Source: Escherichia coli O127:H6 str. E2348/69
GTDB lineage: Bacteria; Pseudomonadota; Gammaproteobacteria; Enterobacterales; Enterobacteriaceae
DNA length: 64,000 nt
Reading direction: 5' to 3' (one strand)
NCBI RefSeq assembly: GCF_000026545.1
Contig: NC_011601.1
Shown here: piece after piece, positions 1 through 64,000 of the stretch
How the letters are laid out: every line of letters begins with the position of its first letter
How positions within the stretch are numbered: position 1 is the stretch's first letter
Notes under the pieces: model-generated
The model's input: the letters and a program-made list of their open reading frames with translations, nothing else
Told to the model about the DNA's origin: nothing
Database searches by the model: none
Program-made: the position numbers and the translations under genes

Positions 1-8183: not shown

Positions 8184-10690
8184 TGCGGGATCCCCTCTGA
8201 GAATCTCTGGCGCTGTTGGGTAAGGTCGATGACGACAGGAGTTCCATCATCTTTCAGCAAATACCCAGTGCCGAGTTTCACCAGATACTGGCTATCTCCA
8301 TAGCTTTGCAGACCGTACTGGCCTGGCGGTGCTTTAATTCCTGCGCCAGTCACCTGAGTTTTCCATGCCTGATCAACTTGTTTATCAAATTGTTCGGCAG
8401 ACATCCCCCAAGGCAAAAGAACACTTCCCATGCCGTTATAATCGTGCACGCCACCAGTAGCTACGTTAACAGCCTGCTTCCATGTGTCACTGTCAACTTC
8501 ACCCGAAACCACACCCTTCTTCGCCATCACCCCAGCGTAATAGTCCTTTGCTATCTCATAGGCCATTGATGCACCCTGCGCGTCACCGGCAAACGCATCC
8601 TTCACCATGTCAGAAAACTCTAGTCGCAGATCGTTATCCTTCGGCATTGGTATGCCCTTAGCATCATCAGTTCCTTTACGAGCCGCGGCACCGGACAGGA
8701 TGGTTTGCGCTGCTGTTTCTGGTGATACAGAAACATCAGGGTTAAACCAGTTTTTCTCAGCTACCACTCCTCCTGGCTTATCCATCAGGATCCCAGCTAC
8801 TGCTGCTGATGGCGCATTGGTGCTTATCTGCTGAAGCGCTGACATATATACCTGACCGCCCCCGGTGCTCTGCCGAATGGTGTCGAGATATGCAGTCTGC
8901 TGAGAAACTGGTGCATCGCGGAAGAAAGCCCCGATCTGATTCGCCTCTTCTTTGGAAAAGAACGTCAGCGGCGTACCGTATGACTTAGCCAGATCTACAG
9001 CCTGAGAAGCCCGAAGGGAAATCGTCTGGCCGAAATTGTTCTGGTTGGTCATATCAATAGGCTTTGTTTGACCGGAAGAAAGTGAAAACTGAATTGGGTC
9101 TGCTTTACGTTGCGCAAGAACAGTACTGGCAGCAGAGACAACGGCGTCATAGGTTTGGGCGCGCGCTGCATATCCTTCGCCAGTTTCACCAGTATCTGGC
9201 TTCAGATTTTCTACTGCTGCCTGAATGCTGCTGGTCGGCATGTTGCGAAACGATCCTATGTACTGCCCTGCGATCTGCGTGTTGCGAAACTCGGTATAGC
9301 GTAGATTTCCCTCCCGCACGCCGTAGGCGGCGAGGAAGTCGTTCTGCGTAGGCGCGTTCGGGAAATCAACTCCGCGCATGTATGCCGCGCTGGCATCGCG
9401 TACGCGGCTGTCGATATTGGTGCGGTATTCAGCCTGCTGCTGTTTACGGATCTGGTCAGCCTGGCGAAGGAATGTCGCCTGGGCCTCCGGAGATGCTGCA
9501 TCGAATGCCGCATTGCCGGTATAGCGCTTTGTGCTGGTTGGAAGTTGAGAGAGGCCAATTGCCGCGCTAACACCGGTAGCAAGTTGCTGATCGCTGTACG
9601 GCTGACTGCCGTTCTCATGTTGGATAATGGAGGCACACAAAGCCTTTAGCGTATCAGGGTTTGAGGCATCAAGCGGCTGGTCAGGCGTCACACCGAGTTG
9701 AGCACATACTGCCTGAATATAGGCGTCAGTGTTGTTATTGTCAGACGGCGGTGCCCAGCGATTAATGATGTCGTTTACAGTATCAATACCCTGTCTCTGG
9801 TATGACAGCAGGTTGCGTCCAAGCGCCCGAATGCCGTGTTCTGGCGTTTCGAATTTTGCAAATCGACCATCATCACCGGTCTGGCCCACCCACGGATTGG
9901 TTTTGCTGTATTCGAGGTTTCCTGGGTTGTTGTTGCGAATGCCACGGGCGCTATCACCAGAACCACCTTCTGATACTGCACGGCGGGAACCAGTAACTGT
10001 ATCGCTTAACTCGCCATTGCTCTGGATGAACTCGATCGAATTATTTGCCGACCACTGAGAAAGGGAAGCATCGGCGACCTTCTCTTTGAACTCAATCTTT
10101 TTGGCCTGAATCTGTTCAGAACTCCAGCCATGAGCGGAGCCATAATCTTCGATCTGCTGGAAAGTCTGCTGGTTGTAGAGAACATAATTGGCATTATCAC
10201 CATAGGCGGCAGCAGCCAGTTTTCCGTTGTTCGCCAGAGTCGCCTGGAACTGACCTTCTTCATAGGCATTGAGTTGGCTTATCTCATGCCTGCCAGCCTG
10301 GGTGGTGAACTGAATGCGCTGCTGCTGAGCCTGCTGTATAAATCCAGCCCGGGCACCTTCCGGCAATGTCATCGCGATCTGCTCTGCCTGAGCATCGAAT
10401 TGCTGGGTATAAACCTGCCCCTTGCCAAGAGCGTTCTTACCCTGCATGTTTAGAAGCCCGGTATCCGGGTTGGTTAGCAGATCACTGGAAATCTGGCTGA
10501 GTTGCAATGATGCATCCTGAGCCTGAGCAACATCCGCGCGCTGTTTTGCCTGAGCAAAAACATCAAGTGCTTTACCACCAACCTGCGTCAGGGCATCTCC
10601 GATATTTGGCTGATCGAATGCCTGAAAACCAGGAGACTGAAACCCTCTGCTTTCGACCTGACGACCGGTGACTGTTGGTACTGTTGGCAT
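8180..10690 (-). CDS. Internal virion / ejection protein (836 aa)
   Basis: Large Gln/Ala-rich protein in the ejection-protein position; overlaps downstream gene by 4 nt. Confidence 0.45.
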   Translation of the reverse strand: MPTVPTVTGRQVESRGFQSPGFQAFDQPNIGDALTQVGGKALDVFAQAKQRADVAQAQDASLQLSQISSDLLTNPDTGLLNMQGKNALGKGQVYTQQFDAQAEQIAMTLPEGARAGFIQQAQQQRIQFTTQAGRHEISQLNAYEEGQFQATLANNGKLAAAAYGDNANYVLYNQQTFQQIEDYGSAHGWSSEQIQAKKIEFKEKVADASLSQWSANNSIEFIQSNGELSDTVTGSRRAVSEGGSGDSARGIRNNNPGNLEYSKTNPWVGQTGDDGRFAKFETPEHGIRALGRNLLSYQRQGIDTVNDIINRWAPPSDNNNTDAYIQAVCAQLGVTPDQPLDASNPDTLKALCASIIQHENGSQPYSDQQLATGVSAAIGLSQLPTSTKRYTGNAAFDAASPEAQATFLRQADQIRKQQQAEYRTNIDSRVRDASAAYMRGVDFPNAPTQNDFLAAYGVREGNLRYTEFRNTQIAGQYIGSFRNMPTSSIQAAVENLKPDTGETGEGYAARAQTYDAVVSAASTVLAQRKADPIQFSLSSGQTKPIDMTNQNNFGQTISLRASQAVDLAKSYGTPLTFFSKEEANQIGAFFRDAPVSQQTAYLDTIRQSTGGGQVYMSALQQISTNAPSAAVAGILMDKPGGVVAEKNWFNPDVSVSPETAAQTILSGAAARKGTDDAKGIPMPKDNDLRLEFSDMVKDAFAGDAQGASMAYEIAKDYYAGVMAKKGVVSGEVDSDTWKQAVNVATGGVHDYNGMGSVLLPWGMSAEQFDKQVDQAWKTQVTGAGIKAPPGQYGLQSYGDSQYLVKLGTGYLLKDDGTPVVIDLTQQRQRFSEGIPQ

Positions 10691-10702
10691 TTCTATGTCT
10701 CC

Positions 10703-11245
10703 TTATCGACCGGTTGGTGTGCCGATGGCAGCGCTGATCGGTGCCGCTTTGCTTTGAGTGAATGGTGACCACGTTCCGCCGCCCATCTGGTAAGCGCCGT
10801 ATGCCTGAAGTGGAGCAGTCAGCAGTGTGGTAAATGCGCCCATATTCCCCTGCTTGCGTGCTGAGCTGGCCTGAGCTTTGTAGTTTTCAGCCTGAACCTG
10901 AAAGCCATATGCTTCACGCTGAGCGTTATTAACCGTAGTCAGCGCATCAAGCGCGCCAAACTGAGCTGTATCGCCAAAGATATCAAGCGCTCCACCAGTG
11001 GAAAGATCTGCGCCAGTTGCGCCCATGGTTGCCGCCTGGGTGCCAGCAGCCTGGCGGTTACGACGACGAACCTCATCAGCCTGAGCATTACCACGGTTGA
11101 TAGAATCCTGTGCCTGTGCCGTGGCCACTTCTGCATTTTGCTCGGCTACAGCAGACGAATACTTACCTTGCTGGTACTGGTTGTATGCTGAAACGCCACT
11201 TAATGCGACACTGGCGCCAGCGAGAGCGATAGCCGGGCTGCACAT
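10703..11245 (-). CDS. Virion structural protein, Ala/Gln/Gly-rich (180 aa)
   Basis: Position between tail tube and ejection proteins; composition. Confidence 0.4.
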   Translation of the reverse strand: MCSPAIALAGASVALSGVSAYNQYQQGKYSSAVAEQNAEVATAQAQDSINRGNAQADEVRRRNRQAAGTQAATMGATGADLSTGGALDIFGDTAQFGALDALTTVNNAQREAYGFQVQAENYKAQASSARKQGNMGAFTTLLTAPLQAYGAYQMGGGTWSPFTQSKAAPISAAIGTPTGR

Positions 11246-11709
11246 TATTTTCTCTCCATGTGGAAACGGTGAAACGGTAGGTTTTTAATGCCGTATGGCT
11301 GAGGTTCATCGATGGTGAATCCCAGCCAGTGAAGCCAGATGCGCGCTGTGTGGTTGCGTGCATCAACATAATTTTCAAGATACGGGTAAACAGTCAGCAT
11401 TGCATTGACCACTTTTCCGCACCGACGCAGGAAAGTACGCTGGTATTTCTCCAGCGCGTCAGTGCCCACCAGCCATGGGATACCACTGCCGCCGATCATC
11501 GATGCCGGTGCTACGCCAAAGACAGTCACTACTTCACCGTTAATCAATCCGGCACAGCAAAATGTTGACGTGCGTAGACCGGTCTCCAGCACGCGGCGCG
11601 GACTCCAACCGTTGGTTGCCAGAAACTCATCGATATCAGCCTGGCGAACAAGCGGAATAATGGCTTCGATATGCTCTGCTGTAGCGGGTACGATCTGAGC
11701 TTTAATCAT
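11245..11709 (-). CDS. Hypothetical virion-associated protein (154 aa)
   Basis: ORF in continuous minus-strand operon. Confidence 0.4.
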   Translation of the reverse strand: MIKAQIVPATAEHIEAIIPLVRQADIDEFLATNGWSPRRVLETGLRTSTFCCAGLINGEVVTVFGVAPASMIGGSGIPWLVGTDALEKYQRTFLRRCGKVVNAMLTVYPYLENYVDARNHTARIWLHWLGFTIDEPQPYGIKNLPFHRFHMERK

Positions 11710-14186
11710 CAGAAGCCTCCGACGGTGAGGCGAGGCAATACAGCAAGAACAGAAAGCGGGAGTGGGTCAAGCTGGCGAACCTTAACGCGTCCGTTTTTAT
11801 CCCAGTTGCTGTCGAGTTTCACTTCAACCTTGCCTGTAGCATCATCAACAGGATCGTCGTAGAACTCAAATTCACGCTGCGGATATTCATACCAGGTTCC
11901 GCCAGGAGTTGTTGCCCAGATTCCACGGCTTGCGTTGACCACCATCGTGACAGTAGGAATGACCTGCTTTTTATCCAGCAGTGTTTCCTGCCCGTTGATG
12001 TTGATATCCAGTGTTTCGAATTCAGCGGTGATAGGCAATCCAATATGCACAACTGCACCTGGTGACTCCAGCGTGACTGAGCCACCAGTGACAACCTTCT
12101 GAGGCTCAACGCTCGCGTCTGAAAGAATGTTGACTGTCTGGCCTTCGAGATGCGACAGTCCGCTGAATGTCTGGCGCGCCATTTGCCAGTTAGTTGTGGC
12201 CACATTGCGAAGCGCAGGTGGCACGTTTCGATTGAATCGGACGGTAACCGCGGTATTGCTGGTTACAGAGATGATATCGCCTCGCAGCTCTTTAGCCACC
12301 GGTTCGTTGGTGTCTGGATCTGTTCCGGTATATGGGAACTGAATCTGAGCGCCTACATCAGTATTAACGAAATACGCACCACCGCTTACTGTAACCGGGT
12401 AATCAACCTGATAGTTCCAGTCACCGGTGCCTCCACTGATGGTCATTGTGCGTGATGATGTATTGCGCCCGTCGTAGCTCAGTCCGCAGTCTACAAAGAA
12501 TGCGTCTTCATCATTGGTGAACAGGCGACTGGAAAGGCGTTCGATGTAACGTACGGTCTGCCCATTGATATTACGGTTAACCACGAAGTAAACAGCATCC
12601 TCGCTGCCTTCACTGATTGAGCATGTGCTTTCGTACTTCCCGGAGCTGGATTGTGGTGCCCATGCGAAAACCTGCTGATCGCGCAGATAGGTGAGCACCA
12701 GCAACTTGCCGTCATCCCGAATGCAGAAAGCGCTGCTGTACGGCACAATGCAGAATGACCAGTCGACAATGCTATGCTTCTGGAACAGGTGGTTTGCCAG
12801 TATGGTCAGGTCAGTTCCCTGATATCCGTCAACGTCGAAAGAGTAGGCCAGATCGCGCACAACGCTGCCTTTCTCCTGGATGAACAACGCGATATTGGCC
12901 ACGGCGATAGGTGGTACGTTACTTGATCCGTTATTCCCCTGAGAGCTGAACGAGAACGCCGATGGCGTGAGGACCTTATTCTGGTCCCCGGATATCGTAT
13001 ATTCCCCGCCAGATGTCAGAGCGACCAGGTTACCAACATCAATAAGGTGACGGATCTCATTCACCTGACGCCCTGCGTAGGTGTAGATGATGCGATCGTC
13101 ATCCTGAATAGGGTTGTTCTTACCGAAGTCTTTATAGTCTCCGGTGCGGCTTGCCCAGATGGTTTGTGGATATGCGGTAGACGCGGCAAAGTACAGGCGC
13201 TGCTGGTAGTAAACAACGGTACTAGGGTAGCCGTTAACGCTGTTCCACGCATATTTCGCCCACTTATAACTGGCGTTAGCGGATCCAACAACCTGAGATG
13301 GAATGAACGAAACCACATCGGCAGTTGCTGTGAGGCCATCGCCAGACACTGCTGTTATTTTTGCAATGCCGAAACCGCTGTGCAGGTACTCCCACTGGAT
13401 CCCGGTATCATCTGATCCGGTACCGCCCCATCCATCCCAAGACATACCTTCAGTGTGAGACGGGCGAAGGGTCCCGGTCTTACCTGCAGTATTCGCGCGG
13501 TAGTAGTTGCTGTCTGCACGACGAACGTCGTTTATTGCTGTGGTTTTACTGGTTTCCCATACTGGGACGGAATCAACCGCGGGCTGCTCGAGATAGAACA
13601 GTTTTCCTACCTGTTCAGCACCGAAGATTGCAGAACTGGCCGTTAGTGTAATTGTTCCGGTGCTGGCGCTGGCGTAGACCTTCACAGTATCGTCAACGTT
13701 GATATCTTCGAACGGCCCGTTTTTGGTGGTGACATCGACGATCTGCCAGTTGTCGTGCGCATAGCGGCGCAGTTCTTTCGGAGGGTATGCGGGATGCACC
13801 AGCGTCAGAACGTCGGCGCTCTGCGTGAATTTAATACGGAAAAGGTCAGTGTCAGCATACGGCATCGCCAGCTCATAAATCACATTGCTGGTCGTCAGAA
13901 CATACTCGCCGTCTTTGATAACGCGCATATAGTTGTGCCCGAACTCCAGAGCATAGGTCTGTACGGTCGAGAACTGGAACGGGATTAACCGGCACTTGCG
14001 ATCAGGGTATTTAGCAGGACCAACAAAGCGCGTACCTGGCCTGTTCTCTACACCGCCATATTGGCGAACAATGAAGTTATCGCACTTGCGCAGTGCCACC
14101 TGATACTTTGACATATCAATGCGGCCATACAGTGACGGACCAATTTCACCACCGGCAAAGCTCGGTTGAATCCAGCTAAAAGCCAT
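11709..14186 (-). CDS. Tail tubular protein B-like (825 aa)
   Basis: Size and position after the tail tubular A-like gene match the T7 gp11/gp12 arrangement. Confidence 0.5.
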   Translation of the reverse strand: MAFSWIQPSFAGGEIGPSLYGRIDMSKYQVALRKCDNFIVRQYGGVENRPGTRFVGPAKYPDRKCRLIPFQFSTVQTYALEFGHNYMRVIKDGEYVLTTSNVIYELAMPYADTDLFRIKFTQSADVLTLVHPAYPPKELRRYAHDNWQIVDVTTKNGPFEDINVDDTVKVYASASTGTITLTASSAIFGAEQVGKLFYLEQPAVDSVPVWETSKTTAINDVRRADSNYYRANTAGKTGTLRPSHTEGMSWDGWGGTGSDDTGIQWEYLHSGFGIAKITAVSGDGLTATADVVSFIPSQVVGSANASYKWAKYAWNSVNGYPSTVVYYQQRLYFAASTAYPQTIWASRTGDYKDFGKNNPIQDDDRIIYTYAGRQVNEIRHLIDVGNLVALTSGGEYTISGDQNKVLTPSAFSFSSQGNNGSSNVPPIAVANIALFIQEKGSVVRDLAYSFDVDGYQGTDLTILANHLFQKHSIVDWSFCIVPYSSAFCIRDDGKLLVLTYLRDQQVFAWAPQSSSGKYESTCSISEGSEDAVYFVVNRNINGQTVRYIERLSSRLFTNDEDAFFVDCGLSYDGRNTSSRTMTISGGTGDWNYQVDYPVTVSGGAYFVNTDVGAQIQFPYTGTDPDTNEPVAKELRGDIISVTSNTAVTVRFNRNVPPALRNVATTNWQMARQTFSGLSHLEGQTVNILSDASVEPQKVVTGGSVTLESPGAVVHIGLPITAEFETLDININGQETLLDKKQVIPTVTMVVNASRGIWATTPGGTWYEYPQREFEFYDDPVDDATGKVEVKLDSNWDKNGRVKVRQLDPLPLSVLAVLPRLTVGGF

Positions 14187-14791
14187 TATGACAACCTCGC
14201 TGCTGTGAACTCATCTACCGGCGGTTGTGGCTCCTGTGATTCGTTCTGGCTATGTGAGCCAGCGCTCAGGATCACACGGTTGTACATCGTCAGTGCATTG
14301 TTACCGAGATCTGCGCTACCGGTCAGCGCCATATTAATTGCAGCAGCCAGACGCCAGGAAAGCGCCTCCATAAAAATGGCATCATACATATTGACGTCAG
14401 TAACCCGCGCCACGTACTTCAACCACGCTTTCGGCTGATCGGTGTAAATGAGCTTACCTGTCAGTTCCTCATTGGAACCGACAACATATTCAATGCGCTG
14501 CGCAGCGGTAGGATTACGTATGCCGGTCGGCATGATCTCAGTTATACGGACGCAATCAGATGGGTACTGGTAAGCGTACTGCCAGTCAGGAGGCGGGTTA
14601 TTGGTATCAGCCAGCGCCACGCGTTTGGTAGCAAAGTTCCAGTCGAAGTCAGCCAGAGCAGCATCACGACATGCATCAAAATGCAGGGAGCACTGCCCGG
14701 CCTCTTTGCTGGCTTCATTCAGGCTGTTAATGCTACGACTGTTGCCGATATTGCTCAGCGCGCGGTTGCAGATCTCGATAACAGAAGCCAT
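14186..14791 (-). CDS. Tail tubular protein A-like (201 aa)
   Basis: Size ~200 aa; N-terminal MASVIEICNRALSNIGNS resembles T7 gp11-type N-termini; position. Confidence 0.45.
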   Translation of the reverse strand: MASVIEICNRALSNIGNSRSINSLNEASKEAGQCSLHFDACRDAALADFDWNFATKRVALADTNNPPPDWQYAYQYPSDCVRITEIMPTGIRNPTAAQRIEYVVGSNEELTGKLIYTDQPKAWLKYVARVTDVNMYDAIFMEALSWRLAAAINMALTGSADLGNNALTMYNRVILSAGSHSQNESQEPQPPVDEFTAARLS

Positions 14792-15129
14792 TAATCATCC
14801 TCCCCACCGTAGAGAGTTTGCGCTGCTGACTTCGGTTGCTCGCCTGATACTGGACTGAGCGCCATATCAGTGATCTGCAGACTGGCGTTATGCTGCATTC
14901 CACCTTCCGCTTCGCGGGTAGAAGTTGAGCGAATAGTTGCCTTTGCGGTGATCATTACTTCAGTGCCAGCAGATTGAGGTGCTGCCTTTAGCTTGGCTAA
15001 CGTCTCGTTGTTCAATTCAATGCAAAGGCCCCACGGATAATCATCACGAGTCTGGGTTTTACCCTCCTCATCCTGATAGGTGTCGGTGCCGGTTTTGAGG
15101 TTTACCAGATCCATAACGGACTCCTGCAA
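14791..15129 (-). CDS. Hypothetical virion protein (112 aa)
   Basis: ORF with start/stop overlap to neighbours in structural operon. Confidence 0.4.
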   Translation of the reverse strand: MQESVMDLVNLKTGTDTYQDEEGKTQTRDDYPWGLCIELNNETLAKLKAAPQSAGTEVMITAKATIRSTSTREAEGGMQHNASLQITDMALSPVSGEQPKSAAQTLYGGEDD

Positions 15130-15165
15130 TAAAGGGGCCGAAGCCCCTTGTTTGATTAGCGAGGC

Positions 15166-15546
15166 TTAGACGCCCAGTTCGGCACGCTTTTCGGCGATCT
15201 CTTTTGCCAGAGTTTCAGCCGTTTTATTGCCCGGCTTCTTGCCTAGTAAATCCTCATACTGCTGTCGAAGCAGAGTAAGGTCTTCACTTACCGCGCCAGT
15301 GCCATCAGATTTCACTTCCTCCACTACTTGATGAACCGCAGCTGGAGATGGAACATTGATAACTACAGAAGCCGATCTTCCTTTACGCTTTTCGGCGATC
15401 TCTTTTGCCAATTTCGCCGCATCGTTCAGTGGCTCCAGCGCCGTACCTGGTTCGCCGTCATACTCAACTTCAGAGCCTTCTGGCCAGAGGTTGTTATGAA
15501 TGTGAGATAAACGCAGGACGCGGTATCTTGCTTTTTCACCTGACAT
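15166..15546 (-). CDS. Hypothetical protein with internal AKEIAEKR repeats (126 aa)
   Basis: ORF; repeated LAKEIAEKR motif seen in translation. Confidence 0.4.
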   Translation of the reverse strand: MSGEKARYRVLRLSHIHNNLWPEGSEVEYDGEPGTALEPLNDAAKLAKEIAEKRKGRSASVVINVPSPAAVHQVVEEVKSDGTGAVSEDLTLLRQQYEDLLGKKPGNKTAETLAKEIAEKRAELGV

Positions 15547-15556
15547 CGCTATCCCC

Positions 15557-15997
15557 TTAGCCAGTCACTTTTGAACGAATCGGGTAGTACGGGCTGTTGT
15601 TATCAACATCCAGGTTAATTCCCGAGGTGAAAGCACCGGCCGTCAGCGGACCAGTACCGACCACATAGTTAACACGCAGATAACGCTGGACACCTGCCGG
15701 AACTTTCGCGGAAAACAGGCGCTTTCCAGCAGTCAACGCCGCTAGCGCCAACGTGCCGCTATCGTACAGCGTGGTCCAGGTGGAGTTATCCGGGCTGGTC
15801 TGCAACTGAACGTTCAGGGTTGCAGCACCTCCTGCGGTTGCAGTGGTATTCACGTTTGCCCAGAACTCCAGCGGGTAACCAACTCCGATATCACGACGGG
15901 TACCGTCAATTGGACCGAGATCGATTACATCAGTAGAAGCTGCGGAAGCCGTAACCGCCTGCGCTTCGGAGAACATCAACAGTTTGTCGAGGATCAT
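15557..15997 (-). CDS. Putative minor capsid / decoration protein (146 aa)
   Basis: Immediately downstream of major capsid gene; Thr/Ala/Gly-rich. Confidence 0.4.
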   Translation of the reverse strand: MILDKLLMFSEAQAVTASAASTDVIDLGPIDGTRRDIGVGYPLEFWANVNTTATAGGAATLNVQLQTSPDNSTWTTLYDSGTLALAALTAGKRLFSAKVPAGVQRYLRVNYVVGTGPLTAGAFTSGINLDVDNNSPYYPIRSKVTG

Positions 15998-16048
15998 TTT
16001 CTTTCTCCATTCATGGGCCGGTTAAGGCCCATCAGTTAATAACAGGCG

Positions 16049-17035
16049 TTAAACAACTCGCGCTTCTGTTTCCAGAATCGCATCGGTTTCACGGATAGGA
16101 ATGCCACGGAAAGTGGTCCACCATTCGCCTTCTGTCTCTTTGACGGACAGAGCCAGAGAAGCTTTATCCAGAGATTGCAGGTCGAGAGCCTGGGCAACGG
16201 TACGGTTCATGTAGAAAGCCGCACGGCCCATCTTCAGGTTAGGAACGCGGTGCAGCGCTTTAACCATCTGCGTGACGATGTTTGCAGCAGAGGCAGGAAC
16301 AGACAGATCGCTTACATCGATGTTGGCGATACGTACTACATAGCGCCAGTCACGAAGAGTCAGGCCGTTATCCCATTTATAATGAGTGCGATAGCCCTGA
16401 TATTGACCACCAGCAGCATCACGCAGAGTCTGCTCACCGAGATCTTGCATTTGCAGACCAGCTTTCTGTCCTTTAGGGAAGATGCCGTGAACGGTGTTTT
16501 CACCCCACACAACCAGCCAGATAGAAGTGTTATCGGTGCCAGTGCCGCCAGCGTCGATAATGTTCTGACCGTTACCTGCTGATTTGCTGGAATAACGAGA
16601 CGCCAGCCCCATAAACTGCTGTGGGTTAACGCTGGTATCACCATAGAACAGGGTCTGAGCCATCTTCTGGTTCATCGCCTCAAGGAATGCCCGGTCTTCA
16701 GACAGGCGGAATTCAGCGGTGTTACCGTTCAGGTCGGCCAGAGACTTATCGATTTCGGCATAGGTTTCCAGCATACCCATGGTATCAGTCACCTGAGCAG
16801 TGGTACTTTTGCTGTTAGGTACGCCATAGTTCAGAAGACGCCACGTCGCATCTGGAAGCCCGGTGCGTACAGTGGTTTTATGACCTGTTGGAGAGTTACT
16901 CTCCATGATCATCATGTCCAGAAGAATTGGGTTGGTCTGGGAAAGCAGCTCGATAATCTTATCGACTTTCCCGTTCGGGTCGATGCGCTTGCCCCAGTCT
17001 GCCAGCGTCAGCGCAGTTAAGCCTTTAACAGCCAT
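16049..17035 (-). CDS. Major capsid protein (328 aa)
   Basis: Size, position after scaffolding gene. Confidence 0.65.
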   Translation of the reverse strand: MAVKGLTALTLADWGKRIDPNGKVDKIIELLSQTNPILLDMMIMESNSPTGHKTTVRTGLPDATWRLLNYGVPNSKSTTAQVTDTMGMLETYAEIDKSLADLNGNTAEFRLSEDRAFLEAMNQKMAQTLFYGDTSVNPQQFMGLASRYSSKSAGNGQNIIDAGGTGTDNTSIWLVVWGENTVHGIFPKGQKAGLQMQDLGEQTLRDAAGGQYQGYRTHYKWDNGLTLRDWRYVVRIANIDVSDLSVPASAANIVTQMVKALHRVPNLKMGRAAFYMNRTVAQALDLQSLDKASLALSVKETEGEWWTTFRGIPIRETDAILETEARVV

Positions 17036-17049
17036 GGTTATTTCCTCTC

Positions 17050-17760
17050 TTATTTGCCATAGAGCACTTCGGCAGCACTACGCTGACCGCTTTCTTTCCC
17101 GGTTACCATGCCGTCTTCTGACATGGCCTTACCGACTTTTATGAAGGCTTTAACCAGCTCAGGGTGATTACCCAGGCCGGTGCCTTCCAGATATTCTTTC
17201 AGTTCAGGTGTACCGAACTGAGCAAGAGCACGCTGTGCCGCGCTCAGGTTACCGGTGAGATTGTCTCCGCCGATTTCCTTGTCCGCCTTAACGTCAGCAG
17301 CCCACTGTTCGGTGGTTTTCTGCCAGGCTTCCGCCTGCTGCTGCTGGACCATTGGCATAATCTTGGTGCCGTACAGATCGACCATCTTCTGCGCCTGCTC
17401 ATTAGTCAGGTTCAGTTCGCGGGCGATAGGCTCGAACTGATCCAGAGCGGCAGCATCAAGTTCCTGACCTTCAGCTGGTTTGAACTCGTATTTCTCCGGA
17501 GCGCCTTCCGGCTTCTTATCCTTGTCTTCACCAGGCTTTTCCTCTTTTGGCTTATCGCCATCGATAGGCTTGTCGTCCTGAGGCTTGTCGCTTTCAGTGC
17601 CAGGCTGTGACTTATCGCCTTCTGGTTTAGCCGGATCGCCAGCTGGTGCCGGATTATCGCTAGTTGATGCTGCGGGTTCAGATGCAGCAGGAGCTGCGCC
17701 ACCATCAGCAGGTTGCTCATTGCAAAGACGGCGATGCAGCAAACGATCAAATAAATTCAT
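17050..17760 (-). CDS. Scaffolding protein (236 aa)
   Basis: Highly acidic, Lys/Glu/Pro-rich low-complexity N-terminal region, located between portal and capsid genes. Confidence 0.55.
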   Translation of the reverse strand: MNLFDRLLHRRLCNEQPADGGAAPAASEPAASTSDNPAPAGDPAKPEGDKSQPGTESDKPQDDKPIDGDKPKEEKPGEDKDKKPEGAPEKYEFKPAEGQELDAAALDQFEPIARELNLTNEQAQKMVDLYGTKIMPMVQQQQAEAWQKTTEQWAADVKADKEIGGDNLTGNLSAAQRALAQFGTPELKEYLEGTGLGNHPELVKAFIKVGKAMSEDGMVTGKESGQRSAAEVLYGK

Positions 17761-17774
17761 ACGTTACCTTCTTG

Positions 17775-18320
17775 TTAATCAATGCTGATGACGCGTTGAA
17801 CCCTGACAGATACAGAGGTCAACGTGATGGTCTGGCCTGATTCATTTGAAAGGCCGACCTGAATTCCGCTGACGGTGAACGGATCAAGTTCATTCATGGT
17901 GAAACTGGCAAGTACATCGTCACGGTTACTGATGCTGGTTCCGTTCACCTTCACGCTTGACTCGGATCCGACGATGTCGCCATTTGGGCGCCTGGTCTGA
18001 ATCATCCATTCCCTTGCCGTTCCTGACGCACCACCAACGGTACCGTTAATACGGGTACTGAAAAGAACCTGGCTCGGCGCTTCCTGAGCAGGGAATATAA
18101 GATTTCCCGAATTGATGCTGAGATTCGCGTTACCGTCAGCAGCTTTAACGATCCCGGAAAGTGAAAAGAAGTTCTGAAAAGCGGCATCAGCCACAACCTG
18201 AGATCCAGTCCAGTTAAATATGTCCATCTGAAATGTCTGCGGCTCTTCATCCACTGCATAAAAGTCTGCAATGGTCGAGTTACCATCGTTTCTCAGCCTG
18301 ATCATGCGTTTACGGATCAT
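17775..18320 (-). CDS. Hypothetical virion protein (181 aa)
   Basis: ORF in structural operon. Confidence 0.4.
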   Translation of the reverse strand: MIRKRMIRLRNDGNSTIADFYAVDEEPQTFQMDIFNWTGSQVVADAAFQNFFSLSGIVKAADGNANLSINSGNLIFPAQEAPSQVLFSTRINGTVGGASGTAREWMIQTRRPNGDIVGSESSVKVNGTSISNRDDVLASFTMNELDPFTVSGIQVGLSNESGQTITLTSVSVRVQRVISID

Positions 18321-18616
18321 TTGTCTTTCTCCTGAGACTCAGCGGCCATTTTCAGATACTGTTCAGGACAGTGCGCCATGACGCGCTGAAACAATGCCAG
18401 TGCCAGGTTGCGCTGCCCTTCGTTGAATGCAGTTAAGTGCGAATCACCAGCGAAGCATGGTGAGAACACCTTTCCCCTCTCCAGCATCGACCAGATAACG
18501 CGGCGGCCTTGCTCGCTACCCATAACGAACTTGATGTCGTCGATATCACGCTGAGCCAGAAGTTGCTGTTTGGCGTCAAGCTCTGCTTTGCGTCCTTCGT
18601 CGTCGATATCCATCAT
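18317..18616 (-). CDS. Hypothetical protein (99 aa)
   Basis: ORF overlapping neighbours by 4 nt on both sides. Confidence 0.4.
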   Translation of the reverse strand: MMDIDDEGRKAELDAKQQLLAQRDIDDIKFVMGSEQGRRVIWSMLERGKVFSPCFAGDSHLTAFNEGQRNLALALFQRVMAHCPEQYLKMAAESQEKDK

Positions 18617-20283
18617 TGCTGCGGTGCTCCTGCTGCATTAGCGATAGCAGTTAATGCGCTCGGGTCGCTGGTCTGCGTTTCGCTGAGAGTCTTGGCCCCC
18701 TGCGCTGCCGCCTGACCCATAGCCATTGCCTGTGCCGCCTGAGCCTGTTTAGCTCGCTCTTCACGAATACCCTGTACCTGCTCCTGCGGAACGATGACGG
18801 TTGGCGATACGCCTGACATTTCAGAGAACGCGTCGATAGCCTGATCCACATCAAGCTTGTCGAGCGCTTCAGGTTTGAACTGCGCCAGTTGCCCGATAAA
18901 TCCAACTGTCTGCGACAGGCTGGTGAGGCCGATAGATTTCTGAGCCTGAGCCATCACAGAGATGTACTCGATACGCAGCGGCATACCCTGAAGAACGTCA
19001 GGAGGTTCGGGCAACATGTTCTTGCGGGCCATGATTGAGAACACGCGATCGATAAGCGGGTTAAGCGCTTCGTCATTCAGGCGCTCAAGCACCGGGCCAA
19101 GCATCAGCAGTTTCTCTTCCTTCATCTCGATCACCGCTTCCACCGGCATAGATCGGGTGTTGATTTTTTGCAGCATCATGAAGAGGTCAACGAAGTAGGC
19201 GCTGTTGATGGTCTGCCTAGTGTCCTGAATGTCAGCCAGCAGGTCGGCGGTATTCGGGTTTACCAGGTATGCAGGTTTGAAACCATCCTGACCGGTCAAC
19301 ACGTCGAGATATGTCACATCGCCAGGCAACAGGGAAACACGCTGATTCTTGAGCGATGTTGGGGCAACCATCGGCGGGTTAGTGGCTTTATCGATCAGCT
19401 GAGCTTTGCGCTTCTGCTCAACCTGAAGTGCTTTAACCTGACCGAGTGCCAGCATACCAGGGCAAGATGAGGCGTAAACGTCTTCGCCATTCACTTCCCA
19501 GCGCGGCGCCAGAATAGGGAATTCATCAAATCCGGATTCACGCAGCAGCTTGTCGGAGTCGCCGCCAGACTCGAAATAGACAGAGCGGTAAGGCTTGTTC
19601 TTGCTGTCCATCTTCCCGCTGTCGCGGTTGACGTTAGGTGTGATGCAGTGGTTAACCTTCACCCACGTTTCATACGTGCCGTTTTCCCACATGCCTTTTA
19701 CGGATGTGCTGACGTTATCCAGACCGAATTCCTGCACCATCTGGCGCACGGTCATGGAGAACTGGCGAATGCAGGTGTCTACGCTACCGCGCGGACTGTT
19801 AGCCAGGTAGTAACTGCCAATAGGGAAAGGCATTGTGCGGATCACGTCCTGGTCATCTTCCAGAACAGCCATAGCGCCGGTGCCGAAAGTACCCAGACTT
19901 GCGTACATAACAGGCAGTGACTGATACAAATTCGATTTGTTGAACACTTCGTTCATGCGGCGCTGCACGACTTCCAGCCAGATTTTCACCGGGCCATAGT
20001 CCATCATGTCAGGGTCAGGCGTTGCCAGTTTGAACCACGGTCGTGCCGGACTGGTGATGCCTGACATCATGCCGCTGGACAGAATTCGCTGAGCCATTGA
20101 GCCAGTGGGATCAACAATCTTGGTGTTACGGCGATCATCACGGTTTACATCAGATGTCAGAAAGCGGGAGCCACGCGGATTGATGAAGTCACTAAGATCA
20201 CGCCAATGCGATTCGAACGATGTGCGCTCATTCTTCAGCTGTGCGAGCTGCTTCAGCAGGCGCTCTTTTTCGGTTTCCGCCAT
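18613..20283 (-). CDS. Portal protein (556 aa)
   Basis: Size and position upstream of scaffold/capsid; acidic C-terminal tail. Confidence 0.65.
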   Translation of the reverse strand: MAETEKERLLKQLAQLKNERTSFESHWRDLSDFINPRGSRFLTSDVNRDDRRNTKIVDPTGSMAQRILSSGMMSGITSPARPWFKLATPDPDMMDYGPVKIWLEVVQRRMNEVFNKSNLYQSLPVMYASLGTFGTGAMAVLEDDQDVIRTMPFPIGSYYLANSPRGSVDTCIRQFSMTVRQMVQEFGLDNVSTSVKGMWENGTYETWVKVNHCITPNVNRDSGKMDSKNKPYRSVYFESGGDSDKLLRESGFDEFPILAPRWEVNGEDVYASSCPGMLALGQVKALQVEQKRKAQLIDKATNPPMVAPTSLKNQRVSLLPGDVTYLDVLTGQDGFKPAYLVNPNTADLLADIQDTRQTINSAYFVDLFMMLQKINTRSMPVEAVIEMKEEKLLMLGPVLERLNDEALNPLIDRVFSIMARKNMLPEPPDVLQGMPLRIEYISVMAQAQKSIGLTSLSQTVGFIGQLAQFKPEALDKLDVDQAIDAFSEMSGVSPTVIVPQEQVQGIREERAKQAQAAQAMAMGQAAAQGAKTLSETQTSDPSALTAIANAAGAPQQ

Positions 20284-20297
20284 CTCTGCCTACTCCG

Positions 20298-20504
20298 TTA
20301 CTGACCAAGCAGCGTTTTACCGCTGGTGTTTGCGGTTGAAGTGTCACCCTGCGCACCAGTCAGCAGAGTAGAGCTGCGCCCTGCTGCTGCGCGGCGGCGG
20401 CGCTCTTCGTCGTCACGAGAACTGACAACTGCTGCATCCTGCTCCTGTGGCGCAGCCTGTACTTCTGGCGCTGCTGGCACTGATGGCTTGCTGCCGATAC
20501 ACAT
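20298..20504 (-). CDS. Small hypothetical protein (68 aa)
   Basis: ORF immediately upstream of portal gene; Ala/Arg-rich low complexity. Confidence 0.25.
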   Translation of the reverse strand: MCIGSKPSVPAAPEVQAAPQEQDAAVVSSRDDEERRRRAAAGRSSTLLTGAQGDTSTANTSGKTLLGQ

Positions 20505-20593
20505 AGCAATAGCTCCGTACGCAATTAAATTATTACCAATTTAACCACATATGATTTATTTAGCGTAGGATATTGACACTTATAACATCAGAT

Positions 20594-20610
20594 ATTACCT
20601 TTTAGGTAAT
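20594..20610. promoter_or_regulatory. Operator-like palindrome ATTACC-N5-GGTAAT
   Basis: ATTACCttttaGGTAAT, upstream of portal operon. Confidence 0.45.
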
Positions 20611-21056
20611 TGGTTCGTGTGTTGAATTGATGAATTGCGGAGGTGGTTATGTAACCGCTTGTGCAGTAGCCCGGAGTACCGCAGCAATAAATTGGGCTTA
20701 AAAGTAAAGGCGGTGGATAAGCGGAGCATCATCTCCGCACATAACTAAAAGCGCGCTTCAGTGAATGACCTTTGAGCCTGGTCGTTAAATCCAAACGGTG
20801 GAGTGCGCTTTCAGGTGTGTAGCAGTACGGCATATGGCACATGTGCCGCAGCGGTCCGGATGGGTTCCCTTGATGCTACTTCCCCAGCCGGGTAGCCGGA
20901 ATGTGCAAGCCAGTGTTAGGTAAGCACGGACAGACGATTCACCATCGTGGCGATACGGTGTGACACCTCGGAAGAGACGAGGATGCAACGATGATAGCAT
21001 TGGGGTGACCGGTTAATCCCATGACGATAACCGATACAGGCGCAGTGCTCTCTTCG

Positions 21057-21169
21057 TTGTGGTTAGCTCAGATAGGTTAGAGCTCCATCCATGCTTGCCA
21101 TTGCTGCATGGGCGGGGAATGGGTTCCGAAAGGATCGCCGCGCAGGTTCGAATCCTGCACCACAACCCA
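21057..21169 (+). tRNA. tRNA-like element, non-canonical (possible pseudo-tRNA or structured RNA)
   Basis: 7-nt acceptor strands TTGTGGT/ACCACAA pair; canonical D-arm TAGCTCAGATAGGTTAGAGC; T-arm GCAGG-TTCGAAT-CCTGC; discriminator plus encoded CCA; but ~58 nt lie between D- and T-arms (normal ~22), including a 7-bp stem with an 11-nt loop. Confidence 0.3.
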
Positions 21170-21375
21170 ATCACGCCTTAGGACCGTGATGAAGCGCCCA
21201 TAAGAACAATGCTGTGTAGCCTTTGGCGGTGGCAGTTTCCCTTGATGCTGACCACCGTCACTTTTACACCAGAACGCCATTGCGATGACGTTGCGCTGTA
21301 AACCCGTAAGCCATGGAAGGCACCCTTGCTTCCATTTCGCCCGGTTCGTCCGGGCATTTTTTTAAGGTGATTAGA

Positions 21376-21807
21376 ATGAGTAAAGACCTGTTCGACATGA
21401 AGCGCCTTCCGGTTGACCGGGTTGCTGCGAGAGTTGTTGGTAAGGGCGTTGATTGGACGCCAAATAAAGTTATTCAAACTGGTGACAGCGATCTTCCGTT
21501 GCCAGTATTTCCTGCATATAACATTAAAAACCCGCAACAACGACGCGAAGTGCAAGCAATGATCGGAAGAAAGAGCGGGAGATTGACAATAATTGGTCTC
21601 GCGGTCACACAGGGAGCAAAAAATAAAGGGGCTCGCTATGTTGCTCGTTGTGTTTGCGGGATTTATACGTATCGCAGAGCAAAAAATTTCAAGAATAATT
21701 CTGATGATTTTGACGGATGCGAGCGCTGCAGAGAACTGTTGTTTCTCAAAAGGGAAGAAGTTAAACGCAGAACGGGAAAATGGGTTGACTGGAAAGAGCT
21801 GATGTAA
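21376..21807 (+). CDS. Hypothetical Cys-containing protein (143 aa), opposite-strand moron between terminase and portal genes
   Basis: ATG at 21376 preceded by AAGGTGA; CVCG...CERC zinc-ribbon-like motif; own terminator; opposite strand to all surrounding late genes. Confidence 0.45.
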   Translation: MSKDLFDMKRLPVDRVAARVVGKGVDWTPNKVIQTGDSDLPLPVFPAYNIKNPQQRREVQAMIGRKSGRLTIIGLAVTQGAKNKGARYVARCVCGIYTYRRAKNFKNNSDDFDGCERCRELLFLKREEVKRRTGKWVDWKELM

Positions 21808-21827
21808 GACTGTGACACGTCACAACT

Positions 21828-21852
21828 AGCCCGCCGATGCGCGGGCTTTTTC
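21828..21852 (+). terminator. Rho-independent terminator
   Basis: AGCCCGC-cgat-GCGGGCT hairpin followed by TTTTT. Confidence 0.5.
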
Positions 21853-23332
21853 ATGCATAGGGATCGTACTCTGTGAGAGCCTTGCCCTGTTGGCTCTGTT
21901 GCTGCCCATAGTTAAACTGTTTTTTGGTGACCGGCGCGGCATATGTCAGCACGTAGGCGTCGGCATCGTTCGGGGATCTGCCAAGCAACTCTTTGACTTC
22001 TTCCTTGTCCTGCAAAATCTTCCTGCTGTCCTTCAGCCTGACCTTGTACTCCGGCGCACTCAGCTCATCGGCAAGGTTCTGGCTATCCAGTTGCGCCCCA
22101 AGCTTCAGTGCGTCGCGGGCTGATTTGTACATCTCCCCGCGCTTATTGCCCATCTCGGGATCCGCGGTACCGCTTCCGAACTGAATCAGCGTCCAGTTTC
22201 GCCCCCAGTTATCGCCAACTGATTTAAGCCCGGTCCCGTACCCGTAATCGATAAACACAGCATCGGCCTGGTACTGGTCCTCGAAGTCGGCAATTATTTT
22301 GGCAAACAATACGTCGTCAGTGGTGCGTTGCCACTCCCCGAGTTTCTTACAGTGCAGTCCCTGCCGAAGATAGATAACCGCCGGGTCTTTACCCTGGTGA
22401 GACGGGTCGACGCCAAGAACTACAGCAGCGTGCTGAACCTGTGCCGGAGTAATAACCCTGCCAACAGCTGGCTGAGTCAGGCCAGACGGAATGAACTGGT
22501 TTTCAGACGCATCAGGGAAGATCCCGCGCACGCGAACCTTCACGAAGTCGCTGTCTTCGCCGTAGTCGTCCACCCACTTTTGCAGTTGCTGCTTGTTGGT
22601 GCCTTCCACGGTGCGGCTGTCAATCTGCGCGCACTTCCAGCGGTGTTTGTACTTGCGGAAACATTCACGGAAACGCCCGGTGTTACGCGTCGGGTTACCG
22701 AACGCCACCCAGATGATTTCGGTGTCTTCGTCCGTCAGCGCCCCTTCAGCTACCTCCCACACCAGATCGGCAATGTTGGATGCTTCGTCGAATACCACGA
22801 TGATGCGCTTGCGCTCGTTGTGCAGCCCTGCGAACGCCTCGGTGTTGTGTTCAGACCATGGGATTGCGTCAGCGCGCCAGCGTTTATCGTGACCGGGATC
22901 GTTGCTGTACATCGCTGTGGCGGTGCAGGTGAACCACTCTTTCGTAATAGCCAGGTTCGACCATTTGATGATTTCCGGCCATGTCTTGGTACGCAACTGA
23001 TTGTCGGTGTTGGCGGTCACCACCACCTTGCAGTCCTCGCAGGTGGACATGCCCCAGTTAATCAGCATCGAGATGAAAGCAGATTTGCCGATACCATGGC
23101 CGGATGCGCGCGCCAGCATCAAAGGCTGGTGACGCGTCGCTGGGTTCTGGAGGTGATCGCGTATCTCGCGGAAGGCGTCAGCCTGCCACTTTCTGGGACC
23201 TGTGGCGTGCGCCAGCTCTGTGCCATCCTCTCCCCACGGAAACGCGTACAGCGCATAGCCCAGCGGGTCATACGTGAACGAGGCGATATCCTCAACGAGC
23301 TGCTCTTCCGGCGACATGGCTTCGGCTGTCAT
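21851..23332 (-). CDS. terL: Terminase large subunit
   Basis: Walker A-like ARASGHGIGKS near N-terminus; size 493 aa; directly downstream of and overlapping the small-subunit gene. Confidence 0.8.
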   Translation of the reverse strand: MTAEAMSPEEQLVEDIASFTYDPLGYALYAFPWGEDGTELAHATGPRKWQADAFREIRDHLQNPATRHQPLMLARASGHGIGKSAFISMLINWGMSTCEDCKVVVTANTDNQLRTKTWPEIIKWSNLAITKEWFTCTATAMYSNDPGHDKRWRADAIPWSEHNTEAFAGLHNERKRIIVVFDEASNIADLVWEVAEGALTDEDTEIIWVAFGNPTRNTGRFRECFRKYKHRWKCAQIDSRTVEGTNKQQLQKWVDDYGEDSDFVKVRVRGIFPDASENQFIPSGLTQPAVGRVITPAQVQHAAVVLGVDPSHQGKDPAVIYLRQGLHCKKLGEWQRTTDDVLFAKIIADFEDQYQADAVFIDYGYGTGLKSVGDNWGRNWTLIQFGSGTADPEMGNKRGEMYKSARDALKLGAQLDSQNLADELSAPEYKVRLKDSRKILQDKEEVKELLGRSPNDADAYVLTYAAPVTKKQFNYGQQQSQQGKALTEYDPYA

Positions 23333-23922
23333 TCTTCACCACCAGCCCGCTCTTTCACGCGACGGCGGGCCTTAGCCATGCGGTCGGCAATGGTGACGGT
23401 GCCGGAAACTTCCAGGCGCTCTTTGAACGCATTGACGTCGACGTGCTTACCAATCAGCTCGAGGTTCTTCACCTTGTCAGGCCATTTGATTTTCTTGAGG
23501 ATGGTCTCGATTGATGTCTCATCCATGTTCATGATGGTAGAGGACAGGTCGAAACCACTCAGTGTGGTGCGCCATATCTTCGGCCACTCGCGGATAGGCT
23601 TCAGGGTGCCATCATCGTTCAGGATGTCGATCACATCCATCTGGTCGATTTCCACCAGGCGAAGTAGCACGTAATCAGCACTGACGCGCAAACGCTTGTT
23701 GCGTTCCTCCATCAGCTCGGCGATCCGTTTCTGGATGCGCTCATCACGCATCATGACACTGGCTTTAACCGCTGCCGTATTAGGCGAGAACCCTGCGTTA
23801 ATCGCCGCCTGCGTCTGATTCTCAGGGCATTTGGTATATTCCTGCGCATAAGCCTCCTGCATCGCTGTTAGGGGCTTGTACTGAGTTGATTTTCGTTTTG
23901 GTGCTTTTGGTTCTGCGGGCAT
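23329..23922 (-). CDS. terS: Terminase small subunit (197 aa from ATG at 23922)
   Basis: Basic N-terminus MPAEPKAPKRKS; ATGA overlap with terL; track ORF extends 25 codons upstream through an operator palindrome, so the internal ATG with GGTGG RBS is preferred. Confidence 0.5.
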   Translation of the reverse strand: MPAEPKAPKRKSTQYKPLTAMQEAYAQEYTKCPENQTQAAINAGFSPNTAAVKASVMMRDERIQKRIAELMEERNKRLRVSADYVLLRLVEIDQMDVIDILNDDGTLKPIREWPKIWRTTLSGFDLSSTIMNMDETSIETILKKIKWPDKVKNLELIGKHVDVNAFKERLEVSGTVTIADRMAKARRRVKERAGGEE

Positions 23923-23951
23923 TGTTACCACCGAAGTAATAATTACCGTTT

Positions 23952-23968
23952 TGGTAATAGTAACACGC
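23952..23968. promoter_or_regulatory. Operator-like palindrome ATTACC-N5-GGTAAT
   Basis: ATTACCgttttGGTAAT, 30 nt upstream of terS start. Confidence 0.45.
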
Positions 23969-24025
23969 AAAACAAAGCCGCCATAGTCGGCGGCCATTGC
24001 AATTTATTGTCGATATCGTGACATG

Positions 24026-24364
24026 TCACACTGATAATTTAGTTTCATGCCAGCCACGAGTTACCCAACATGCCGAATCACCATCGCACGGACACGACTT
24101 AACTGGTAATACATCGCCGCATTTTACGCAGCGGTTAGCACTGATTGACTTGATACGAACACGAACGCGGGCATTATCCTGACGGATAAGCAACGCGATG
24201 TACTCGCTCATATCATACGGCGCACGACCAGGGCGACGGGCGGCGCAGTTACGCGCCAGCATTTCCATTTCCTGCTCGTCGAGTTGCAATTCCATCTTGC
24301 GGTTACCGGCTTCAGCCAGACGGGCACGCTGCGCGGCTTTGCGTTCTGCTGTGGATTTAGCCAC
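24026..24364 (-). CDS. Hypothetical Cys-rich protein (112 aa)
   Basis: CVKCG...CPCDGDSAC motif; last gene before the terminase operon. Confidence 0.4.
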   Translation of the reverse strand: MAKSTAERKAAQRARLAEAGNRKMELQLDEQEMEMLARNCAARRPGRAPYDMSEYIALLIRQDNARVRVRIKSISANRCVKCGDVLPVKSCPCDGDSACWVTRGWHETKLSV

Positions 24365-24478
24365 GGATAGCGCTCCATGCCAGATTAATTAATGATTCCC
24401 AGGCGATGTAAACCCTGATTCCTGCAGCCACGCCAAACCCGATTATCATGGAGTAAAGCAGAGCGTCGCACTTGGACA

Positions 24479-24901
24479 TCACTTCACCTCCTGCTGTGGT
24501 GCTGCTGCTAAATGCTCGACACCTTTAGCCCAAATAGCTTTGATGGTCGTCCATGTGACAGGAACGGTGATTTCAATTCTTCCGCTGCCGTCGCAGGTTT
24601 CGCAATCATCATCACCAAAACACTCTGGGCAGTTTATAAATTTCGTTTCTGAAAACTCACCGGACAACACACCCTTTGCGCCGTTCTCAGCGGTTAGCTT
24701 CTTCGGCACTAGTACGTAACCATCCGGAGATACCGGAGAGTTGCCAGCCTGAAGCATGGCTGCGCGGAGTTGTTGTAGTTCGGCCAGCGCTAGCATTACA
24801 TCATCAATGACAGGCAACTCCATTTCATACAATTCAAGAGAATCCCTAGCCACACGGATAAGTACGCTCAGACGCTCGTCTGTTAGGTTGTTATTGGTCA
24901 T
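24479..24901 (-). CDS. Hypothetical zinc-finger protein (140 aa)
   Basis: CPECFGDDDCETCDGSGRIE resembles a CxxCxGxG zinc finger. Confidence 0.4.
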   Translation of the reverse strand: MTNNNLTDERLSVLIRVARDSLELYEMELPVIDDVMLALAELQQLRAAMLQAGNSPVSPDGYVLVPKKLTAENGAKGVLSGEFSETKFINCPECFGDDDCETCDGSGRIEITVPVTWTTIKAIWAKGVEHLAAAPQQEVK

Positions 24902-25194
24902 TTTTCATCTCCTTTAAGCATGGCGGCGCGGCAGTCACATTCGATGAGTATCGGCTCTCCCCATGGCTGAACGCCGCCACTATCAGCCATTCCGGTGTCG
25001 TTACATTTAGGACAAGGTACTGGCTCCGCACTAAACGATGCAATCACTCCATCAATCACCTTCACAGCATCAGCCATTGCGTAGCCGAGATTGCCTCCGT
25101 CACTTTGTGCTGCTGCTTTGCTGAGTATTTCGCTTATCTGGTGCAGGCGATCGAGTGATACAGGACCGTTCGCCGGGTGGTTGTTAGTTGTCAT
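24898..25194 (-). CDS. Hypothetical Cys-containing protein (98 aa)
   Basis: CPKCNDTG...CDC motif; 4-nt overlap with downstream gene. Confidence 0.4.
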   Translation of the reverse strand: MTTNNHPANGPVSLDRLHQISEILSKAAAQSDGGNLGYAMADAVKVIDGVIASFSAEPVPCPKCNDTGMADSGGVQPWGEPILIECDCRAAMLKGDEK

Positions 25195-25204
25195 GGGTTA
25201 GTCC

Positions 25205-25438
25205 TCAGTTGTAACCAATCGGATTAACTGCAACCAGAACGCCGTCTGCGAACAGGTCTTTAATAATGTGCTCACACGGCTCGCCTGTTTCGTACTCTTC
25301 AACCAGGTACGTGTCGCCATCTTCATTGAGATAAACAGGAAAGATGGAACCATTGATAAAGTAGGTGCCGTTGTTATCAAGAATCTTTGCTTCTGCAATT
25401 TGTGTTTTCATTGTTAGTCCTCCCACTCTGTATCCCAT
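25205..25438 (-). CDS. Hypothetical protein (77 aa)
   Basis: ORF in early operon. Confidence 0.35.
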   Translation of the reverse strand: MGYRVGGLTMKTQIAEAKILDNNGTYFINGSIFPVYLNEDGDTYLVEEYETGEPCEHIIKDLFADGVLVAVNPIGYN

Positions 25439-25665
25439 TCAACCCAAGCGCCTTCACCATCAGCCTCGATAACACCCTGATTGCCACACTGCGGACACTT
25501 AACCAGGTCACCGCCGTAAAGGTATGTCCCTGCCAATGAGCGACTGATAACTTCAATCCCCTTGCTGCACTGGCAGTGTTCGCACGAATTAAGCCAGTCA
25601 ACGCGATATAACACTGGCTCCCACAACATGGTTTTGCTCTCACTTTGGAACAGCAATCTGCTCAT
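25414..25665 (-). CDS. Hypothetical zinc-ribbon protein (83 aa)
   Basis: CEHCQC...CPQCGNQG four-Cys pattern. Confidence 0.4.
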   Translation of the reverse strand: MSRLLFQSESKTMLWEPVLYRVDWLNSCEHCQCSKGIEVISRSLAGTYLYGGDLVKCPQCGNQGVIEADGEGAWVEWDTEWED

Positions 25666-25964
25666 ATCTCCCCCTTCACGCCAATGCCAGCGGCGCTTTC
25701 TAACAAGTCGTCAGCGGCCTGAATATCAGCGCCATCCAGCGATGCGCCATCAGCCGCAGCACGGAAACAGGTTTTGACAAATTCCTTCAGCCCCGCATTC
25801 TCCGCAGCCAGAGCATTACTACGAGCAAGTTGCACATCCAACTGCGTTGCCAGATCGCTAATCAGTTGTGCCACGTCTCGCACATCGACGGCGCCGCATG
25901 ATGCCTTCAGCTCTGCGGACTGATCATGTCCGCGCTTTACCAGATCACTCACTTTGCATTCCAT
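25662..25964 (-). CDS. Hypothetical protein (100 aa)
   Basis: ORF, 4-nt overlap with downstream gene. Confidence 0.4.
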   Translation of the reverse strand: MECKVSDLVKRGHDQSAELKASCGAVDVRDVAQLISDLATQLDVQLARSNALAAENAGLKEFVKTCFRAAADGASLDGADIQAADDLLESAAGIGVKGEI

Positions 25965-26025
25965 CTTTACCCCCGCTTACCCGTATAAGTTATTGATTAC
26001 GTTGATATCCAAAAGGATCATCGTT

Positions 26026-26367
26026 TCAGAACGTTTCGCAGTTCCAGCCACCACCTTTGCTTTTCGGTATTGGCTTTAGCGCTCTAAACGTGAATGGGTA
26101 CATGTCTGCGGCTACCTTGATTTTCACCCTGGCGTCATCAGTCCAGAACCCTTTCACCTCGTGCAATTCCATCTCTCCGGTGGTTAGCATCACCGCGAAG
26201 TCCGGCGTGTAGAACGTGTTATCAGCCAGCCTCAGCTTGATGCCCTCAAATTTGTACCAGGCTACGACAGTGCCGGTTATGCGCTTTAGGTGTGCCGCAT
26301 AAGCCTCTTCCGTCTTGTTCATCTGGCCTGTCTTGAGCCTTCCGAGCGCCTGCAACTGCCTTTTCAT
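26026..26367 (-). CDS. Phage protein, DUF1064-like (113 aa)
   Basis: Size and position right after replication genes; family assignment from memory. Confidence 0.35.
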   Translation of the reverse strand: MKRQLQALGRLKTGQMNKTEEAYAAHLKRITGTVVAWYKFEGIKLRLADNTFYTPDFAVMLTTGEMELHEVKGFWTDDARVKIKVAADMYPFTFRALKPIPKSKGGGWNCETF

Positions 26368-26431
26368 GATTTACCTCTCAGGTAATTTAAAACCACAAAC
26401 GAGTTAATTTCAATAGCAATGCGCATATTTT

Positions 26432-26448
26432 ATTACCTTTTTGGTAAT
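26432..26448. promoter_or_regulatory. Operator-like palindrome ATTACC-N5-GGTAAT
   Basis: ATTACCtttttGGTAAT between P-like gene and downstream early genes. Confidence 0.45.
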
Positions 26449-26484
26449 TCACCAGATGTAAAAAAATGCGCTACTGCGCCGGTA

Positions 26485-27285
26485 TTACTTGATGAGTCCC
26501 GCTGCCTTCCCTCGTCTGTATTCCTCCATAAGCCACTGTGCCGGTGTTATCCCTCCCAGGGTGGCTGCGTTCGGCATGCATCCGAAACTTCGCCCTGGTG
26601 GATGATAGGCGTTACCTGAGCCTGTTGGTGGTGTGCTCATTGGTTCTGGCTTGGCCTGTATGCTGAGTATTGGATCTGGAATCTGGTGACCGGATGCCAC
26701 TTTTGCCGACCATTCATCCAGCAGCTTTCGCGCATGCTTCTCGACTTCAGCCTCACTCAGTTGTCGCTGATACATCGCCCTGCGGGTATCACACACAATC
26801 CAGTACATGACCGGGTGGCGCCACGGGAATCTCTCGGGTCCACCAGGCTGGAGGCTTTTCTCTTTGGCGTAACGGTGAAACTCACCCATCACGTCTTCGA
26901 TGCTGATTCCCAGCACCATCTTGCTGTCTTTGCACCACTTGATGAATTGCCCAGGCGAAGGCCAGAACGGTGATTCACTGGCGCGGGCATGGCGCATTCC
27001 TGCCGATACCTGCTCACGGGTACGAACACCACCTTCAGCGAATGCAGCGATCCACTGCTGTTTTGCCGCTGTCTCCTGTGCCGGAGTCTTCAGGTTGGTC
27101 TGTTCTGCTGCCGGGAATAGCTGCTTAAGCTGTTTAAACAGGGCATCCACAAGTCGCTCTGCCGTAATGTTCACAACGTTGTCGCTACCTGCATACTGAC
27201 GGTCTGATCCGGTTAATTGGGCCATAGCCTCAGCGTCTCGGTTCTGGATGGCGGTAAATACGTTATTCACAGGAAATCCTCCCAC
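26485..27285 (-). CDS. Replication protein P-like helicase loader
   Basis: Segment QQWIAAFAEGGVRTREQVSAGMRHARASESPFWPSPGQFIKWC aligns with lambda P (RRQWVLAFRENGITTMEQVNAGMRVARRQNRPFLPSPGQFVAWC). Confidence 0.65.
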   Translation of the reverse strand: MGGFPVNNVFTAIQNRDAEAMAQLTGSDRQYAGSDNVVNITAERLVDALFKQLKQLFPAAEQTNLKTPAQETAAKQQWIAAFAEGGVRTREQVSAGMRHARASESPFWPSPGQFIKWCKDSKMVLGISIEDVMGEFHRYAKEKSLQPGGPERFPWRHPVMYWIVCDTRRAMYQRQLSEAEVEKHARKLLDEWSAKVASGHQIPDPILSIQAKPEPMSTPPTGSGNAYHPPGRSFGCMPNAATLGGITPAQWLMEEYRRGKAAGLIK

Positions 27286-48662: not shown

Positions 48663-48839
48663 ATGGATATGACCATGCAGGAATTACGGGCTACTCTAAA
48701 CCTATCCCCCAACTATCCTGAAGAAAACCACTTTCTAGATGATAATCTAACGGAAGAACTCGATAATGAGGAAATTCGACAACATCTGGGAATAGATTCG
48801 GATTGGATGGATGCAGTGGACACTAGCCAGATAATTTGA
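48663..48839 (+). CDS. Small highly acidic ORF (58 aa), not in ORF track
   Basis: Manual translation MDMTMQELRATLNLSPNYPEENHFLDDNLTEELDNEEIRQHLGIDSDWMDAVDTSQII; GGAG upstream. Confidence 0.25.
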   Translation: MDMTMQELRATLNLSPNYPEENHFLDDNLTEELDNEEIRQHLGIDSDWMDAVDTSQII

Positions 48840-49020
48840 ATCCTAACTAACAAAAACGCTGTCTGCCCTCTGTAGATTGGCGCTCTGTAGTGTTTGTCTT
48901 GCTTGCTTTTGACACCAAGTCGCCTGTAACTATGATCACGGGCAGGCATGAGCAAACAGATAACATAAAAGTCTATTATGGGAAGTGATTCAAGAAATCA
49001 TGGTAATTCATAGATAACTA

Positions 49021-49059
49021 AAATAGAATAATAGCCCAAATCAAACTTGATGAGGGCTA
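49021..49059 (-). terminator. Possible terminator downstream of the two-gene cassette
   Basis: TAGCCC/GGGCTA stem (16-nt loop) with T-rich minus-strand tail. Confidence 0.3.
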
Positions 49060-49064
49060 TATTT

Positions 49065-49724
49065 TTAGTAATTGAATGATGTGCCATTCCCGTTAGTTAG
49101 ACTTTTTATGCTTTTTCTGAGGAATGGGTGTGTCATAAAACCGTTGACTCTCACACCGTAGACTGATAGAAAATTTTGGCATATAGGTATCAATTTTTTG
49201 CTATCATCCTTTGATGATTTTAAATCAATAAGTGTTGATATGTCTTGGTGTGTTATTAATTCTGTTGAAAACTTAAGCGCCAAGCTTTCTTTTGCGAAAA
49301 TTGGCGCTCGCATTTCTGCACTGAGTGATATAAGAATTGTCCTTACGCACCATGATATCCTTTTATTCATTAAGAATTTGTTTTGAATGTTATTGTTTTC
49401 AGCACATATAAAATGCAATAATTTTGTTGCAGTATCAATATCATCTGAATAATTTTCTTTGTATTTAAATGATGATGATATGCTTTCAAATAGCTCCTCG
49501 TTAAATATTGGCAAGCCCTCTTCCTTCAAGTGCAAGGCAAATAAACTCCCACCTTCCATTATTTTCTTCGCCAATGCAACAGGATACATTGCTATATTTA
49601 ACTTTCCTTTCACAATCATTTTGTAATGTAGGCCATCGTATATAGCAAACATATCCACATCAGATGCCTCAGTTTGATCTCCACGAGCAGTGCTTCCATA
49701 AATAACCAAAGATTTAATATCCAT
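49065..49724 (-). CDS. Minimal nucleotidyltransferase (pol-beta superfamily) with C-terminal helical domain (219 aa)
   Basis: GS-x10-DVD motif (LVIYGSTARGDQTEASDVDMFAIY); start 1 nt after upstream stop; ~30% GC. Confidence 0.6.
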   Translation of the reverse strand: MDIKSLVIYGSTARGDQTEASDVDMFAIYDGLHYKMIVKGKLNIAMYPVALAKKIMEGGSLFALHLKEEGLPIFNEELFESISSSFKYKENYSDDIDTATKLLHFICAENNNIQNKFLMNKRISWCVRTILISLSAEMRAPIFAKESLALKFSTELITHQDISTLIDLKSSKDDSKKLIPICQNFLSVYGVRVNGFMTHPFLRKSIKSLTNGNGTSFNY

Positions 49725-49725
49725 G

Positions 49726-50847
49726 CTAAGACCTTGATGTACATATTTTATTTATTAAAGTTGGTATTAATATACCATACCACCATACACCAATCATCAT
49801 GTTAATCAGGTGTATTGTTTCATCTAGCTGCCCAATACCACTGGTCGTGCGCTCTGTTGAATACTTCGTGTAACCTGTAAGAAGAGTTATATCAACTGCC
49901 TTCATGAATGCCCCAATAACATCACCGGATGATGTTATTGCATAGATAATCGTAAATACAATCATGATAAATAAACCAACAAATATACATCTGAATAAAC
50001 TCCCTCCCCAACCATTAATGAGACCTGATGTATTTATTATAAAATTCTCAATCACTGATTTTAACAGCAGTATGCTGTACCATAGCTTTTTTGTTACTTT
50101 TGAATTACTACGCTCGAAGAGTAGAGATTTCTGCTTAGATTTTTGTTTGCATTTGAAGTGAACCTCTACCGCCTGATAATACACTTCATCATCCGGAATT
50201 GTAGATAATGAATTAAGCAATATCTTAGAGCACTTTGTTTTAGTTCCATAGGACCTGTATTTTTGGTACTCAGGTGTTGTACCTTCTTTCTCACAAATAT
50301 CTTTATCTTGATTTACAAATAGCGCACCAATAAATTTACTTGGCTCGATATATGTATTATTTAACTTTGTTTCATTACCGGAATAAGATATATCCTTATA
50401 TGTACAATTATTAAACTGACAGTTTTCAAATGATGCCATTGAAAAACTGCATTCGATAAAGGTACAATCTACAAATTTAATATTTTTGAAATTTGCATAA
50501 CCAAAGCAAACCTTCCTGAACTCACAACTCTTAAATGTTATTCTTATTCCTTTGTTGTCACCATATATATCACACTCTGTAAATACATATCCTGAAAAGA
50601 ATTTATTTTTAAAATTTTCAGGTTTATGTTTCTTTGATAAAATCAATTTTCCTTCATAGTCTTTAGGAGTAGCTATATGCTCAGGAATAGTTAAGTCTAT
50701 CGCTACCTTTCGAGGTCCAGAGTTGTTTTTCCCGTTAATATTTAGGTCGTCAAGTCCCCATTTGATGAACTCTTCCAGATTAATGTTAGGATCATATGTC
50801 GCATCCCAATAATTTTTTATCCGATGCTGCCTGATGCTGTTGGCCAT
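49726..50847 (-). CDS. Pentapeptide-repeat protein with C-terminal two-TM, ion-channel-like domain (373 aa)
   Basis: Central tandem pentapeptide repeats; C-terminal hydrophobic helices FRCIFVGLFIMIVFTIIYAI and MMIGVWWYGILIPTLI flanking LLTGYTKY; AT-rich. Confidence 0.6.
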   Translation of the reverse strand: MANSIRQHRIKNYWDATYDPNINLEEFIKWGLDDLNINGKNNSGPRKVAIDLTIPEHIATPKDYEGKLILSKKHKPENFKNKFFSGYVFTECDIYGDNKGIRITFKSCEFRKVCFGYANFKNIKFVDCTFIECSFSMASFENCQFNNCTYKDISYSGNETKLNNTYIEPSKFIGALFVNQDKDICEKEGTTPEYQKYRSYGTKTKCSKILLNSLSTIPDDEVYYQAVEVHFKCKQKSKQKSLLFERSNSKVTKKLWYSILLLKSVIENFIINTSGLINGWGGSLFRCIFVGLFIMIVFTIIYAITSSGDVIGAFMKAVDITLLTGYTKYSTERTTSGIGQLDETIHLINMMIGVWWYGILIPTLINKICTSRS

Positions 50848-51659
50848 TTTTTAACCCACACAATTCTTTTGTTATGTATTTCAGGCTTTGTTAACGTTTC
50901 AGCCAGAATGCTGCACTGTCTGTATATACAAAAAACTGAGTATTGGTGCTATCGTCACCGGTAACTGGAACTTTTACACGGGAGCATCAACCAAATTCGT
51001 TCTTTCATTGTATCCGCGTTATACGTGCATTCAAGCTACAAGATGATGAAAAACGCCTGTGTCTATTCTAGCAAGTGAACCGTCGTGAGTTCAACAGACA
51101 CAAGGGGCTACCCTTCAACAGATCCTGCTCTATGGTTGGGGGCCCCCCTTCGCGTTATGCGTTCTACGTTCATAAATGTTCGCTATTGGCACATGTCGGG
51201 TGAAATACTTGACCAAAAACTAAAGTACACGTGCCTAAGCAAAATCTGAAACTGAGAGACTGGCTAGTCAGAGTCGAATTTTACGCAAGGACTCGGTTCA
51301 ACTCTTTGTTTGGCAGTCTCTGCTCCCAAAAATGGTTTCATGCATATGATAAACCTTTTAGATTAGATTGAGCTCAGGTCAACAATAGTGTCAGATCGAG
51401 CACAAATCAGCACTAATGATGCTACACATCGTTTAGCACATCCAATTTTAGCCACCTAAAATGCGTTCTAATGCGGATATATGTCTACCTGCAATTCTTT
51501 CACCACTTCACACCGAAAACCTCAAATATCGGCTCCTATTACGTTTTTTCTCTGGCTGGGATTTTTACACGTCGAGAATAGGGAAAACATCCCAAAAAAC
51601 GCTTACAGTATTGACGTTACGTTGCAGGTATTCTGGCTTTCAGCATTACAACGCCAATA

Positions 51660-51910
51660 TATATTATTGTTTTTAATATTGTTTTTATTTATCGTTATAA
51701 GATTGATTGTTTTTTATACATCAATTTTTCTATAAGAGTGAATCCTAAATATTGATATTTCTATGGGGTTGCCCTTCATCAAAATTGCGTTTTTTTCTAA
51801 GACTTTTGCTTTTTCATTGAGCTACGCGGATACGCCGCCTCTGGCGGCTTTCTCCCGCGACAGGTCACAATCGTCGAATGCGAGTCGCCGCCTTTGGCGG
51901 CTTTCTCGCT
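51660..51910. repeat. Origin-like region: AT-rich iterons plus duplicated hairpin next to rep
   Basis: TTGTTTTTA three times (51668-51713); CGCCGCCTCTGGCGGCTTTCTC (51832-51853) and CGCCGCCTTTGGCGGCTTTCTC (51884-51905), each a GCCGCC/GGCGGC hairpin. Confidence 0.4.
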
Positions 51911-51991
51911 ACTGACGTTTGAGGAGATTATGTTGTGGTTTAATGACTATTTTTGATTAAAAAAACCACAAATGGTCGCAAAACTCTACTA

Positions 51992-52990
51992 CTAATAGTA
52001 ACTGCGCATCCTTCTTTCTCTGGATATGTTCAAGCGCGCTTTTCTCAGCACCAGCAACAGCGGCTTACTTCTTAACAATTCACAAAGCGTTATCGCCTTC
52101 GGTGAGTACTGTCTGGCTTGCAGCGCCTCTCTACGCTCTACCTCTGCGGCTTTTCTGAGGGCTAGCGTTTGTAAGTTGTAGTATGTTTTATCGCTACATG
52201 TAACGATGATTGGTTTCACATGTGATCGTTCGGGTGAGTCAGCCAGTGTTCGCTGTATCCTGCGGCGCTGCGCTGGTCTTTTTGCTTTTGACGCTTCAAG
52301 TTTCAACTGCGTACGCCGTACTTCAAAGTATCCCGCTGCTTCTGGGGTTATGATCTGCGATGCGTGCGTTGCCCAATTACTGGATGACGCCCATACGGAC
52401 ACTGATAACCAGTCGTACGGGCTTTTTTCTGCTCTGGCATTAAACTCCTTAAGTTTAGTTTTACCTTTTGTAAGGTACGATAGGACTTCAAAACTGTAAA
52501 CGAATCTAACATCTTGATTTTTAATTAAATTATTGCGACCCTCATATGGCTGGCGCTTTACCCACGCAACCAGCAGGTCTCTCGCTATGCTCTCATCTGG
52601 AACTTTCACAATCATGTGTAAATGTAGGGTATCCTGAAACGCCGCCCACTCAACACAATATATCCACGGAATACTGCGTCTCGTAAGCGAGCGTGTGAAT
52701 GTGGTTATCGCCGTTTTCAAAGTCTCCGGCGTGATGCACTGTGCTGGGCGTAAGGTCAGCAAATATACGTTTCCACCTTGTGTAGCATCCAGATCGATAG
52801 AGAGTAGACGTCTTTTGAAGGCTCTAAGCCTGTCAATCGAAAAAGCCACTTTGCGCTTTCTGATGTGGCTGTTTGGGCTTGTTTTCTTTCTTTGCTTGTT
52901 TTGGTTGCGTGGTTTCATGTAAGCGTCAACAAATGCACCACGCTTGCGCACGATGTATTGTTCAGCGCGATCCCCGTGATATAATTTCAT
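51992..52990 (-). CDS. Rolling-circle-type (HUH) replication initiator (332 aa)
   Basis: HUH-like motif TLHLHMIVKV and downstream Tyr motif VLSYLTKGKTK; basic C-terminus. Confidence 0.5.
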   Translation of the reverse strand: MKLYHGDRAEQYIVRKRGAFVDAYMKPRNQNKQRKKTSPNSHIRKRKVAFSIDRLRAFKRRLLSIDLDATQGGNVYLLTLRPAQCITPETLKTAITTFTRSLTRRSIPWIYCVEWAAFQDTLHLHMIVKVPDESIARDLLVAWVKRQPYEGRNNLIKNQDVRFVYSFEVLSYLTKGKTKLKEFNARAEKSPYDWLSVSVWASSSNWATHASQIITPEAAGYFEVRRTQLKLEASKAKRPAQRRRIQRTLADSPERSHVKPIIVTCSDKTYYNLQTLALRKAAEVERREALQARQYSPKAITLCELLRSKPLLLVLRKARLNISRERRMRSYY

Positions 52991-53042
52991 TGCGAATATG
53001 TTCCTAAAATTACCCGCCTGGCAGGGCGGGTTTTTTTATGTC

Positions 53043-53432
53043 TTACAGGTACTTTTCCCCAATTGCTTGCGTTATCTCTGAGAACGACGATTCAGACACG
53101 TCCCCTCTGATCCCCCTAAGTATTCGTAACGCAGACTCAACCTTGCGTAATATCTTCGTGTATCTTGCATTGGTGCGCCATATACAAAGCATTCCCGCTT
53201 TGTCGAGTCGGTATTTTACCAAATCCCTTTCAGGAATGTGATATGCACCATCCATGCGCTGTTCGACGGGGATACCCCAGTCATTACGTAACAGAGTTAA
53301 AACACGGCTGCGCTCATGTCCACCAGCAGAAGATAAGTACCTGTCAAATTGGGTTGGGGTGAGGCTATGACCATCTAACAGAATATCGCGGATCTGTGCG
53401 GTAGCTTGGTTTCGTGTCAATGCTTTCATCAT
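53043..53432 (-). CDS. Hypothetical protein (130 aa from ATG at 53432)
   Basis: Track ORF (231 aa) trimmed because its N-terminal third overlaps the AlpA-like gene in another frame. Confidence 0.4.
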   Translation of the reverse strand: MMKALTRNQATAQIRDILLDGHSLTPTQFDRYLSSAGGHERSRVLTLLRNDWGIPVEQRMDGAYHIPERDLVKYRLDKAGMLCIWRTNARYTKILRKVESALRILRGIRGDVSESSFSEITQAIGEKYL

Positions 53433-53439
53433 TTGCCCC

Positions 53440-53622
53440 TTACAGAAACCGGGCTGCGAATTGGTCGAGATCTGCAACCAACCATACTCTGCGCTTTCTG
53501 CCGTTGATAGACTGGACGGTGCAAGTCGGAAAAGCTGGAATGTAACGCTTATATTGGTAAAAGCGTGATAGACAAACGCCAAGATATTGCGCGGATTCTC
53601 GCGCGGTAAGGTAATTTTCCAT
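53440..53622 (-). CDS. Small AlpA/Xis-like HTH protein (60 aa)
   Basis: LTARESAQYLGVCLSRFYQYKR HTH-like segment; sits between int and rep. Confidence 0.45.
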   Translation of the reverse strand: MENYLTARESAQYLGVCLSRFYQYKRYIPAFPTCTVQSINGRKRRVWLVADLDQFAARFL

Positions 53623-53824
53623 AATAACGATCCATGTTTATGTTTTGTCCACATTATGGGGCATCCTGCCCCATAAATACTGTACATAATTTTTTCAATT
53701 ATCCCAAGTCTACAACCAAAAAATCTCCCGCGTAGCAATCCCTATAGTTCGCCCTTGTTCTGTTTCAATTTCATATACGCTAGCTCCACACAAGCTGTAT
53801 CGCCACCATAATTTCGATCTCCGG

Positions 53825-55087
53825 CTAATTACAGTTACTATATTTTTTCATGGGGACGACGTTGTAATCTTCACCACTTTCCAGCGTAACCAGCAGTTCA
53901 GCCCACTGCTCCAATGCAGCTTTTCTCTCTTCAAAATAGTGGTGGCGATTATAAATACCTTCAACACCGGGTATTTTATGATTAAGACATCTTTCAGCTA
54001 TTACAGGATCAATCCCCAATGCTGCCATCTGGGTACGCATCGTACGTCGTAAGTCATGAATGCTAAATGGCTCAACATCAGGCATCTCTTTTAATACTGA
54101 AGGCAAAACCATATTCAGCGTACTGCGACTAACGTGCGATGTAGTCCTCCCCCTCCTTGCCGGAATTAACCAGCGGCTATTACCAGCAAACAGACGGATT
54201 TCCTTGATCCATTCGATAACAGGATCAGCTAGCGGGATGTCTATCTCCTCACCATTTTTTGCTCGATCAGCAGGAAAATGCCAAACTTTTTCATCAAGAT
54301 TAAACTCCGACCACTCGGCAGCGCATAATTCCATCTTGCGAACCCCTAGCGCGAGAATGATTTTAAACGTTAACTCATTCTCTCTGCTAATACCCCGCCC
54401 CTTACGCAGAGCTTTAAAAAACATTACTAGCTCCTCACGCGTGAGTGCTCGCTTACGCCCTTGCTCTTTCCCGCCTGCATCTTTTGAACTAAATGAAATC
54501 GCGGGGTTTACTTCAATCATCCCGCGTACAACAGCATAATCAAAAAGGCGCTTAAGCATTCTTAGCACGTCATTCGCAACGGTAGGAGAACCGCGCTCTA
54601 ATACATTCTGCAAAACATAGTCGATATGTTTCGGGCGTACATCCTCAATTTTCATTTTGCCGATAGATGCGACAATGTTTTTTTGTAAGCTACTGCGAAA
54701 TAACTCCGGATGCTTGTAAGTGGGTTCTATCTGCCGCGAGTAATACTCAGCGGCTAAATCTGATACTCGTTTTGCGTTCTTTTGCGCTTCAATCTTTTCC
54801 AATGCTTCAGCTTTTCGCTTCTGTTTCTCTCCTGCTACGTCATAACCAAGAGAAACACGGGCTGCCAGTTCTCTGGCGACCTCTCTTGCTTTTGCAAGAG
54901 AGAAATCAGTATACGAACCAATCAGCACAACTCGCGATTTTCCGCCTAACTTGTAACGAAAGCGCCAGTTAGGGAGTTTGTCACTTTTCCTAAATCGAAG
55001 ATAAAGCCCGTTTCCGTCTGCCTTACCTTCGAATCTCTCATCGGATTTAATCCAAGCTTTGATTTGTAGGTCAGTTAATTTTGCCAT
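53825..55087 (-). CDS. int: Tyrosine integrase (P4-type)
   Basis: MAKLTDLQIKAWIKSDERFEGKADGNGLYLRFRKSDKLPNWRFRYK arm-binding N-terminus; HDLRRT...Y catalytic region; ATG at 55087 with GGTG RBS. Confidence 0.8.
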   Translation of the reverse strand: MAKLTDLQIKAWIKSDERFEGKADGNGLYLRFRKSDKLPNWRFRYKLGGKSRVVLIGSYTDFSLAKAREVARELAARVSLGYDVAGEKQKRKAEALEKIEAQKNAKRVSDLAAEYYSRQIEPTYKHPELFRSSLQKNIVASIGKMKIEDVRPKHIDYVLQNVLERGSPTVANDVLRMLKRLFDYAVVRGMIEVNPAISFSSKDAGGKEQGRKRALTREELVMFFKALRKGRGISRENELTFKIILALGVRKMELCAAEWSEFNLDEKVWHFPADRAKNGEEIDIPLADPVIEWIKEIRLFAGNSRWLIPARRGRTTSHVSRSTLNMVLPSVLKEMPDVEPFSIHDLRRTMRTQMAALGIDPVIAERCLNHKIPGVEGIYNRHHYFEERKAALEQWAELLVTLESGEDYNVVPMKKYSNCN

Positions 55088-55111
55088 TACGAACACCTGA
55101 ATACGTTACAT

Positions 55112-55206
55112 CGGGTACGCAAAGCCATCGTCACCGTGTACCCAATTTCTAACACCGTGTACCCAAACCGCAAGAACCTCTCTTTGGGTACACTTTTGTG
55201 TACACA
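55112..55206. promoter_or_regulatory. Cluster of GTAC-core direct and inverted repeats upstream of int
   Basis: CACCGTGTACCCAA twice (55132-55145, 55153-55166, 21-bp period); TGGGTACACttTTGTGTACACA (55185-55206), also found at 47924-47945. Confidence 0.4.
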
Positions 55207-55245
55207 ATATCTTGCATCTTTATGAACTGTTATGACAACTAGTGA

Positions 55246-55272
55246 TAATAAAAAAGCCCGCAATATGCGGGC
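55246..55272 (-). terminator. Rho-independent terminator of der
   Basis: GCCCGC-aatat-GCGGGC hairpin with minus-strand T-run. Confidence 0.5.
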
Positions 55273-55312
55273 TTATAAGGTTTTGTAGTGTTTAGTGAAT
55301 CGTGATGATTCG

Positions 55313-56785
55313 TTATTTGCTTTTCTTGATATGCTTCATCAAACGCTTACGCTTGCGCATCTGGGTTGGCGTCAGGGTATTACGCTTGTTCGCATACGGG
55401 TTTTCCCCTTCTTTGAACTGAATACGAATCGGCGATCCCATTACGTCCAGCGATTTGCGGAAGTAGTTCATCAGGTAACGCTTGTAGGAATCCGACAGGT
55501 CTTTCACCTGATTACCGTGAATCACCACAATCGGCGGGTTATAACCACCGGCGTGGGCATATTTCAGCTTCACACGACGACCGCGTACCAGCGGCGGTTG
55601 GTGATCTTCAACAGCCATCGTCATGATGCGCGTCAGCATAGAGGTCCCCACACGACGGGTGGAGCTGTCATACGCTTCACGTACTGATTCAAACAGGTTA
55701 CCAACACCACTGCCGTGCAAGGCAGAGATAAAGTGCACACGAGCAAAATCGATAAAACCCAGACGGAAGTCCAGCGTTTCTTTCACCTGCTCTTTCACTT
55801 CCTGGCTCAGGCCATCCCACTTATTCACCACAATGACAAGTGAGCGCCCACTATTGAGAATAAAGCCCAGCAGCGAGAGATCCTGATCGGAAATACCTTC
55901 GCGGGCGTCAATCACCAACATCACCACGTTGGCATCTTCAATGGCCTGCAACGTTTTGATTACCGAGAACTTCTCTACCGCATCGGTGATTTTGCCGCGT
56001 TTACGTACGCCAGCGGTGTCAATGAGCACATACTCACGTCCGTCGCGTTCCATTGGAATGTAGATACTGTCACGCGTCGTGCCAGGCATGTCGTAAACAA
56101 CAACGCGCTCTTCACCAAGAATACGGTTAGTGAGTGTAGACTTACCTACGTTCGGGCGACCCACAATCGCCAGTTTGATCGGCAGACTTTGCGGGTCGAA
56201 GTCGTCTTCCTCTTCTTCTTCGCCGTTCTCTTCCGCTTCAAATTGCGCCCAGTATTCGGCGTCTTCGTCGACTTCTTCTTGCGGTGCGAGATCTTCCATC
56301 CACGGCAGCAGCACGTGCTCCAGCAGACTTAATACGCCACGACCGTGAGACGCGGCGATCGGGTAGATTTCACCTAAACCAAGCGCGTAGAAATCAACCA
56401 CTGCCTGATCGGGATCCAGACCGTCAGTTTTGTTTGCCACCAGGAAGGTCGGTTTTTCACGGGAGCGCAGATGTTTGGCAATCGCTTCATCTGCCGGCAT
56501 AAGGCCCGCGCGCGCATCCACCATAAACAGTACGACGTCCGCTTCTTCAATCGCCAGCAGCGACTGTTCCGCCATGCGGGTTTCTACACCGTCTTCTGTG
56601 CCATCAATCCCGCCGGTATCAATGCAGATAAACTCACGGCCTTCAATTTCCGCACGACCGTACTTACGGTCACGAGTCAGACCCGGGAAATCCGCAACCA
56701 GCGCATCTCGGGTGCGAGTTAGACGGTTAAATAACGTGGATTTTCCTACGTTAGGGCGCCCGACAAGCGCGACCACAGGTACCAT
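55313..56785 (-). CDS. der: Ribosome-associated GTPase Der (EngA)
   Basis: Two GTPase domains (GRPNVGKST twice); 490 aa from [17 protein letters not shown]. Confidence 0.95.
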
Positions 56786-56902
56786 GTTTAAAGCCTCATT
56801 TTTATAAATCATCAGACAACGCACGCTATATTCGTGTCGTTGTTAAAAACAGGAAAACGGCCCCTGTCCAGGAGCCGTTTTCAAAGTGAACGACAGAGAC
56901 GA

Positions 56903-58081
56903 TTAACGTGTAATAGAGTACACGGTTCCGTCTTTTGCCTGGATCAGCAGTTTGCCGTCAGCAGCAACCGGTTCAGTCTGGAAACCGGAACTATCAACTT
57001 TTTGCTGGGCAACGAAACGACCATCTTCGACGTTAATCCAGTGCAGATAACCTTCACTGTCACCTACCACCAGGTTGCCATTATACAGCACCGGAGAAGT
57101 CAGCAGGCGATGCAGCAGATCGCTTTGTGTCCACAGCGTAACGCCGCCATCAATGGTCAACGCCATCACCCGGTCATTTTGATCGACCAGATAGATGCGA
57201 TTGCCGTCGACGATGAAATCATTCACCGAACCCAGTTCGCGTTTCCACATAATCTGACCGCTGCGCAGATCAAGCGCCGTCAGGTTACCATTATAGGCCA
57301 GCGCGAAAACAACGCCGTTAACAACGACGGGAGTCGTGTCAACATCGCTCAGACGGTCAATTTCGGTAGAACCGGTCGCCTGGGAAATACGCTGCTGCCA
57401 AATCATCTGGCCCTGTTCCATCAGCACTGCGCTGACGCGACCATTATCGCCACCCACGACGGCCGCACCAAAAGCCGTTGCCGGCGCAGACTCGCCACGC
57501 AAAGAGAGCGAAGGCATATCGAGGTTAACTGTCCATTTGACAGCGCCGTCAGCTTCGTTCAGCGCTTGTAACTGACCGTTACTGGTGTGGATTAACACCA
57601 GACCGTCGCTGACCACCGGGCGCGAAAGTGCTTCACCCGCGACTTTAGTTTGCCATGCCACAGTACCATCGCTGGTATTCAGCGCGTAAACCTGCGCCTT
57701 TTCGGTGCCAATGTAGACATGCCCACCAGACACGGTCACGCCGCCAGAAAGTAATGCAGGATCTTTAGAGAACCAGCCATCTTTCTCGGCCAGGTTGACA
57801 GACCAGATTTCTTTGCCGTCATCCGCATTCAGCGCTTTTACTAAACCAGCGCGGTCCGCTGCATAGACAACGTTGTCCGCCAGTGCCGGATGAAGATTGG
57901 AATAGAAGTTGCCAATGCCGCTACCAACGGAAGTGCTCCACACAGTAGTCGGCGTAAACTGGTTTTCAACGGTTGGCAATGGGGACATCTTTACCACATC
58001 TTCTTCGCTGTTAAACAGCGAACAGCCGCTTAAAAGGGTAACGGAAAGCAGTCCTGGCAGCAGTAATTTACGCAATTGCAT
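56903..58081 (-). CDS. bamB: Outer-membrane protein assembly factor BamB
   Basis: Lipoprotein signal (LLSGCSL), 392 aa matching E. coli BamB. Confidence 0.95.
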   Translation of the reverse strand: MQLRKLLLPGLLSVTLLSGCSLFNSEEDVVKMSPLPTVENQFTPTTVWSTSVGSGIGNFYSNLHPALADNVVYAADRAGLVKALNADDGKEIWSVNLAEKDGWFSKDPALLSGGVTVSGGHVYIGTEKAQVYALNTSDGTVAWQTKVAGEALSRPVVSDGLVLIHTSNGQLQALNEADGAVKWTVNLDMPSLSLRGESAPATAFGAAVVGGDNGRVSAVLMEQGQMIWQQRISQATGSTEIDRLSDVDTTPVVVNGVVFALAYNGNLTALDLRSGQIMWKRELGSVNDFIVDGNRIYLVDQNDRVMALTIDGGVTLWTQSDLLHRLLTSPVLYNGNLVVGDSEGYLHWINVEDGRFVAQQKVDSSGFQTEPVAADGKLLIQAKDGTVYSITR

Positions 58082-58091
58082 CGGGTCCCTC

Positions 58092-64000: not shown

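Follow-up and report, generated by a model that had tools for sequence, protein, structure and literature searches.

A conserved tRNA-like element in an exchangeable cargo slot of a non-coding unit in an epsilon15/phiV10-type prophage of Escherichia coli

An epsilon15/phiV10-type (Uetakevirus) prophage of Escherichia coli carries a tRNA-like element that is probably a selected, non-decoding RNA, housed in a cargo slot and excised in the manner of a tRNA. The window in which it was found, a stretch of 64,000 nucleotides, matches the chromosome of the enteropathogenic strain E2348/69 with 100% identity. A preceding sequence-only reading had described the ~0.8 kb around the element as lacking a credible ORF, and indeed 20505-21375 has no annotated or conserved ORF. 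That reading missed the main feature of the region, a modular and conserved unit of non-coding transcription whose cargo slot is hypervariable.

The element lies between terminase and portal, as had been read. On one side are the portal gene (18613-20283, - strand; supported by annotation and phage protein matches) and a small gp3-like gene (20298-20504, -), and on the other the large terminase subunit (21851-23332, -), with the small terminase after it, also on the - strand. A variable accessory ORF of 143 aa (21376-21807, +) is found behind the terminator of the unit: it shows a weak HNH-like match (phrog_18493) and none in Pfam, NCBIfam or PADLOC, and relatives have other ORFs at this position. 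The prophage end is ~15 kb from the element and is marked by an integrase-sized, integrase-like ORF (35086-36339), a guaA-sized ORF (36532-38109), which the end adjoins, and an xseA-sized ORF, all of these names being based on size and position.

The element (21056-21169, +; ~113 nt), as delineated by sequence, fold and the covariance of 11 alleles, displays the frame of a canonical tRNA: a 7-bp acceptor stem TTGTGGT/ACCACAA (21057-63 with 21159-65, +), U8 and A9 between acceptor and D stem, a D arm (21066-83, +) with the stem GCTC/GAGC (21066-69 with 21080-83) and a GG in its loop, a T arm GCAGG-TTCGAAT-CCTGC (21142-58, +) with the GTTCRANYC signature, a discriminator, and an encoded CCA (21167-69, +) directly after the acceptor. 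A further, invariant pair, G21056:C21166 (G-1:C73), extends the acceptor to 8 bp (21056-63 with 21159-66, +). The earlier description of acceptor, D-arm, T-arm and CCA as canonical is therefore confirmed in the sequence. The center of the element has a 5-nt linker (21084-88, +) leading from the D stem to stem A, CCATGC/GCATGG (21089-94 with 21106-11, +), which is capped by the 11-nt loop TTGCCATTGCT (21095-21105, +), and the position of the variable arm is taken by the 30-nt hairpin B (21112-41, +) with a GAAA loop (21128-31). The center had been claimed to be ~36 nt too long, which holds for the length but not for its assignment to a single stem-loop, as 30 nt form hairpin B; likewise, the 11-nt loop stands, whereas the stem below it has 6 bp and attains the proposed 7 only with the flanking U.G counted. 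The five-helix fold has a predicted energy of -43.4 kcal/mol (RNAfold), only modestly better than that of shuffled sequences (z -2.0; 5 of 200 shuffles), and in the global MFE structure of the surrounding 760-nt unit the cloverleaf is only partly kept. The element's own covariance model, built from the 11 alleles, detects no second copy in the window and scores this one at 138.9 bits.

With five helices and hairpin B placed between the anticodon and T arms, the topology is that of a class II tRNA. Class II tRNAs have a single nucleotide 26, a variable arm of ~13-21 nt and a 7-nt anticodon loop, and the element, with its 5-nt variable linker, 30-nt arm and 11-nt loop, departs from all of these dimensions. 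Instead of a canonical anticodon arm, with a 5-bp stem, a 7-nt loop and one readable anticodon, it has 6 bp and 11 nt. Scans with ARAGORN, including its intron mode, and with Infernal against Rfam, both put forward in the sequence-only reading, were run. The Rfam tRNA model (RF00005; gathering threshold 29 bits) rejects the element, also when 1.3 kb is searched at E<=10, and neither the default nor the tmRNA (-m) mode of ARAGORN reports a tRNA or tmRNA at this position. The intron mode forces a 'tRNA-Cys(GCA)' on the E2348/69 sequence, in which a 14-nt intron interrupts a non-canonical site and the variable arm is long, and its call changes with the allele to Ala, Ile or Met; with the Gly assigned by PGAP, there are five identities in all. 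Thus, given the outcomes for the anticodon arm and the model score, the element is not a tRNA. In the opposite direction, its covariance model gives full-length matches of 25-40 bits to true tRNAs.

Other RNA classes fare no better. At gathering scores, Rfam 15 reports only sroE in the whole window, far from the element, and at E<=10 the element region yields noise only and no family. An intron-bearing tRNA was rejected, as the extra sequence amounts to 36 nt in all and has no Intron_gpI match; a spliced intron of 14-36 nt would be too short, again without a group I match. The known tRNA introns of bacteria belong to group I and measure at least 200 nt, and E. coli is not known to have a tRNA splicing endonuclease. 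Also rejected were tmRNA (blank in ARAGORN -m, Rfam tmRNA unmatched), YrlA/bacterial Y RNA (RF02553 unmatched in the window; the neighbors are terminase, portal and a small ORF) and the P1 C4/P4 CI immunity RNAs (Rfam C4 unmatched at E<=10). The complement of the 11-nt loop, sought as an antisense target, shows no enrichment across the window (4 matches vs 2.1 expected), and mimicry of the rrn operon by the center of the element is unsupported (z 0.6).

Evidence for selection on the fold comes from 11 distinct alleles that could be unambiguously aligned to the five-helix model: 95.7% of the paired cells are retained as pairs, as against 33-45% in controls with slid partners. Seven pairs show compensatory changes on both sides, namely four of the six in the anticodon-like stem A, the pair that closes the GNRA loop, an outer pair of hairpin B and a T-stem pair that occurs as three pair types, and none of 500 shuffles reaches any of the five measures. 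Few independent events underlie this covariation, and its T-stem part may stem from recombination between cassettes rather than from point compensation. The loop is nearly invariant, with UUGCC(A/G)(U/A)UGCU in all 11 alleles, and the linker between D stem and stem A varies freely (CCAUC, UCAUC, CUUUU, UUGUU); the CCA is absent or out of register in 3 of the 11. Between loci the element shows 92-97% identity vs 30-85% for the flanks. One locus (L018) displays the reverse pattern, with a near-identical upstream flank and a diverged but compensated element, which therefore moves as a cassette. The combination of compensated pairs, high conservation and the lack of a consistent anticodon excludes neutral decay and makes decoding very unlikely.

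Of 5426 complete E. coli genomes, 10 carry the element, in each case labeled a pseudogenic tRNA-Gly; it is further found in 9 IMG/VR and 15 metagenome contigs, with more diverged alleles having been fetched by a scan with its 5' half. GenBank phage records and a scan of one genome per species gave no match to the element itself. A 19-mer match in an unrelated phage (L129, L134, L136) was judged to be due to chance.

The non-coding unit (20606-21363, +), which contains the element and no annotated ORF, would be expressed as a transcript of ~0.76 kb; homologues of 20505-21375 differ by whole modules and modular indels, not by codons. Ahead of it lies a perfect -35 hexamer, TTGACA (20573-20578, +), invariant in the alignment, with TACCTT as the candidate -10 after a 17-nt spacer; since a consensus promoter scan called no promoter at the unit start, the promoter is regarded as putative. 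Its -10 is overlapped by the operator-like palindrome TTACCTTTTAGGTAA (20595-20609). The pattern TTACC-N5-GGTAA, allowing at most one mismatch, has 16 matches (10 of them perfect) vs 1.07 expected, a number reached by no shuffle; two triplets of such sites flank an HTH repressor-like ORF (28826-29419), and the epsilon15 site homologous to the palindrome was annotated 'repressor' by the epsilon15 authors. From these sites, the ORF and the epsilon15 annotation we therefore infer control by the phage repressor.

Within the unit, a conserved structured module of ~180 nt (20822-21003, +), with covarying stems and homology to P1 and lambdoid DNA, contains the palindrome GGCACATGTGCC (20836-47), GGTAGCCGGAATGTGCAAG and the hairpin CCTCG-GAAGAGA-CGAGG. 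The palindromes that had been reported at 20721 and 20836 were both recovered at those positions. A first variable site, slot 1 (20994-21051, +), consists of a variable insert (21002-21043) enclosed by the stem ATAGCATT/AGTGCTCT: related loci show 22 distinct inserts here within the closure (G/A)AGAGCAYT...AGTGCTCT(C/T), and the closing stem covaries (GAGAGCA/TGCTCTC vs AAGAGCA/TGCTCTT). On the other side of the element, the trailer hairpin ATCACG-CCTTAGGAC-CGTGAT (21170-21190, +) stands directly 3' of the CCA and is kept after every cargo type. It is followed by the hairpin GGCGGTGG...CCACCGTC with a covarying stem and a subsequent U-run (21211-21260, +), and by the intrinsic terminator GCCCGG-TTCGT-CCGGGC plus T7 (21339-21363, +), detected by a terminator scan, whose stem covaries among relatives (GG/CC vs AC/GT). 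The direct repeat TTCCCTTGATGCT occurs at 20865-20877 (+), where it forms an endpoint of a deletion in epsilon15, and again at 21237-49 (+), inside the hairpin 21211-21260.

An unbiased scan anchored on an invariant 25-mer near gp3 retrieved 120 related loci, 105 of which were long enough for typing of the cargo slot, which is closed by GTTGTGG...CCACAAC around all cargos. A canonical tRNA-Arg(TCT), scoring 73 bits against the Rfam tRNA model and also annotated in typing phage 9, occupies it in 73 of the 105. Fourteen have 'type-4' tRNA-like frames, in which GTTGTGGTGAAT-GCGCAGGCTGATGCGC and GCCGGAGATCAGCACCGGC-CACCACAAC-CCA enclose 50-160 nt with no relation from one phage to the next; five combine true D and T arms with a foreign 80-nt center, and another five have a Methylophilales-1-like fold, a weak full-length match (28 bits; gathering score 79.9). 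The element of the E2348/69 type is found in three, once in tandem with another cargo, other types in a further three, and the slot is empty in two. Rfam searches of eleven related loci returned nothing beyond the tRNA-Arg and the weak Methylophilales-1 match. In epsilon15, which lies outside the 105-locus scan, the slot is empty and the rest of the unit is kept, the gap being exactly the stretch between the two copies of TTCCCTTGATGCT.

All cargos have in common the leader AGTGCTCT..C, in the tRNA-Arg and the element AGTGCTCT..CGTT, and the trailer hairpin AATCACG..CGTGAT, and a cargo is exchanged as a unit, independently of its flanks. In their predicted folds, the closing stem is immediately followed by one hairpin, and a second hairpin stacks on the 3' strand of that stem, in the manner of D and T arms; paired differences are visible by eye in the stems (GCGCA/UGCGC vs ACGUA/UACGU; GCCGG/CCGGC vs GCUGG/CCAGC). 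In two loci, L017 and L043, the center of the cargo matches the SSU rRNA model (E 1.8e-7), with 33 of 40 nucleotides identical to E. coli 16S nt 243-282 (helix 11; z 11-15) and the differences preserving the pairing; judged by this sequence likeness, the cargo appears to be a mimic of 16S rRNA helix 11. The cargo of L061 bears a weaker likeness to the same helix (z 3.1).

The tRNA-Arg(UCU) of phiV10/SPN1S-type Uetakeviruses sits in the same slot as the element, with AGTGCTCT..CGTT as the shared leader and AATCACG..GGACCGTGAT as the shared trailer; the E2348/69 element has a T arm identical to that of this phage tRNA and a similar D arm. Unlike the phage tRNA, which is canonical (77 nt, 73 bits), the element fails the tRNA model, has an 'anticodon' arm of 6 bp and 11 nt plus an additional hairpin of 30 nt, and shows a re-registered acceptor with two bases deleted on each side, the full stem being kept because two leader bases were recruited. 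The proposal of a degenerate or insertion-bearing tRNA is hence apt as a statement of ancestry, in view of the tRNA-Arg(UCU) position, the T arm and the flanks, but not of present state: the element is not degenerating and the insert is no intron.

In the reading we prefer, the unit would be transcribed from the promoter that overlaps the phage-repressor operator, and would thus be made upon infection or induction. As the tRNA-Arg needs excision to function, the element should undergo the same processing, guided by the leader and trailer that the two share: RNase P on the 5' side, 3' trimming and CCA repair would release an L-shaped RNA of ~113 nt, as for tRNA-Arg. The tRNA frame would confer processing and stability on this RNA, and its working surface is predicted to be the altered anticodon and variable arms, i.e. 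the conserved loop and the GNRA hairpin. Acting outside translation, it might be a mimic of a host RNA or a decoy, directed at a tRNA-binding factor that belongs to the host or to a competing element. Such a role is favored because the slot carries both a true tRNA and an rRNA-helix mimic and varies in the manner of counter-defence loci. The option of a 'tRNA mimic' had been raised on the sequence alone and fits, in that frame and abnormal center are conserved with compensation and there is no consistent anticodon. The decoy function taken by itself is drawn by analogy and is best treated as tentative.

The main competing view holds that the element is a domain of a larger RNA, which acts whole or in cis and from which it is never released separately; such an RNA could serve the downstream accessory ORF as a long structured leader or attenuator, give rise to a DicF-like sRNA, or pair in antisense with the late terminase-to-portal transcript. 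Several features agree with it: the whole 760-nt RNA folds better than its shuffles (MFE -290.9 kcal/mol, z -4.46); several helices outside the element covary among relatives; a conserved RBS follows the terminator; and the unit is antisense to the late operon, with the epsilon15 annotation placing an RNase III site there. The hairpin at 21225-21259 within 21211-21260 scores 16.1 bits against DicF (RF00039), and its counterparts in relatives 18-25.7, below the gathering score of 48, so that this is no more than a resemblance. Against an RNA that stays whole is the canonical tRNA-Arg (73 bits) in the slot of most relatives: it must be excised, and therefore the flanks are processing-competent. 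Cargos are, moreover, swapped as units with independent flanks, and epsilon15 retains the rest of the unit without a cargo. We consider this view unlikely, though it deserves more weight than the three alternatives that follow.

A decaying tRNA pseudogene, hit by insertions and drifting without function, is what the RefSeq label implies; PGAP calls a 'pseudogenic_tRNA' in all 10 E. coli genomes, both the Rfam tRNA model and default ARAGORN fail, and the allele is rare. Substitution blind to pairing and conservation at the level of the flanks are, however, both contradicted: there are 7 compensatory pairs and 95.7% pairing, the abnormal stem included, the loop is nearly invariant, and the element outconserves its flanks across diverged phages and metagenomes, making such drift improbable. 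Still less probable is a functional tRNA that decodes with an enlarged anticodon loop or after loss of an intron, reading for instance GGC via UUGCCA, or used in quadruplet or frameshift decoding. The frame, the elbow nucleotides and the CCA are canonical, and the loop begins with U-U-G-C-C-A, which we take to resemble the anticodon loop of tRNA-Gly(GCC); but the 11-nt loop on a 6-bp stem, the 5-nt linker and the 30-nt variable arm are outside the range of known decoding tRNAs, the finder programs return five different identities, and no group I intron is detected. Glycine identity depends on U73, G1:C72 and C2:G71; these elements are absent, the element having C73, U1:A72 and U2:A71. The least credible alternative is a feature of the DNA, i.e. 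a recombination site or an att remnant of a secondary integration in a tRNA gene, the latter having been offered in the sequence-only reading. Phages often insert into tRNA genes, the module lies between the repeats TTCCCTTGATGCT, and a matching deletion is seen in epsilon15. Yet the tRNA frame has both of its halves, paired with each other, in the middle of the structural region and not as a 3' half at a prophage end; selection acts on RNA pairing; free phages have the slot at the same place in their genomes; and the integrase-like ORF and prophage end are ~15 kb away. The repeats account for loss of the module, not for the origin of the element, and the att interpretation is not supported.

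By analogy, the selected tRNA-like RNA that we favor may work most like known tRNA-like RNAs and the engineered tRNA scaffold. In YrlA, the tRNA-like domain of tmRNA, the tRNA-like structures (TLS) of plant viruses and the RNase P-processed P1 C4/P4 CI RNAs, a tRNA frame serves processing, stability or recognition, not decoding. The element likewise joins a tRNA frame to a non-decoding remainder. It shows, however, no sequence or model match to YrlA, tmRNA or C4 and has no Ro/Rsr gene nearby, and unlike the whole set it retains complete D and T arms and occupies an exchangeable cassette slot. In the 'tRNA scaffold' of Ponchon and Dardel, a foreign structured RNA reportedly replaces the anticodon arm and is processed and stabilized by the cell. 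As modeled, the type-4 and L046-type cargos seem to resemble a natural version of it; in contrast to the engineered scaffold, the slot is natural and evolving, and some frames swap the D/T loops for other conserved loops. The locus also invites comparison with GOLLD and ROOL, large ornate prophage RNAs often beside or containing tRNAs (10.1101/2024.12.08.627333; PMC5737381). The likeness lies in a large unannotated prophage ncRNA associated with tRNA genes, and the differences in the lack of an Rfam match, the Enterobacteriaceae hosts and a far more modular organization with cassette-like replacement of parts.

The locus as such is much more widespread than the element, being present in 526 of 5426 complete E. 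coli genomes (~10%). The ~180-nt module (20822-21003 of the window) occurs, unannotated, in 79 GenBank phage records from three unrelated groups: the Uetakeviruses; the lambdoid phages mEp460, cdtI, Stx2a and Stx2c, where it adjoins a cI-like gene in the early region; and P1, P7, D6 and SJ46, where it is placed after trnI and before ban within the ban operon, a C1-controlled operon that also contains trnA, trnT and a 'dicF-like region'. The terminal hairpin of the module keeps its loop GAAGAG(A/U) on changing stems (CCUCG/CGAGG, GCCGG/CCGGC, CCUGG/CCAGG), and in mEp460 the whole locus is present, including slot 1 and a type-4 cargo. The leader of the P1 ban operon (Oban/Pban, 'dicF-like region', trnA-trnT, trnI, ban) is the nearest described relative in context: it too is a repressor-controlled early transcript with tRNA genes and structured RNA, and ~90-190 nt of it are homologous to 20822-21003. 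It differs in carrying only canonical tRNAs, in its module order, and in the interspersed protein genes plp, upl and tciABC. The dicF region of Qin gave no BLAST match to the locus, with only short motifs recognizable by eye, and the Pas sRNAs of E2348/69, which reside in lambdoid prophages, are unrelated. A full-text literature search found no description of the element, the slot, the locus or the shared module.

These distributions lead to a broader and speculative proposal, which we hold with limited confidence: temperate enterobacterial phages of the epsilon15/phiV10 type, the lambdoid mEp460/Stx2 type and, in part, P1 might share an early, repressor-controlled display locus built as a 'tRNA scaffold', whose cargos, excised by host enzymes, would be decoys or mimics of host RNAs that titrate defence nucleases, toxins or RNA-binding proteins as part of an arms race. 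In the same reading, a conserved acceptor-like stem and D/T-arm-like hairpins would frame rapidly exchanged cargos, namely the tRNA-Arg, the element, the helix 11 mimic and at least 12 other folds. Taken in its entirety, the locus has a substantial chance of being a new kind of phage RNA system. Phage tRNAs rescue translation from tRNA-cleaving defences, and the preservation of a tRNA-shaped RNA unable to decode points to a second phage strategy, namely mimicry. The element is also an entry point to an apparently undescribed modular non-coding locus with a cassette slot that includes an rRNA-helix mimic; if the cargos are excised and active, they would parallel the engineered tRNA scaffold in nature and form a new class of phage RNAs for counter-defence or host takeover. 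Annotation pipelines tend to hide such elements under a 'pseudogenic tRNA' label or overlaid hypothetical ORFs: in E2348/69, the RefSeq/PGAP feature has exactly the coordinates of the element counted from its 7-bp acceptor (21057-21169, +) and reads 'pseudogenic_tRNA tRNA-Gly'.

The non-coding unit that houses the tRNA-like element includes a structured module of about 180 nt (window 20822-21003), which is contained in 79 GenBank phage records, where it is unannotated. These records fall into three unrelated groups, namely Uetakevirus, the lambdoid/Stx2 phages (e.g. mEp460, L161 2165-2290 of which carries a cargo described below, with the module at L161 1905-2110) and P1/P7/D6/SJ46, and in P1 (L160 2418-2605) the module sits between trnI and ban. 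The module's terminal hairpin shows covariation around a conserved loop, GAAGAG(A/U). The non-coding locus is overlapped by annotated 'hypothetical protein' ORFs in the database entries of several phages, for instance mEp460 (L161 1866-2419) and PAT1 (L007); these are probably mis-annotations.

The whole tRNA module is bracketed by two direct repeats of TTCCCTTGATGCT (20865-20877 and 21237-21249), and the deletion seen in phage epsilon15 is exactly that expected from recombination between them. Upstream of the element lies a second variable slot, slot 1 (20994-21051), with the closing sequences ATAGCATT/AGTGCTCT; its counterparts in relatives hold 22 different inserts, some of them with T-arm-like GGTTCGATTCC hairpins.

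The slot of the element itself accommodates several further kinds of cargo among the relatives. One (L017 5882-5928, also in L043 and L061) resembles helix 11 of 16S rRNA, being identical to E. coli nt 243-282 at 33 of 40 positions with differences that keep the pairing; it is a mimic of this helix within a tRNA-like frame. Another, beginning GTGGTGAATAAGGCATTAA, occurs in five related loci (L007, L018, L044, L088 and L108) and gives a weak but full-length alignment to the Rfam family Methylophilales-1 (28 bits); it is also similar to the spacer between 5S and aspU in E. coli rrnH, with 35 of 46 positions identical (z 4.5). In the type-4 cargos (e.g. L028, L039, L050 and the mEp460 copy), a D-loop analogue, GGCUGA, is complementary to a T-loop analogue, ..UCAGCA. 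This pairing could form either an intramolecular elbow or a kissing contact between molecules; as both loop analogues are conserved, they offer no covariation by which to test it.

On the 3' side of the element, a hairpin followed by a U-run (21211-21260) gives sub-threshold matches to Rfam DicF, scoring 16-26 bits here and in relatives. A 'dicF-like region' is annotated in the P1 ban leader. The dicF region of Qin and this hairpin region have only short motifs in common. Across the whole window a single Rfam family passes its threshold, the sRNA sroE (60024-60115, minus strand, 116.6 bits).

The palindrome TTACC-N5-GGTAA is present in 10 perfect copies in the window (3349, 20595, 23943, 26371, 26433, 28740, 28757, 29481, 29543 and 29619), and at up to one mismatch there are 16 matches against about one expected. 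Because two triplets of it flank an HTH repressor-like ORF (28826-29419), these copies are probably the operator set of the prophage.

Follow-up and report, generated by a model that had tools for sequence, protein, structure and literature searches.

A plus-strand gene within the late region of an epsilon15-like prophage

We analyzed a 64,000-nucleotide stretch of DNA (the window) that matches the chromosome of the enteropathogenic Escherichia coli strain E2348/69 with 100% identity. The window carries an epsilon15-like (Uetakevirus) prophage integrated at guaA. The 3' end of guaA is the integration site also of epsilon15, phiV10, and ZX5 (PMC9782041). Replication genes are present in the prophage as well. 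The late genes lie on the minus strand, and a small gene runs in the opposite direction between terL and the gp3-like gene (Table 1). The orientation described in the initial annotation was confirmed, with terS, terL, the gp3-like gene, and the portal gene all on the minus strand. Literature searches on E2348/69 together with epsilon15, the protein accession, Uetakevirus, and anti-defense zinc ribbons returned no published account of this locus.

Table 1. Features of the prophage and of the interval between terL and the portal operon (positions in the window).
Feature	Position	Strand	Remarks
O-acetyltransferase-like gene	40-525		Beside the tailspike; conventional conversion candidate of the prophage
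Tailspike	555-3284		
Portal	18613-20283	-	
gp3-like small gene	20298-20504	-	First in the portal/head operon; divergent from the leader
Leader of the rightward unit	20505-21375	+	Conserved, mosaic, non-coding; 870-nt gp3-to-cargo interval
Putative rightward promoter	20573-20601	+	TTGACA-17 nt-TACCTT
CI operator ATTACCTTTTAGGTAAT	20594-20610	.	Overlaps the putative -10
tRNA-like element, non-canonical	21057-21169	+	Cloverleaf, long extra arm, encoded CCA end; in place of the tRNA-Arg(UCU) of sister phages
Leader hairpin A (ATCACG...CGTGAT)	21170-21190	+	
Leader hairpin B (GGCGGTGGCAG...CTGACCACCGTC) and T run	21225-21265	+	Terminator-like in sister phages; compensatory stem changes
Leader hairpin C	21263-21302	+	
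Leader hairpin D	21313-21335	+	Contains the spurious upstream ATG (21313)
Leader hairpin E (GCCCGG-TTCGT-CCGGGC) and T7	21339-21363	+	Abuts the RBS; terminator-like; compensatory GG/CC to AC/GT
RBS AAGGTG	21364-21369	+	6 nt before the ATG at 21376; belongs to the conserved left frame
Cargo CDS	21376-21807	+	143 aa, basic (pI 10) Cys4 zinc-ribbon protein; PHROG 18493; RefSeq WP_000031196.1 'hypothetical protein'
12-bp palindrome GTGACACGTCAC	21812-21823	.	Conserved right frame of the cassette
Terminator hairpin and T5	21828-21852	+	Between the convergent cargo gene and terL; conserved whatever the cargo
terL	21851-23332	-	Convergent with the cargo gene
terS	23329-23997	-	
CI-like repressor gene	28826-29422		
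PL-like promoter	29515-29543		TTGACA-17-GATTAT; overlapped by a CI operator
Integrase	35086-36339		Adjoins guaA
guaA	36532-38109		

The reading frame had been described as a 143-aa plus-strand protein with a cysteine motif, and we found this to be correct. Counted from its first ATG, the longest frame in the ORF listing runs from 21313 to 21807 (+) and would encode 164 aa. Homologs and the RefSeq entry WP_000031196.1 start at the ATG at 21376, which yields 143 aa. We rejected the ATG at 21313 and take 21376 as the true start because the upstream ATG falls within leader hairpin D, a conserved structure that is kept in phages with unrelated cargo. The frame is a real gene under purifying selection; comparisons with the copies from PAT1 and L054, the two other known slot copies, gave dN/dS values of 0.07-0.14. 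Its base composition (GC 45.1%, GC3 41.7%) departs from that of terL (GC 57.0%, GC3 69.6%). The low GC and GC3 values are consistent with recent import, and the gene is horizontally acquired cargo.

Terminator-like hairpins flank the gene on both sides. The downstream hairpin (21828-21847) has seven pairs, six of them G-C, and is followed by TTTTT. A second one (21339-21355, with a T7 run) lies directly upstream of the RBS. Three terminator-like sites were found in the region against 1.8 expected, a count that by itself is not significant. A promoter scan of the interval between the upstream hairpin and the RBS found none, and there is no room for one.

A cassette slot with conserved frames and variable cargo

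We compared the terL|gp3 interval across related phages. Other, unrelated ORFs occupy it in epsilon15, phiV10, SPC32H/SPN1S, TL-2011b, Tyrion, a Klebsiella phage, and others. This replacement speaks against an essential virion or assembly factor, an alternative named in the initial annotation. At least 11 unrelated gene families are found at the site, all of them opposite in strand to the late genes. In every genome, the left frame is built from hairpin E, the T7 run, and AAGGTGA; this frame (TTTTTTTAAGGTGA), with the RBS that it includes, is common to phages carrying unrelated cargo. In nearly every genome, the right frame consists of the palindrome GTGACA(T/C)GTCAC and then the terminator AGCCCGCCGATGCGCGGGCTTTTT. 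The ORF between the left frame and the right-frame palindrome (GTGACAYGTCAC) with its terminator is the sole part exchanged. An RBS and a terminator are thus present, as had been reported, but they are not the gene's own: because both frames are conserved around unrelated ORFs, they are furniture of the slot. These results demonstrate that the gene is exchangeable accessory cargo in a hypervariable slot of epsilon15-like phages.

We surveyed the contents of this slot more broadly. An exact match to an invariant 27-mer of the leader retrieved 120 further loci; terL was located in 105, and cargo was extracted from 102. The proportions that follow are rough because retrieval relied on an exact 27-mer and the sample was not dereplicated. 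Proteins matching PF13876 (the Acb4 family) accounted for 39 of the 102 slots, a 'YNMKLQCL' family whose function is unannotated for 19, membrane and coiled-coil proteins for 16, and Tad2-like proteins for 9. The zinc-ribbon family was found in 4 (the window, its RefSeq duplicate, PAT1, and L054), of which 3 are distinct. The remaining slots held phrog_3163 (3), Acb2-like proteins (2), and other cargo (10; singletons and 5 without a family). Some of the cargo families are membrane proteins, which look more like exclusion or defense functions.

Homologs of known anti-defense sponges were identified in 50 of the 102 slots (Acb4, 39; Tad2, 9; Acb2, 2). The epsilon15/phiV10-type cargo matches Pfam PF13876 (E 5e-37) and gives a weak direct match to the Acb4 structure 9e4w. 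PF13876 is the anti-CBASS 4 (Acb4) sponge family of a 2024 study (PMC11722364). A 94-aa cargo protein matches the Acb2/Tad1 hairpin domain PF24729 (E 5.5e-16) and the Acb2 structures of T4 Vs.4 (PDB 7uq2, E 5.5e-8) and PaMx33 p26. Tad2 (PDB 8v3e, E 2.7e-14) is matched by a 98-aa cargo protein, which also matches the AcrIIA7 and SPO1 Gp34.65 structures, with E values across Tad2, AcrIIA7, and Gp34.65 down to 3e-15. By these similarities, half of the slots surveyed contain homologs of proteins known to neutralize CBASS or Thoeris signaling. A PADLOC search of eight representative cargo proteins returned no defense-model match beyond coiled-coil noise, and the matches of a 282-aa cargo protein were discarded as such noise.

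The leader that precedes the cargo is widespread, with homologous sequence in 526 of 5,426 complete E. coli genomes (~10%). RefSeq labels its tRNA-like element 'pseudogenic tRNA-Gly'. ARAGORN found no tRNA in the window, and an Rfam search of the region at E<=10 returned terminator look-alikes only, the tRNA model missing this element. A canonical tRNA-Arg(UCU) is present on the plus strand in 31 of 52 scanned loci. We considered whether the tRNA-like sequence might be the remnant of an attachment site and rejected this idea, since it occupies the tRNA-Arg slot of sister phages and the prophage is integrated at guaA. Pairing in hairpins B, C, and E is kept by two-sided changes across phages, and several G-U pairs in the hairpins work on the plus strand only, becoming A-C mismatches on the other. 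Hairpins B and E, each with a T run, score as terminators on the plus strand in phiV10. The strand of tRNA-Arg, the two-sided changes and G-U pairs, and the plus-strand terminators together identify the plus strand as the functional RNA strand of the leader.

The start of the leader contains a putative promoter overlapped by a CI operator. All 87 distinct sequences compared share TTGAC at a fixed spacing from the operator, while the flanks vary. The octamer ATTGACAC is common to this site and to the PL-like promoter at 29515. The window contains 17 copies of the operator palindrome ATTACC-N5-GGTAAT, where 1.9 are expected; operator triplets stand to either side of the CI-like gene, and the same site is annotated 'repressor' in the epsilon15 record. 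One operator each is found ahead of terS (23942) and of the tailspike region (3348). As a putative -10 element, TACCTT is weak. In a sigma70 scan, no site in the leader reached the threshold in either the window phage or phiV10, and the promoter at 20573 stayed below it. Visual inspection of the surroundings of the operator for a leftward late promoter, and of the stretch from hairpin B to hairpin E for an internal one, revealed nothing convincing or conserved.

We infer from these elements that a CI-repressed, rightward early promoter drives the unit. RNA polymerase would start from a sigma70-type promoter that the prophage CI operator overlaps, continue through the structured leader and the tRNA or tRNA-like element, and pass two leaky terminator hairpins before reaching the cargo gene. 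This gene would be the last element of the unit, with its mRNA made by read-through. Because the putative promoter is overlapped by the operator, the gene would be expressed mainly after infection or induction, when CI is lacking, and in the lysogen weakly or not at all. This read-through model is least secure at the weak -10 and at the two terminator-like hairpins.

A large family of basic zinc-ribbon proteins

We characterized the protein by homology searches and structure prediction, the route suggested in the initial annotation. These place it in a family without a Pfam entry and predict a basic Cys4 zinc-ribbon fold. The protein has a pI of 10.0, and residues 51-110 contain 14 lysines and arginines and 2 aspartates and glutamates. 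It matches PHROG 18493 (E 1.6e-63), whose function is unannotated, and residues 54-115 weakly match PHROG 374 'HNH endonuclease' (E 2e-5). Pfam, NCBIfam, and PADLOC gave no match to the protein (Pfam and PADLOC at E<=10). No Pfam domain was found in 118 aligned relatives or in a relative with six modules. Searching PDB sequences with two profiles yielded no solved relative; the sole finding was a resemblance to the L31 zinc ribbon that was not significant. In a collection of 5.8 billion proteins, the matching proteins are all named 'hypothetical'.

The family is very large and uncharacterized. A profile search of 1.84 billion cluster representatives matched 7,410 clusters at E<=1e-3, of which 1,680 remained at the stricter cutoff of E<=1e-10; many of the ~7,400 matching clusters (50% identity) match the zinc module only. 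Most of the best 150 profile matches are single-module proteins of 125-145 aa. Some relatives carry zinc modules in tandem, up to 11 copies, and one (P0251) has two zinc modules fused to an HNH domain. The family architecture, in proteins of 130-145 aa, consists of an N-terminal PVxRVAARV motif, a PLP motif, the zinc module, and a C-terminal RRTG helix. This full architecture recurs among the ~1,680 clusters matched at E<=1e-10. C92, C94, C115, C118, and R100 are invariant in the 118 relatives.

AlphaFold2 with a deep alignment produced a model with a pLDDT of 88. It comprises a short helix at the N terminus, another at residues 53-62, a three-stranded sheet with the C-x-C and C-x-x-C motifs, and a long C-terminal helix. 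Foldseek searches of AFDB with this model returned full-length 'uncharacterized' relatives and, more weakly, the N-terminal modules of AP2-domain and HNH endonucleases. A homologous zinc/beta-sheet module (residues ~51-117, G-R/K-L-T-V-I-G ... C-x-C-x-C-G ... C-x-x-C) is shared with HNH and AP2 homing endonucleases. Unlike these enzymes, the cargo protein stands alone at 143 aa, lacks an HNH or AP2 domain, and has family-specific N-terminal motifs and the C-terminal helix. It ends 26 residues past the zinc site, with no nuclease catalytic domain (Pfam, E<=10). Sequence inspection revealed no hydrophobic stretch of membrane-spanning length and no secretion feature, and the protein is soluble and basic. 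The model and composition suggest a zinc-stabilized basic module that binds nucleic acid.

Homologs outside Uetakevirus occur in strings of small, overlapping, co-directional early genes. They are found in the early regions of the Klebsiella phage SopranoGao, a Proteus phage, and Vibrio phages, and between cI and int in Salmonella prophages. Other copies adjoin NinX, are flanked by NinG and the Q antiterminator, by a zf-DksA protein and YbcO/RusA, or by a helicase and a RecA-dependent nuclease, or follow methyltransferases such as an MT-A70 methylase. This early/nin habitat fits a role in the lytic program, and outside Uetakevirus the gene is not a moron.

Candidate roles of the cargo gene

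We propose that the gene is zinc-ribbon cargo in a CI-controlled early cassette unit, that its product binds nucleic acid, and that its most likely role is counter-defense. We assign this account as a whole a probability of 0.45. The protein would bind nucleic acid through its zinc module, as carried by homing endonucleases beside HNH or AP2. It would act for the phage early in the lytic program, with counter-defense like that of its slot-mates Acb4, Tad2, and Acb2; the gene occupies the same RBS-to-palindrome cassette as the homologs of these three in sister phages. Because about half of the sister slots hold homologs of known immunity inhibitors, we consider the gene a candidate for counter-defense more than for a service to the lysogen. 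Taken as a claim about this particular protein, a counter-defense function is tentative. The link is one of guilt by association only, as the cargo protein resembles no known anti-defense protein in sequence or fold.

The gene belongs to known classes, namely phage accessory-gene hot spots and candidate anti-defense loci. Like the sponges of such hot spots (Acb4, PF13876; Acb2, PDB 7uq2; Tad2, PDB 8v3e and 8sme), it is small single-gene cargo in the same cassette. Unlike them, its product is a basic Cys4 zinc protein that shares neither sequence nor fold with the sponges. Since the sponges are acidic or neutral oligomers, the mechanism of counter-defense would have to differ. If counter-defense is confirmed, the family gets a name and a mechanistically different inhibitor is added. 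Cassette slots that hold validated anti-defense genes are a productive hunting ground for new ones, and this slot is sharply bounded, with exchange between a fixed RBS and a fixed palindrome.

A broader version of this proposal, which we regard as possible though doubtful, extends it to the family and to the unit. The 143-aa protein would be the first recognizable member of a large, unnamed counter-defense family that acts through nucleic acid or a nucleic-acid-sensing immune protein and not as a sponge, and the whole rightward unit would form an early 'immune-evasion operon' under CI control. Its tRNA or tRNA-like element might then serve as a replacement or decoy against tRNA-cleaving defenses. 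If this version is true, the YNMKLQCL family, the membrane and coiled-coil proteins, and phrog_3163 become further candidates.

The habitat of the homologs also raises the prospect of an early accessory gene of the nin type with no role in immunity. Such a gene would encode a DNA- or RNA-binding zinc protein for recombination, replication restart, or the control of transcription or translation, and would simply have ended up in the slot. We consider this rather unlikely. It agrees with the lambdoid relatives near NinG, Q, NinX, YbcO, RusA, a helicase, a RecA-dependent nuclease, and methyltransferases, with the basic zinc module common to the DNA-targeting parts of HNH and AP2 endonucleases, and with the weak resemblance to the L31 zinc ribbon. 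The distant homologs are indeed lambdoid nin or early-left genes (the NinE, NinX, NinG, and RusA area), translationally coupled and co-directional with their neighbors, whereas the gene studied here sits in the terL|portal cassette, outside the early operons. It is also dispensable and rare in Uetakevirus (the 4 of 102 slots counted above), and the cassette otherwise carries mostly immune-evasion homologs. Nin and early regions are frequent homes of anti-defense genes, so this context fails to separate a nin-type function from counter-defense.

We next weigh a moron expressed in the lysogen, the interpretation favored in the initial annotation. On this view, transcription of the gene would continue in the repressed prophage, and its product would protect the host by superinfection exclusion or defense, or would convert it. 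Morons were defined in HK97- and lambda-type temperate phages by Hendrix, Juhala, and colleagues (PMC3573123). The gene resembles them in its presence at one site in some related phages only, its opposite orientation to the essential late genes on either side, its deviant base composition, and the terminator that follows it. The moron label thus holds for an accessory, patchily distributed gene of foreign composition. It fails for the rest, since a classic moron comes with a promoter and a terminator of its own and is expressed in the prophage state, whereas here the RBS and terminator come from the slot frame and the promoter of the unit is apparently repressed by CI.

Several observations keep expression in the lysogen under consideration. 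The slot is variable, and some of its cargo are membrane proteins that could be exclusion factors. With a single CI operator, repression may be partial, and terminators are leaky. Convergent transcription of terL would silence the gene late in infection, which is typical of morons. We nevertheless judge this reading unlikely, as most of the evidence speaks against it. The anatomy had been called a classic signature of lysogen expression, but no promoter-like site was found for the gene itself, whose RBS is abutted by a hairpin and T run, and the CI operator covers part of the sole conserved promoter element. Exclusion or defense finds no counterpart in a PADLOC model or in a membrane or secretion feature of this soluble, basic protein. 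The homologs elsewhere are early or nin genes, and the sponge homologs that fill half of the slots surveyed work for the infecting phage; both oppose a gene that serves the lysogen. A conventional conversion candidate is found elsewhere in the prophage, in the O-acetyltransferase-like gene. An opposite strand, an RBS, and a terminator are insufficient to infer expression in a lysogen.

A remnant of a homing endonuclease, in which a zinc module without its nuclease persists near the packaging genes as a selfish or neutral passenger, is highly improbable: free-standing endonucleases are often located near terminase genes, and the PHROG 374 match, the HNH fusion in P0251, and the Foldseek matches to AP2 and HNH proteins point in this direction, but we reject decay from an endonuclease because the full architecture recurs in ~1,680 clusters and stays under purifying selection, no nuclease domain or remnant was found nearby, and the site is a general cassette slot, not an insertion site for endonucleases.

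CI operators and a recurrent palindrome

We found that the CI operator is dispersed over the prophage, with 17 sites against 1.9 expected (coordinates of all features are collected in the table). Besides those around the CI-like repressor gene, operators are found where the terS-terL unit, the gp3-portal unit and the tailspike region begin. The scattering of operators at unit starts therefore suggests, from the sequence, that CI directly represses several transcription units that lie far apart. This arrangement would resemble that of the C1 repressor of phage P1, for which the likeness is the direct repression of several distant units.

Features at the terL-gp3 slot, elsewhere in the prophage and in two sister loci
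Feature	Location	Strand	Details
CI operator ATTACC-N5-GGTAAT	window 3348, 20594, 23942, 26370-26448, 28368-28772, 29480-29634		
Palindrome GTGACA(T/C)GTCAC	window 3732-3743, 21812-21823, 24018-24029		12 bp; three prophage copies
Hairpin-rich leader stretch	window 20610-21056	+	~450 nt; between operator and tRNA-like element
Direct repeat copies	window 20862-20877, 21235-21249		
tRNA-like element	window 21057-21169	+	113 nt; position of sister phages' tRNA-Arg(UCU)
tRNA-like counterpart	L145 2056-2170		115 nt; prophage of another E. coli strain
Weak terminator-like hairpin	window 21531-21549	-	inside cargo ORF
terL	window 21851-23332	-	RefSeq WP_000123109.1, named just "hypothetical protein"
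terL of Salmonella virus PAT1	L001 4409-6859		
O-acetyltransferase-like gene	window 40-525	+	phrog_3333, E 2e-25

A search for the palindrome on both strands of the window, allowing at most one mismatch, returned nine matches where 1.05 were expected. Each of the three prophage copies is followed 2-22 nt further on by the hairpin of an intrinsic terminator. Two of these hairpins lie at boundaries between operons on the late (minus) strand; the third is on the plus strand just past the cargo gene, the zinc-ribbon gene carried in the exchangeable slot between terL and gp3. The palindrome could be a candidate site for a termination regulator, or a recombination frame. Within the cargo ORF itself we found a weak terminator-like hairpin with three G-C pairs, followed by TTTTT. 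This hairpin may well be a chance occurrence, because terminator-like sites in the region numbered three against 1.8 expected. If it is real, antisense transcription from the terL side would be restricted.

The leader upstream of the cargo gene

The leader, the conserved non-coding stretch 5' of the cargo gene, contains a tRNA-like element that RefSeq labels "pseudogenic tRNA-Gly". Its acceptor stem is 7 bp long, D and T arms are present, and the CCA end is encoded. The "anticodon" hairpin contains GCC and its loop is oversized; the extra arm spans ~28 nt. Folding gave -44 kcal/mol (z -2.5), and neither ARAGORN nor the Rfam tRNA model matched the element. Because the L145 prophage carries a counterpart under the same annotation in a leader ~79% identical to that of the window, the element may be a conserved non-canonical RNA rather than a product of decay.

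The direct repeat CCCTTGATGCT (also written ...TTCCCTTGATGCT) brackets ~370 nt of the mid-leader, including the tRNA-like element. In alignment A2, the repeat occurs once in epsilon15, and the intervening segment is absent there. From this comparison, the segment looks like one gained or lost through recombination between the repeats. The stretch from the operator to the tRNA-like element is rich in G+C and hairpins and is strongly conserved in close relatives; no Rfam family matched it at E<=10. In epsilon15, part of the homologous stretch was marked by its authors as an RNase III site, on the other strand.

Sister-slot cargo, terL and a conversion gene

Among the cargo ORFs of sister slots (L037, L120, L020, L126, L044, L093, L003, L015 and others), unannotated homologues of the anti-defence sponge families Acb2, Tad2 and Acb4 occur in many epsilon15-like phages and prophages. 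The slots of epsilon15 and phiV10 themselves hold an Acb4-family homologue. Three further cargo families recur without an assigned function: the "YNMKLQCL" family (61-142 aa), membrane plus coiled-coil proteins (200-296 aa) and phrog_3163.

Judged by homology to epsilon15-like phages, WP_000123109.1 is clearly terL. The PAT1 gene is annotated at 2,451 nt (816 aa), compared with 1,482 nt in the window and in epsilon15; the extra length might reflect a fused ORF, an intein or the insertion of an endonuclease.

The O-acetyltransferase-like gene, which adjoins the tailspike gene on the opposite strand, is the prophage's conventional candidate for serotype conversion, with a parallel in phiV10. This ORF lies near the end of the window, which may cut it short.

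Follow-up and report, generated by a model that had tools for sequence, protein, structure and literature searches.

A distal accessory operon in an epsilon15/phiV10-like prophage of Escherichia coli E2348/69 and a candidate late regulator encoded by its last gene

The small genes at positions 24026-26367 of the 64,000-nt stretch of DNA analyzed here (the window) very probably form the distal, Ea/nin-like accessory operon of a temperate podovirus of the epsilon15/phiV10 type, whose lysis cassette is complete and is located just to the left of the window. The sole conserved gene of this run is its last one, 24026-24364, encoding a 112-aa protein of the gp49 family. Judged from sequence, this gene is the best candidate for a late regulator of the prophage, and it is accompanied by a recurring palindrome, GTGAC-NN-GTCAC.

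The prophage is located between yfgI and guaA in EPEC E2348/69 (O127:H6) and is epsilon15/phiV10-like (Uetakevirus); three E2348/69 chromosomes are 100% identical to the query region. Both synteny and nucleotide similarity tie it to TL-2011b, ZX5, epsilon15, phiV10 and SPN1S. Its content is that of a Uetakevirus genome, with terS, terL, portal, capsid, T7-like internal proteins, a tailspike, lysis genes after the tailspike and an integrase beside attP. The gene order matches that of the Uetakevirus members epsilon15, phiV10, TL-2011b, SPN1S/SPC32H and vB_EcoP_ZX5 from the integrase through to the lysis cassette. In those phages the early-right operon likewise closes with Ea-like genes and a gp49/gp55 'transcriptional regulator', behind which come a terminator and then terS, and the lysis genes are likewise found 3' of the tailspike and O-antigen modification gene. 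The late region of this phage type thus runs terS, terL, portal, virion genes, tailspike, antisense O-antigen gene, holins, GH19 endolysin, Rz/Rz1, attP. Across the whole window, including the ORF-poor gap between terL and portal and the 'pseudogenic tRNA-Gly' of the NCBI annotation, ARAGORN and Rfam detected no tRNA, and the sole Rfam match was the host sroE.

The preliminary description had expected Q and the lysis genes in this stretch, 3' of the P-like gene and ahead of terS, as in lambdoid phages, and had implied that the phage is devoid of a canonical lysis cassette. A complete cassette is present in the same prophage, past the left end of the window:

1,847-3,641 nt left of window position 1, late strand: lysis cassette according to NCBI annotation and Pfam (L001 8574-10368; NZ_LT827011.1 2771573-2773367)

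Its products match Phage_holin_8 (9e-11), Phage_holin_3_7 (1.3e-29), Glyco_hydro_19 (1.3e-8) and DUF2514 (Rz; 6.9e-43), all above the Pfam gathering cut-offs, and the lipoprotein Rz1 (lipobox LAGC) is embedded within Rz. Taken over the whole prophage, holin, endolysin and Rz/Rz1 genes are therefore adjacent, in the order annotated for epsilon15 and phiV10, where they likewise follow the genes for tailspike and O-antigen acyltransferase. The profile search that had been suggested gave two different answers: nothing within the small ORFs, as already surmised (scans of all eight ORFs at 23997-26367 with Pfam, PHROGs and NCBIfam returned zero holin, endolysin or spanin families, so that no canonical cassette is hidden there), and a full cassette elsewhere in the prophage. 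No holin or endolysin was found inside the 64-kb window itself.

The apparent absence of lysis genes arose because the window ends about 1.8 kb too early and because the lambda gene order was assumed, an order that is inapplicable to the epsilon15/phiV10 type. The run does share its position, between P and the packaging genes, with the nin/Q/S-R-Rz region of lambda, and it also resembles that region in having a nuclease for recombination along with numerous small genes, some of them with zinc ribbons. Unlike lambda, the prophage has neither a Q homologue nor lysis genes in this region; its late operon opens with terS and carries the lysis genes at the far end. A lambda-type Q-S-R-Rz block is missing here because this phage type places its lysis genes after the tailspike/O-antigen gene. 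The original observation is of little consequence in itself; it illustrates that a lambda template is unsuited to a podovirus prophage and that an absence can be a window-edge effect.

What the preliminary description saw as a run of small, partly Cys-rich early genes between the P-like gene and terS is indeed there, and all of the named ORFs exist on the minus strand:

26026-26367, minus strand: 113-aa DUF1064/PD-(D/E)XK-type nuclease (phrog_190 'Holliday junction resolvase' 1.3e-30; Pfam DUF1064 1.5e-4, below cut-off)
25662-25964, minus strand: 100-aa ORF, N-terminal 80 residues similar to the Ea22/ead-like N-terminus (phrog_492 1.3e-20 and phrog_250 1.6e-11, both partial)
25414-25665, minus strand: 83-aa zinc-ribbon ORF (CxxCxC ... 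CxxC; phrog_4446 4.7e-22)
25205-25438, minus strand: 77-aa ORF (68 aa according to NCBI), not Cys-rich (phrog_8930 1.8e-43)
24898-25194, minus strand: 98-aa chimeric ORF, residues 1-59 similar to a hypothetical protein of Salmonella phage 66FD
24479-24901, minus strand: 140-aa chimeric ORF, residues 53-140 similar to the Ea22/EaA C-terminal zinc ribbon (CxxC-x5-CxxCxGxG; phrog_60 2.6e-20)
24357-24482, minus strand: 41-aa moderately hydrophobic peptide (phrog_5525 at 3e-28; maximum Kyte-Doolittle average over 17 residues 1.8)
24026-24364, minus strand: 112-aa gp49-family protein, last gene of the operon, homologue of epsilon15 gp49, phiV10 gp55, TL-2011b gp20 and N15 gp46

The junctions overlap by 4-25 nt in five of seven cases, which indicates a single operon. 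It comes after the O- and P-like replication genes, with an intergenic control region of its own in front. All eight ORFs match PHROG families (E 1e-9 to 1e-49), and 26026-26367 is named a PDDEXK family nuclease in one RefSeq copy; epsilon15 has a RuvC-type resolvase in the slot held here by the DUF1064 nuclease. The relatives of the 83-aa ORF found with tblastn, in ZX5, phiv142-3 and Klebsiella/Acinetobacter phages, are solely 'hypothetical'. Residues 60-91 of the 98-aa ORF constitute a widespread mini zinc ribbon (CPKC...CDC), and the tblastn matches of the 140-aa ORF are annotated as Ea22 or EaA, its N-terminal 52 residues being an orphan. Three of the ORFs are represented at NCBI by pseudogene fragments (24479-24766, 25015-25194 and 25781-25964). 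By its sequence the operon is a mosaic of the DUF1064 nuclease, Ea22/EaA-derived fragments, three orphan zinc-ribbon ORFs and the 41-aa peptide. The small ORFs between the nuclease and the regulator, partly chimeric or fragmentary, are peculiar to the E2348/69 prophage and set it apart from other Uetakevirus members; epsilon15 carries Eae, Ead/Ea22, gp46, DUF551 and gp48 in the same slot. Only two gene pairs are conserved across relatives, terS with the regulator and P with the DUF1064 nuclease. As a whole, the operon is an ordinary accessory set of an epsilon15/phiV10-type prophage.

Paired Cys knuckles were found in four ORFs, in line with the zinc-ribbon- or zinc-finger-like patterns first noted: C28/31/33 and C57/60 in the 83-aa ORF, C61/64 and C86/88 in the 98-aa ORF, C91/94 and C100/103 in the 140-aa ORF, and C79/82, C91/93 and C99 in the 112-aa ORF. 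Among 100,000 shuffles per protein the same knuckle count was reached in 3.0, 0.5, 0.2 and 4.8%, respectively, so that the pattern is not due to chance. Within the family of the 112-aa protein, residues C79 and C82 do not vary, and at least 90% of 57 diverse homologues retain C99. The four Cys-rich ORFs have no match to Pfam Ogr_Delta (CxxC-x22-CxxxxC) at E<=0.1 and differ from Ogr/Delta in their Cys spacings; likewise, no ORF of the region matches Phage_antiter_Q and related Pfam families of lambda Q-type antiterminators at E<=0.1, and PHROGs and NCBIfam scans of the small ORFs brought up no Q or Ogr family either. The suggestion that the late regulator may be among the Cys-rich proteins is credible for 24026-24364 and finds no support for the other three, which are mosaic orphan modules. 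These are poorly conserved among relatives and hence unlikely to be core regulators; they are presumably dispensable accessory genes.

The operon is bordered by control elements on both sides:

26368-26484, minus strand: control region in the intergenic space 5' of the small-ORF operon, with a weak hairpin and T-run 3' of the P gene, two operator motifs and a promoter-like site
26432-26448 (exact) and 26370-26386 (one mismatch, overlapping the RBS): operator motifs of the prophage repressor, ATTACC-N5-GGTAAT
26413-26384, minus strand: promoter-like TTGAAA-18-TAAATT
23966-23995, minus strand: intrinsic terminator between the regulator gene and terS, a GGCCGCC...GGCGGC hairpin followed by UUUGUUUUG
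23942-23958: operator motif ATTACC-N5-GGTAAT just 5' of the terS RBS, a site that epsilon15 labels 'repressor; lysogeny'
23329-23921, minus strand: terS with corrected start MPAEPKAPKRK (ATG at 23921), the start of epsilon15 terS

The equivalent of the upstream control region is annotated as a terminator in phiV10 and as a repressor site in epsilon15, and the counterpart of 23966-23995 is an annotated rho-independent terminator in both phages. The operator motif has 10 matches, against 0.14 expected, all within the prophage and including those at 26370/26432, 23942, 20594 and 3348; in Uetakevirus, too, it is found in front of terS, of the portal operon and of the tailspike. For terS, an ORF start at 23997 was rejected as an over-extension, given that epsilon15 terS begins with MPAEPKAPKRK at the equivalent of ATG 23921, and the corrected start leaves a regulatory gap of 104 nt (23922-24025).

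The 112-aa protein has a predicted layout of a basic helix, a ribbon-helix-helix (RHH) with the beta-alpha-alpha fold of Arc/MetJ/CopG, and a 4-Cys knuckle. The linked palindrome suggests that it may bind DNA sequence-specifically as a dimer via paired beta-strands. Its family is labeled 'transcriptional regulator' in RefSeq and PHROGs, which is itself a prediction. Compared with RHH regulators such as Arc, CopG, MetJ, NikR and MazE/ParD/TacA, it adds the N-terminal basic helix and the C-terminal zinc knuckle, and what looks like its cognate site is placed 3' in the gene instead of in the promoter; unlike the antitoxins MazE/ParD/TacA, it has no toxin partner. Among solved structures its best sequence matches are the DksA/TraR C4 zinc-finger proteins (F-plasmid TraR, E. 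coli YbiI): residues 48-109 are colinear with TraR 5-65, a stretch that takes in the CxxCG..(I/L)P motif, the DksA/TraR finger itself being CxxC-x17-CxxC. Foldseek against PDB and BFVD gave nothing informative, and a literature search on epsilon15 gp49, N15 gp46, MatP-like phage proteins and the palindrome sequence found nothing relevant.

Exact copies of GTGAC-NN-GTCAC occur at four positions of the window:

24018-24029: site 1, GTGACATGTCAC, containing the stop codon of the 112-aa gene
21812-21823: site 2, GTGACACGTCAC, beside a GC hairpin (21828-21847), flanked by the stop codons of terL and of antisense ORF 21313-21807
3732-3743, minus strand: site 3, GTGACATGTCAC, 2 nt before the terminator GGCCGC-AATA-GCGGCC with U-run (3729-3704) and directly after a 46-aa ORF
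2795-2806: fourth copy, GTGACGGGTCAC, inside the tailspike coding sequence

About 0.06 copies would be expected in the window (an estimate, 64,000/4^10), and the eight matches obtained when one mismatch is allowed were reached in none of 100 shuffles. Three of the four copies mark operon junctions, with a stop codon on one side and an intrinsic terminator on the other; at site 2 the plus-strand order is stop, palindrome, hairpin, U-run. The fourth copy is missing at the same place in epsilon15 and may therefore be due to chance. Equivalents of site 2 are found at 2142 in epsilon15 and 2262 in phiV10, and about 56 of 80 IMG/VR loci have one at a distance of 2.0-3.0 kb downstream from the regulator; those of site 3 are at 19517 in epsilon15 and 19493 in phiV10, both abutting an annotated terminator. 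Those 80 loci hold 139 exact copies (0.6 expected), 69 of them at the regulator stop codon and about 62 at 2-5 kb downstream, with none in the 4 kb upstream. The stop codon also falls inside the palindrome in epsilon15 relatives, in myovirus ZF40 and in phage N15; in the latter two the linkage of gene and palindrome is kept, with two extra copies each. The palindrome is even retained where an SOS-box/umuD-like insert replaces the downstream DNA, and natural variants are few (GTGACATGTTAC in phiV10 and L034, GTGATACGTCAC in TL-2011b). In more distant homologues (39-45% identity; L086, L089, L090), the 3' end of the gene lacks a recurring palindrome. In ZF40, two of three sites are inside annotated genes and no terminator is evident beside the one site inspected, so the link with terminators may not be general.

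The half-sites are identical to those of matS, the E. coli site to which the RHH protein MatP binds, with the 13-bp consensus GTGAC[AG]N[TC]GTCAC (PMC3603311, PMC3116907). The phage site differs in being 12 bp long, with a spacing 1 bp shorter, and in being phage-borne with about three sites per genome. MatP consists of an N-terminal four-helix bundle (PF06303) and an RHH/coiled-coil part (PF17414); the 112-aa protein starts at the basic helix without such a bundle, and has its 4-Cys knuckle where MatP has a C-terminal coiled coil. Across 57 gp49-family members Pfam MatP has no match even at E<=10, and BLASTP revealed no MatP homology of the 112-aa protein. As a search for MatP homologues yielded near-identical E. 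coli sequences only, no diverse MatP profile was available; hhalign against a single MatP sequence gave a probability of 0.2% (E 0.29), and a directed HMM comparison was colinear at about 4 bits. Given these weak or null comparisons, 'MatP-like' is used here as a description and not as family membership, which was rejected on domains, Pfam, hhalign and the 12-bp rather than 13-bp site.

We tentatively propose, as one possibility that we hold with low confidence, that the gp49/N15-gp46 family and GTGAC-NN-GTCAC form a conserved, mobile protein-site module of epsilon15-like podoviruses, N15-like telomere phages and ZF40-like myoviruses. A MatP-like RHH/zinc-knuckle protein would here bind about three matS-like sites per genome and, in the epsilon15 group, would govern or bridge the terminator-bearing junctions between early and late units. 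For the prophage itself, the main reading is that the 112-aa protein presumably binds, as an RHH dimer, the palindrome overlapping its own stop codon and recurring at the ends of terL and the virion operon. Each intergenic palindrome is placed directly upstream of an intrinsic terminator, and in our working model the protein, as a delayed-early product, would control there the passage of RNA polymerase between transcription units, by read-through or insulation, and so contribute to the early-to-late transition. Late units each carry a repressor operator, and simple derepression could suffice without a dedicated late activator.

The palindromes might instead not be sites of the 112-aa protein at all, acting either as RNA hairpins ahead of the terminators (in 3'-end formation or stability) or as sites of the host proteins MatP or SlmA (matS GTGAC-RNY-GTCAC), which we regard as unlikely. 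A hairpin of 4-5 bp is predicted directly 5' of each terminator hairpin, and the variants GTGACATGTTAC and GTGATACGTCAC would retain G-U pairing on the terminator-bearing strand, yet this hairpin is very weak and the two central nucleotides vary, as would be expected of a spacer within a protein-binding site. The half-sites are those of matS, but the spacing is 1 bp shorter, and some copies in ZF40 and N15 are inside genes, away from annotated terminators. In three unrelated virion types the site remains tightly linked to a gene of the gp49 family, which favors a cognate pair of protein and site.

Rather improbable is a functional equivalent of lambda Q, in which the 112-aa protein would bind the palindrome over a promoter-like GTGACA-17-TAAATT (24029-24001), RNA polymerase would then resist terminators, and terS and the late region would be switched on. 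The last early gene is directly 5' of the promoter-like site, the terminator and terS, which is the order of Q, PR' and tR'; further copies of the site are found at later terminators; and no Q homologue was detected among the ORFs scanned or is annotated in the E2348/69 prophage, epsilon15 or phiV10. In this arrangement the terminator lies 6 nt downstream. However, the promoter-like match is weak (9/12) and equally frequent in shuffled sequence, no -10-like hexamer at the right spacing was seen at sites 2 and 3, and the transcript would start within the terminator hairpin. Moreover, the RHH fold is unlike that of any Q, and N15 and ZF40 combine the gp49-family gene and its site with a real, Q-type antiterminator (Q in N15-like loci), so that the family is not simply a substitute for Q.

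It had also been suggested that two hydrophobic peptides are the only membrane candidates. Both ORFs exist, the 41-aa peptide listed above and a second one:

3751-3891, minus strand: 46-aa peptide with two hydrophobic segments, phiV10p21 homologue, last gene of the virion/ejection-protein operon

Neither has a Pfam holin match or adjoins an endolysin gene, and their use as a stand-in for lysis genes finds no support now that the cassette has been located and the 46-aa peptide recognized as a phiV10p21 homologue. That the phage lacks a canonical cassette and draws its lysis or holin function from these peptides or from a small ORF at 23997-26367 is hardly credible and, as far as sequence allows, already refuted: the ORFs of the region and the window are free of lysis-family matches and include two small hydrophobic ones, but a complete holin/holin/GH19/Rz-Rz1 set occupies a position in the same prophage that is conserved in epsilon15 and phiV10, the 46-aa peptide ends the virion operon, and the 41-aa peptide is only weakly hydrophobic.

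In summary, the palindrome together with a conserved, uncharacterized gene provides a testable candidate for the coordination of several late units in epsilon15-type phages, which lack Q. The gp49 family and its palindrome represent a predicted site-specific DNA-binding module that has spread over three unrelated virion types. If the reading as a protein-site module is true, it would constitute a mechanism of late control unlike Q, Ogr/Delta or Mor/C.

The small-ORF run, eight minus-strand ORFs (24026-26367) between the P-like gene and terS, belongs to a prophage that sits between yfgI and guaA (NCBI annotation of NZ_LT827011.1; position in that record minus 2,775,213 equals the window position). 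At 100% identity, window 23300-27300 matches three chromosomes of the enteropathogenic strain E2348/69, and the nearest phage relatives are the Uetakevirus podoviruses TL-2011b, vB_EcoP_ZX5, epsilon15, phiV10 and SPN1S/SPC32H. Leftwards from the cI-like repressor, the minus strand carries a cro-like gene, a 66-aa gene, DnaT/O-like and P-like genes and the small-ORF run, followed by terS, terL, an antisense gene, portal, capsid, T7-like internal proteins and a 46-aa ORF, and finally an antisense gp19-like gene, the tailspike (555-3284) and an antisense acyltransferase gene cut by the window start. The features referred to below are:

35086-36339, prophage integrase (NCBI annotation)
33163-33462, plus strand, PerC-family transcriptional regulator gene (NCBI annotation; early-left operon of the prophage)
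28826-29422, plus strand, cI-like repressor gene
24026-24364, minus strand, 112-aa gene, the candidate regulator
21313-21807, antisense 164-aa ORF in the terL-portal gap (phrog_18493, weak HNH endonuclease similarity)
3441-3701, plus strand, 86-aa ORF near-identical to epsilon15 gp19
3400-3421, LexA-box-like sequence CACTGTATAAAACATACAGTAG, just upstream of the 86-aa ORF
3348, 20594, 23942, 26370, 26432, 28739, 28756, 29480, 29542 and 29618, copies of the operator motif ATTACC-N5-GGTAAT
24018, 21812, 3732 and 2795, exact copies of the palindrome GTGAC-NN-GTCAC
60024-60115, minus strand, host sRNA sroE (Rfam, 116.6 bits), in the chromosomal part and unrelated to the prophage

The PerC-family gene is also present in epsilon15 and phiV10. 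PerC/Pch proteins are activators of the LEE virulence island in EPEC and EHEC, and the prophage copy could bear on virulence regulation. The 86-aa ORF separates the virion operon from the tailspike and is antisense to the late genes; in view of the work on SPC32H, it is probably the SOS-controlled antirepressor of the Uetakevirus group. The low-GC segment at 1-4000 (37-42% vs about 52%) holds the C-terminal part of the tailspike and an O-antigen acyltransferase gene (Acyl_transf_3; 3' end at 40-525), and is a foreign module for serotype conversion. About 750 nt of the 1.3-kb terL-portal gap (20550-21850) are free of convincing ORFs; in this part, NCBI marks a 113-nt 'pseudogenic tRNA-Gly' (21057-21169), and neither ARAGORN nor Rfam gave a match in the gap.

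All small ORFs listed in the preliminary description are present, and its Cys patterns hold: four ORFs contain paired Cys knuckles whose count is reached in only 3.0, 0.5, 0.2 and 4.8% of 100,000 shuffles of the respective protein. Each ORF of the run has a PHROG family match, and most neighbours overlap by 4-25 nt and thus form one operon. Homology comparison shows the run as a mosaic. According to NCBI, three ORFs are internal fragments from longer families, which fits the partial matches to PHROGs and by tblastn: all that the 140-aa ORF retains of Ea22/EaA proteins is their C-terminal zinc-ribbon domain, the 98-aa ORF is fused from two unrelated pieces, and the 100-aa ORF is Ea22-like at its N-terminus alone. 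Only P with DUF1064, and the regulator with terS, are conserved among relatives. Because relatives carry other Ea-type genes between DUF1064 and the regulator, we regard the three orphan zinc-ribbon ORFs as probably accessory rather than as core regulators. The proposal that the late regulator is among the Cys-rich proteins is thus unlikely for these three, while the conserved 112-aa gene stays a candidate.

Scans of the small ORFs against Pfam, PHROGs and NCBIfam gave no match to lysis families, as had been claimed, nor to the Q or Ogr families. The window itself indeed lacks endolysin and holin genes; the absence this implied for the prophage does not hold, since a complete lysis cassette of the same prophage lies a little outside the window on the left. 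Four late-strand genes (8574-10368 of the extended prophage locus, L001), 1,847-3,641 nt to the left of the first window position and past the tailspike and acyltransferase, match Phage_holin_8, Phage_holin_3_7, Glyco_hydro_19 and DUF2514, all above the Pfam gathering cut-offs. Nested in the DUF2514 gene is an Rz1-type lipoprotein (MNVKRS...LALAGCSNSS), by eye ~90% identical to epsilon15 Rz1. This arrangement is shared by epsilon15 and phiV10, where the genes run tailspike, O-antigen gene(s), membrane protein, holin, endolysin, Rz/Rz1, attP and integrase. Both hydrophobic peptides suggested as membrane candidates fall away: the 46-aa ORF is a phiV10p21 homologue ending the virion operon, and the 41-aa ORF shows no more than weak hydrophobicity.

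Ten copies of the operator motif lie in the window, where 0.14 would be expected, and all are in the prophage; the same sites are annotated as repressor-binding in the epsilon15 record. Five flank the repressor gene, and the rest precede the small-ORF operon, terS (23942), the portal operon (20594) and the tailspike (3348), so that operators stand before every lytic transcription unit, beyond the immunity region. Two of them lie in the 117-nt gap between P and the first small ORF, together with a weak hairpin plus T-run and a promoter-like site. The terS start was corrected: NCBI and the preliminary description place it 76-82 nt too far upstream (23922-24003), a reading that crosses an intrinsic terminator and an operator. 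A start at 23997 was rejected in favour of the ATG at 23921, as in epsilon15, which uncovers a 104-nt intergenic region. Because of this operator distribution, the lytic genome is split into several units, each bearing an operator, whereas lambda has a single Q-dependent late operon. The motif positions suggest that the late units are directly repressed by the prophage repressor.

The 112-aa protein is homologous to epsilon15 gp49, phiV10 gp55 and TL-2011b gp20 (phrog_536, 1e-49). None of its 716 close homologues is named or carries a Pfam domain, and our literature search found no treatment of epsilon15 gp49, N15 gp46 or the palindrome. An exhaustive HMMER search yielded 147 cluster representatives; aligning 57 of them shows C79 and C82 to be invariant and R8, R13, E54, L59, P87, G95 and C99 nearly so. 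A confident AlphaFold2 model (pLDDT 91) predicts an RHH fold, with helix 5-19, a strand-like segment, helices 30-42 and 52-75, a Cys knuckle and helix 100-107.

This gene's stop codon sits within GTGACATGTCAC, and gene and palindrome are statistically linked. Across 80 IMG/VR relatives (621 kb), the palindrome occurs 139 times against 0.6 expected: 69 copies at the regulator stop codon and about 62 located 2-5 kb downstream, most near the terL 3' end, with none in the 4-kb stretch of early genes upstream. Its centre varies (AT, AG, CT, GG and others). Many relatives (e.g., L006, L043 and L045, at about 4337-4460 per locus) have a moron between the regulator gene and terS, made up of a umuD-like gene (MGFPSP...) behind a strong promoter that contains a perfect LexA box; even with the downstream DNA exchanged in this way, the palindrome at the regulator stop is kept. 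Epsilon15 has three exact copies and phiV10 two, plus one divided by the record ends, and these occupy the same junctions. The linkage recurs in two unrelated virion types with exactly three copies each: Pectobacterium myovirus ZF40 (gp22 stop, 5125 and 7622; locus coordinates 5125, 7622 and 14944) and telomere phage N15, whose gene 46 stop lies within GTGACTGGTCAC and whose other copies are at 28550 and 33237 of the record (all three at 4551, 9238 and 15270 of our N15 locus). One N15 copy lies about 115 nt upstream of an annotated rho-independent terminator preceding genes 32-30 (transcriptional repressor, gp31 and antirepressor Ant) and one lies within repA; likewise, an N15-like contig has one inside a large replication gene. 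More distant homologues (39-45% identity) lack the palindrome.

GTGAC and GTCAC also form the arms of matS (GTGAC[AG]N[TC]GTCAC), to which the RHH protein MatP binds (PMC3603311, PMC3116907); matS has 13 bp, and the phage site is 1 bp shorter. The 13-bp matS was found in none of 500 surveyed Escherichia and Salmonella prophages (PMC3603311), a pattern that misses the 12-bp variant. The 112-aa family profile follows MatP 71-140 colinearly through a basic helix, a strand and two helices, but scores only about 4 bits. Membership of the MatP family was rejected because hhalign and Pfam give no match and the N-terminal domain and coiled coil of MatP are absent; the protein is thus described as MatP-like in layout and putative target.

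The three intergenic window copies share one layout, i.e. stop codon, palindrome, GC-rich hairpin and U-run, which at 21812 is on the plus strand. We consider it fairly probable that the 112-aa protein binds the palindrome; the rival readings are an RNA-level hairpin or a site for a host protein. A Q-like promoter-proximal antiterminator has weak promoter evidence, and since N15 and ZF40 encode a Q as well as this family, the protein does not simply stand in for Q. More doubtfully, the bound MatP-like protein might alter RNA polymerase passage over the terminator-bearing junctions and in this way would help to time late expression. The small-ORF run without lysis genes is ordinary and explained, and the gp49-family protein with its palindrome is the sole lead worth pursuing.

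Follow-up and report, generated by a model that had tools for sequence, protein, structure and literature searches.

The island inserted at the 3′ end of der in the reference EPEC genome, Escherichia coli O127:H6 str. E2348/69, carries a reading frame of 58 codons at which RefSeq records no coding sequence, and the questions that it raises are whether the frame is a gene and what so small and so acidic a protein would do in such a place. The frame, hereafter ORF58, occupies positions 48663 to 48839, stop codon included, on the + strand of the window, the 64-kb stretch of DNA that was analysed. Its assignment as a gene draws on the listing of open reading frames, on evidence of purifying selection, on a match to PHROG 35119 and on coding sequences called in sister islands. 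From the letters alone, the sequence-only reading had noticed here an acidic 58-aa frame with a start codon and an upstream GGAG, lying on the opposite strand inside a satellite-like element, and had proposed a DNA mimic, an anti-restriction or anti-defence factor, or a regulator. The frame, its signals and its position were all confirmed, ORF58 being the only gene on the + strand of an att-bounded island, and the interpretation is partly supported.

The E2348/69 allele starts with ATG and encodes 58 residues (MDMTMQELRATLNLSPNYPEENHFLDDNLTEELDNEEIRQHLGIDSDWMDAVDTSQII), among which 8 aspartates and 7 glutamates stand against 2 arginines and no lysine, giving a pI of about 4.05 and a net charge of −13. 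It tops the acidity ranking among the 135 ATG-initiated frames of 45 to 80 aa in the 64-kb window.

Coding status and expression signals

The length of ORF58 is in itself uninformative, since an ATG-initiated frame of at least 58 aa arises in 16% of cases when the AT-rich gap of 506 bp is shuffled; ORF58 rises above chance because the frame is conserved across related islands. The same 177-nt frame is found in the sister islands at der of T28R, AH50, PS2Canimalfeces12 and E. albertii, and a codon-by-codon comparison of eight alleles returned 58 codons in each of them and no indel. Conservation of the frame in related islands was the check that the sequence-only reading had suggested, and the frame is open throughout, with dN/dS of 0.12–0.36 across all lineages, up to 40% nucleotide divergence and with dS up to saturation. 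For the three der-type allele groups, which likewise differ by no indel, dN/dS is 0.17–0.30 at dS up to 0.6. Third codon positions take 17 of 28 differences (binomial p=0.003), synonymous differences are in excess (Fisher p=9e-5), the amino-acid replacements are conservative (D/E, I/L/V, S/T), and each of the five other reading frames contains stops in every allele compared. An exhaustive HMMER search added more distant small relatives, bringing the family to lengths of 58–80 aa. They have in common the motifs ELRxxLxLSPxYPExN and LGIxxDWM, both strongly conserved, the second in the fuller form NEEIxxxLGIxxDWM[DE]A. In an alignment of 28 sequences, M1, R9, L12, Y18, N22, G43, I44, D47 and W48 are invariant and the middle of the protein is variable. 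Judged on these comparisons, ORF58 is a genuine conserved protein-coding small gene, as yet uncharacterised. Apart from R9, the invariant positions are mostly hydrophobic or aromatic.

We also analyzed the 104 bp that separate ORF58 from the divergent regulator gene (48559–48662). This intergenic region has the same length in all der-type alleles, and 9 to 18 of its 104 positions differ between alleles. Alignment of the upstream regions suggested, by eye, a candidate −10 hexamer TACAAT (48612–48617, + strand) with a weak −35; AH50 reads TATAAT at this position, and a strict sigma-70 consensus scan of the intergenic region called no promoter. Between the putative −10 and the ATG stand two copies of GTAAGnAnTTAC (48625–48636 and 48649–48660, + strand), direct repeats placed 24 nt apart and visible in all der-type alleles, which we infer to be a candidate operator or 5′-UTR element. 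The GGAG, a Shine-Dalgarno-like sequence read at 48646–48649 (+ strand), lies 13 nt 5′ of the ATG; it is kept in the T28R and AH50 alleles and reads GAAG in the PSS-16 type of island, from which ORF58 is missing. A spacing of 13 nt, as found in the E2348/69 allele, is rather long and poor for a Shine-Dalgarno sequence.

The signals are clearer in an argW-type allele (L027), which has a ribosome-binding site AAGGAG-7nt-ATG of canonical form and what looks like a promoter with an extended −10, and in which the ORF58 stop is followed at once by an intrinsic terminator, likewise canonical. By these signals, ORF58 is predicted to be monocistronic with its own terminator in this allele. Among the der-type alleles, the hairpins 3′ of the stop are strong in T28R (z=−7.1) and AH50 (z=−5.1), and that of the E2348/69 allele was lost at the cargo junction (z=−0.7). 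The sequence-only reading would have given way had translation signals been missing; they exist, weak in the E2348/69 allele and canonical in the argW-type allele. A literature search returned no usable Ribo-seq, small-protein, transcription or translation evidence for the E2348/69 gene.

The island at der, its relatives and the cargo slot

ORF58 lies inside an island of 7.45 kb whose left att core (47842–47860) is a copy of the der 3′ end, recognized by comparison with the empty der site carried by strain A25 and with the right end of the island; comparison of the ends likewise placed the right core (55313–55333), which is the 3′ end of der itself. No tRNA is involved in the insertion site. 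The island has a GC content of 41% versus 50% for the window, and all of its genes except ORF58 are on the − strand. At the der side lies a P4-type tyrosine integrase (53825–55096; Pfam Arm-DNA-bind_3, Phage_int_M and Phage_integrase), followed by a gene for an AlpA-like DNA-binding protein of 60 aa (AlpA60, 53440–53622), 72% identical to a ‘DNA-binding protein’ of the argW islands, which has weak PHROG excisionase/HTH matches and is missing from the E2348/69 annotation. Next come a 129-aa core protein (p129, 53043–53432; start site verified), 59% identical to a 128-aa protein of the argW islands, and a 332-aa rolling-circle-type Rep (51992–52990) with an HLHMIV motif and a Pfam REP_ORF2-G2P score of 27.1 bits against a cut-off of 27.8. 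Its counterpart in the argW islands, at 30% identity (E=1e-38), carries the PGAP name ‘rolling circle replication-associated protein’. The terminal gene at the opposite end, divergent from ORF58, codes for a 199-aa regulator (47959–48558) composed of an N-terminal domain without family, a basic linker and a C-terminal AlpA-type HTH (Pfam Phage_AlpA, E=1.7e-8, residues 145–191). PGAP labels it an HTH regulator, and a cluster search found one 90% cluster for its family. Computed net charges are −13 for ORF58, +7 for the regulator, +17 for the integrase and +37 for Rep.

Comparison with sister islands using blastn shows that backbone homology stops 16–20 nt past the ORF58 stop (48855–48859) and returns about 600 bp downstream of Rep (51374–51387). 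Between these borders the E2348/69 island carries halB (49065–49724) and halA (49726–50847), both on the − strand and convergent with ORF58, the whole occupying 49065–50847. The NCBIfam model for HalA scores 295 bits, above its cut-off, and that for HalB 187.7 bits, just below its cut-off of 190; PGAP labels the two products nucleotidyltransferase and ‘anti-phage Hailong system effector HalA’. According to a review, Hailong consists of an ion channel, HalA, and a nucleotidyltransferase, HalB (Tan et al. 2025, via PMC13276650). Other islands at der carry PDC-M43 (T28R), a CBASS cyclase with a 2TM effector (AH50 and E. albertii) or an ATPase with a DUF2357 protein (PSS-16), and the argW islands a SIR2/ThsA-like protein, an HNH system, an uncharacterised 470-aa protein (in O157:H7 and Klebsiella) or an uncharacterised 825+330-aa pair. 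The neighbours of ORF58 in the slot therefore include no fewer than six unrelated cargos, placed in either orientation, and this range excludes a Hailong-specific or cargo-specific role; the cargo borders fall 16–20 nt past the ORF58 stop or coincide with the ORF58 start. Hailong is its immediate neighbour, and the junction separates it from halB. As far as the sampled islands tell, ORF58 is a gene of the island backbone, the last before the cargo slot, and is neither part of Hailong nor specific to a cargo.

A second family of islands, at the tRNA-Arg gene argW, lies between exact 23-nt copies of the tRNA end. Five genes are common to the der and argW islands (Int, 26% identity; AlpA60, 72%; p129, 59%; Rep, 30%; ORF58, 51%), and in both families ORF58 lies inside the att-bounded element, always as the second gene from the distal end and divergent from the terminal gene. 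The identity of this terminal gene varies. The 199-aa AlpA-type regulator occupies the position in der islands, and a third lineage near osmY (L021/L022) has there a 166-aa homologue (22% identity, E=5e-7) paired with a 45%-identical relative of ORF58, so that the pair has outlasted divergence of the regulators to 22% identity. For E. coli and Klebsiella, the argW islands end instead in a gene for a 208-aa serine recombinase, and the pairing of this resolvase with ORF58 is invariant among the islands sampled. The divergent neighbours in der and argW islands, an AlpA-type protein and a resolvase, are not homologous, which argues against the neighbour being a conserved target of ORF58. The PSS-16-type sublineage at der (7 complete genomes) is without ORF58, homology ending three codons into the gene with co-directional cargo downstream, which indicates that ORF58 is dispensable for island maintenance. 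ORF58 persists in decayed argW islands, such as that of O157:H7, that are without Int, AlpA or an intact Rep, which hints at a target in the host or in an invader.

This organization recalls that of P2 phages and P4 satellites, in which backbone genes flank hotspots of defence genes (Rousset et al. 2022, PMC9122126), and of the E. coli ‘integrase-only’ defence islands (Hochhauser et al. 2023, PMC10121019): a backbone gene borders an exchanged defence slot, and there is an integrase with no recognisable transfer genes. With P4-like satellites, the island at der shares the P4-type integrase only. The alpha primase, Sid, Psu and delta of P4 have no counterpart among the seven island genes, a rolling-circle Rep being found instead, and the flanking gene is itself a new uncharacterised small protein, in contrast to the flanks of the P2 and P4 hotspots. 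A similar architecture is known from the Pseudomonas tmRNA islands I23, I44 and I55, in which IntY and AlpA occupy opposite ends, an inovirus Gp2-like protein and defence cargo are also present, and a jumbo phage moves the element (PMC12595487). The E2348/69 island has the same plan, with an integrase at one end, an AlpA-type gene at the far end, a Gp2-like Rep and defence cargo. It differs in that the E. coli islands measure 7.5–9.5 kb versus roughly 23–55 kb in Pseudomonas (the latter size read from the element names) and in that the islands described here belong to Enterobacteriaceae and lie at der, argW or osmY. Moreover, a small acidic gene has not been described for the Pseudomonas islands. 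PIMEs (bioRxiv 10.64898/2026.01.12.698999), which are 22 kb long with trbJ/trbL and repA, were rejected as the type of this island.

Family, distribution and predicted structure

The only family to which ORF58 could be assigned is PHROG 35119, of unknown function, which it matches end to end (E=5.4e-14; residues 1–57 on profile positions 1–57 of 58); beyond it, no Pfam, NCBIfam or PADLOC family was matched. PHROG 35119 and the corresponding clusters of hypothetical proteins at NCBI are the same family as ORF58, and their entries give no function, context or name and record neither the backbone position nor the association with a hotspot. Among these clusters are WP_024043941.1, WP_063856356.1, WP_000409799.1 and WP_000409798.1. 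The description of ORF58 as unannotated holds for the RefSeq record of E2348/69 and for three other genomes with the same allele, in which PGAP makes no call. It does not extend to NCBI proteins, where the exact E2348/69 protein exists as ‘MULTISPECIES: hypothetical protein’ on 96 contigs (cluster look-up), nor to other alleles, which PGAP calls as a ‘hypothetical protein’ in T28R, AH50, PS2Canimalfeces12, E. albertii and the argW islands. The gap in E2348/69 is an inconsistency of PGAP for that allele and does not denote a new family.

Relatives of ORF58 are found on more than 1,000 contigs, including those of Klebsiella pneumoniae and E. marmotae, all without a functional name. By DNA search, the argW-type allele region is present in 554 of 5,426 complete E. 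coli genomes (~10%), O157:H7 included, and the argW backbone has matches in 540 genomes of the same set; the der-type gene was found in 11 genomes. A word-seeded protein search, which returned 7 clusters only, understates the frequency of the family relative to the DNA search. Searches with tblastn found no copy of ORF58 in 50,697 phage records and none in 72,556 plasmid records.

At E≤0.1, searches of Pfam, PHROGs, NCBIfam and PADLOC linked ORF58 to no anti-restriction or anti-defence family, ArdA, Ocr and KlcA included, and the 28 family members likewise matched no anti-restriction or DNA-mimic family. ORF58 showed no similarity to the Eps, Ppi, Rpp, Sid or Psu families in Pfam and PHROGs. 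Weak Pfam matches to Skp1 (21.4 bits against a cut-off of 22.3; 6 of 28 members) and to WYL_3 (11 of 28 members, all sub-threshold) were treated as chance, and Sigma70_r4_2, GerE and HTH_24 were each matched below threshold by a single member of the 28. We considered the idea of a degenerate HTH, in which NEEIxxxLGI aligns to helix2-turn-helix3 of the island HTHs, and rejected it at an hhalign probability of 1.2% and with PDB profile matches that were not significant (E at least 0.03). The segment after LGI is DSDWMDAVD, which makes the would-be recognition helix acidic in a protein that has no lysine; membership in the AlpA, sigma70-r4 or LuxR-type HTH families finds no significant profile similarity and no basic recognition helix. 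A match in Cocleimonas (L024) was set aside, the motif LGIDPDWMEA lying there inside a 371-aa kinase-like frame, which we take to be AnmK-like, and not in a relative of ORF58. A type II antitoxin was also rejected, ORF58 having no co-directional partner frame and its stop being followed by a terminator (L027) or a strong hairpin (T28R and AH50).

AlphaFold2 modelling of ORF58 from an alignment of 8 sequences yielded four short helices with a pLDDT of 59 and a pTM of 0.24, a model too uncertain for charge mapping or a fold search. When the regulator and ORF58 were fused by a (GGGGS)6 linker and modelled from a paired alignment of just 6 sequences, the AlpA HTH alone was confident; the ORF58 part had a pLDDT of 35–44, and this model gave no sign of a complex, a result that so shallow an alignment makes uninformative.

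Possible roles of a border gene

Binding to another protein is the most likely activity of ORF58 because the protein is very acidic, has no basic surface, is modelled as short helices of low confidence and carries two conserved motifs; invariant residues combined with a variable middle are the pattern expected of a short protein that folds on its partner. The reading that we favor, at a likelihood that we put just short of even, is that ORF58 would be an independently expressed small protein gene of the mini-island backbone with an acidic, partner-binding product. A more specific version, which we hold only tentatively, is that this product may be a decoy or regulator of a DNA-binding protein. 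ORF58 would then fold onto a basic nucleic-acid-binding partner and titrate it; the partner could belong to the switch of the island itself or to a helper and serve in regulation or recombination, and the outcome would be a tuning of island induction, excision or gene expression. ORF58 would act neither enzymatically nor on DNA itself. Its divergent pairing with the terminal DNA-binding gene of the island makes a role as a regulator plausible.

Two alternatives fare poorly against the comparison of islands. It is hardly credible that ORF58 is no functional protein, its frame being open by chance and its DNA conserved because it acts as an RNA, insulates transcription, anchors the recombination that exchanges cargo or holds the promoter or operator of the regulator gene. 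The frequency of 58-codon frames in shuffled gaps, the coincidence of cargo exchange breakpoints with the ends of ORF58, the missing PGAP call in E2348/69 and the lack of expression data from the literature search would all fit such a view; against it, every comparison up to 40% nucleotide divergence gave a dN/dS of 0.12–0.36, the third-position excess and the absence of indels in eight alleles concern the sole open frame, the Shine-Dalgarno sequence and terminator are canonical in argW alleles, and an Rfam scan of the island returned no relevant family. Next to no weight can be given to ORF58 being an accessory or regulator of Hailong, for instance an inhibitor that restrains the HalA channel or the HalB product. 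It lies convergent with halB and 225 bp from its stop, and the oligo-DNA ligand that the review cited above reports for Hailong (PMC13276650) is one that an acidic product might conceivably imitate; this review, like the NCBIfam models, describes a two-gene system. Copies of ORF58 that are 79–91% identical adjoin CBASS and PDC-M43, however, copies that are 47–51% identical adjoin SIR2, HNH and uncharacterised cargos, and the junction between backbone and cargo falls between ORF58 and halB. The comparative data essentially refute this reading.

The two remaining alternatives each specify a different partner. Proteins that act as DNA mimics or against defence systems include Ocr, ArdA, T4 Arn, phi29 p56 and the acidic anti-CRISPRs AcrF2 and AcrIIA4. 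ORF58 resembles them in being small, extremely acidic and resident on a mobile element beside an HTH gene, as is often the case for anti-CRISPR genes; it could be made on arrival in a new cell and neutralise a DNA-binding barrier of the host, such as a restriction enzyme, a CRISPR-Cas surveillance complex or H-NS-type silencing of an AT-rich island, and the island is indeed AT-rich relative to the window. Its predicted promoter and terminator would make it an independent unit, it is retained in decayed islands that have lost the island partners, and its family is narrow and diverges fast, as those of anti-defence genes typically do. It is unlike them in having no sequence or profile similarity to any such model in Pfam, PHROGs or PADLOC, no copies on phages or plasmids, although genes of this sort commonly pass from one type of mobile element to another, and a predicted fold that is not confident, the AlphaFold2 model being too weak to display a DNA-like charge array. 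Nor does the locus have the form of an acr-aca operon, the HTH or recombinase neighbour being divergent and not downstream of a monocistronic ORF58, and one island sublineage dispenses with the gene. We find an anti-defence DNA mimic improbable on this balance, and more doubtful still its fullest form, a mobile-element ‘entry’ protein in which a 58-aa acidic decoy under its own promoter would counter restriction, CRISPR surveillance or H-NS-type silencing. If that form were true, ORF58 would serve the island against host defence or silencing from a place right beside its defence slot. Unlikely, with a better claim to attention, is a factor for the exploitation of a helper, in which ORF58 would bind a protein of a helper phage or conjugative element, for example its repressor or its packaging/terminase small subunit, and, as P4 Eps and PICI Ppi/Rpp do, would either switch the helper on or turn it to the service of the island. 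A gene set as minimal as that of a satellite (int, AlpA and Rep, no transfer genes) invites this view, as do the phage-borne mobility of comparable islands in Pseudomonas that carry IntY, AlpA and a Rep like inovirus Gp2 (PMC12595487), the semi-core status of ORF58 in two island families and its moderately fast divergence (51% identity versus 72% for AlpA60). The island, however, has no known helper and no demonstrated excision or packaging, ORF58 is not similar to the Eps, Ppi, Rpp, Sid or Psu families, the gene is kept in islands that are decayed and immobile, and one sublineage is without it.

Present evidence makes ORF58 one more ‘conserved hypothetical’ gene, of interest for its place bordering a defence hotspot, and not a new kind of system. 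Should the favored partner-binding protein turn out to divert a DNA-binding protein as a decoy, mobile islands would gain a very small new member among their regulators or counter-defence factors. The annotation of the reference EPEC genome can be corrected at two places, ORF58 and AlpA60 both being missing from RefSeq E2348/69. ORF58 also marks, as a conserved gene, the border of the defence slot in a poorly described family of mini-islands that integrate and encode a rolling-circle Rep; of these, the argW type occurs in ~10% of complete E. coli genomes and also in Klebsiella. Together with the border on the Rep side, it provides two sequence anchors with which the contents of the slot, several of them uncharacterised (the 470-aa protein of O157:H7 and Klebsiella, the 825+330-aa pair and PDC-M43), can be harvested from several hundred Enterobacteriaceae genomes.

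Cargo adjoining ORF58 and its relatives

The variable slot beside ORF58 relatives, members of the family of the 58-aa acidic backbone gene, carries a 470-aa protein in the argW island of O157:H7 86-24 (L028, 10422-11834); besides O157:H7, this protein occurs in other E. coli and in one or more further Enterobacteriaceae genomes. Cargo also adjoins ORF58 relatives in this slot at 10364-11776 in three further loci (L029, L031 and L033) and at 390-3856 in L025, the locus with a pair of 825- and 330-aa proteins. PADLOC returned no match for either the 470-aa protein or the 825+330-aa pair, both of which are candidate new defence genes because of what else the slot contains.

In the Hailong cargo of E2348/69, PGAP names HalA, whereas HalB (49065-49724, − strand) is only a "nucleotidyltransferase domain-containing protein", presumably because its score of 187.7 bits lies under the NCBIfam cut-off of 190; the pair is therefore half-labelled in RefSeq. 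Within the cargo-side junction lies a near-consensus sigma-70 promoter-like site (TTGACA-16-TATGAT, 11/12 matches, 48909-48936, + strand) that is directed into the 3′ end of halB and is thus antisense to Hailong.

The sister island of PSS-16 lacks ORF58 but still has its promoter and 5′-UTR region (L004 7781-8234, compared with window 48559-48671), in which GAAG replaces GGAG and the gene is reduced to an 8-codon remnant. Since this retained region now precedes co-directional cargo (an ATPase and a DUF2357 protein), the ORF58 promoter may have been co-opted in this sublineage to express the cargo.

Gene models

Two relatives from the osmY-adjacent lineage (L021 760-1002 and L022 6205-6429) are near-identical, but because of a frameshift their C-terminal tails differ beyond the conserved core (...WMESLTTF). 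The probable end of the functional product is at about residue 58-60.

The 203-aa "hypothetical protein" that PGAP calls in E2348/69 (53043-53654, − strand) looks over-extended; its homologues are 128-129 aa long. The 129-aa frame (53043-53432, − strand) starts at ATGATG, a short way after a TAA, and the upstream portion of the longer call overlaps, in a different frame, an AlpA-like 60-aa gene (53440-53622). The latter is annotated neither in E2348/69 nor in T28R, and its product shares 72% identity with an argW-island protein annotated as "DNA-binding protein".

Island ends, non-coding backbone and surroundings

Each end of the island has a copy of an imperfect 39-nt direct repeat (TGGGTACACnnTTGTGTACAC..., 47924-47962 and 55185-55223) on its inner side, at a distance of 60-130 bp from the att core; the two copies are probably arm-type binding sites of the integrase. 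Downstream of Rep, a conserved non-coding backbone stretch of ~600 bp (51374-51991) contains a GC-rich hairpin motif of 22 nt, CGCCGCCTyTGGCGGCTTTCTC, in two copies spaced 53 nt apart (51833-51854 and 51886-51907), and is a candidate for the island replication origin or a terminator pair.

The island directly adjoins yfgJ in T28R and PSS-16. In E2348/69, yfgJ and the left island end are separated by an adhesin/SinI/SinH (inverse autotransporter) block and an IS4 fragment (41508-47833), which makes the der-xseA interval a composite variable region. A second large cargo is seen in some argW-type islands (L029, L032, L035 and L036), namely a 1630-aa Type ISP restriction enzyme (~3908-8800 in L029). 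Because this enzyme sits across the resolvase, on its other side, the distal end of argW-type islands may contain a second insertion slot.

Follow-up and report, generated by a model that had tools for sequence, protein, structure and literature searches.

The window analysed here is the whole stretch of 64,000 nucleotides from Escherichia coli O127:H6 str. E2348/69 (contig NC_011601.1). The locus of interest consists of two adjoining genes that can move together as a module:

49726..50847, minus strand: halA, the Hailong effector, 373 amino acids (NCBIfam, PDB, AlphaFold model and RefSeq name)
49065..49724, minus strand: halB, the Hailong nucleotidyltransferase, 219 amino acids (NCBIfam near-miss, PDB, family profile and AlphaFold model)
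49050..50908, no strand: transferable Hailong module, comprising both genes with 61 nt upstream and 15 nt downstream (Serratia alignment)

The genes run in the same direction, halA first, which is the gene order of Hailong. Their open reading frames were as the original prediction had drawn them, with the halA stop and the halB start 1 nt apart; the junction reads ...TCT TAG C ATG.... The same prediction called the cassette AT-rich, at about 30% GC, and a GC content of 33.3% was found, compared with 43.2% in the backbone arms of the element that carries it and 49.6% in the whole window. Scans for promoter and terminator consensus sequences returned sites no more numerous than those in shuffled sequence, and operon boundaries are therefore not claimed. 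Rfam gave nothing relevant, either over the whole window at the gathering threshold or over 48500-52100 at a permissive threshold.

Both proteins belong to named families. PDB entry 9nyi is HalA, entries 9dbh, 9dbi and 9dbj are HalB, and the NCBIfam models NF051894 and NF051895 represent the Hailong pair. The two Hailong proteins have reportedly been characterised both structurally and functionally, by Tan et al. in Nature in 2025. In the first gene product two domains can be placed:

50359..50604, minus strand: HalA residues ~82-163, pentapeptide-repeat beta-helix (Pfam, model and 9nyi alignment)
49738..50013, minus strand: HalA residues ~279-370, ion-channel domain (model, hydropathy, conservation and 9nyi alignment)

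HalA scores 295.2 bits against the equivalog NF051894 (anti_phage_HalA), whose cut-off is 250, with residues 9-369 spanning positions 1-337 of the 338 in the profile. Its sequence matches that of 9nyi, an entry of 4 chains with the words “in complex with oligodeoxyadenylate” in its title, at E=8e-35 over residues 87-372. An AlphaFold model of the protein (mean pLDDT 76.3) has 9nyi_A as its best PDB fold match (E=2.7e-19, TM 0.61/0.68, 365 aligned columns), and the predicted fold has, as in 9nyi, a pentapeptide beta-helix crown and a C-terminal ion-channel domain. The order of parts along the chain is an N-terminal region, the pentapeptide-repeat beta-helix, a helical stalk and a C-terminal 2-TM pore domain. 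Residues 102-160 match Pfam Pentapeptide_4 (E=1.2e-9), beta strands run from 82 to 163 in the model at pLDDT 81-95, and this stretch is the best-conserved part of the alignment to 9nyi; by homology it would form part of a DNA-binding “crown”.

In the C-terminal domain the model places TM helix 1 at residues 279-305, a short pore-type helix at 310-321, the loop LLTGYTKY at 322-329 and TM helix 2 at 339-370, and Kyte-Doolittle peaks are centred on residues 288-305 and 356. The two TM helices flank an invariant pore-loop segment, D-I-T-x-L-x-G-Y-T-K, in which D319, I320, T321, L323, G325, Y326, T327 and K328 do not vary among 10 homologues, down to about 40% identity. In the alignment, the counterpart of this region is the channel domain of 9nyi; fold matches to the transmembrane regions of Kv channels are weak (E 0.03-0.06). 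The earlier description of the upstream product, pentapeptide repeats followed by a TM pair around LLTGYTKY, is thus borne out by Pfam, the AlphaFold model and hydropathy, and structure prediction, which had been proposed as a check on the channel-like domain, returned a two-helix pore architecture with 9nyi as its best match.

Two sites were located in the product of the second gene:

49653..49697, minus strand: HalB G10-S11 ... D22-V-D24, Pol-beta catalytic motif (family conservation)
49068..49070, minus strand: HalB Y219, the last residue, candidate priming tyrosine (family conservation)

HalB reaches 187.7 bits against the equivalog NF051895 (anti_phage_HalB; E=1.9e-55, profile positions 2-191 of 211) and so fails the cut-off of 190 by 2.3 bits. 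This near-miss is outweighed because a profile of 72 family sequences, this HalB included, matches PDB HalB over its full length (E=6.7e-64, positions 2-227 of 230), and because the fold agrees at TM 0.80-0.84. The single sequence matches the HalB entries 9dbh, 9dbj and 9dbi at E=4e-19. For the AlphaFold model (mean pLDDT 93.9) each of the 13 best fold matches is a HalB structure (TM 0.76-0.84), with ANT(4') at a TM of about 0.5. The nucleotidyltransferase signature predicted for the downstream product, G10-S11...D22-x-D24, matches NTP_transf_2 and Polbeta. All of 72 family members share its residues G10, S11, D22 and D24, and the GS...DxD motif is present in all 146 of 146 near-full-length members. 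With an inferred offset in numbering, D22 and D24 appear to correspond to the aspartate pair mutated in PDB 9dbi (“HalB D21A/D23A”), with which they align; K169, conserved in at least 90% of 72 homologues, aligns with R164, which is mutated in 9dbj.

The C-terminal tyrosine of HalB is said by Tan et al. to serve de novo (protein) priming. A tyrosine is present at this end of the E2348/69 protein too, and Y219 is a candidate for that role: 15 homologues all have it, its conservation across 72 is 90% or more, and it sits in a tail (residues 215-219) that the model shows as disordered, with pLDDT <50. Among 146 family members 142 have a tyrosine within the last 8 residues, where composition would lead one to expect 26% and a control window gives 27%. 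Such priming by HalB is also supported by the wording “poly-dA adducts of HalB” in PMC13275509.

The homology results bear directly on a resistance-like function, the alternative first offered for the pair, in which Qnr/McbG-type protection of topoisomerase would be coupled to ANT/Lnu-type nucleotidylation of a drug. The pentapeptide repeats of HalA do give weak matches to Qnr, MfpA and AlbG, with which HalA shares a right-handed pentapeptide beta-helix segment, and the HalB model is distantly like the ANT(4') fold (TM about 0.5), both having a Pol-beta NTase core and a helical C-terminal domain. However, both sets of resistance models stay far below threshold: those of the Qnr family reach 12-18 bits where 240-500 are required, and the ANT(4')-I equivalog reaches 11.5 bits where 350 are. 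Qnr and MfpA are soluble dimers of ~200 residues that are beta-helix throughout, whereas the pentapeptide region takes up only about 80 residues of a membrane protein of 373, the whole fold of which matches HalA. The best fold for HalB is HalB itself (TM 0.8, E=1e-16, compared with E=1e-6 for ANT), and the resistance proteins have no membrane domain. For both proteins of the cassette HalA and HalB are the best matches, by many orders of magnitude. The resistance reading is effectively refuted, and we would give it almost no weight.

The pairing, which the original prediction did not recognise as a named system, is therefore Hailong, with NCBIfam models, PDB entries and the RefSeq name halA; homology search, suggested at the time as the check on novelty, assigned it to this characterised system. 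The Hailong identity of the cassette is already known and is not new. The RefSeq annotation of E. coli E2348/69, with which the window is 100% identical, already gives the first gene the name halA and labels halB “nucleotidyltransferase domain-containing protein”, a generic label that follows from its score below the NCBIfam cut-off. PADLOC-DB 2.0, which is without a Hailong model, had no match for HalA and only short NTase-motif matches for HalB, to the candidate families PDC-S09 and PDC-M05A. This outcome fits a published remark that neither PADLOC nor DefenseFinder picks up Hailong as yet (bioRxiv 10.64898/2026.02.27.708500). No paper linking Hailong with E2348 was found in the literature library searched, and Rousset et al. 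2022 do not mention a pentapeptide/NTase pair.

Comparison with other copies delimits the module. Positions 49050..50908 are 79% identical in nucleotide sequence to a Hailong locus of Serratia marcescens and the likeness ends at the module edges. The adjacency of halA and halB is kept in Serratia (80% identity) and in a P4-like satellite of Yersinia (about 40% identity). Relative to the Serratia copy dN/dS is 0.095 for halA and 0.088 for halB; both genes are under strong purifying selection. Hailong is rare in E. coli: of 5426 complete genomes, 4 carry it. A tblastn search with HalA found no match in 50,697 phage records; PHROGs families exist for both proteins (phrog_24530 and phrog_24076), presumably sourced from prophage or satellite-derived entries.

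Set beside the solved Hailong pair, the E2348/69 cassette has the same gene order and adjacency. Its HalA has the same full-length fold, with crown, stalk and 2-TM pore domain, and its HalB has the same Pol-beta fold, GS...DxD motif, C-terminal helical domain and C-terminal tyrosine, with K169 as the equivalent of R164. The differences are an identity of only 26-28% to the solved proteins, an extra HalA segment of ~30 residues (roughly 52-80) that is modelled at low pLDDT and is absent from the 342-aa P4-type HalA, and the carrier, a mini-element that integrates at der. Membership of both proteins in the Hailong families is clear, and it is very probable that the cassette is a halA-halB anti-phage operon, divergent yet intact, that acts as published for its homologues.

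The carrier is an integrative element of ~7.5 kb lying in the last codons of der. Its parts are as follows:

47849..47862, no strand: attL core CTTTTCTTAATATG, leftover copy of the der 3' end (empty-site comparison)
47959..48558, minus strand: 199-aa AlpA-family HTH regulator at the far end of the backbone (PHROG phrog_66, E=1e-8)
48663..48839, plus strand: 58-aa backbone ORF, convergent with halB (PHROG phrog_35119, full length, E=5e-14)
48860..51373, no strand: variable cargo slot (comparison with other E. coli genomes)
51992..52990, minus strand: 332-aa HUH rolling-circle Rep-like backbone protein (Pfam REP_ORF2-G2P, residues 78-176, E=1.2e-5)
53440..53622, minus strand: 60-aa AlpA/excisionase-like backbone ORF, unannotated (weak match to PHROG phrog_66, excisionase/regulator, E=0.005)
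53825..55096, minus strand: tyrosine integrase (PHROG phrog_1, E=1e-65; RefSeq tyrosine-type recombinase/integrase)
55320..55333, no strand: attR core CTTTTCTTGATATG, inside the last codons of der (empty-site comparison)

The ends of the element were set by an empty site in strain A25, where the att core is present as a single copy; the window matches this site up to 47862 and homology resumes at 55313. The C-terminus of Der, ...MKHIKKSK*, is regenerated by sequence of the element. A 39-nt imperfect repeat (47924 and 55185) was considered as att and rejected because the empty-site comparison places the true core at 47849-47862 and 55320-55333; both repeats are internal to the element and are better read as integrase arm sites. 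The window contains no tRNAs and the element is therefore not tRNA-targeted. Three Rep-type motifs are seen in the Rep-like protein, YLLTL at 76, HLHM at 123 and YLTKG at 172. Three other variants of the backbone also have the 60-aa ORF intact, at 98-100% identity and in a gap left unannotated. Backbone variants annotate the 58-aa ORF as hypothetical, and the orthologue of the 199-aa regulator in strain AH50 is an AlpA family transcriptional regulator in RefSeq.

Other E. coli genomes carry both backbone arms (47834-48859 and 51374-55300) at 91-98% identity, with different DNA in place of what lies between. In the sister elements the slot holds a CBASS cyclase with a 2TM effector (AH50), PDC-M43A/B (M114) or an ATPase with a DUF2357 protein (MB50). 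These same-slot replacements, by CBASS or other candidate defence systems, support the view that Hailong is cargo. It is clear that the cargo position proposed for the pair stands, since the pair is flanked by the conserved arms of an element with its own integrase, and the idea of a defence hotspot gains support from the CBASS and PDC-M43 systems carried in the same slot. Within the slot, no noteworthy ORF was seen in the 465-bp stretch upstream of halA (50909-51373), and homologues of this stretch occur solely in the four genomes that carry Hailong.

The carrier had also been called a satellite, a part of the prediction that stays putative: neither genes for exploiting a helper nor packaging genes turned up in the element. 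A P4-like satellite, judged by an integrase together with genes of the alpha primase/helicase, delta/Ogr, psu/sid and epsilon types, was rejected, as the element has only the integrase, AlpA-like proteins, the HUH Rep-like protein and small ORFs. Its status as a satellite is unproven. A P4-like satellite of Yersinia frederiksenii offers a parallel, with the same two genes as variable cargo beside an integrase in a small mobile element. There, however, HalA is about 40% identical and lacks the insertion, and Ogr/Delta, AlpA, Phage_ASH and a primase mark the carrier as a canonical P4-like satellite; of these four only an AlpA-type protein is found here. Hailong of this Yersinia type, borne on P4, has been tested as an antiviral system (bioRxiv 10.64898/2026.02.27.708500). 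It is possible, though we think it doubtful, that the E2348/69 carrier represents an undescribed minimal family of ~7.5 kb at the der 3' end, consisting of an integrase, AlpA/Xis-like proteins, an HUH Rep and a single exchangeable defence slot.

According to the literature on Hailong, the single-stranded DNA made by HalB is produced constitutively and is inhibitory, holding HalA closed until a phage exonuclease frees it. By homology, HalB of E2348/69, as a Pol-beta-type nucleotidyltransferase, would constitutively polymerise dATP into short single-stranded oligo-dA in the uninfected cell, probably primed on its own C-terminal tyrosine (here Y219). This oligo-dA would bind the cytoplasmic pentapeptide-repeat “crown” of a HalA membrane complex, a putative tetrameric channel, and so keep the C-terminal two-helix, pore-loop ion channel closed. 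Phage DNA exonucleases, needed for phage replication, would degrade the oligo-dA; the freed HalA would open, the membrane would depolarise and growth of the infected cell would stop before the phage cycle is complete. That this copy makes oligo-dA, gates a channel, responds to exonucleases and protects against phage is thus an inference from the literature. Since the solved pair is only 26-28% identical to it, the length of the oligomer, the nucleotide preference and the range of triggers could differ, and it is a possibility, given this divergence and the HalA insertion, that the divergent clade uses a polymer length or a phage trigger unlike those of the characterised system.

The order of events could also be reversed, as in CBASS, with the nucleotidyltransferase silent until infection is sensed and its signal or modification then opening the membrane effector. 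Type I CBASS, a CD-NTase with a 2TM effector, shares with the cassette a nucleotidyltransferase, a membrane-disrupting effector and an abortive outcome, it fills the identical slot in the AH50 element, and the computed data do not tell constitutive from induced synthesis. However, HalA and HalB are of their own families rather than the CD-NTase or 2TM families, and the PADLOC Cyclase and Effector models match neither protein. A cyclic oligonucleotide made upon infection activates the CBASS effector, whereas the Hailong signal is reported to be linear ssDNA that is made all the time and inhibits; the C-terminal tyrosine of 142 of the 146 family members fits a protein-primed polymer better than cyclic-nucleotide synthesis. 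We consider activation of the CBASS kind very improbable here. The abortive-infection logic suggested at the outset therefore stands as regards a nucleotidyltransferase paired with a channel-like membrane effector, but not as regards an enzyme that activates the effector, the published logic being the reverse.

A parallel in logic is provided by Panoptes (mCpol with 2TM-beta) and by the p3diT of Clover, in which a constitutive nucleotide likewise represses a toxic effector and its depletion by phage is the trigger. Their enzymes are unrelated to HalB, being a Cas10-like mini-polymerase and other NTases; their signals are 2'3'-c-di-AMP and p3diT, and what triggers them is a phage nucleotide sponge or nuclease, where Hailong answers to DNA exonucleases.

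Hailong also resembles a toxin-antitoxin system, HalA being a toxin restrained by the product of HalB, and the pair might mainly be an addiction module that stabilises the island, without a significant phage phenotype in its host. The cassette does sit on a mobile element, and around its motif HalB has a weak likeness to the MntA antitoxin NTase (22.8 bits). That score is, however, far below the cut-off of 60 and the HEPN toxin partner is absent; homologous Hailong systems protect against phage according to the literature, and the same slot of the sister elements holds recognised defence systems. A role confined to addiction is accordingly judged highly unlikely. Stabilisation of the island and defence are not mutually exclusive.

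The discovery value of the locus is low because the structures and mechanism of Hailong are in print, both proteins are covered by NCBI models and the name halA is already in use in RefSeq. The der-targeting carrier with its rolling-circle Rep is the one mildly novel by-product, although it could turn out to be a new helper-dependent phage satellite or a rolling-circle integrative element that shuttles defence systems. Automated annotation under-calls Hailong in EPEC E2348/69, since this clade of HalB falls under the NCBIfam cut-off and PADLOC-DB 2.0 is without a model. The carrier is a tidy natural case in which defence cassettes are exchanged at one fixed slot, and a rare Hailong copy in the prototype EPEC strain may affect its phage susceptibility, in phage-therapy and phage-typing work.

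Two minus-strand open reading frames account for the AT-rich stretch at 49065-50847:

49726..50847, minus strand: ORF1 (halA), 373 aa, ORF call
49065..49724, minus strand: ORF2 (halB), 219 aa, ORF call

The original prediction of two adjoining genes is correct to the base, the junction reading TCT TAG C ATG with 1 base between the stop and the next start. The cassette is also AT-rich as proposed, at 33.3% GC compared with 43.2% in other parts of the element carrying it and 49.6% in the window. It is clear that the pair, previously not recognised as a named defence system, is the named and characterised Hailong system, as the NCBIfam HalA and HalB models, PDB structures and the RefSeq halA label demonstrate.

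ORF1 matches NF051894 ("anti-phage Hailong system effector protein HalA") over its full length with 295.2 bits (cut-off 250 bits), and its sequence matches PDB 9nyi, in which HalA is bound to oligodeoxyadenylate, at E=8e-35. The best PDB fold match of its AlphaFold model (mean pLDDT 76.3) is 9nyi_A (E=2.7e-19, TM 0.61/0.68, 365 columns), followed by weak matches to Kv-channel pore domains. In E. coli E2348/69 (EPEC O127:H6), which is 100% identical to the window, RefSeq labels it "halA: anti-phage Hailong system effector protein HalA". The architecture originally read from the sequence is also seen; pentapeptide repeats occupy residues 102-160 (Pfam Pentapeptide_4, E=1.2e-9), and the C-terminal part has two long hydrophobic helices, at about 279-305 and 339-370 by AlphaFold model and hydropathy, with a short helix and LLTGYTKY between them. 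The LLTGYTKY segment belongs to a D-I-T-x-L-x-G-Y-T-K block invariant across 10 homologues.

ORF2 bears the expected pol-beta nucleotidyltransferase signature, G10-S11...D22-x-D24, and matches NTP_transf_2 and Polbeta. Its score against NF051895 ("Hailong system nucleotidyltransferase HalB") is 187.7 bits and misses the cut-off of 190 bits by 2.3 bits; because of this narrow miss its RefSeq label in E2348/69 is, as expected, the generic "nucleotidyltransferase domain-containing protein". Three HalB entries are present in the PDB (9dbh, 9dbi and 9dbj); the ORF2 sequence matches HalB at E=4e-19, and a 72-sequence family profile including ORF2 covers positions 2-227 of the 230 in solved HalB (E=6.7e-64). 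Therefore the C-terminal helical domain, formerly unassigned, is the HalB C-terminal domain. The 13 best fold matches of the AlphaFold model (mean pLDDT 93.9) are all HalB chains, with TM 0.76-0.84, and ANT(4') lies far below at about 0.5. A resistance function of the Qnr/ANT type, the alternative first offered for the pair, is rejected on both profile scores and fold matches.

G10, S11, D22 and D24 are invariant in the 72 family members; D22/D24 correspond in the alignment to the aspartate pair replaced in the PDB entry "HalB D21A/D23A", and K169, at least 90% conserved among the same members, to R164, which is mutated in 9dbj. In the work of Tan and colleagues on Hailong, the C-terminal tyrosine of HalB reportedly primes DNA synthesis. 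A tyrosine is found in the last eight residues of 142 of the 146 near-full-length HalB family members (26% expected from composition; 27% in a control window), and in this HalB it is the final residue, Y219, in a tail that is disordered in the AlphaFold model.

We infer that the published Hailong mechanism (PMC13276650, PMC13275509, PMC12265719, PMC12657218, PMC12657230) applies to this copy. HalB would constitutively produce short ssDNA, oligodeoxyadenylate, which would bind the HalA ion-channel complex and repress it; phage DNA exonucleases would destroy the oligodeoxyadenylate and set HalA free, leading to membrane depolarisation and growth arrest. "Poly-dA adducts of HalB" are mentioned in PMC13275509. 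Of the earlier scheme, in which the enzyme senses and the effector kills, the outcome is retained and the control is inverted, since the published HalB DNA represses HalA until phage exonucleases act. A CBASS-like logic, with HalB activating HalA, is unlikely, as it conflicts both with the families to which the proteins belong and with this mechanism; an addiction-module role of the pair is compatible with defence and no true alternative to it.

The E2348/69 copy is a divergent Hailong member, with no sign of being another type of system. It is only 26-28% identical to the solved pair, its HalA has an insertion of roughly 30 residues and its HalB falls just under the curated threshold. The pair is kept together in Serratia marcescens (80% protein identity) and in Yersinia (about 40% identity), where a canonical P4-like satellite carries it beside the integrase. 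Comparing the E. coli genes with their Serratia counterparts gives dN/dS values of 0.095 (halA) and 0.088 (halB), with dS about 1.2-1.3, which indicates strong purifying selection on both. The cassette occurs in 4/5426 complete E. coli genomes. Hailong itself is already known from a 2025 publication with structures, NCBIfam models and the annotation in E2348/69, and a satellite-borne Hailong was tested in an independent 2026 preprint (bioRxiv 10.64898/2026.02.27.708500), which states that PADLOC and DefenseFinder miss the system. In agreement with that statement, PADLOC made no Hailong call on this pair. A literature search found no paper connecting Hailong with E2348.

The carrier element is about 7.5 kb long. 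Comparison with the empty site of strain A25 (L008) shows its junctions to be marked by a 14-nt core, CTTTTCTT[A/G]ATATG, at 47849-47862 and 55320-55333, which is single-copy in A25. The target is der, an essential ribosome-biogenesis GTPase gene, and no tRNA; the second core copy falls within the final der codons, and a replacement 3' end supplied by the element (about 47863-55333) restores the Der C-terminus (...MKHIKKSK and stop). Imperfect direct repeats of 39 nt, TGGGTACAC..TTGTGTACAC, are found a short way inside each end of the element (47924-47962, 55185-55223), and the inverse motif, CACCGTGTACCCAA, has two exact copies close to the integrase gene (55132-55166); these are plausible arm-type binding sites of the integrase. 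The backbone genes are:

53825-55096, minus strand: tyrosine integrase
53440-53622, minus strand: AlpA/Xis-like (excisionase-like) ORF, 60 aa
element backbone: small hypothetical gene
51992-52990, minus strand: Rep-like 332-aa protein, HUH rolling-circle motifs; Pfam REP_ORF2-G2P, E=1.2e-5 (weak)
element backbone: 58-aa ORF
element backbone: AlpA-family regulator, 199 aa

The 332-aa "hypothetical protein" contains three HUH motifs (YLLTL at 76, HLHM at 123, YLTKG at 172), and its sequence suggests that the excised element may replicate by a rolling-circle mechanism. Directly downstream of its gene a GC-rich hairpin unit of 22 nt, CGCCGCCTCTGGCGGCTTTCTC, occurs in two nearly identical copies (51833-51854 and 51886-51907) that are 53 nt apart and may serve as terminators or as an origin element for replication by Rep. 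The 60-aa ORF is overlapped by a 203-aa RefSeq call in E2348/69 and is intact, at 98-100% identity, in an unannotated gap of three other backbone variants; it is probably a missed gene, and its neighbour is probably over-extended in E2348/69.

The empty-site junctions, the integrase and the swapped slot between conserved arms confirm that the cassette is cargo of a small integrative element. The further description of this element as a satellite lacks support; no P4 hallmark genes are present on comparison with the Yersinia P4-like locus, nor does the element carry recognisable packaging or capsid-redirection genes. Rather, it resembles the "integrase-only defence-carrying islands" left unclassified by Hochhauser et al. 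(PMC10121019).

The backbone is found in 21/5426 complete E. coli genomes. The arms (47834-48859 and 51374-55300) are shared at 91-98% identity by sister copies, in which the intervening stretch is replaced:

L005 (AH50), 2742-4654: type I CBASS (cyclase and 2TM effector)
L006 (M114), 2941-4696: PDC-M43A/B (PADLOC candidate system)
L007 (MB50), 1412-5829: 849-aa ATPase (weak PDC-M26A match) and 618-aa DUF2357 protein, no recognised system in PADLOC 2.0

With these contents the slot is a true defence hotspot, as had been suspected of an integrative island. Similarity to the Serratia locus spans 49050-50908, which takes in both genes and 61 nt upstream. A 465-bp non-coding stretch (50909-51373) separates the Hailong module from the conserved backbone; it is restricted to the four E. 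coli genomes that carry Hailong, is missing at the Serratia Hailong locus and has no ORF of note or Rfam match. Its candidate roles are a promoter region or a remnant of earlier cargo.

Directly outside the element are sinI and sinH (43900-47108), encoding an autotransporter-associated protein and an intimin-like inverse autotransporter, and a frameshifted IS4 transposase fragment (about 47504-47769). The der-yfgJ interval is therefore a composite of adhesin islet, IS remnant and defence element. The sroE sRNA, an ordinary core-genome feature, is in its expected place at 60024-60115 (minus strand; Rfam RF00371, 116.6 bits).

As a by-product, only the carrier is mildly new, a mini-element that targets der, encodes a Rep and has an exchangeable defence slot, among whose contents the ATPase and DUF2357 pair of MB50 may merit a look.

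Follow-up and report, generated by a model that had tools for sequence, protein, structure and literature searches.

A gene-free stretch upstream of a Hailong operon is probably patchwork junction DNA of a small mobile Escherichia coli island

Hailong is an anti-phage system that consists of an ion-channel effector, HalA, and a nucleotidyltransferase, HalB (Tan et al., Nature 2025). According to the summaries in PMC13276650 and PMC13275509, HalB makes short poly-dA DNA, which holds the HalA channel shut until the DNA is removed by phage infection. Both summaries describe two protein components, and an RNA component is not mentioned in either of them. Defence genes have also been surveyed in the hotspots of P4 and P2, where many small intergenic pieces that cannot be assigned are found in defence loci and are regarded as remnants of intense recombination (bioRxiv 10.64898/2026.02.27.708500).

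Here, we analyse the DNA that precedes a halA gene on the chromosome of enteropathogenic E. coli E2348/69. The window, that is the whole stretch of 64,000 nucleotides that was analysed, derives from this chromosome (100% identity over the region of interest and 8.4 kb around it). The region of interest is an 812-bp stretch at positions 50848-51659. A first-pass annotation had described it as a long stretch without a credible gene between cargo and origin, and this is borne out, as no conserved ORF is found in 50848-51659. The DNA that is devoid of RefSeq annotation extends further, over 1144 bp (50848-51991). We think it likely that the gene-free 0.8 kb is ordinary patchwork junction DNA in a small mobile island, and that it is neither a hidden RNA nor a dead gene.

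The island and its cargo slot

The stretch is part of a 7.3-kb integrative island (47924-55206) that carries Hailong. The island is recognised by the direct repeats at both of its ends and by its position next to der. The repeats, TGGGTACAC..TTGTGTACACA, bound the island at 47924-47945 and 55185-55206 and are probable attachment sites. The chromosomal gene der adjoins the island, which lies in the der-to-yfgJ interval, and sister islands use the same interval in other strains. Its features are as follows.

47959-48558, minus strand: AlpA-like regulator (RefSeq annotation and family scans)
48663-48839, plus strand: 58-aa ORF between halB and the AlpA-like gene, conserved in sister islands
49065-50847, minus strand: Hailong operon (context), with halA at 49726-50847 and halB at 49065-49724
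50848-50908, minus strand: Hailong-linked leader, the 61 bp immediately 5' of the halA start codon
50909-51176, no strand: unique 'orphan' DNA, present only in four E. coli genomes with this island-cargo pair
51177-51341, plus strand: decayed, right-end-truncated copy of a palindromic repeat (profile and BLAST matches)
51342-51373, no strand: short unique stretch from the repeat remnant to the backbone, outside the profile and absent from sister islands
51374-51659, no strand: island backbone spacer, less conserved part, common to sister islands with other cargos
51660-51991, no strand: AT-rich tract and origin-like region (context; GC content, repeats and fold z-scores)
51992-52990, minus strand: Rep-like protein (context; HUH-type motifs HLHMIV and SYLTKG)
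53825-55096, minus strand: integrase, int (RefSeq annotation and family scans)

A gene for a hypothetical protein is located on the minus strand between the integrase and the Rep-like gene. Just outside the left end of the island, beside sinH, the RefSeq annotation lists a partial transposase fragment of the IS4 family with a frameshift (47568-47833). Between the right end and der there is a sub-threshold match to Trp_leader (55248-55347, minus strand; 28.6 bits versus 41, E = 0.02). The match results from the hairpin GCCCGCAUAUUGCGGGC and the U-run after it, and it most likely represents an intrinsic terminator of the ordinary kind.

The first-pass annotation had regarded the stretch as a single unit, but it is composed of four pieces with different histories, namely the Hailong-linked leader, the orphan DNA, the decayed repeat copy and the backbone spacer, and it carries no conserved coding or RNA-structure signal. 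Its left part is rare, since 50848-51400 is present in just 4 of the 5426 complete E. coli genomes.

The Rep-like protein is 332 amino acids long, and of the two motifs in its sequence HLHMIV is the HUH-type and SYLTKG the tyrosine motif. It reaches 27.1 bits with PF23343 (REP_ORF2-G2P), just below the cut-off of 27.8, and matches phrog_30534 with E = 1e-22. REP_ORF2-G2P is a replication-protein family of small ssDNA phages. Judged from these sequence features, an island that combines an integrase with a Rep of the rolling-circle type is conceivably either a satellite or a replicative island. A genome scan with the Rep protein recovered just three near-identical Escherichia islands, one of which stands in a record labelled as a Ligilactobacillus metagenome bin, and no distant islands. 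The 58-aa ORF (48663-48839) is matched along its entire length by phrog_35119 (E = 5e-14).

Backbone sequence is shared with the sister islands from 51374 (AH50), 51387 (ST70) or 51545 (E21845, E69) rightward. From these positions onward the identity to the sister islands is 88-93%. The spacer (51374-51659), at 81-92% and with one-base indels, is less conserved than the origin-like region that follows it. The spacer contains a conserved promoter-like site on the plus strand (TTAGCA-18-TAAAAT, 51433-51462) and, at about 51590-51645, an invariant block, which implies some backbone function. The first-pass annotation had seen no ORF of at least 60 amino acids with a credible start. This is not literally so, as two plus-strand ORFs overlap the right end of the stretch, 51461-51676 (71 aa) and 51481-51735 (84 aa). 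Neither of them has a visible Shine-Dalgarno sequence. They are not genes, since stops or frameshifts (one-base indels) interrupt them in the sister islands. In the comparison with related islands, which had been proposed as a check, the right part of the stretch, from 51374, 51387 or 51545, is common to these islands and its ORFs are broken; the left part is absent from them.

Beyond the spacer lies an AT-rich tract (51660-51760) with a GC content of 15.8%. It is followed by a region (51761-51991) that is located downstream of the Rep-like gene, is 96-98% identical across island types and is origin-like by its sequence features. It contains two 22-nt CGCCGCCTCTGGCGGCTTTCTC repeats (51833-51854 and 51886-51907), and each copy includes the palindrome CGCCGCC.CTGGCGGC. 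Windows covering 51808-51987 have fold z-scores of -3.7 to -5.5 on both strands; nowhere else in the gap is the DNA strongly structured.

The sister islands carry other cargos, which are a CBASS-like operon, two unknown genes, or an ATPase together with a DUF2357 protein. The breakpoints of the slot vary by cargo type and are found at 51374, 51387 and 51545 on the right and at 48856, 48860 and 48671 on the left. That the slot edges differ between cargo types points to recombination in homologous flanks and argues against a single, dedicated cassette site. Cargo would thus be swapped by recombination within conserved flanks, and each cargo would bring its own short upstream DNA into the slot between conserved island sequences. 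At the other edge of the slot there is a second 'orphan' piece downstream of halB (48860-49049, ~190 bp long), which belongs neither to the island backbone nor to the DNA in common with the Hailong locus of Serratia.

It is extremely unlikely that the island captures cargo by way of a site-specific recombination site of the integron attC type. Such a site would agree with the fixed position of the cargo slot in the island and with a 16-nt direct repeat, whose copies are found at 50965-50980 (CTGGAACTTTTACACG) and 51556-51571 (CTGGGATTTTTACACG). However, the slot boundaries vary by cargo type, as described above. Moreover, the sister islands have the backbone copy of the 16-mer only and none near their cargo, and a two-copy match of such quality is within chance. 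For the latter two reasons the direct repeat was rejected as a cassette site.

The Hailong leader and the orphan DNA upstream of it

HalA scores 295 bits on NF051894, which is above the NCBIfam equivalog cut-off of 250, and RefSeq names the gene halA. HalB scores 187.7 bits on NF051895 and thus falls just short of the cut-off of 190, which is why RefSeq labels it 'nucleotidyltransferase domain-containing protein'. We compared the operon to four other Hailong loci in total (HalA 80%, 65% and 61% identical). The nearest, that of Serratia marcescens, is 79% identical over both genes, and the alignment begins 61 bp before the ATG. These 61 bp (50848-50908) are the sole upstream DNA in common with the Serratia locus. 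Their GC content is 32.8%, that of halA and halB 33-34%, and it steps up to 46.4% exactly at 50908/50909, where the Serratia homology stops. The 61-65% identical loci share no upstream DNA with the stretch, and their gaps are just 62-235 bp. Judged from the sequence, the 61 bp are probably the 5' UTR and ribosome-binding region, and possibly part of the halA promoter as well.

Conserved linkage beyond the 61 bp is found neither with the 80% nor with the 61-65% identical loci. A profile search did not detect a copy of the repeat element in the other Hailong loci compared, and no conserved non-coding partner was found in the four of them. This, together with the fact that the summaries of Hailong mention no RNA component, indicates that the rest of the stretch is not part of Hailong.

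The orphan DNA (50909-51176, 46.4% GC) is confined to four of the 5426 E. coli genomes, each of which has the same island and Hailong. It has no match in the plasmids, phages, viral contigs or metagenomes searched, and no protein-level match in a six-frame query of 1.84 billion proteins. The 9-bp inverted repeat that had been reported here exists, but it is imperfect, with 8/9 pairs, and its arms (51056-51064 and 51096-51104) are shifted by one base. Hairpins of such quality are found in 10 registers in the region, compared to 3.8 ± 2.9 in shuffles. This is a mild enrichment, as 4.5% of the shuffles reach 10. Fold z-scores of the 120-nt windows covering the inverted repeat range from -0.4 to -1.8, which is no better than chance. 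The GGGGGCCCCCC string, noted by the first-pass annotation as well, is real and is located at 51138-51148. No other G5+C5+ string is present in the 64-kb window, and a string of this type arises in none of 2000 shuffles of the region, which makes it statistically unusual. Scans of viral and metagenome sequences with the G5C6 22-mer recovered one contig only, and its 26-base match is a poly-G artefact. A role of GGGGGCCCCCC as the start of a Tn3-type 38-bp terminal repeat was considered, but the likeness is limited to GGGG and an ACGTT that is offset by two bases, and no such relation is claimed.

In one strain, E. coli O6:H16 2011EL-1370-2, the orphan DNA is interrupted. IS1 (4645-5342 in the locus L010) has inserted at the equivalent of 50958-50968, 110-120 bp upstream of halA. 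Disruption of the stretch is thus tolerated, which we count in favour of a mosaic. The island integrase of the same strain is annotated as frameshifted.

halA must have a promoter within a few hundred bases. We infer that it is contained in the 60-250 bp that directly precede the gene, and its presence in the stretch is plausible but unproven. More specifically, 50909-51176 might carry the working halA-halB promoter and a long 5' UTR of 150-210 nt, which would make the stretch functional regulatory DNA of Hailong in this strain, a possibility that overlaps with the mosaic reading and that we regard as tentative and on balance rather unlikely. It is suggested by two sigma-70-like sites that face halA from the orphan DNA, TTGAAC-18-TAGAAT with an extended -10 TG (51094-51065) and TTGAAT-16-TACAAT (51034-51007), and by the conserved 61 bp, in which no good -35/-10 pair is seen by eye. 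However, the number of promoter-like sites in the region equals the expectation from shuffles (4 versus 3.5 ± 2.2), so there is no excess. Moreover, the Serratia relative has unrelated DNA at both sites, IS1 parts both sites from halA in strain 2011EL-1370-2, and windows of the putative UTR lack a fold signal. Of the three contents that had been proposed for the stretch, the cassette promoter alone survives, as a candidate with two sites that face halA but a site count that is matched by shuffles. For work on Hailong in E2348/69, halA-halB and roughly 60-250 bp of upstream DNA may be handled as the unit, and a non-coding partner need not be sought.

A palindromic repeat family and its remnant in the stretch

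The third piece of the stretch, 51177-51341, is a copy, now decayed, of a palindromic repeat of ~190 bp. It was detected with E = 2.5e-24 (83 bits) by a profile with a length of ~195 that had been built from six intact copies. The intact copies score 160-209 bits and are matched by the profile on both strands, whereas the window copy is matched on one strand only and spans positions 2-167 of the ~195. Its lower score, the single strand and the positions covered therefore identify it as a decayed remnant without the right end. The consensus ends of the repeat are GTCCGCT..GCnCAGGCTGTGTGAAAAC and GTTTTCACACAGCCTGnGC..AGCGGAC. Intact copies have terminal inverted repeats of ~35 bp and form an imperfect palindrome over almost their full length. 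In the window copy, the left end is mutated and the right end unrecognisable, so that it qualifies as a remnant only, and the adjoining 51342-51373 probably includes unrecognisable remains of the right end. Since the right end and most of the self-complementarity are lost, the window copy is probably inert.

The first-pass annotation had also pointed out several GTACAC motifs in the stretch and had linked them to the int promoter. The hexamer is present once in the region (51225-51230), and the window as a whole contains 21 copies, compared to 22 expected. At 51225-51230 the intact repeat copies read GTGCGC, and GTACAC is thus the product of a mutation. The cluster near int is accounted for by the terminal direct repeats of the island, and the link to the promoter falls away. 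Two further copies are found on the minus strand at 55136-55141 and 55157-55162.

BLAST with 51177-51341 finds unannotated sites on Rahnella and Erwinia plasmids with ~75% identity. In total, the family is found in 41 places in 36 plasmids of at least 10 genera, and the hosts include Klebsiella, Salmonella, Enterobacter, Rahnella, Erwinia, Pantoea, Kosakonia, Citrobacter and Pseudomonas. It is also present in 133 of 5426 E. coli genomes and in three viral contigs. The genes around the copies differ in every case, many copies reside in accessory or mobile DNA, and the copy number per replicon is low (1-5). Beside none of ten intact copies is there a direct repeat that could be a target-site duplication. 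The family is therefore not a textbook MITE and fits elements that are moved without duplication. An Rfam scan of four loci with intact copies assigned no family to the repeat, and its terminal sequence was not found in a literature search. On a Rahnella plasmid, a fluoride riboswitch that exceeds the Rfam threshold with 44 bits (locus L011, 2816-2890, minus strand) is located ~110 bp from a repeat copy and is unrelated to the finding.

One copy (locus L015, 3985-4392), whose outer right end is replaced, precedes the transposase gene of an IS110-family element (ISEsa2) by 230 bp. IS110 relatives target palindromic repeats. The arrangement suggests that ISEsa2 inserted into the end of the repeat copy, rather than being the parent element of the repeat. 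That the repeat is the bridge-RNA region of an IS110 element, at its non-coding end, was considered and rejected, as the repeat is palindromic, its ends are inverted and the majority of its copies are solo.

When intact, members of the repeat family form a long hairpin; the region, moreover, is free of ORFs over a long distance and mildly enriched in local hairpins. All this would be compatible with a structured regulatory RNA, as the first-pass annotation had considered. It might be a small RNA or a cis element and might belong to Hailong or to the island. We judge such an RNA to be very improbable. The covariance-model scan that had been suggested was carried out permissively with Rfam 15 over 46000-58000, and it yielded no match at E ≤ 1 within 50848-51991. 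The same is the case for the intact repeat copies. Sliding 120-nt fold windows over 50848-51659 have |z| < 2 throughout on both strands, and the stretch has no convincing terminator. Furthermore, the window repeat copy breaks most of the predicted pairs, the covariation term of the alignment is unfavourable (+1.15), and the other Hailong loci, in which conservation is limited to the 61 bp, lack such a region.

A decayed gene had been put forward as well. It is improbable that the stretch represents the remains of a protein-coding gene, such as an earlier cargo gene or a transposase. Gene fragments are frequent in defence hotspots (bioRxiv 10.64898/2026.02.27.708500), and several plus-strand stretches of 40-55 codons are open. 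However, a six-frame query with 50880-51400 of 1.84 billion representative proteins returned a single borderline match (E = 9.5e-4). This match is a spurious 54-aa mini-ORF inside another copy of the palindromic repeat, and the frame, which is the only ORF in the intact copies, is interrupted by a TAG stop in three of the seven copies that were aligned. In the DNA searches, moreover, there was no annotated gene beneath any match to the stretch.

Finally, the two middle pieces might both be functional, the palindromic element as a unit of mobile DNA and, separately, the orphan 270 bp with GGGGGCCCCCC as the seat of a strain-specific regulator of Hailong expression. This joint reading has little probability. 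Regarded by itself, the palindromic element could be functional, for example as a preferred landing site of IS110-family recombinases or as a signal for recombination or transcription. If true, this would explain why its interior is strongly conserved from Pseudomonas to Klebsiella, and its presence at the slot edge would mark how the Hailong cassette was acquired.

Make-up of the junction and comparison with known systems

We therefore return to the mosaic. The 812-bp stretch, at the right-hand edge of the island's cargo slot, is probably a mosaic created by recombination. From halA outward, its first ~61 bp travel with the Hailong operon and would supply the leader and ribosome-binding region. 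They are followed by ~270 bp of unique DNA of another base composition, which may have arrived with the cassette or may be left from an earlier cargo. The decayed repeat copy comes third, and fourth the spacer of the island itself, which runs into the putative replication origin. The unusual GGGGGCCCCCC string, the mild enrichment of local hairpins and the invariant block of the spacer weigh against this reading. The second and third parts (50909-51341) would be passengers or scars of cargo exchange. We infer that they lack a function of their own, and for the second part passenger status is the default reading.

The mosaic mostly clears the region of special content. What is new is modest and consists of the anatomy of a small defence-carrying island, which is tidy, and of a side product, a 190-bp palindromic repeat without annotation that is widespread in the plasmids and accessory regions of enterobacteria.

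How does the locus compare to described systems? The two adjoining genes are a Hailong operon, and the first 61 bp of the stretch travel with it. The repeat resembles MITEs and ERIC-type repeats in that it is small (~190 bp, below ~600), non-coding and, in its intact copies, bounded by inverted ends, and in that it is scattered over contexts and genera. It differs from MITEs in that there is no visible target-site duplication and in its low copy number per replicon; moreover, the copy in the window is degenerate and has lost the right end. Compared to the defence hotspots of P4 and P2, the island has an integrase, a Rep-like protein with HUH motif, an origin-like region and an AlpA-like regulator, whereas P4 core genes were not seen in family scans of the island, which is neither P4 nor P2. 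Like these hotspots, however, it has a fixed slot between conserved backbone genes that holds interchangeable defence operons, and short non-coding pieces that cannot be assigned lie at the edges of the slot. Thus, the locus is a clean worked example of a defence operon in the swap-slot of a small Rep-and-integrase island, with junk DNA at the edges.

Follow-up and report, generated by a model that had tools for sequence, protein, structure and literature searches.

The window, that is, the whole stretch of DNA analysed here (64,000 nucleotides), matched the chromosome of Escherichia coli O127:H6 E2348/69 with 100% identity. Between der and the sinH region it contains a small integrative island. 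On the minus strand, the island genes follow in the order int, a small winged-helix protein, a 332-aa rep, 1.1 kb without annotated genes, HalA/HalB, and an AlpA-like gene:

47924..55223: integrative island carrying the module described below, 7.3 kb
53825-55096, minus strand: tyrosine integrase gene int
53043-53432, minus strand: winged-helix protein gene, ~129 aa, just upstream of rep (annotated to 53654 in E2348/69)
51992-52990, minus strand: Rep-type HUH nuclease gene (rep)
49065-50847, minus strand: Hailong defence pair HalA/HalB (NCBIfam), the cargo
47959-48558, minus strand: AlpA-like gene

The two copies of a 39-nt imperfect direct repeat (77%; 47924-47962 and 55185-55223) are candidate attL and attR sites and mark the probable ends of the island. 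Two exact copies of CACCGTGTACCCAA next to int (55132-55145 and 55153-55166) look like arm-type sites. In the cargo, HalA scored 295 bits, above its cut-off, and HalB 187.7 bits, just below the cut-off of 190. Of 5426 complete E. coli genomes, only 18 had the element. Three sister islands that we retrieved occupy the same der/yfgJ site and have int, the small protein, rep, the non-coding stretch and alpA in common with the E2348/69 island. Their cargo differs, and consists of a DncV-like cyclase pair, an AAA-ATPase with DUF2357, or an unknown pair. The der/yfgJ site is a hotspot for defence cargo on a tiny integrase element.

The Rep HUH motifs are present and invariant among the relatives, with HUH at residues 123-125 and the Tyr at residue 172, and the protein has a genuine HUH fold. 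HUH before Tyr is the Rep topology; relaxases of the MOBF/P/Q/V families have the Tyr N-terminal to HUH, an order not found in Rep. The best structural neighbours of Rep are replication nucleases. All eight aligned Reps matched PF23343 (REP_ORF2-G2P), a domain of plectrovirus/inovirus-type replication proteins, with marginal scores (27.1 bits for the E2348/69 Rep, versus a cut-off of 27.8). No relative of Rep was found to be encoded by any phage in INPHARED, and a PDB sequence search with the Rep profile gave zero matches. The family is small, with 14 representatives in a full HMMER scan; a word-indexed protein search gave the near-identical Rep cluster only. For the locus search, the alignment of eight Rep sequences was too divergent, and an alignment of three sequences worked.

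The partner protein is 129 aa long in the sister islands and annotated with 203 aa in E2348/69, where the mechanical ORF has 231 aa. The upstream in-frame extension in E2348/69 is probably an annotation artefact. A partner of ~128 aa is kept upstream of rep in every lineage, with 30-59% identity, higher than that of Rep itself. The model of the protein (pLDDT 92) has a winged-helix domain followed by long helices. As modelled, it fits a CopG-like regulator or origin-binding protein, or else a relaxosome accessory factor.

The first-pass annotation had placed an origin-like module with hairpins downstream of rep, and the placement is correct, since rep is encoded on the minus strand and the hairpins lie past its stop. 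Alignment of four E. coli island variants showed that the shared sequence ends at ~51545, with different cargo beyond. Within these limits, the following features were distinguished, in the direction of rep transcription:

51545..51997, minus strand: whole conserved non-coding module, ~450 bp, from the rep stop codon to the variable-cargo boundary
51986..51997, minus strand: TATTAGTAGTAG block, last Tyr codon plus three in-frame TAG codons
51933..51971: 9-bp inverted repeat TTGTGGTTT / AAACCACAA with 21-nt spacer, one arm mutated in ST70 and AH50
51880..51909: distal two-tier hairpin, on the rep strand GCGAG / GCCGCC-aaa-GGCGGC / CTCGC, contains the second 22-mer
51825..51859: proximal two-tier hairpin, on the rep strand CGCGG / GCCGCC-aga-GGCGGC / CCGCG, contains the first 22-mer
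51790..51805, minus strand: invariant 16-mer AAGTCTTAGAAAAAAA, candidate nick/recognition sequence, exact or with one Y change in all lineages
51771..51777, minus strand: GAAGGGC block (family form GAWGGGC), always 12 nt after the 16-mer
51731..51736, minus strand: CTTATA block, always 70-71 nt after the motif start
51666..51715, plus strand: AT-rich stretch with ATTGTTTTT three times
51611..51626, minus strand: TGCAACGTAACGTCAA block, TTGACGT-type, shared by Klebsiella plasmids with 1-2 mismatches
51591..51602, minus strand: GCGTTTTTTGGG block, with related T-run blocks in L007, L002 and L003 by by-eye comparison

Among the E. coli variants, the hairpins and the core are 95-99% identical, equal to the rep coding sequence and above its third codon positions. 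The AT-rich stretch is the least conserved part of the module (70-83% identity). This stretch had been annotated in the first pass as carrying three TTGTTTTTA iterons. Two copies are indeed exact (51667 and 51679); the third (51707) reads TTGTTTTTTA, with an extra T, and the AT-rich repeats are not present in the Klebsiella relatives. The 9-mer ATTGTTTTT occurs exactly three times in a stretch with 82% A+T, where shuffles gave P = 0.015 for three copies of some 9-mer, so that its repetition is only modestly unusual. Iteron-type origins have at least three conserved direct repeats of ~17-22 bp; only 9-mers were found here. Rather than a set of iterons, the AT-rich stretch would at most be a spacer that melts or bends easily.

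The twice-repeated, hairpin-forming 22-mer of the first-pass annotation is real. Its copies, CGCCGCCTCTGGCGGCTTTCTC at 51833-51854 and CGCCGCCTTTGGCGGCTTTCTC at 51886-51907, agree at 21 of 22 positions and start 53 nt apart. The pattern GCCGCCWNWGGCGGC matched exactly only at these two sites in the 64 kb; when up to one mismatch was allowed, there were 3 matches versus 0.06 expected, the third being a one-mismatch match at 23977. In the 189 nt that separate rep from the motif, perfect GC-rich stems (at least 5 bp, 3-nt loop) were observed twice, versus 0.034 times expected from dinucleotide shuffles (P about 0.0005). In the single-stranded DNA fold (z = -4.0), each 22-mer forms the top of a longer two-tier hairpin. 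Both hairpins have the same orientation on the same strand. They lie 86-170 nt beyond the rep stop codon, and 28 and 81 nt 5' of the invariant 16-mer on the rep strand.

Comparison with homologous elements, which the first-pass annotation had proposed, showed the blocks of the module to be homologous downstream of Reps that are only 21-35% identical, and identified as the most conserved element the 16-mer, which the first pass had missed. Besides the E. coli islands, the carriers include a metagenome contig (L007), a second E. albertii element (L013), and small Klebsiella plasmids (L002, L003, L018, L019 and L021). When plasmids were searched at the DNA level, the module had no match, and the plasmid relatives were reached only via the Rep protein and later via the motif. 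IMG/VR and JGI metagenomes were scanned with the pattern AAGTCYTAGAAAAAAA-N12-GAWGGGC (23 specified bases), which gave 31 loci. A Rep homologue was encoded directly upstream on the same strand in 26 of them, and three had too little upstream DNA to judge. The remaining two, on metagenome contigs L030 (3005) and L037 (10052), have the full module without rep. Both are rearranged or decayed elements in which rep has been lost: homology sets in 28 nt short of the rep stop, next to a fragment of an inverted integrase gene. The recombinase differs by carrier, being a tyrosine integrase in islands and a serine resolvase in plasmids. With such linkage, and with recombinases and cargo varying, the module is tied to rep and not to the recombinase or the cargo. 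The association is not without exceptions: L008 and a Citrobacter element (L012) have an intact Rep and no 16-mer at the expected place. L052, an integrase island whose Rep is 34% identical by tblastn, has kept the motif.

The 16-mer has the consensus AAGTCYTAGAAAAAAA on the rep strand and is unique in the window. Across the family, the blocks follow on the rep strand in the order GC hairpins, AAGTCYTAGAAAAAAA, GAWGGGC, CTTATA, TTGACGT-type block, and TGCAACGTAA[CG]GTCAA followed by a T-run. Spacing is kept as well, with GAWGGGC at +29 and CTTATA at +70/71 relative to the motif. In plasmid L002, a cargo gene sits between the TGCAACGTAACGTCAA-type block and the core. The TATTAGTAGTAG block at the other end of the module is conserved at the DNA level, also in L018 and L008, where it does not code for protein; in L052, a 50-nt unit begins with this block, overlaps the rep stop and is present as a tandem duplicate. 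Judging from this pattern, the block may be a second recognition site. For the invariant core we found no consensus secondary structure (-2.4 kcal/mol, no covariation), so that its conservation is one of sequence, in keeping with recognition or nicking by a protein.

We also considered that the region might encode a small RNA or a 50-aa ORF (51763-51915, plus strand). The ORF does exist, and the plus-strand RNA fold has two strong hairpins. However, a 1-nt deletion frameshifts the ORF in AH50, and by eye the equivalent frame in L007 stops inside the motif, so the ORF was rejected. The RNA fold had a z-score of only -1.65, no Rfam match was found in 51500-52000 at E up to 1, and the core lacks consensus structure, making a coding or RNA role very improbable.

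More weight attaches to the possibility that the module is transcriptional punctuation, with hairpins that terminate or stabilise transcripts in the interval from rep to the variably oriented cargo, and with a core that acts as a promoter or operator bound by the winged-helix protein. TTTCTC follows each hairpin on the plus strand, the cargo converges on rep in E21845, CTTATA is TATAAG on the opposite strand, the DNA-binding partner is conserved, and the TTGACGT-type motifs, which are palindromic in L019, are operator-like. Nevertheless, the terminator scan did not call the hairpins, and a GC-rich hairpin with an immediate U/T run, as in intrinsic (Rho-independent) terminators, was not found. 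There is no T-run on the rep strand, and in the other lineages (Klebsiella, L007) there is none on either strand. The first pass had named a role of the hairpins as terminators only as the outcome that would speak against an origin; they are not convincing terminators. A sigma-70 promoter at TATAAG was rejected, because its distance from TTGAC, read by eye, is 20 nt in Klebsiella, the -35 element is poor here, and a scan found no promoter in 51545-51997. Invariance of the 16-mer across Reps that differ so widely exceeds usual promoter conservation, and the core stays with rep irrespective of cargo orientation. We therefore regard punctuation as an improbable explanation of the module.

TTGACGT-type motifs occur in both orientations in the module (51611-51626 and 51718-51724), and also in L019 and L018 just after CTTATA. 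In L019 they form the perfect palindrome TTGACGTTAAAACGTCAA. The winged-helix protein may use them as its operator.

The geometry of the hairpins recurs across lineages: the inner stem has 5-6 bp, the loop 3 nt, and the hairpins lie 28-40 and 72-81 nt 5' of the motif, with further hairpins at 139-162 nt in the Klebsiella lineage. Equivalents of the proximal hairpin with different stems are located 40 nt from the motif in the L007/L013 lineage and 29-32 nt from it in the Klebsiella lineage. The stems vary by lineage (GCCGCC/GGCGGC, GAGCGC/GCGCTC, GGCGC/GCGCC, GGCGGT/ACCGCC, GGCGAT/ATCGCC, GGCGGC/GCCGCC), with compensatory changes at 5 of 6 stem positions in windows that had been pre-selected as hairpins. 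Outer stems and internal loops recur in the single-stranded DNA folds of all three hairpin lineages. The asymmetric internal loops and the recurrent two-tier folds speak for folding of a single strand rather than for a palindromic operator in double-stranded DNA, and structural selection on the hairpins is supported. L052 has the motif but no GC hairpins; in their place are two 50-nt direct repeats of the block at the rep stop.

The hairpins do not appear to be matched to particular Reps. Among Klebsiella plasmids, Reps with only 21-23% identity go together with hairpin regions of 75-86% identity and with identical hairpins, and L002 and L003 have identical resolvase and HTH proteins. Hairpin sequence thus follows the backbone or host, not the Rep lineage, which argues against the hairpins as determinants of Rep specificity.

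By eye, the GGCGGCGAC-TCGC part of the distal hairpin resembles the lambda cosN sequence, GGCGGCGACCTCGC, and the island is small and has defence cargo, as in phage satellites; these points would fit a cos-like packaging site of a phage satellite. This reading is already largely refuted and has next to no chance of being correct: the lambda cosN 18-mer had no match in the window at up to 3 mismatches, the region is common to no phage in INPHARED, the homologous hairpins of other lineages are unrelated in sequence, and there are no capsid or terminase-redirecting genes.

The plasmid relatives bear directly on what the module may do. Every plasmid relative with the cassette also has a ColE1-type origin. 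Full-length RNAI-like matches (30-33 bits, against a Rfam gathering score of 47) were found at the same relative position in three plasmids, with a ColE1-type stretch in a fourth:

L002, 5551-5657, minus strand: RNAI-like match
L003, 1671-1777, plus strand: RNAI-like match
L018, 2990-3096, plus strand: RNAI-like match
L019, 4613-5584: ColE1-type stretch

The DNA that flanks the RNAI-like match (350-540 nt) matches more than 5000 small enterobacterial plasmids with ~70% identity. L008 has weak ColE1-type traces. PLSDB gives no replicon type for the ColE1-type Klebsiella plasmids with the cassette. In pEC4365 (L020, NC_032098.1), Tn4401 with blaKPC-2 splits the rep homologue between residues 66 and 65 (parts at 4778-4975 and 14981..233), yet the plasmid was deposited as complete and circular. 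Together, the ColE1-type origins and the split rep indicate that Rep is not needed for the maintenance of those plasmids. The matches to RNAI and the ColE1-type origin contradict a dependence of the Klebsiella plasmids on this Rep. Of the first-pass reading, a conserved cis module that is linked to Rep, as would be expected of an HUH origin, is supported, whereas a replicon with vegetative replication from the module is not.

An alternative that takes these plasmids into account is that the module is an oriT, the Rep-like protein a relaxase, and the winged-helix protein a relaxosome accessory factor. The island would then be an integrative mobilisable element (IME), and the Klebsiella plasmids would be ColE1-type plasmids with an unrecognised mob cassette. 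The ColE1-type origin alongside the cassette in every plasmid relative and the dispensability of Rep for pEC4365 maintenance agree with this, as does the fact that the plasmids are typed "non-mobilizable" only for want of a known relaxase. The order int, accessory protein, HUH protein, cis site, cargo, AlpA is the IME order. Variable defence cargo adjoins the site, as it does next to oriT in a recent study, which also reported that RCR-type proteins can act as relaxases (MOB_T; bioRxiv 10.64898/2026.01.13.699239). IME cassettes of oriT and relaxase, including those with MOB_T, share with the present locus an integrase/excisionase, a single HUH-class nuclease, an accessory DNA-binding protein, a non-coding site with inverted repeats, and adjacent cargo. 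Unlike IME relaxases, however, the protein studied here has the Rep topology, with HUH before Tyr and not the order of MOBF/P/Q/V enzymes, belongs to PF23343, and lies outside the recognised MOB families. Its best structural neighbours point to replication, and no T4SS or coupling-protein gene is located nearby. In this specific form, the mobilisation explanation is possible though on the unlikely side.

In our best reading, the hairpin stretch is the centre of a portable three-part cassette, composed of the winged-helix protein, the Rep-type HUH nuclease, and a site of ~450 bp. Sequence comparison suggests that the module may be a cis site nicked by the HUH protein, namely a rolling-circle origin and/or oriT; we hold this view tentatively, with somewhat less than even confidence. 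We give vegetative replication and a role as oriT or in mobilisation about equal chances. In favour of replication are the Rep-type order of the motifs and the structural neighbours; in favour of oriT are the ColE1-type origins, the IME-like gene order, and the defence cargo abutting the site.

According to this nick-site proposal, Int and AlpA would excise the island as a circle. The HUH protein would recognise the core (AAGTCYTAGAAAAAAA, N12, GAWGGGC, and CTTATA further on), nick one strand there, and prime rolling-circle synthesis, so that the core would be the nick/recognition locus. The winged-helix partner may assist. On the rep strand, immediately 5' of the core, the 22-mers would fold into their two-tier hairpins when the DNA is single-stranded or extruded. 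These could be structural signals for Rep loading or, more likely, for host-dependent complementary-strand priming of the sso/ssi type, which we favour because hairpin sequence follows the host or backbone and not Rep. In the general model, HUH initiators nick at the dso, while host factors alone act at the sso/ssi (PMC5714925). Nicking followed by rolling-circle synthesis could raise the copy number of the excised island, bring about its transfer, or do both.

Initiators of the HUH class that have a nick site next to them are already a known kind. Like the dso of RCR plasmids and ssDNA phages (pMV158 RepB/CopG, pT181, pC194, phiX174, Ff gpII), the locus has an HUH gene close to a short conserved sequence and inverted repeats. 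A cognate initiator with HUH motifs I-III is encoded beside the module, and the short sequence that co-occurs with rep is the 16-mer with its spaced blocks. As copG precedes repB in pMV158, the gene for a small DNA-binding protein lies upstream of rep here, and as RCR plasmids place the sso 5' of the nick, structured DNA lies 5' of the presumed nick. In contrast to a classical dso, the motif is outside the hairpin loop, the hairpins are 28-81 nt away, and the site is downstream of rep. The hairpin-to-motif distance of 28-40 nt in three lineages exceeds that of classical dso or oriT sites. Self-sufficient RCR replicons differ also in that the carrier here is an integrase island or a ColE1-type plasmid. 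The ssi signals (G4-type, RSF1010 ssiA/ssiB, plasmid sso) share short GC-rich stem-loops with the module, and resemble it further in that the hairpin sequence goes with the host or backbone rather than with the initiator; ssi signals are functional in ssDNA, whereas the folds described here are predicted. The shared strand and orientation of the two hairpins set the module apart from them.

Literature searches (pEC4365, yfgJ hotspot, motif string) found no description of the motif, the cassette or the plasmids in the searchable literature. It is conceivable, though doubtful, that the locus represents an undescribed portable "nick cassette" of ColE1-type small plasmids and integrase defence islands, which would amplify or mobilise the islands after excision. 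If so, it would be a new hitcher-element family with its own origin type, an invariant A-tract motif with upstream two-tier hairpins, and defence islands that are otherwise inert (at the der/yfgJ hotspot, those with Hailong, CBASS and other cargo) would gain a route for amplification or mobilisation. The cassette is compact, with two genes, a 450-bp site and a defined 16-mer. Small plasmids of Klebsiella and Enterobacter that are common in the clinic have the same cassette, among them a KPC-2 carrier typed non-mobilisable. If the HUH protein nicks the motif, this would explain mobility or copy control at the der/yfgJ defence-island hotspot, and small resistance plasmids might turn out to have a mobilisation route that has gone unrecognised. 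Otherwise, the module is no more than a regulatory region that has been conserved.

Two minor observations concern the surroundings of the module. A 31-nt direct repeat (81%; 49607-49637 versus 52603-52633) links the halB/halA junction with the interior of the rep coding sequence. Outside the island, the part of the window from ~4000 to 35000 is a long run of co-oriented ORFs with a uniform ~52% G+C and a prophage-like look.

Follow-up and report, generated by a model that had tools for sequence, protein, structure and literature searches.

What are the repeats with a GTAC core that crowd the region upstream of the integrase gene (int) of a small island in Escherichia coli O127:H6 str. E2348/69, and why is one of them duplicated at the opposite end of the island? 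A sequence-only reading of the window (the whole stretch of DNA analysed, 64,000 nucleotides, in whose coordinates all positions are given) offered three answers: arm-type binding sites of Int, binding sites of an AlpA-like protein, or repeats associated with the att junctions. These answers were weighed by locating the ends of the island, by following the repeats through relatives of the island, and by comparison with known integration systems.

The island and its junctions with der

The island is a 7.5-kb integrase-only element (window ~47849-55327) that has integrated at the 3' end of der, within the last codons. It comprises six co-oriented minus-strand genes between sinH and der, which encode Int, a hypothetical protein, a Rep-like protein, HalA, a nucleotidyltransferase and an AlpA-fusion protein. 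Int (53825-55087, minus strand; 420 aa) is a tyrosine integrase of the P4 family with an Arm-DNA-bind_3 domain (residues 4-90, E = 2.7e-18), a Phage_int_M domain (110-197) and a catalytic domain (215-383), and both the HDLRR and the C-terminal Tyr region are present. The 199-aa AlpA-like protein (47959-48558, minus strand) carries a C-terminal HTH of the AlpA/excisionase type (145-191) and is a candidate recombination directionality factor, as well as a candidate alternative binder of the repeats. It looks like a fusion, its residues 5-43 resembling the N-terminus of a separate 179-aa protein (38% identity) that adjoins a stand-alone 76-aa AlpA in the yicC island of Klebsiella quasipneumoniae (L011 16460-16999 and 16113-16343, respectively). 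The 332-aa Rep-like protein has a weak REP_ORF2-G2P match of 27.1 bits, below the cut-off of 27.8.

The ends of the island were set by comparing both junctions with an empty site, NZ_CP090611.1 (L002), from a strain in which sinH directly adjoins der and which gives attB, aattaCTTACTTTTCTTGATATGCTTCATC, at the der end. In this comparison the att identity block is TTAYTTRCTTTTCTTRATATG, located in the der 3' end. At attL the block is TTACTTACTTTTCTTAATATG (47842-47862), which belongs to the displaced original der 3' end, and at attR it is TTATTTGCTTTTCTTGATATG (55313-55333), also present in the relative locus L003. Polymorphisms on either side confine the crossover to CTTTTCTT (47849-47856 in attL and 55320-55327 in attR), a core that contains no GTAC. 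The stop codon and last codons of der (KKSK*) are rebuilt by TTATTTG supplied by the element. The rebuilding is synonymous, with AAGAAAAGCAAATAA of the element replacing AAGAAAAGTAAGTAA. The element also brings its own rho-independent terminator (55254-55274, minus strand), which replaces that of der, ends der transcription before the int upstream region and is conserved in all relatives. An Rfam scan of the island gave a sub-threshold Trp_leader match on this terminator and nothing else. No tRNA was found in the 64-kb window, and a tRNA gene as insertion target was dropped in favour of the der 3' end.

The alignment to an empty site, which the sequence-only reading had proposed as a check, shows that the GTAC repeats are absent from the strain lacking the element, and in the island they lie 62 bp and at least 106 bp inside the junction blocks. 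Since they are missing from the empty site and internal to the element, the repeats are parts of the attP arms and not att junction repeats.

Seven GTAC units and the layout of attP

The individual repeats described from the sequence were all recovered at their positions. The first, CACCGTGTACCCAA, has two exact copies in the window (55132-55145 and 55153-55166) placed 21 bp apart; when up to 2 mismatches are allowed the number of matches is still 2, against 0.42 expected, and 8 of 100 shuffles give 2 as well. The second, the 22-mer TGGGTACACNNTTGTGTACACA at 55185-55206, recurs at 47924-47945, close to the opposite end of the island as now defined by the empty-site comparison (47842-47862 and 55313-55333). 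It has no third copy in the window even with 3 mismatches, and 100 shuffles gave 0 matches. Within it lies the perfect palindrome TGTGTACACA (55197-55206 and 47936-47945). A strand-blind scan of the 64-kb window for G[GT]GTACAC returned 6 sites, every one within 55136-55205 or 47925-47944.

The repeats can be described as seven units, five on the int side and two, forming one doubled unit, on the far arm; they are absent from the RefSeq annotation. The int-proximal doubled unit, TTGGGTACAC-TT-TTGTGTACAC-AA (55184-55207, plus strand), has a 12-bp period and is centred at 55195.5. Co-oriented with it is the int-distal doubled unit, CTGGGTACAC-CC-TTGTGTACAC-AT (47923-47946, plus strand), 14 bp beyond the stop codon of the AlpA-like gene. 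Two single units equal TTGGGTACAC on the minus strand, s2 (55157-55166), which lies within the CACCGTGTACCCAA copy at 55153-55166, and s1 (55136-55145), 21 bp from s2. The fifth int-side unit, s0, is a degenerate version, TCGGGTACGC (55111-55120, plus strand), 24 bp upstream of the int ATG. The int-side arm was found in 19 of 5,426 complete E. coli genomes.

When attP is rebuilt in silico by joining the two ends of the island, the GTAC units flank the crossover with one group on each arm. On the int side, 128 bp separate the centre of the proximal doubled unit from that of the crossover, and the three single units follow toward the int ATG, the int-side units being centred 128-207 bp from the crossover, while the distal doubled unit is centred 82 bp away on the far side. 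On the core side of the distal doubled unit, ~38 bp from the crossover, lies an A/T-rich block, CATTTGATTTTAAAT (47884-47898), which has one mismatch to YAANNNNTTGATW and is conserved in the far-arm alignment (A2) and in L003; by its sequence it is a candidate IHF bend site. The layout is that of a P4-type attP, with co-oriented 12-bp tandem pairs at 128 and 82 bp and a single unit near the int start. The features of arm-type sites are likewise found, as Int has a separate N-terminal arm domain and the units, which differ from the core in sequence, lie within the element to either side of the crossover.

Conservation of the units among relatives

Relatives were gathered by protein search and contig look-ups, and a locus search in genomes gave 4 close loci. 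The protein search returned one Int clade at 76-85% identity and another at 60-65%; an Int search of a phage collection found nothing closer than 31%. The relatives are inserted in der (Klebsiella, Enterobacter, Buttiauxella), in the 3' end of yicC (Klebsiella, Salmonella, Yersinia) or beside mipA (Citrobacter), and their gene contents are very different. The GTAC units are nevertheless kept in nine diverged relatives that use three attB targets, and the geometry of 128.5 and 81.5 bp recurs in five der elements carrying different cargo. In AH50, MB50, E69 and 873.10 the distal doubled unit lies at 81.5-82.5 bp, and in the K. quasipneumoniae yicC island at 76.5 bp. Among the E. coli der elements with other cargo, AH50 carries CBASS and MB50 an ATPase and DUF2357 pair, and both have retained the units. 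In the 13.7-kb PICI-like element of 873.10 at der, whose int shares 77% nucleotide identity, the doubled-unit copies, four in total over both arms, all read TTGTACAC / TTGTACCC with the same G-to-T change, which is a concerted change.

The order upstream of int in the relatives is the end of the host gene, the terminator, CTATCA...CATGAT, GTGTAC(A/C)C-N4-GTGTACCC, one to two TTTGGGTACA units and the ATG. The alignment of the int arms (A3) averages 56% identity, with invariant columns concentrated in the units and TTTGGGTACA forming the third conserved block. The motif TGTAC[AC]C occurs 36 times in the 1,575 nt of nine int-proximal arms, compared with 36 times in the other 241 kb (Poisson p ~5e-65), and in 9 of 11 arms no 6-mer is repeated more often than GTACAC. 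The spacing between s1 and s2 is 21-22 bp in the der clade and 12-15 bp in the yicC clade, and in K. michiganensis the position homologous to s0 holds a good unit, CATTGGGTACACC. Conservation extends to a unit of 7-10 bp and to its doubling at 12 bp. The sequence-only reading had emphasized the 10-bp palindrome and the 21-bp spacing, which do exist but are incidental to the E2348/69 copy and are not conserved. Two candidate interpretations were rejected on these grounds, namely the palindrome as an operator for a dimer, as it is lost in relatives, and the spacing of two helical turns as a functional feature, given the 12-15 bp of the yicC clade.

Much larger elements that resemble satellites, at der, yicC and mipA, likewise use integrases of the same clade (L012 19122-21269; L003 6283-8724; L010 15383-17146; L014 14540-16678). 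One of these is PICI-like with a P4-type or D5 primase, and another, with capsid, protease and portal genes, resembles a capsid-forming PICI. As same-clade integrases occur in both types of element, the integration module is common to minimal defence islands and phage satellites.

Comparison with known integration systems

In the P4 record (NC_001609) a 12-bp 'attP arm sequence repeat' is annotated twice in tandem on either arm, at distances of 134 and 75 bp to the core. The P4 attP arm repeats were reportedly described originally by Pierson and Kahn in 1987. P4 and the island share co-oriented tandem 12-bp pairs on both arms (128 and 82 bp in the island), and in both int adjoins attP, with the int upstream region inside an arm. 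The P4 unit TTGGGGGCAY matches TTGGGTACAC of the island at 8 of 10 positions, and P4 Int is 25% identical to the island Int with the same set of domains (Arm-DNA-bind_3, central and catalytic). Both have an additional single copy near the int ATG, inverted in P4 and represented by s0 in the island. The two differ in that three single units separate the doubled unit from int in the island, compared with one in P4, and in the longer leader of the island. The doubled unit of the island also seems inverted relative to int when compared with P4, although this orientation is ambiguous because the GTAC core is self-complementary. The target of P4 is a tRNA-Leu gene and that of the island the der 3' end. 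As sid, psu, delta and the alpha primase of P4 are all missing from the island, it does not group with the P4-like satellites.

A doubled motif, tgTGTATTGCantgTGTATTGCa, has been described in helper-embedded PICIs (HE-PICIs) at 81 +/- 2 and 132 +/- 2 bp from the attP centre, and was called unique to HE-PICIs (PMC10111431). The HE-PICIs and the island share the tandem doubling at 12 bp, the co-orientation of the copies, an Arm-DNA-bind_3 integrase together with AlpA, and TGTGTA at the start of the unit. They differ in the 3' half of the unit (TTGC in HE-PICIs, CAC/CCC in the island) and in their targets, HE-PICIs inserting in prophage late genes and the island in der. The HE-PICI motif core TGTATTGC is not found in the island, which has TGTAC[AC]C in its place, while the geometry and the 12-bp doubling are the same.

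A scan of viral contigs for GTGTACACNNNNGTGTACCC identified phage phi80 (JX871397) and its relatives. Directly upstream of its Arm-DNA-bind_3 int, phi80 carries nearly the same doubled unit, TTGTGTACAC-N4-GTGTACCCAAA, which overlaps the -10 of the putative int promoter pI of the record, and a degenerate doubled unit is present on the opposite arm. The record also annotates an IHF site ~41 bp from the core, a distance comparable to that of the CATTTGATTTTAAAT block of the island. The distances in phi80 are 156 and ~87 bp, and its Int is 26% identical to the island Int. Unlike the island, phi80 is a complete lambdoid phage that uses another attB, and its Xis gave no BLASTP match to AlpA. The phi80 units lie at positions 627-650 and 871-911 of JX871397 (L155), the third overlapping the region of the annotated int start codon.

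In lambda a heterobivalent Int occupies arm sites on both sides of the core (P1, P2 and P'1-P'3), and a directionality factor is needed for excision. The tandem P' sites are found ~55-85 bp from the core, behind an IHF site. Both the family of the arm domain and the motif differ from those of the island, and the lambda int gene is not transcribed from inside the arm, so that lambda lacks the built-in autoregulation proposed below for the island. Such an arrangement is found in the IntS-TorI system of KplE1 (CPS-53) and HK620, in which arm-type Int sites overlap an int promoter situated within the att arm. In KplE1 these sites overlap the intS promoter, and IntS and TorI repress intS (PMC2951348). 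Transcription of int and of the directionality factor gene is uncoupled in KplE1, its arm motif is a TAAA-containing unit and its target a tRNA-Arg gene, the latter two differing from the island; binding and regulation were demonstrated experimentally in KplE1, whereas for the island they are deduced from sequence.

Which protein reads the units

Compared with the E2348 Int, the arm domain (residues 1-95) is 74-75% identical in the der relatives and 71-74% in the yicC/mipA relatives. The core-binding domain is 80-87% identical in the former and 51-57% in the latter, and the catalytic domain 78-86% and 59-66%. Such domain-wise identities would be expected of an Int whose arm domain recognizes the constant GTAC units and whose other parts recognize the changing cores. 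The units travel with Int, remaining constant despite different cargo, replication genes, AlpA versions and attB targets, and sites on both arms at fixed distances from the crossover would suit bridging by Int better than a directionality factor. Of the three answers raised at the outset, the first is favoured by the presence of units on both arms, the P4-like distances and the tracking with Int, while the empty site speaks against att junction repeats. The GTAC repeats are hence likely to be arm-type binding sites of the island's own Int in a P4-type attP, as judged from these comparisons. A search of structures with an Arm-DNA-bind_3 domain returned the apo domains 3JTZ, 3RMP and 3JU0 and none bound to DNA, and a literature search on arm-type sites of DUF4102 integrases and on the attP arm sites of phi80 found no experimental mapping.

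The main competing explanation, to which we assign a low probability, is that the repeats are sites of the AlpA-like protein (47959-48558), acting, alone or together with Int, as directionality factor and/or as transcriptional regulator of int. Every der, yicC and mipA relative encodes an AlpA-type HTH protein, as do P4 and the HE-PICIs, the self-complementary GTGTACAC would fit a dimer, and phi80 Xis and the E2348 AlpA-like protein both match phrog_4745. However, the AlpA domains of E2348 and of relatives with identical units are 36-43% identical, as opposed to 71-75% for the Int arm domain, and the palindrome is lost, Enterobacter having GTGTACCC twice and 873.10 TTGTACAC / TTGTACCC. The GTAC units are moreover located on both arms at fixed distances, whereas directionality factors such as lambda Xis and KplE1 TorI bind one arm. 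The authors of the HE-PICI study leave the choice between Int and AlpA open for their doubled motif (PMC10111431); in P4, on the other hand, Vis was proposed to act on RNA and Int on DNA (PMC2951348), which argues against an AlpA-like protein as the reader.

Two further comparisons were tried as a means to separate Int from AlpA and were set aside. Tracking the motif against arm-domain or AlpA similarity in four lineages was not decisive. The motif does not follow overall arm-domain similarity, as the arm domain of phi80 Int is 29% identical and yet phi80 has nearly the same doubled unit, while phi80 Int is closer (37%) to the Int of the HE-PICIs, which uses TGTGTATTGC; an excisionase-type HTH protein is encoded in every lineage compared. 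The use of phi80 as an argument against AlpA is weak, as its Xis shares a PHROG family with the AlpA-like protein.

Considerably less probable is a role in replication or cargo functions, with the repeats serving as iterons or operators for the Rep-like 332-aa protein, for another protein of the element or for a host factor. Direct repeats at ~21 bp do resemble iteron spacing, the element encodes the weak REP_ORF2-G2P match, and phi80 has a near-identical motif although its Int is 26% identical, which could indicate a host protein common to both. Against this, the units occupy the same positions in elements with other replication modules (P4-type or D5 primases, DUF927), the 21-bp spacing varies among relatives, and the fixed distance to the crossover on both arms would be left unexplained. 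To our knowledge, no E. coli regulator has a GTAC-unit consensus. Replication iterons in particular were rejected, as the units do not co-vary with the Rep-like, P4-primase, D5 or DUF927 genes. Finally, that the two 22-mers are attL/attR direct repeats, either as core or as identity block, was suggested by their direct orientation near each island end but is practically refuted, since the 22-mer is absent from the empty site, the actual junction repeats differ from it in sequence (the identity block TTAYTTRCTTTTCTTRATATG in the der 3' end being 62 and 106 bp outside the 22-mers) and the yicC/mipA relatives keep the GTAC units with a different attB.

The int upstream region and a possible mechanism

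If the units are arm-type sites of Int, their position has consequences for int itself. The der terminator (55254-55274) and the int ATG (55087) are 166 bp apart, and most of this segment is taken up by the repeats. The sequence-only reading placed them in the int promoter; the position upstream of int is confirmed, while no sigma-70 consensus is called there. Scans for sigma-70 promoters in the int upstream region of E2348 and three relatives gave nothing on the int strand, and the lone match, in L003, falls on the other strand and is no more than chance would produce. By eye, weak promoter-like boxes can be seen in alignment A3 (55209-55238, minus strand), with TTGTCA (55233-55238) and CAAGAT (55209-55214) separated by an 18-bp spacer. 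They end 2-3 bp upstream of the doubled unit, correspond to CTATCA and CATGAT or CATAAT in the relatives, and are proposed with low confidence as the int promoter boxes. As all five int-side units lie in this 166-bp segment, overlap with the promoter or the leader would be unavoidable. Just past the terminator there is also a tandem TATCA / TGTCA pair ~11 bp apart (55226-55246, minus strand TTATCA-N5-TGTCAT), kept as TTATCA..CTATCA in the relatives (columns ~54-72 of alignment A3); the pair may be where the directionality factor binds, or may belong to the int promoter.

In the mechanism that we propose, the N-terminal Arm-DNA-bind_3 domains of Int protomers would bind the seven units while the C-terminal domains hold the core. 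On the far arm an IHF-type bend would bring the distal doubled unit to the core, and on the near arm the segment with the terminator and promoter would allow arm-bound Int to reach it. The resulting defined nucleoprotein complex would carry out integration (attP x attB) and, together with the AlpA-like protein, excision (attL x attR). Occupancy of the int-side units by Int would at the same time repress int, a negative autoregulation as in P4 Int and KplE1 IntS, and since the five int-side units all lie within 166 bp, such occupancy should shut down int. Judging from the position of the units, the GTAC arm sites probably serve int autoregulation as well. For P4, self-regulation of Int by direct DNA binding near the int start is reported (Piazzolla et al. 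2006, as cited in PMC2951348).

Significance and cargo of the island

Arm-type sites, the P4-type layout of attP and autoregulation of int are all known already, and no new mechanism is put forward here. What is new is that the exact ends, the attP and seven probable Int sites are mapped for this island, and that the 'doubled motif' of the HE-PICIs can be seen as one version of the older P4-type layout, which occurs with other units in several Int lineages. The seven units and one 95-residue domain also constitute a cheap test set for DNA recognition by Arm-DNA-bind_3. A bolder idea, which we consider rather doubtful, is that the P4-type arm scaffold (a doubled 12-bp unit ~80 and ~130 bp from the core) is a reusable chassis, in which just the core-binding domain and the core are retargeted, and that phi80-type Int and the island may occupy each other's arms. 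This reading would span integrases that are 25-30% identical, from P4, phi80, the HE-PICIs and the der/yicC/mipA islands. Given the near identity of the units in the island and in phi80, the arms of the island could be occupied by a phi80-type Int, or the reverse. If this were true there would be cross-talk at the level of the integrase, which would give phages a way to induce or prevent the excision of an integrase-only defence island.

Islands of this type move anti-phage systems into the der locus, Hailong in E2348/69 and CBASS or the ATPase/DUF2357 pair in relatives. Integrase-only islands of this type have been noted in the E. coli pan-genome, with their mobilisation described as unclear (PMC10121019). 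In E2348/69 halA and the nucleotidyltransferase gene make up the Hailong anti-phage system (49065-50847), situated in a cargo slot at ~48560-51990. The same slot, in near-identical backbones of other E. coli, holds CBASS (a DncV-like cyclase and effector; L004 3742-5654) or the ATPase and DUF2357 pair (L005 7412-11829). Between halA and the Rep-like gene there is a non-coding gap of 1.1 kb (50848-51991) with an A/T-rich stretch and no Rfam match, in which a hairpin repeat, CGCCGCCTYTGGCGGC, occurs twice (51833-51854 and 51886-51907), 53 bp apart. The gap may represent an origin, terminators or the boundary of the cargo module. The E. coli island is also carried, with an Int 99% identical and both att ends present, by DXAP01000044.1 (L007), a 9.9-kb contig in a MAG assigned to 'Candidatus Ligilactobacillus excrementavium', where it is almost certainly a binning contaminant.
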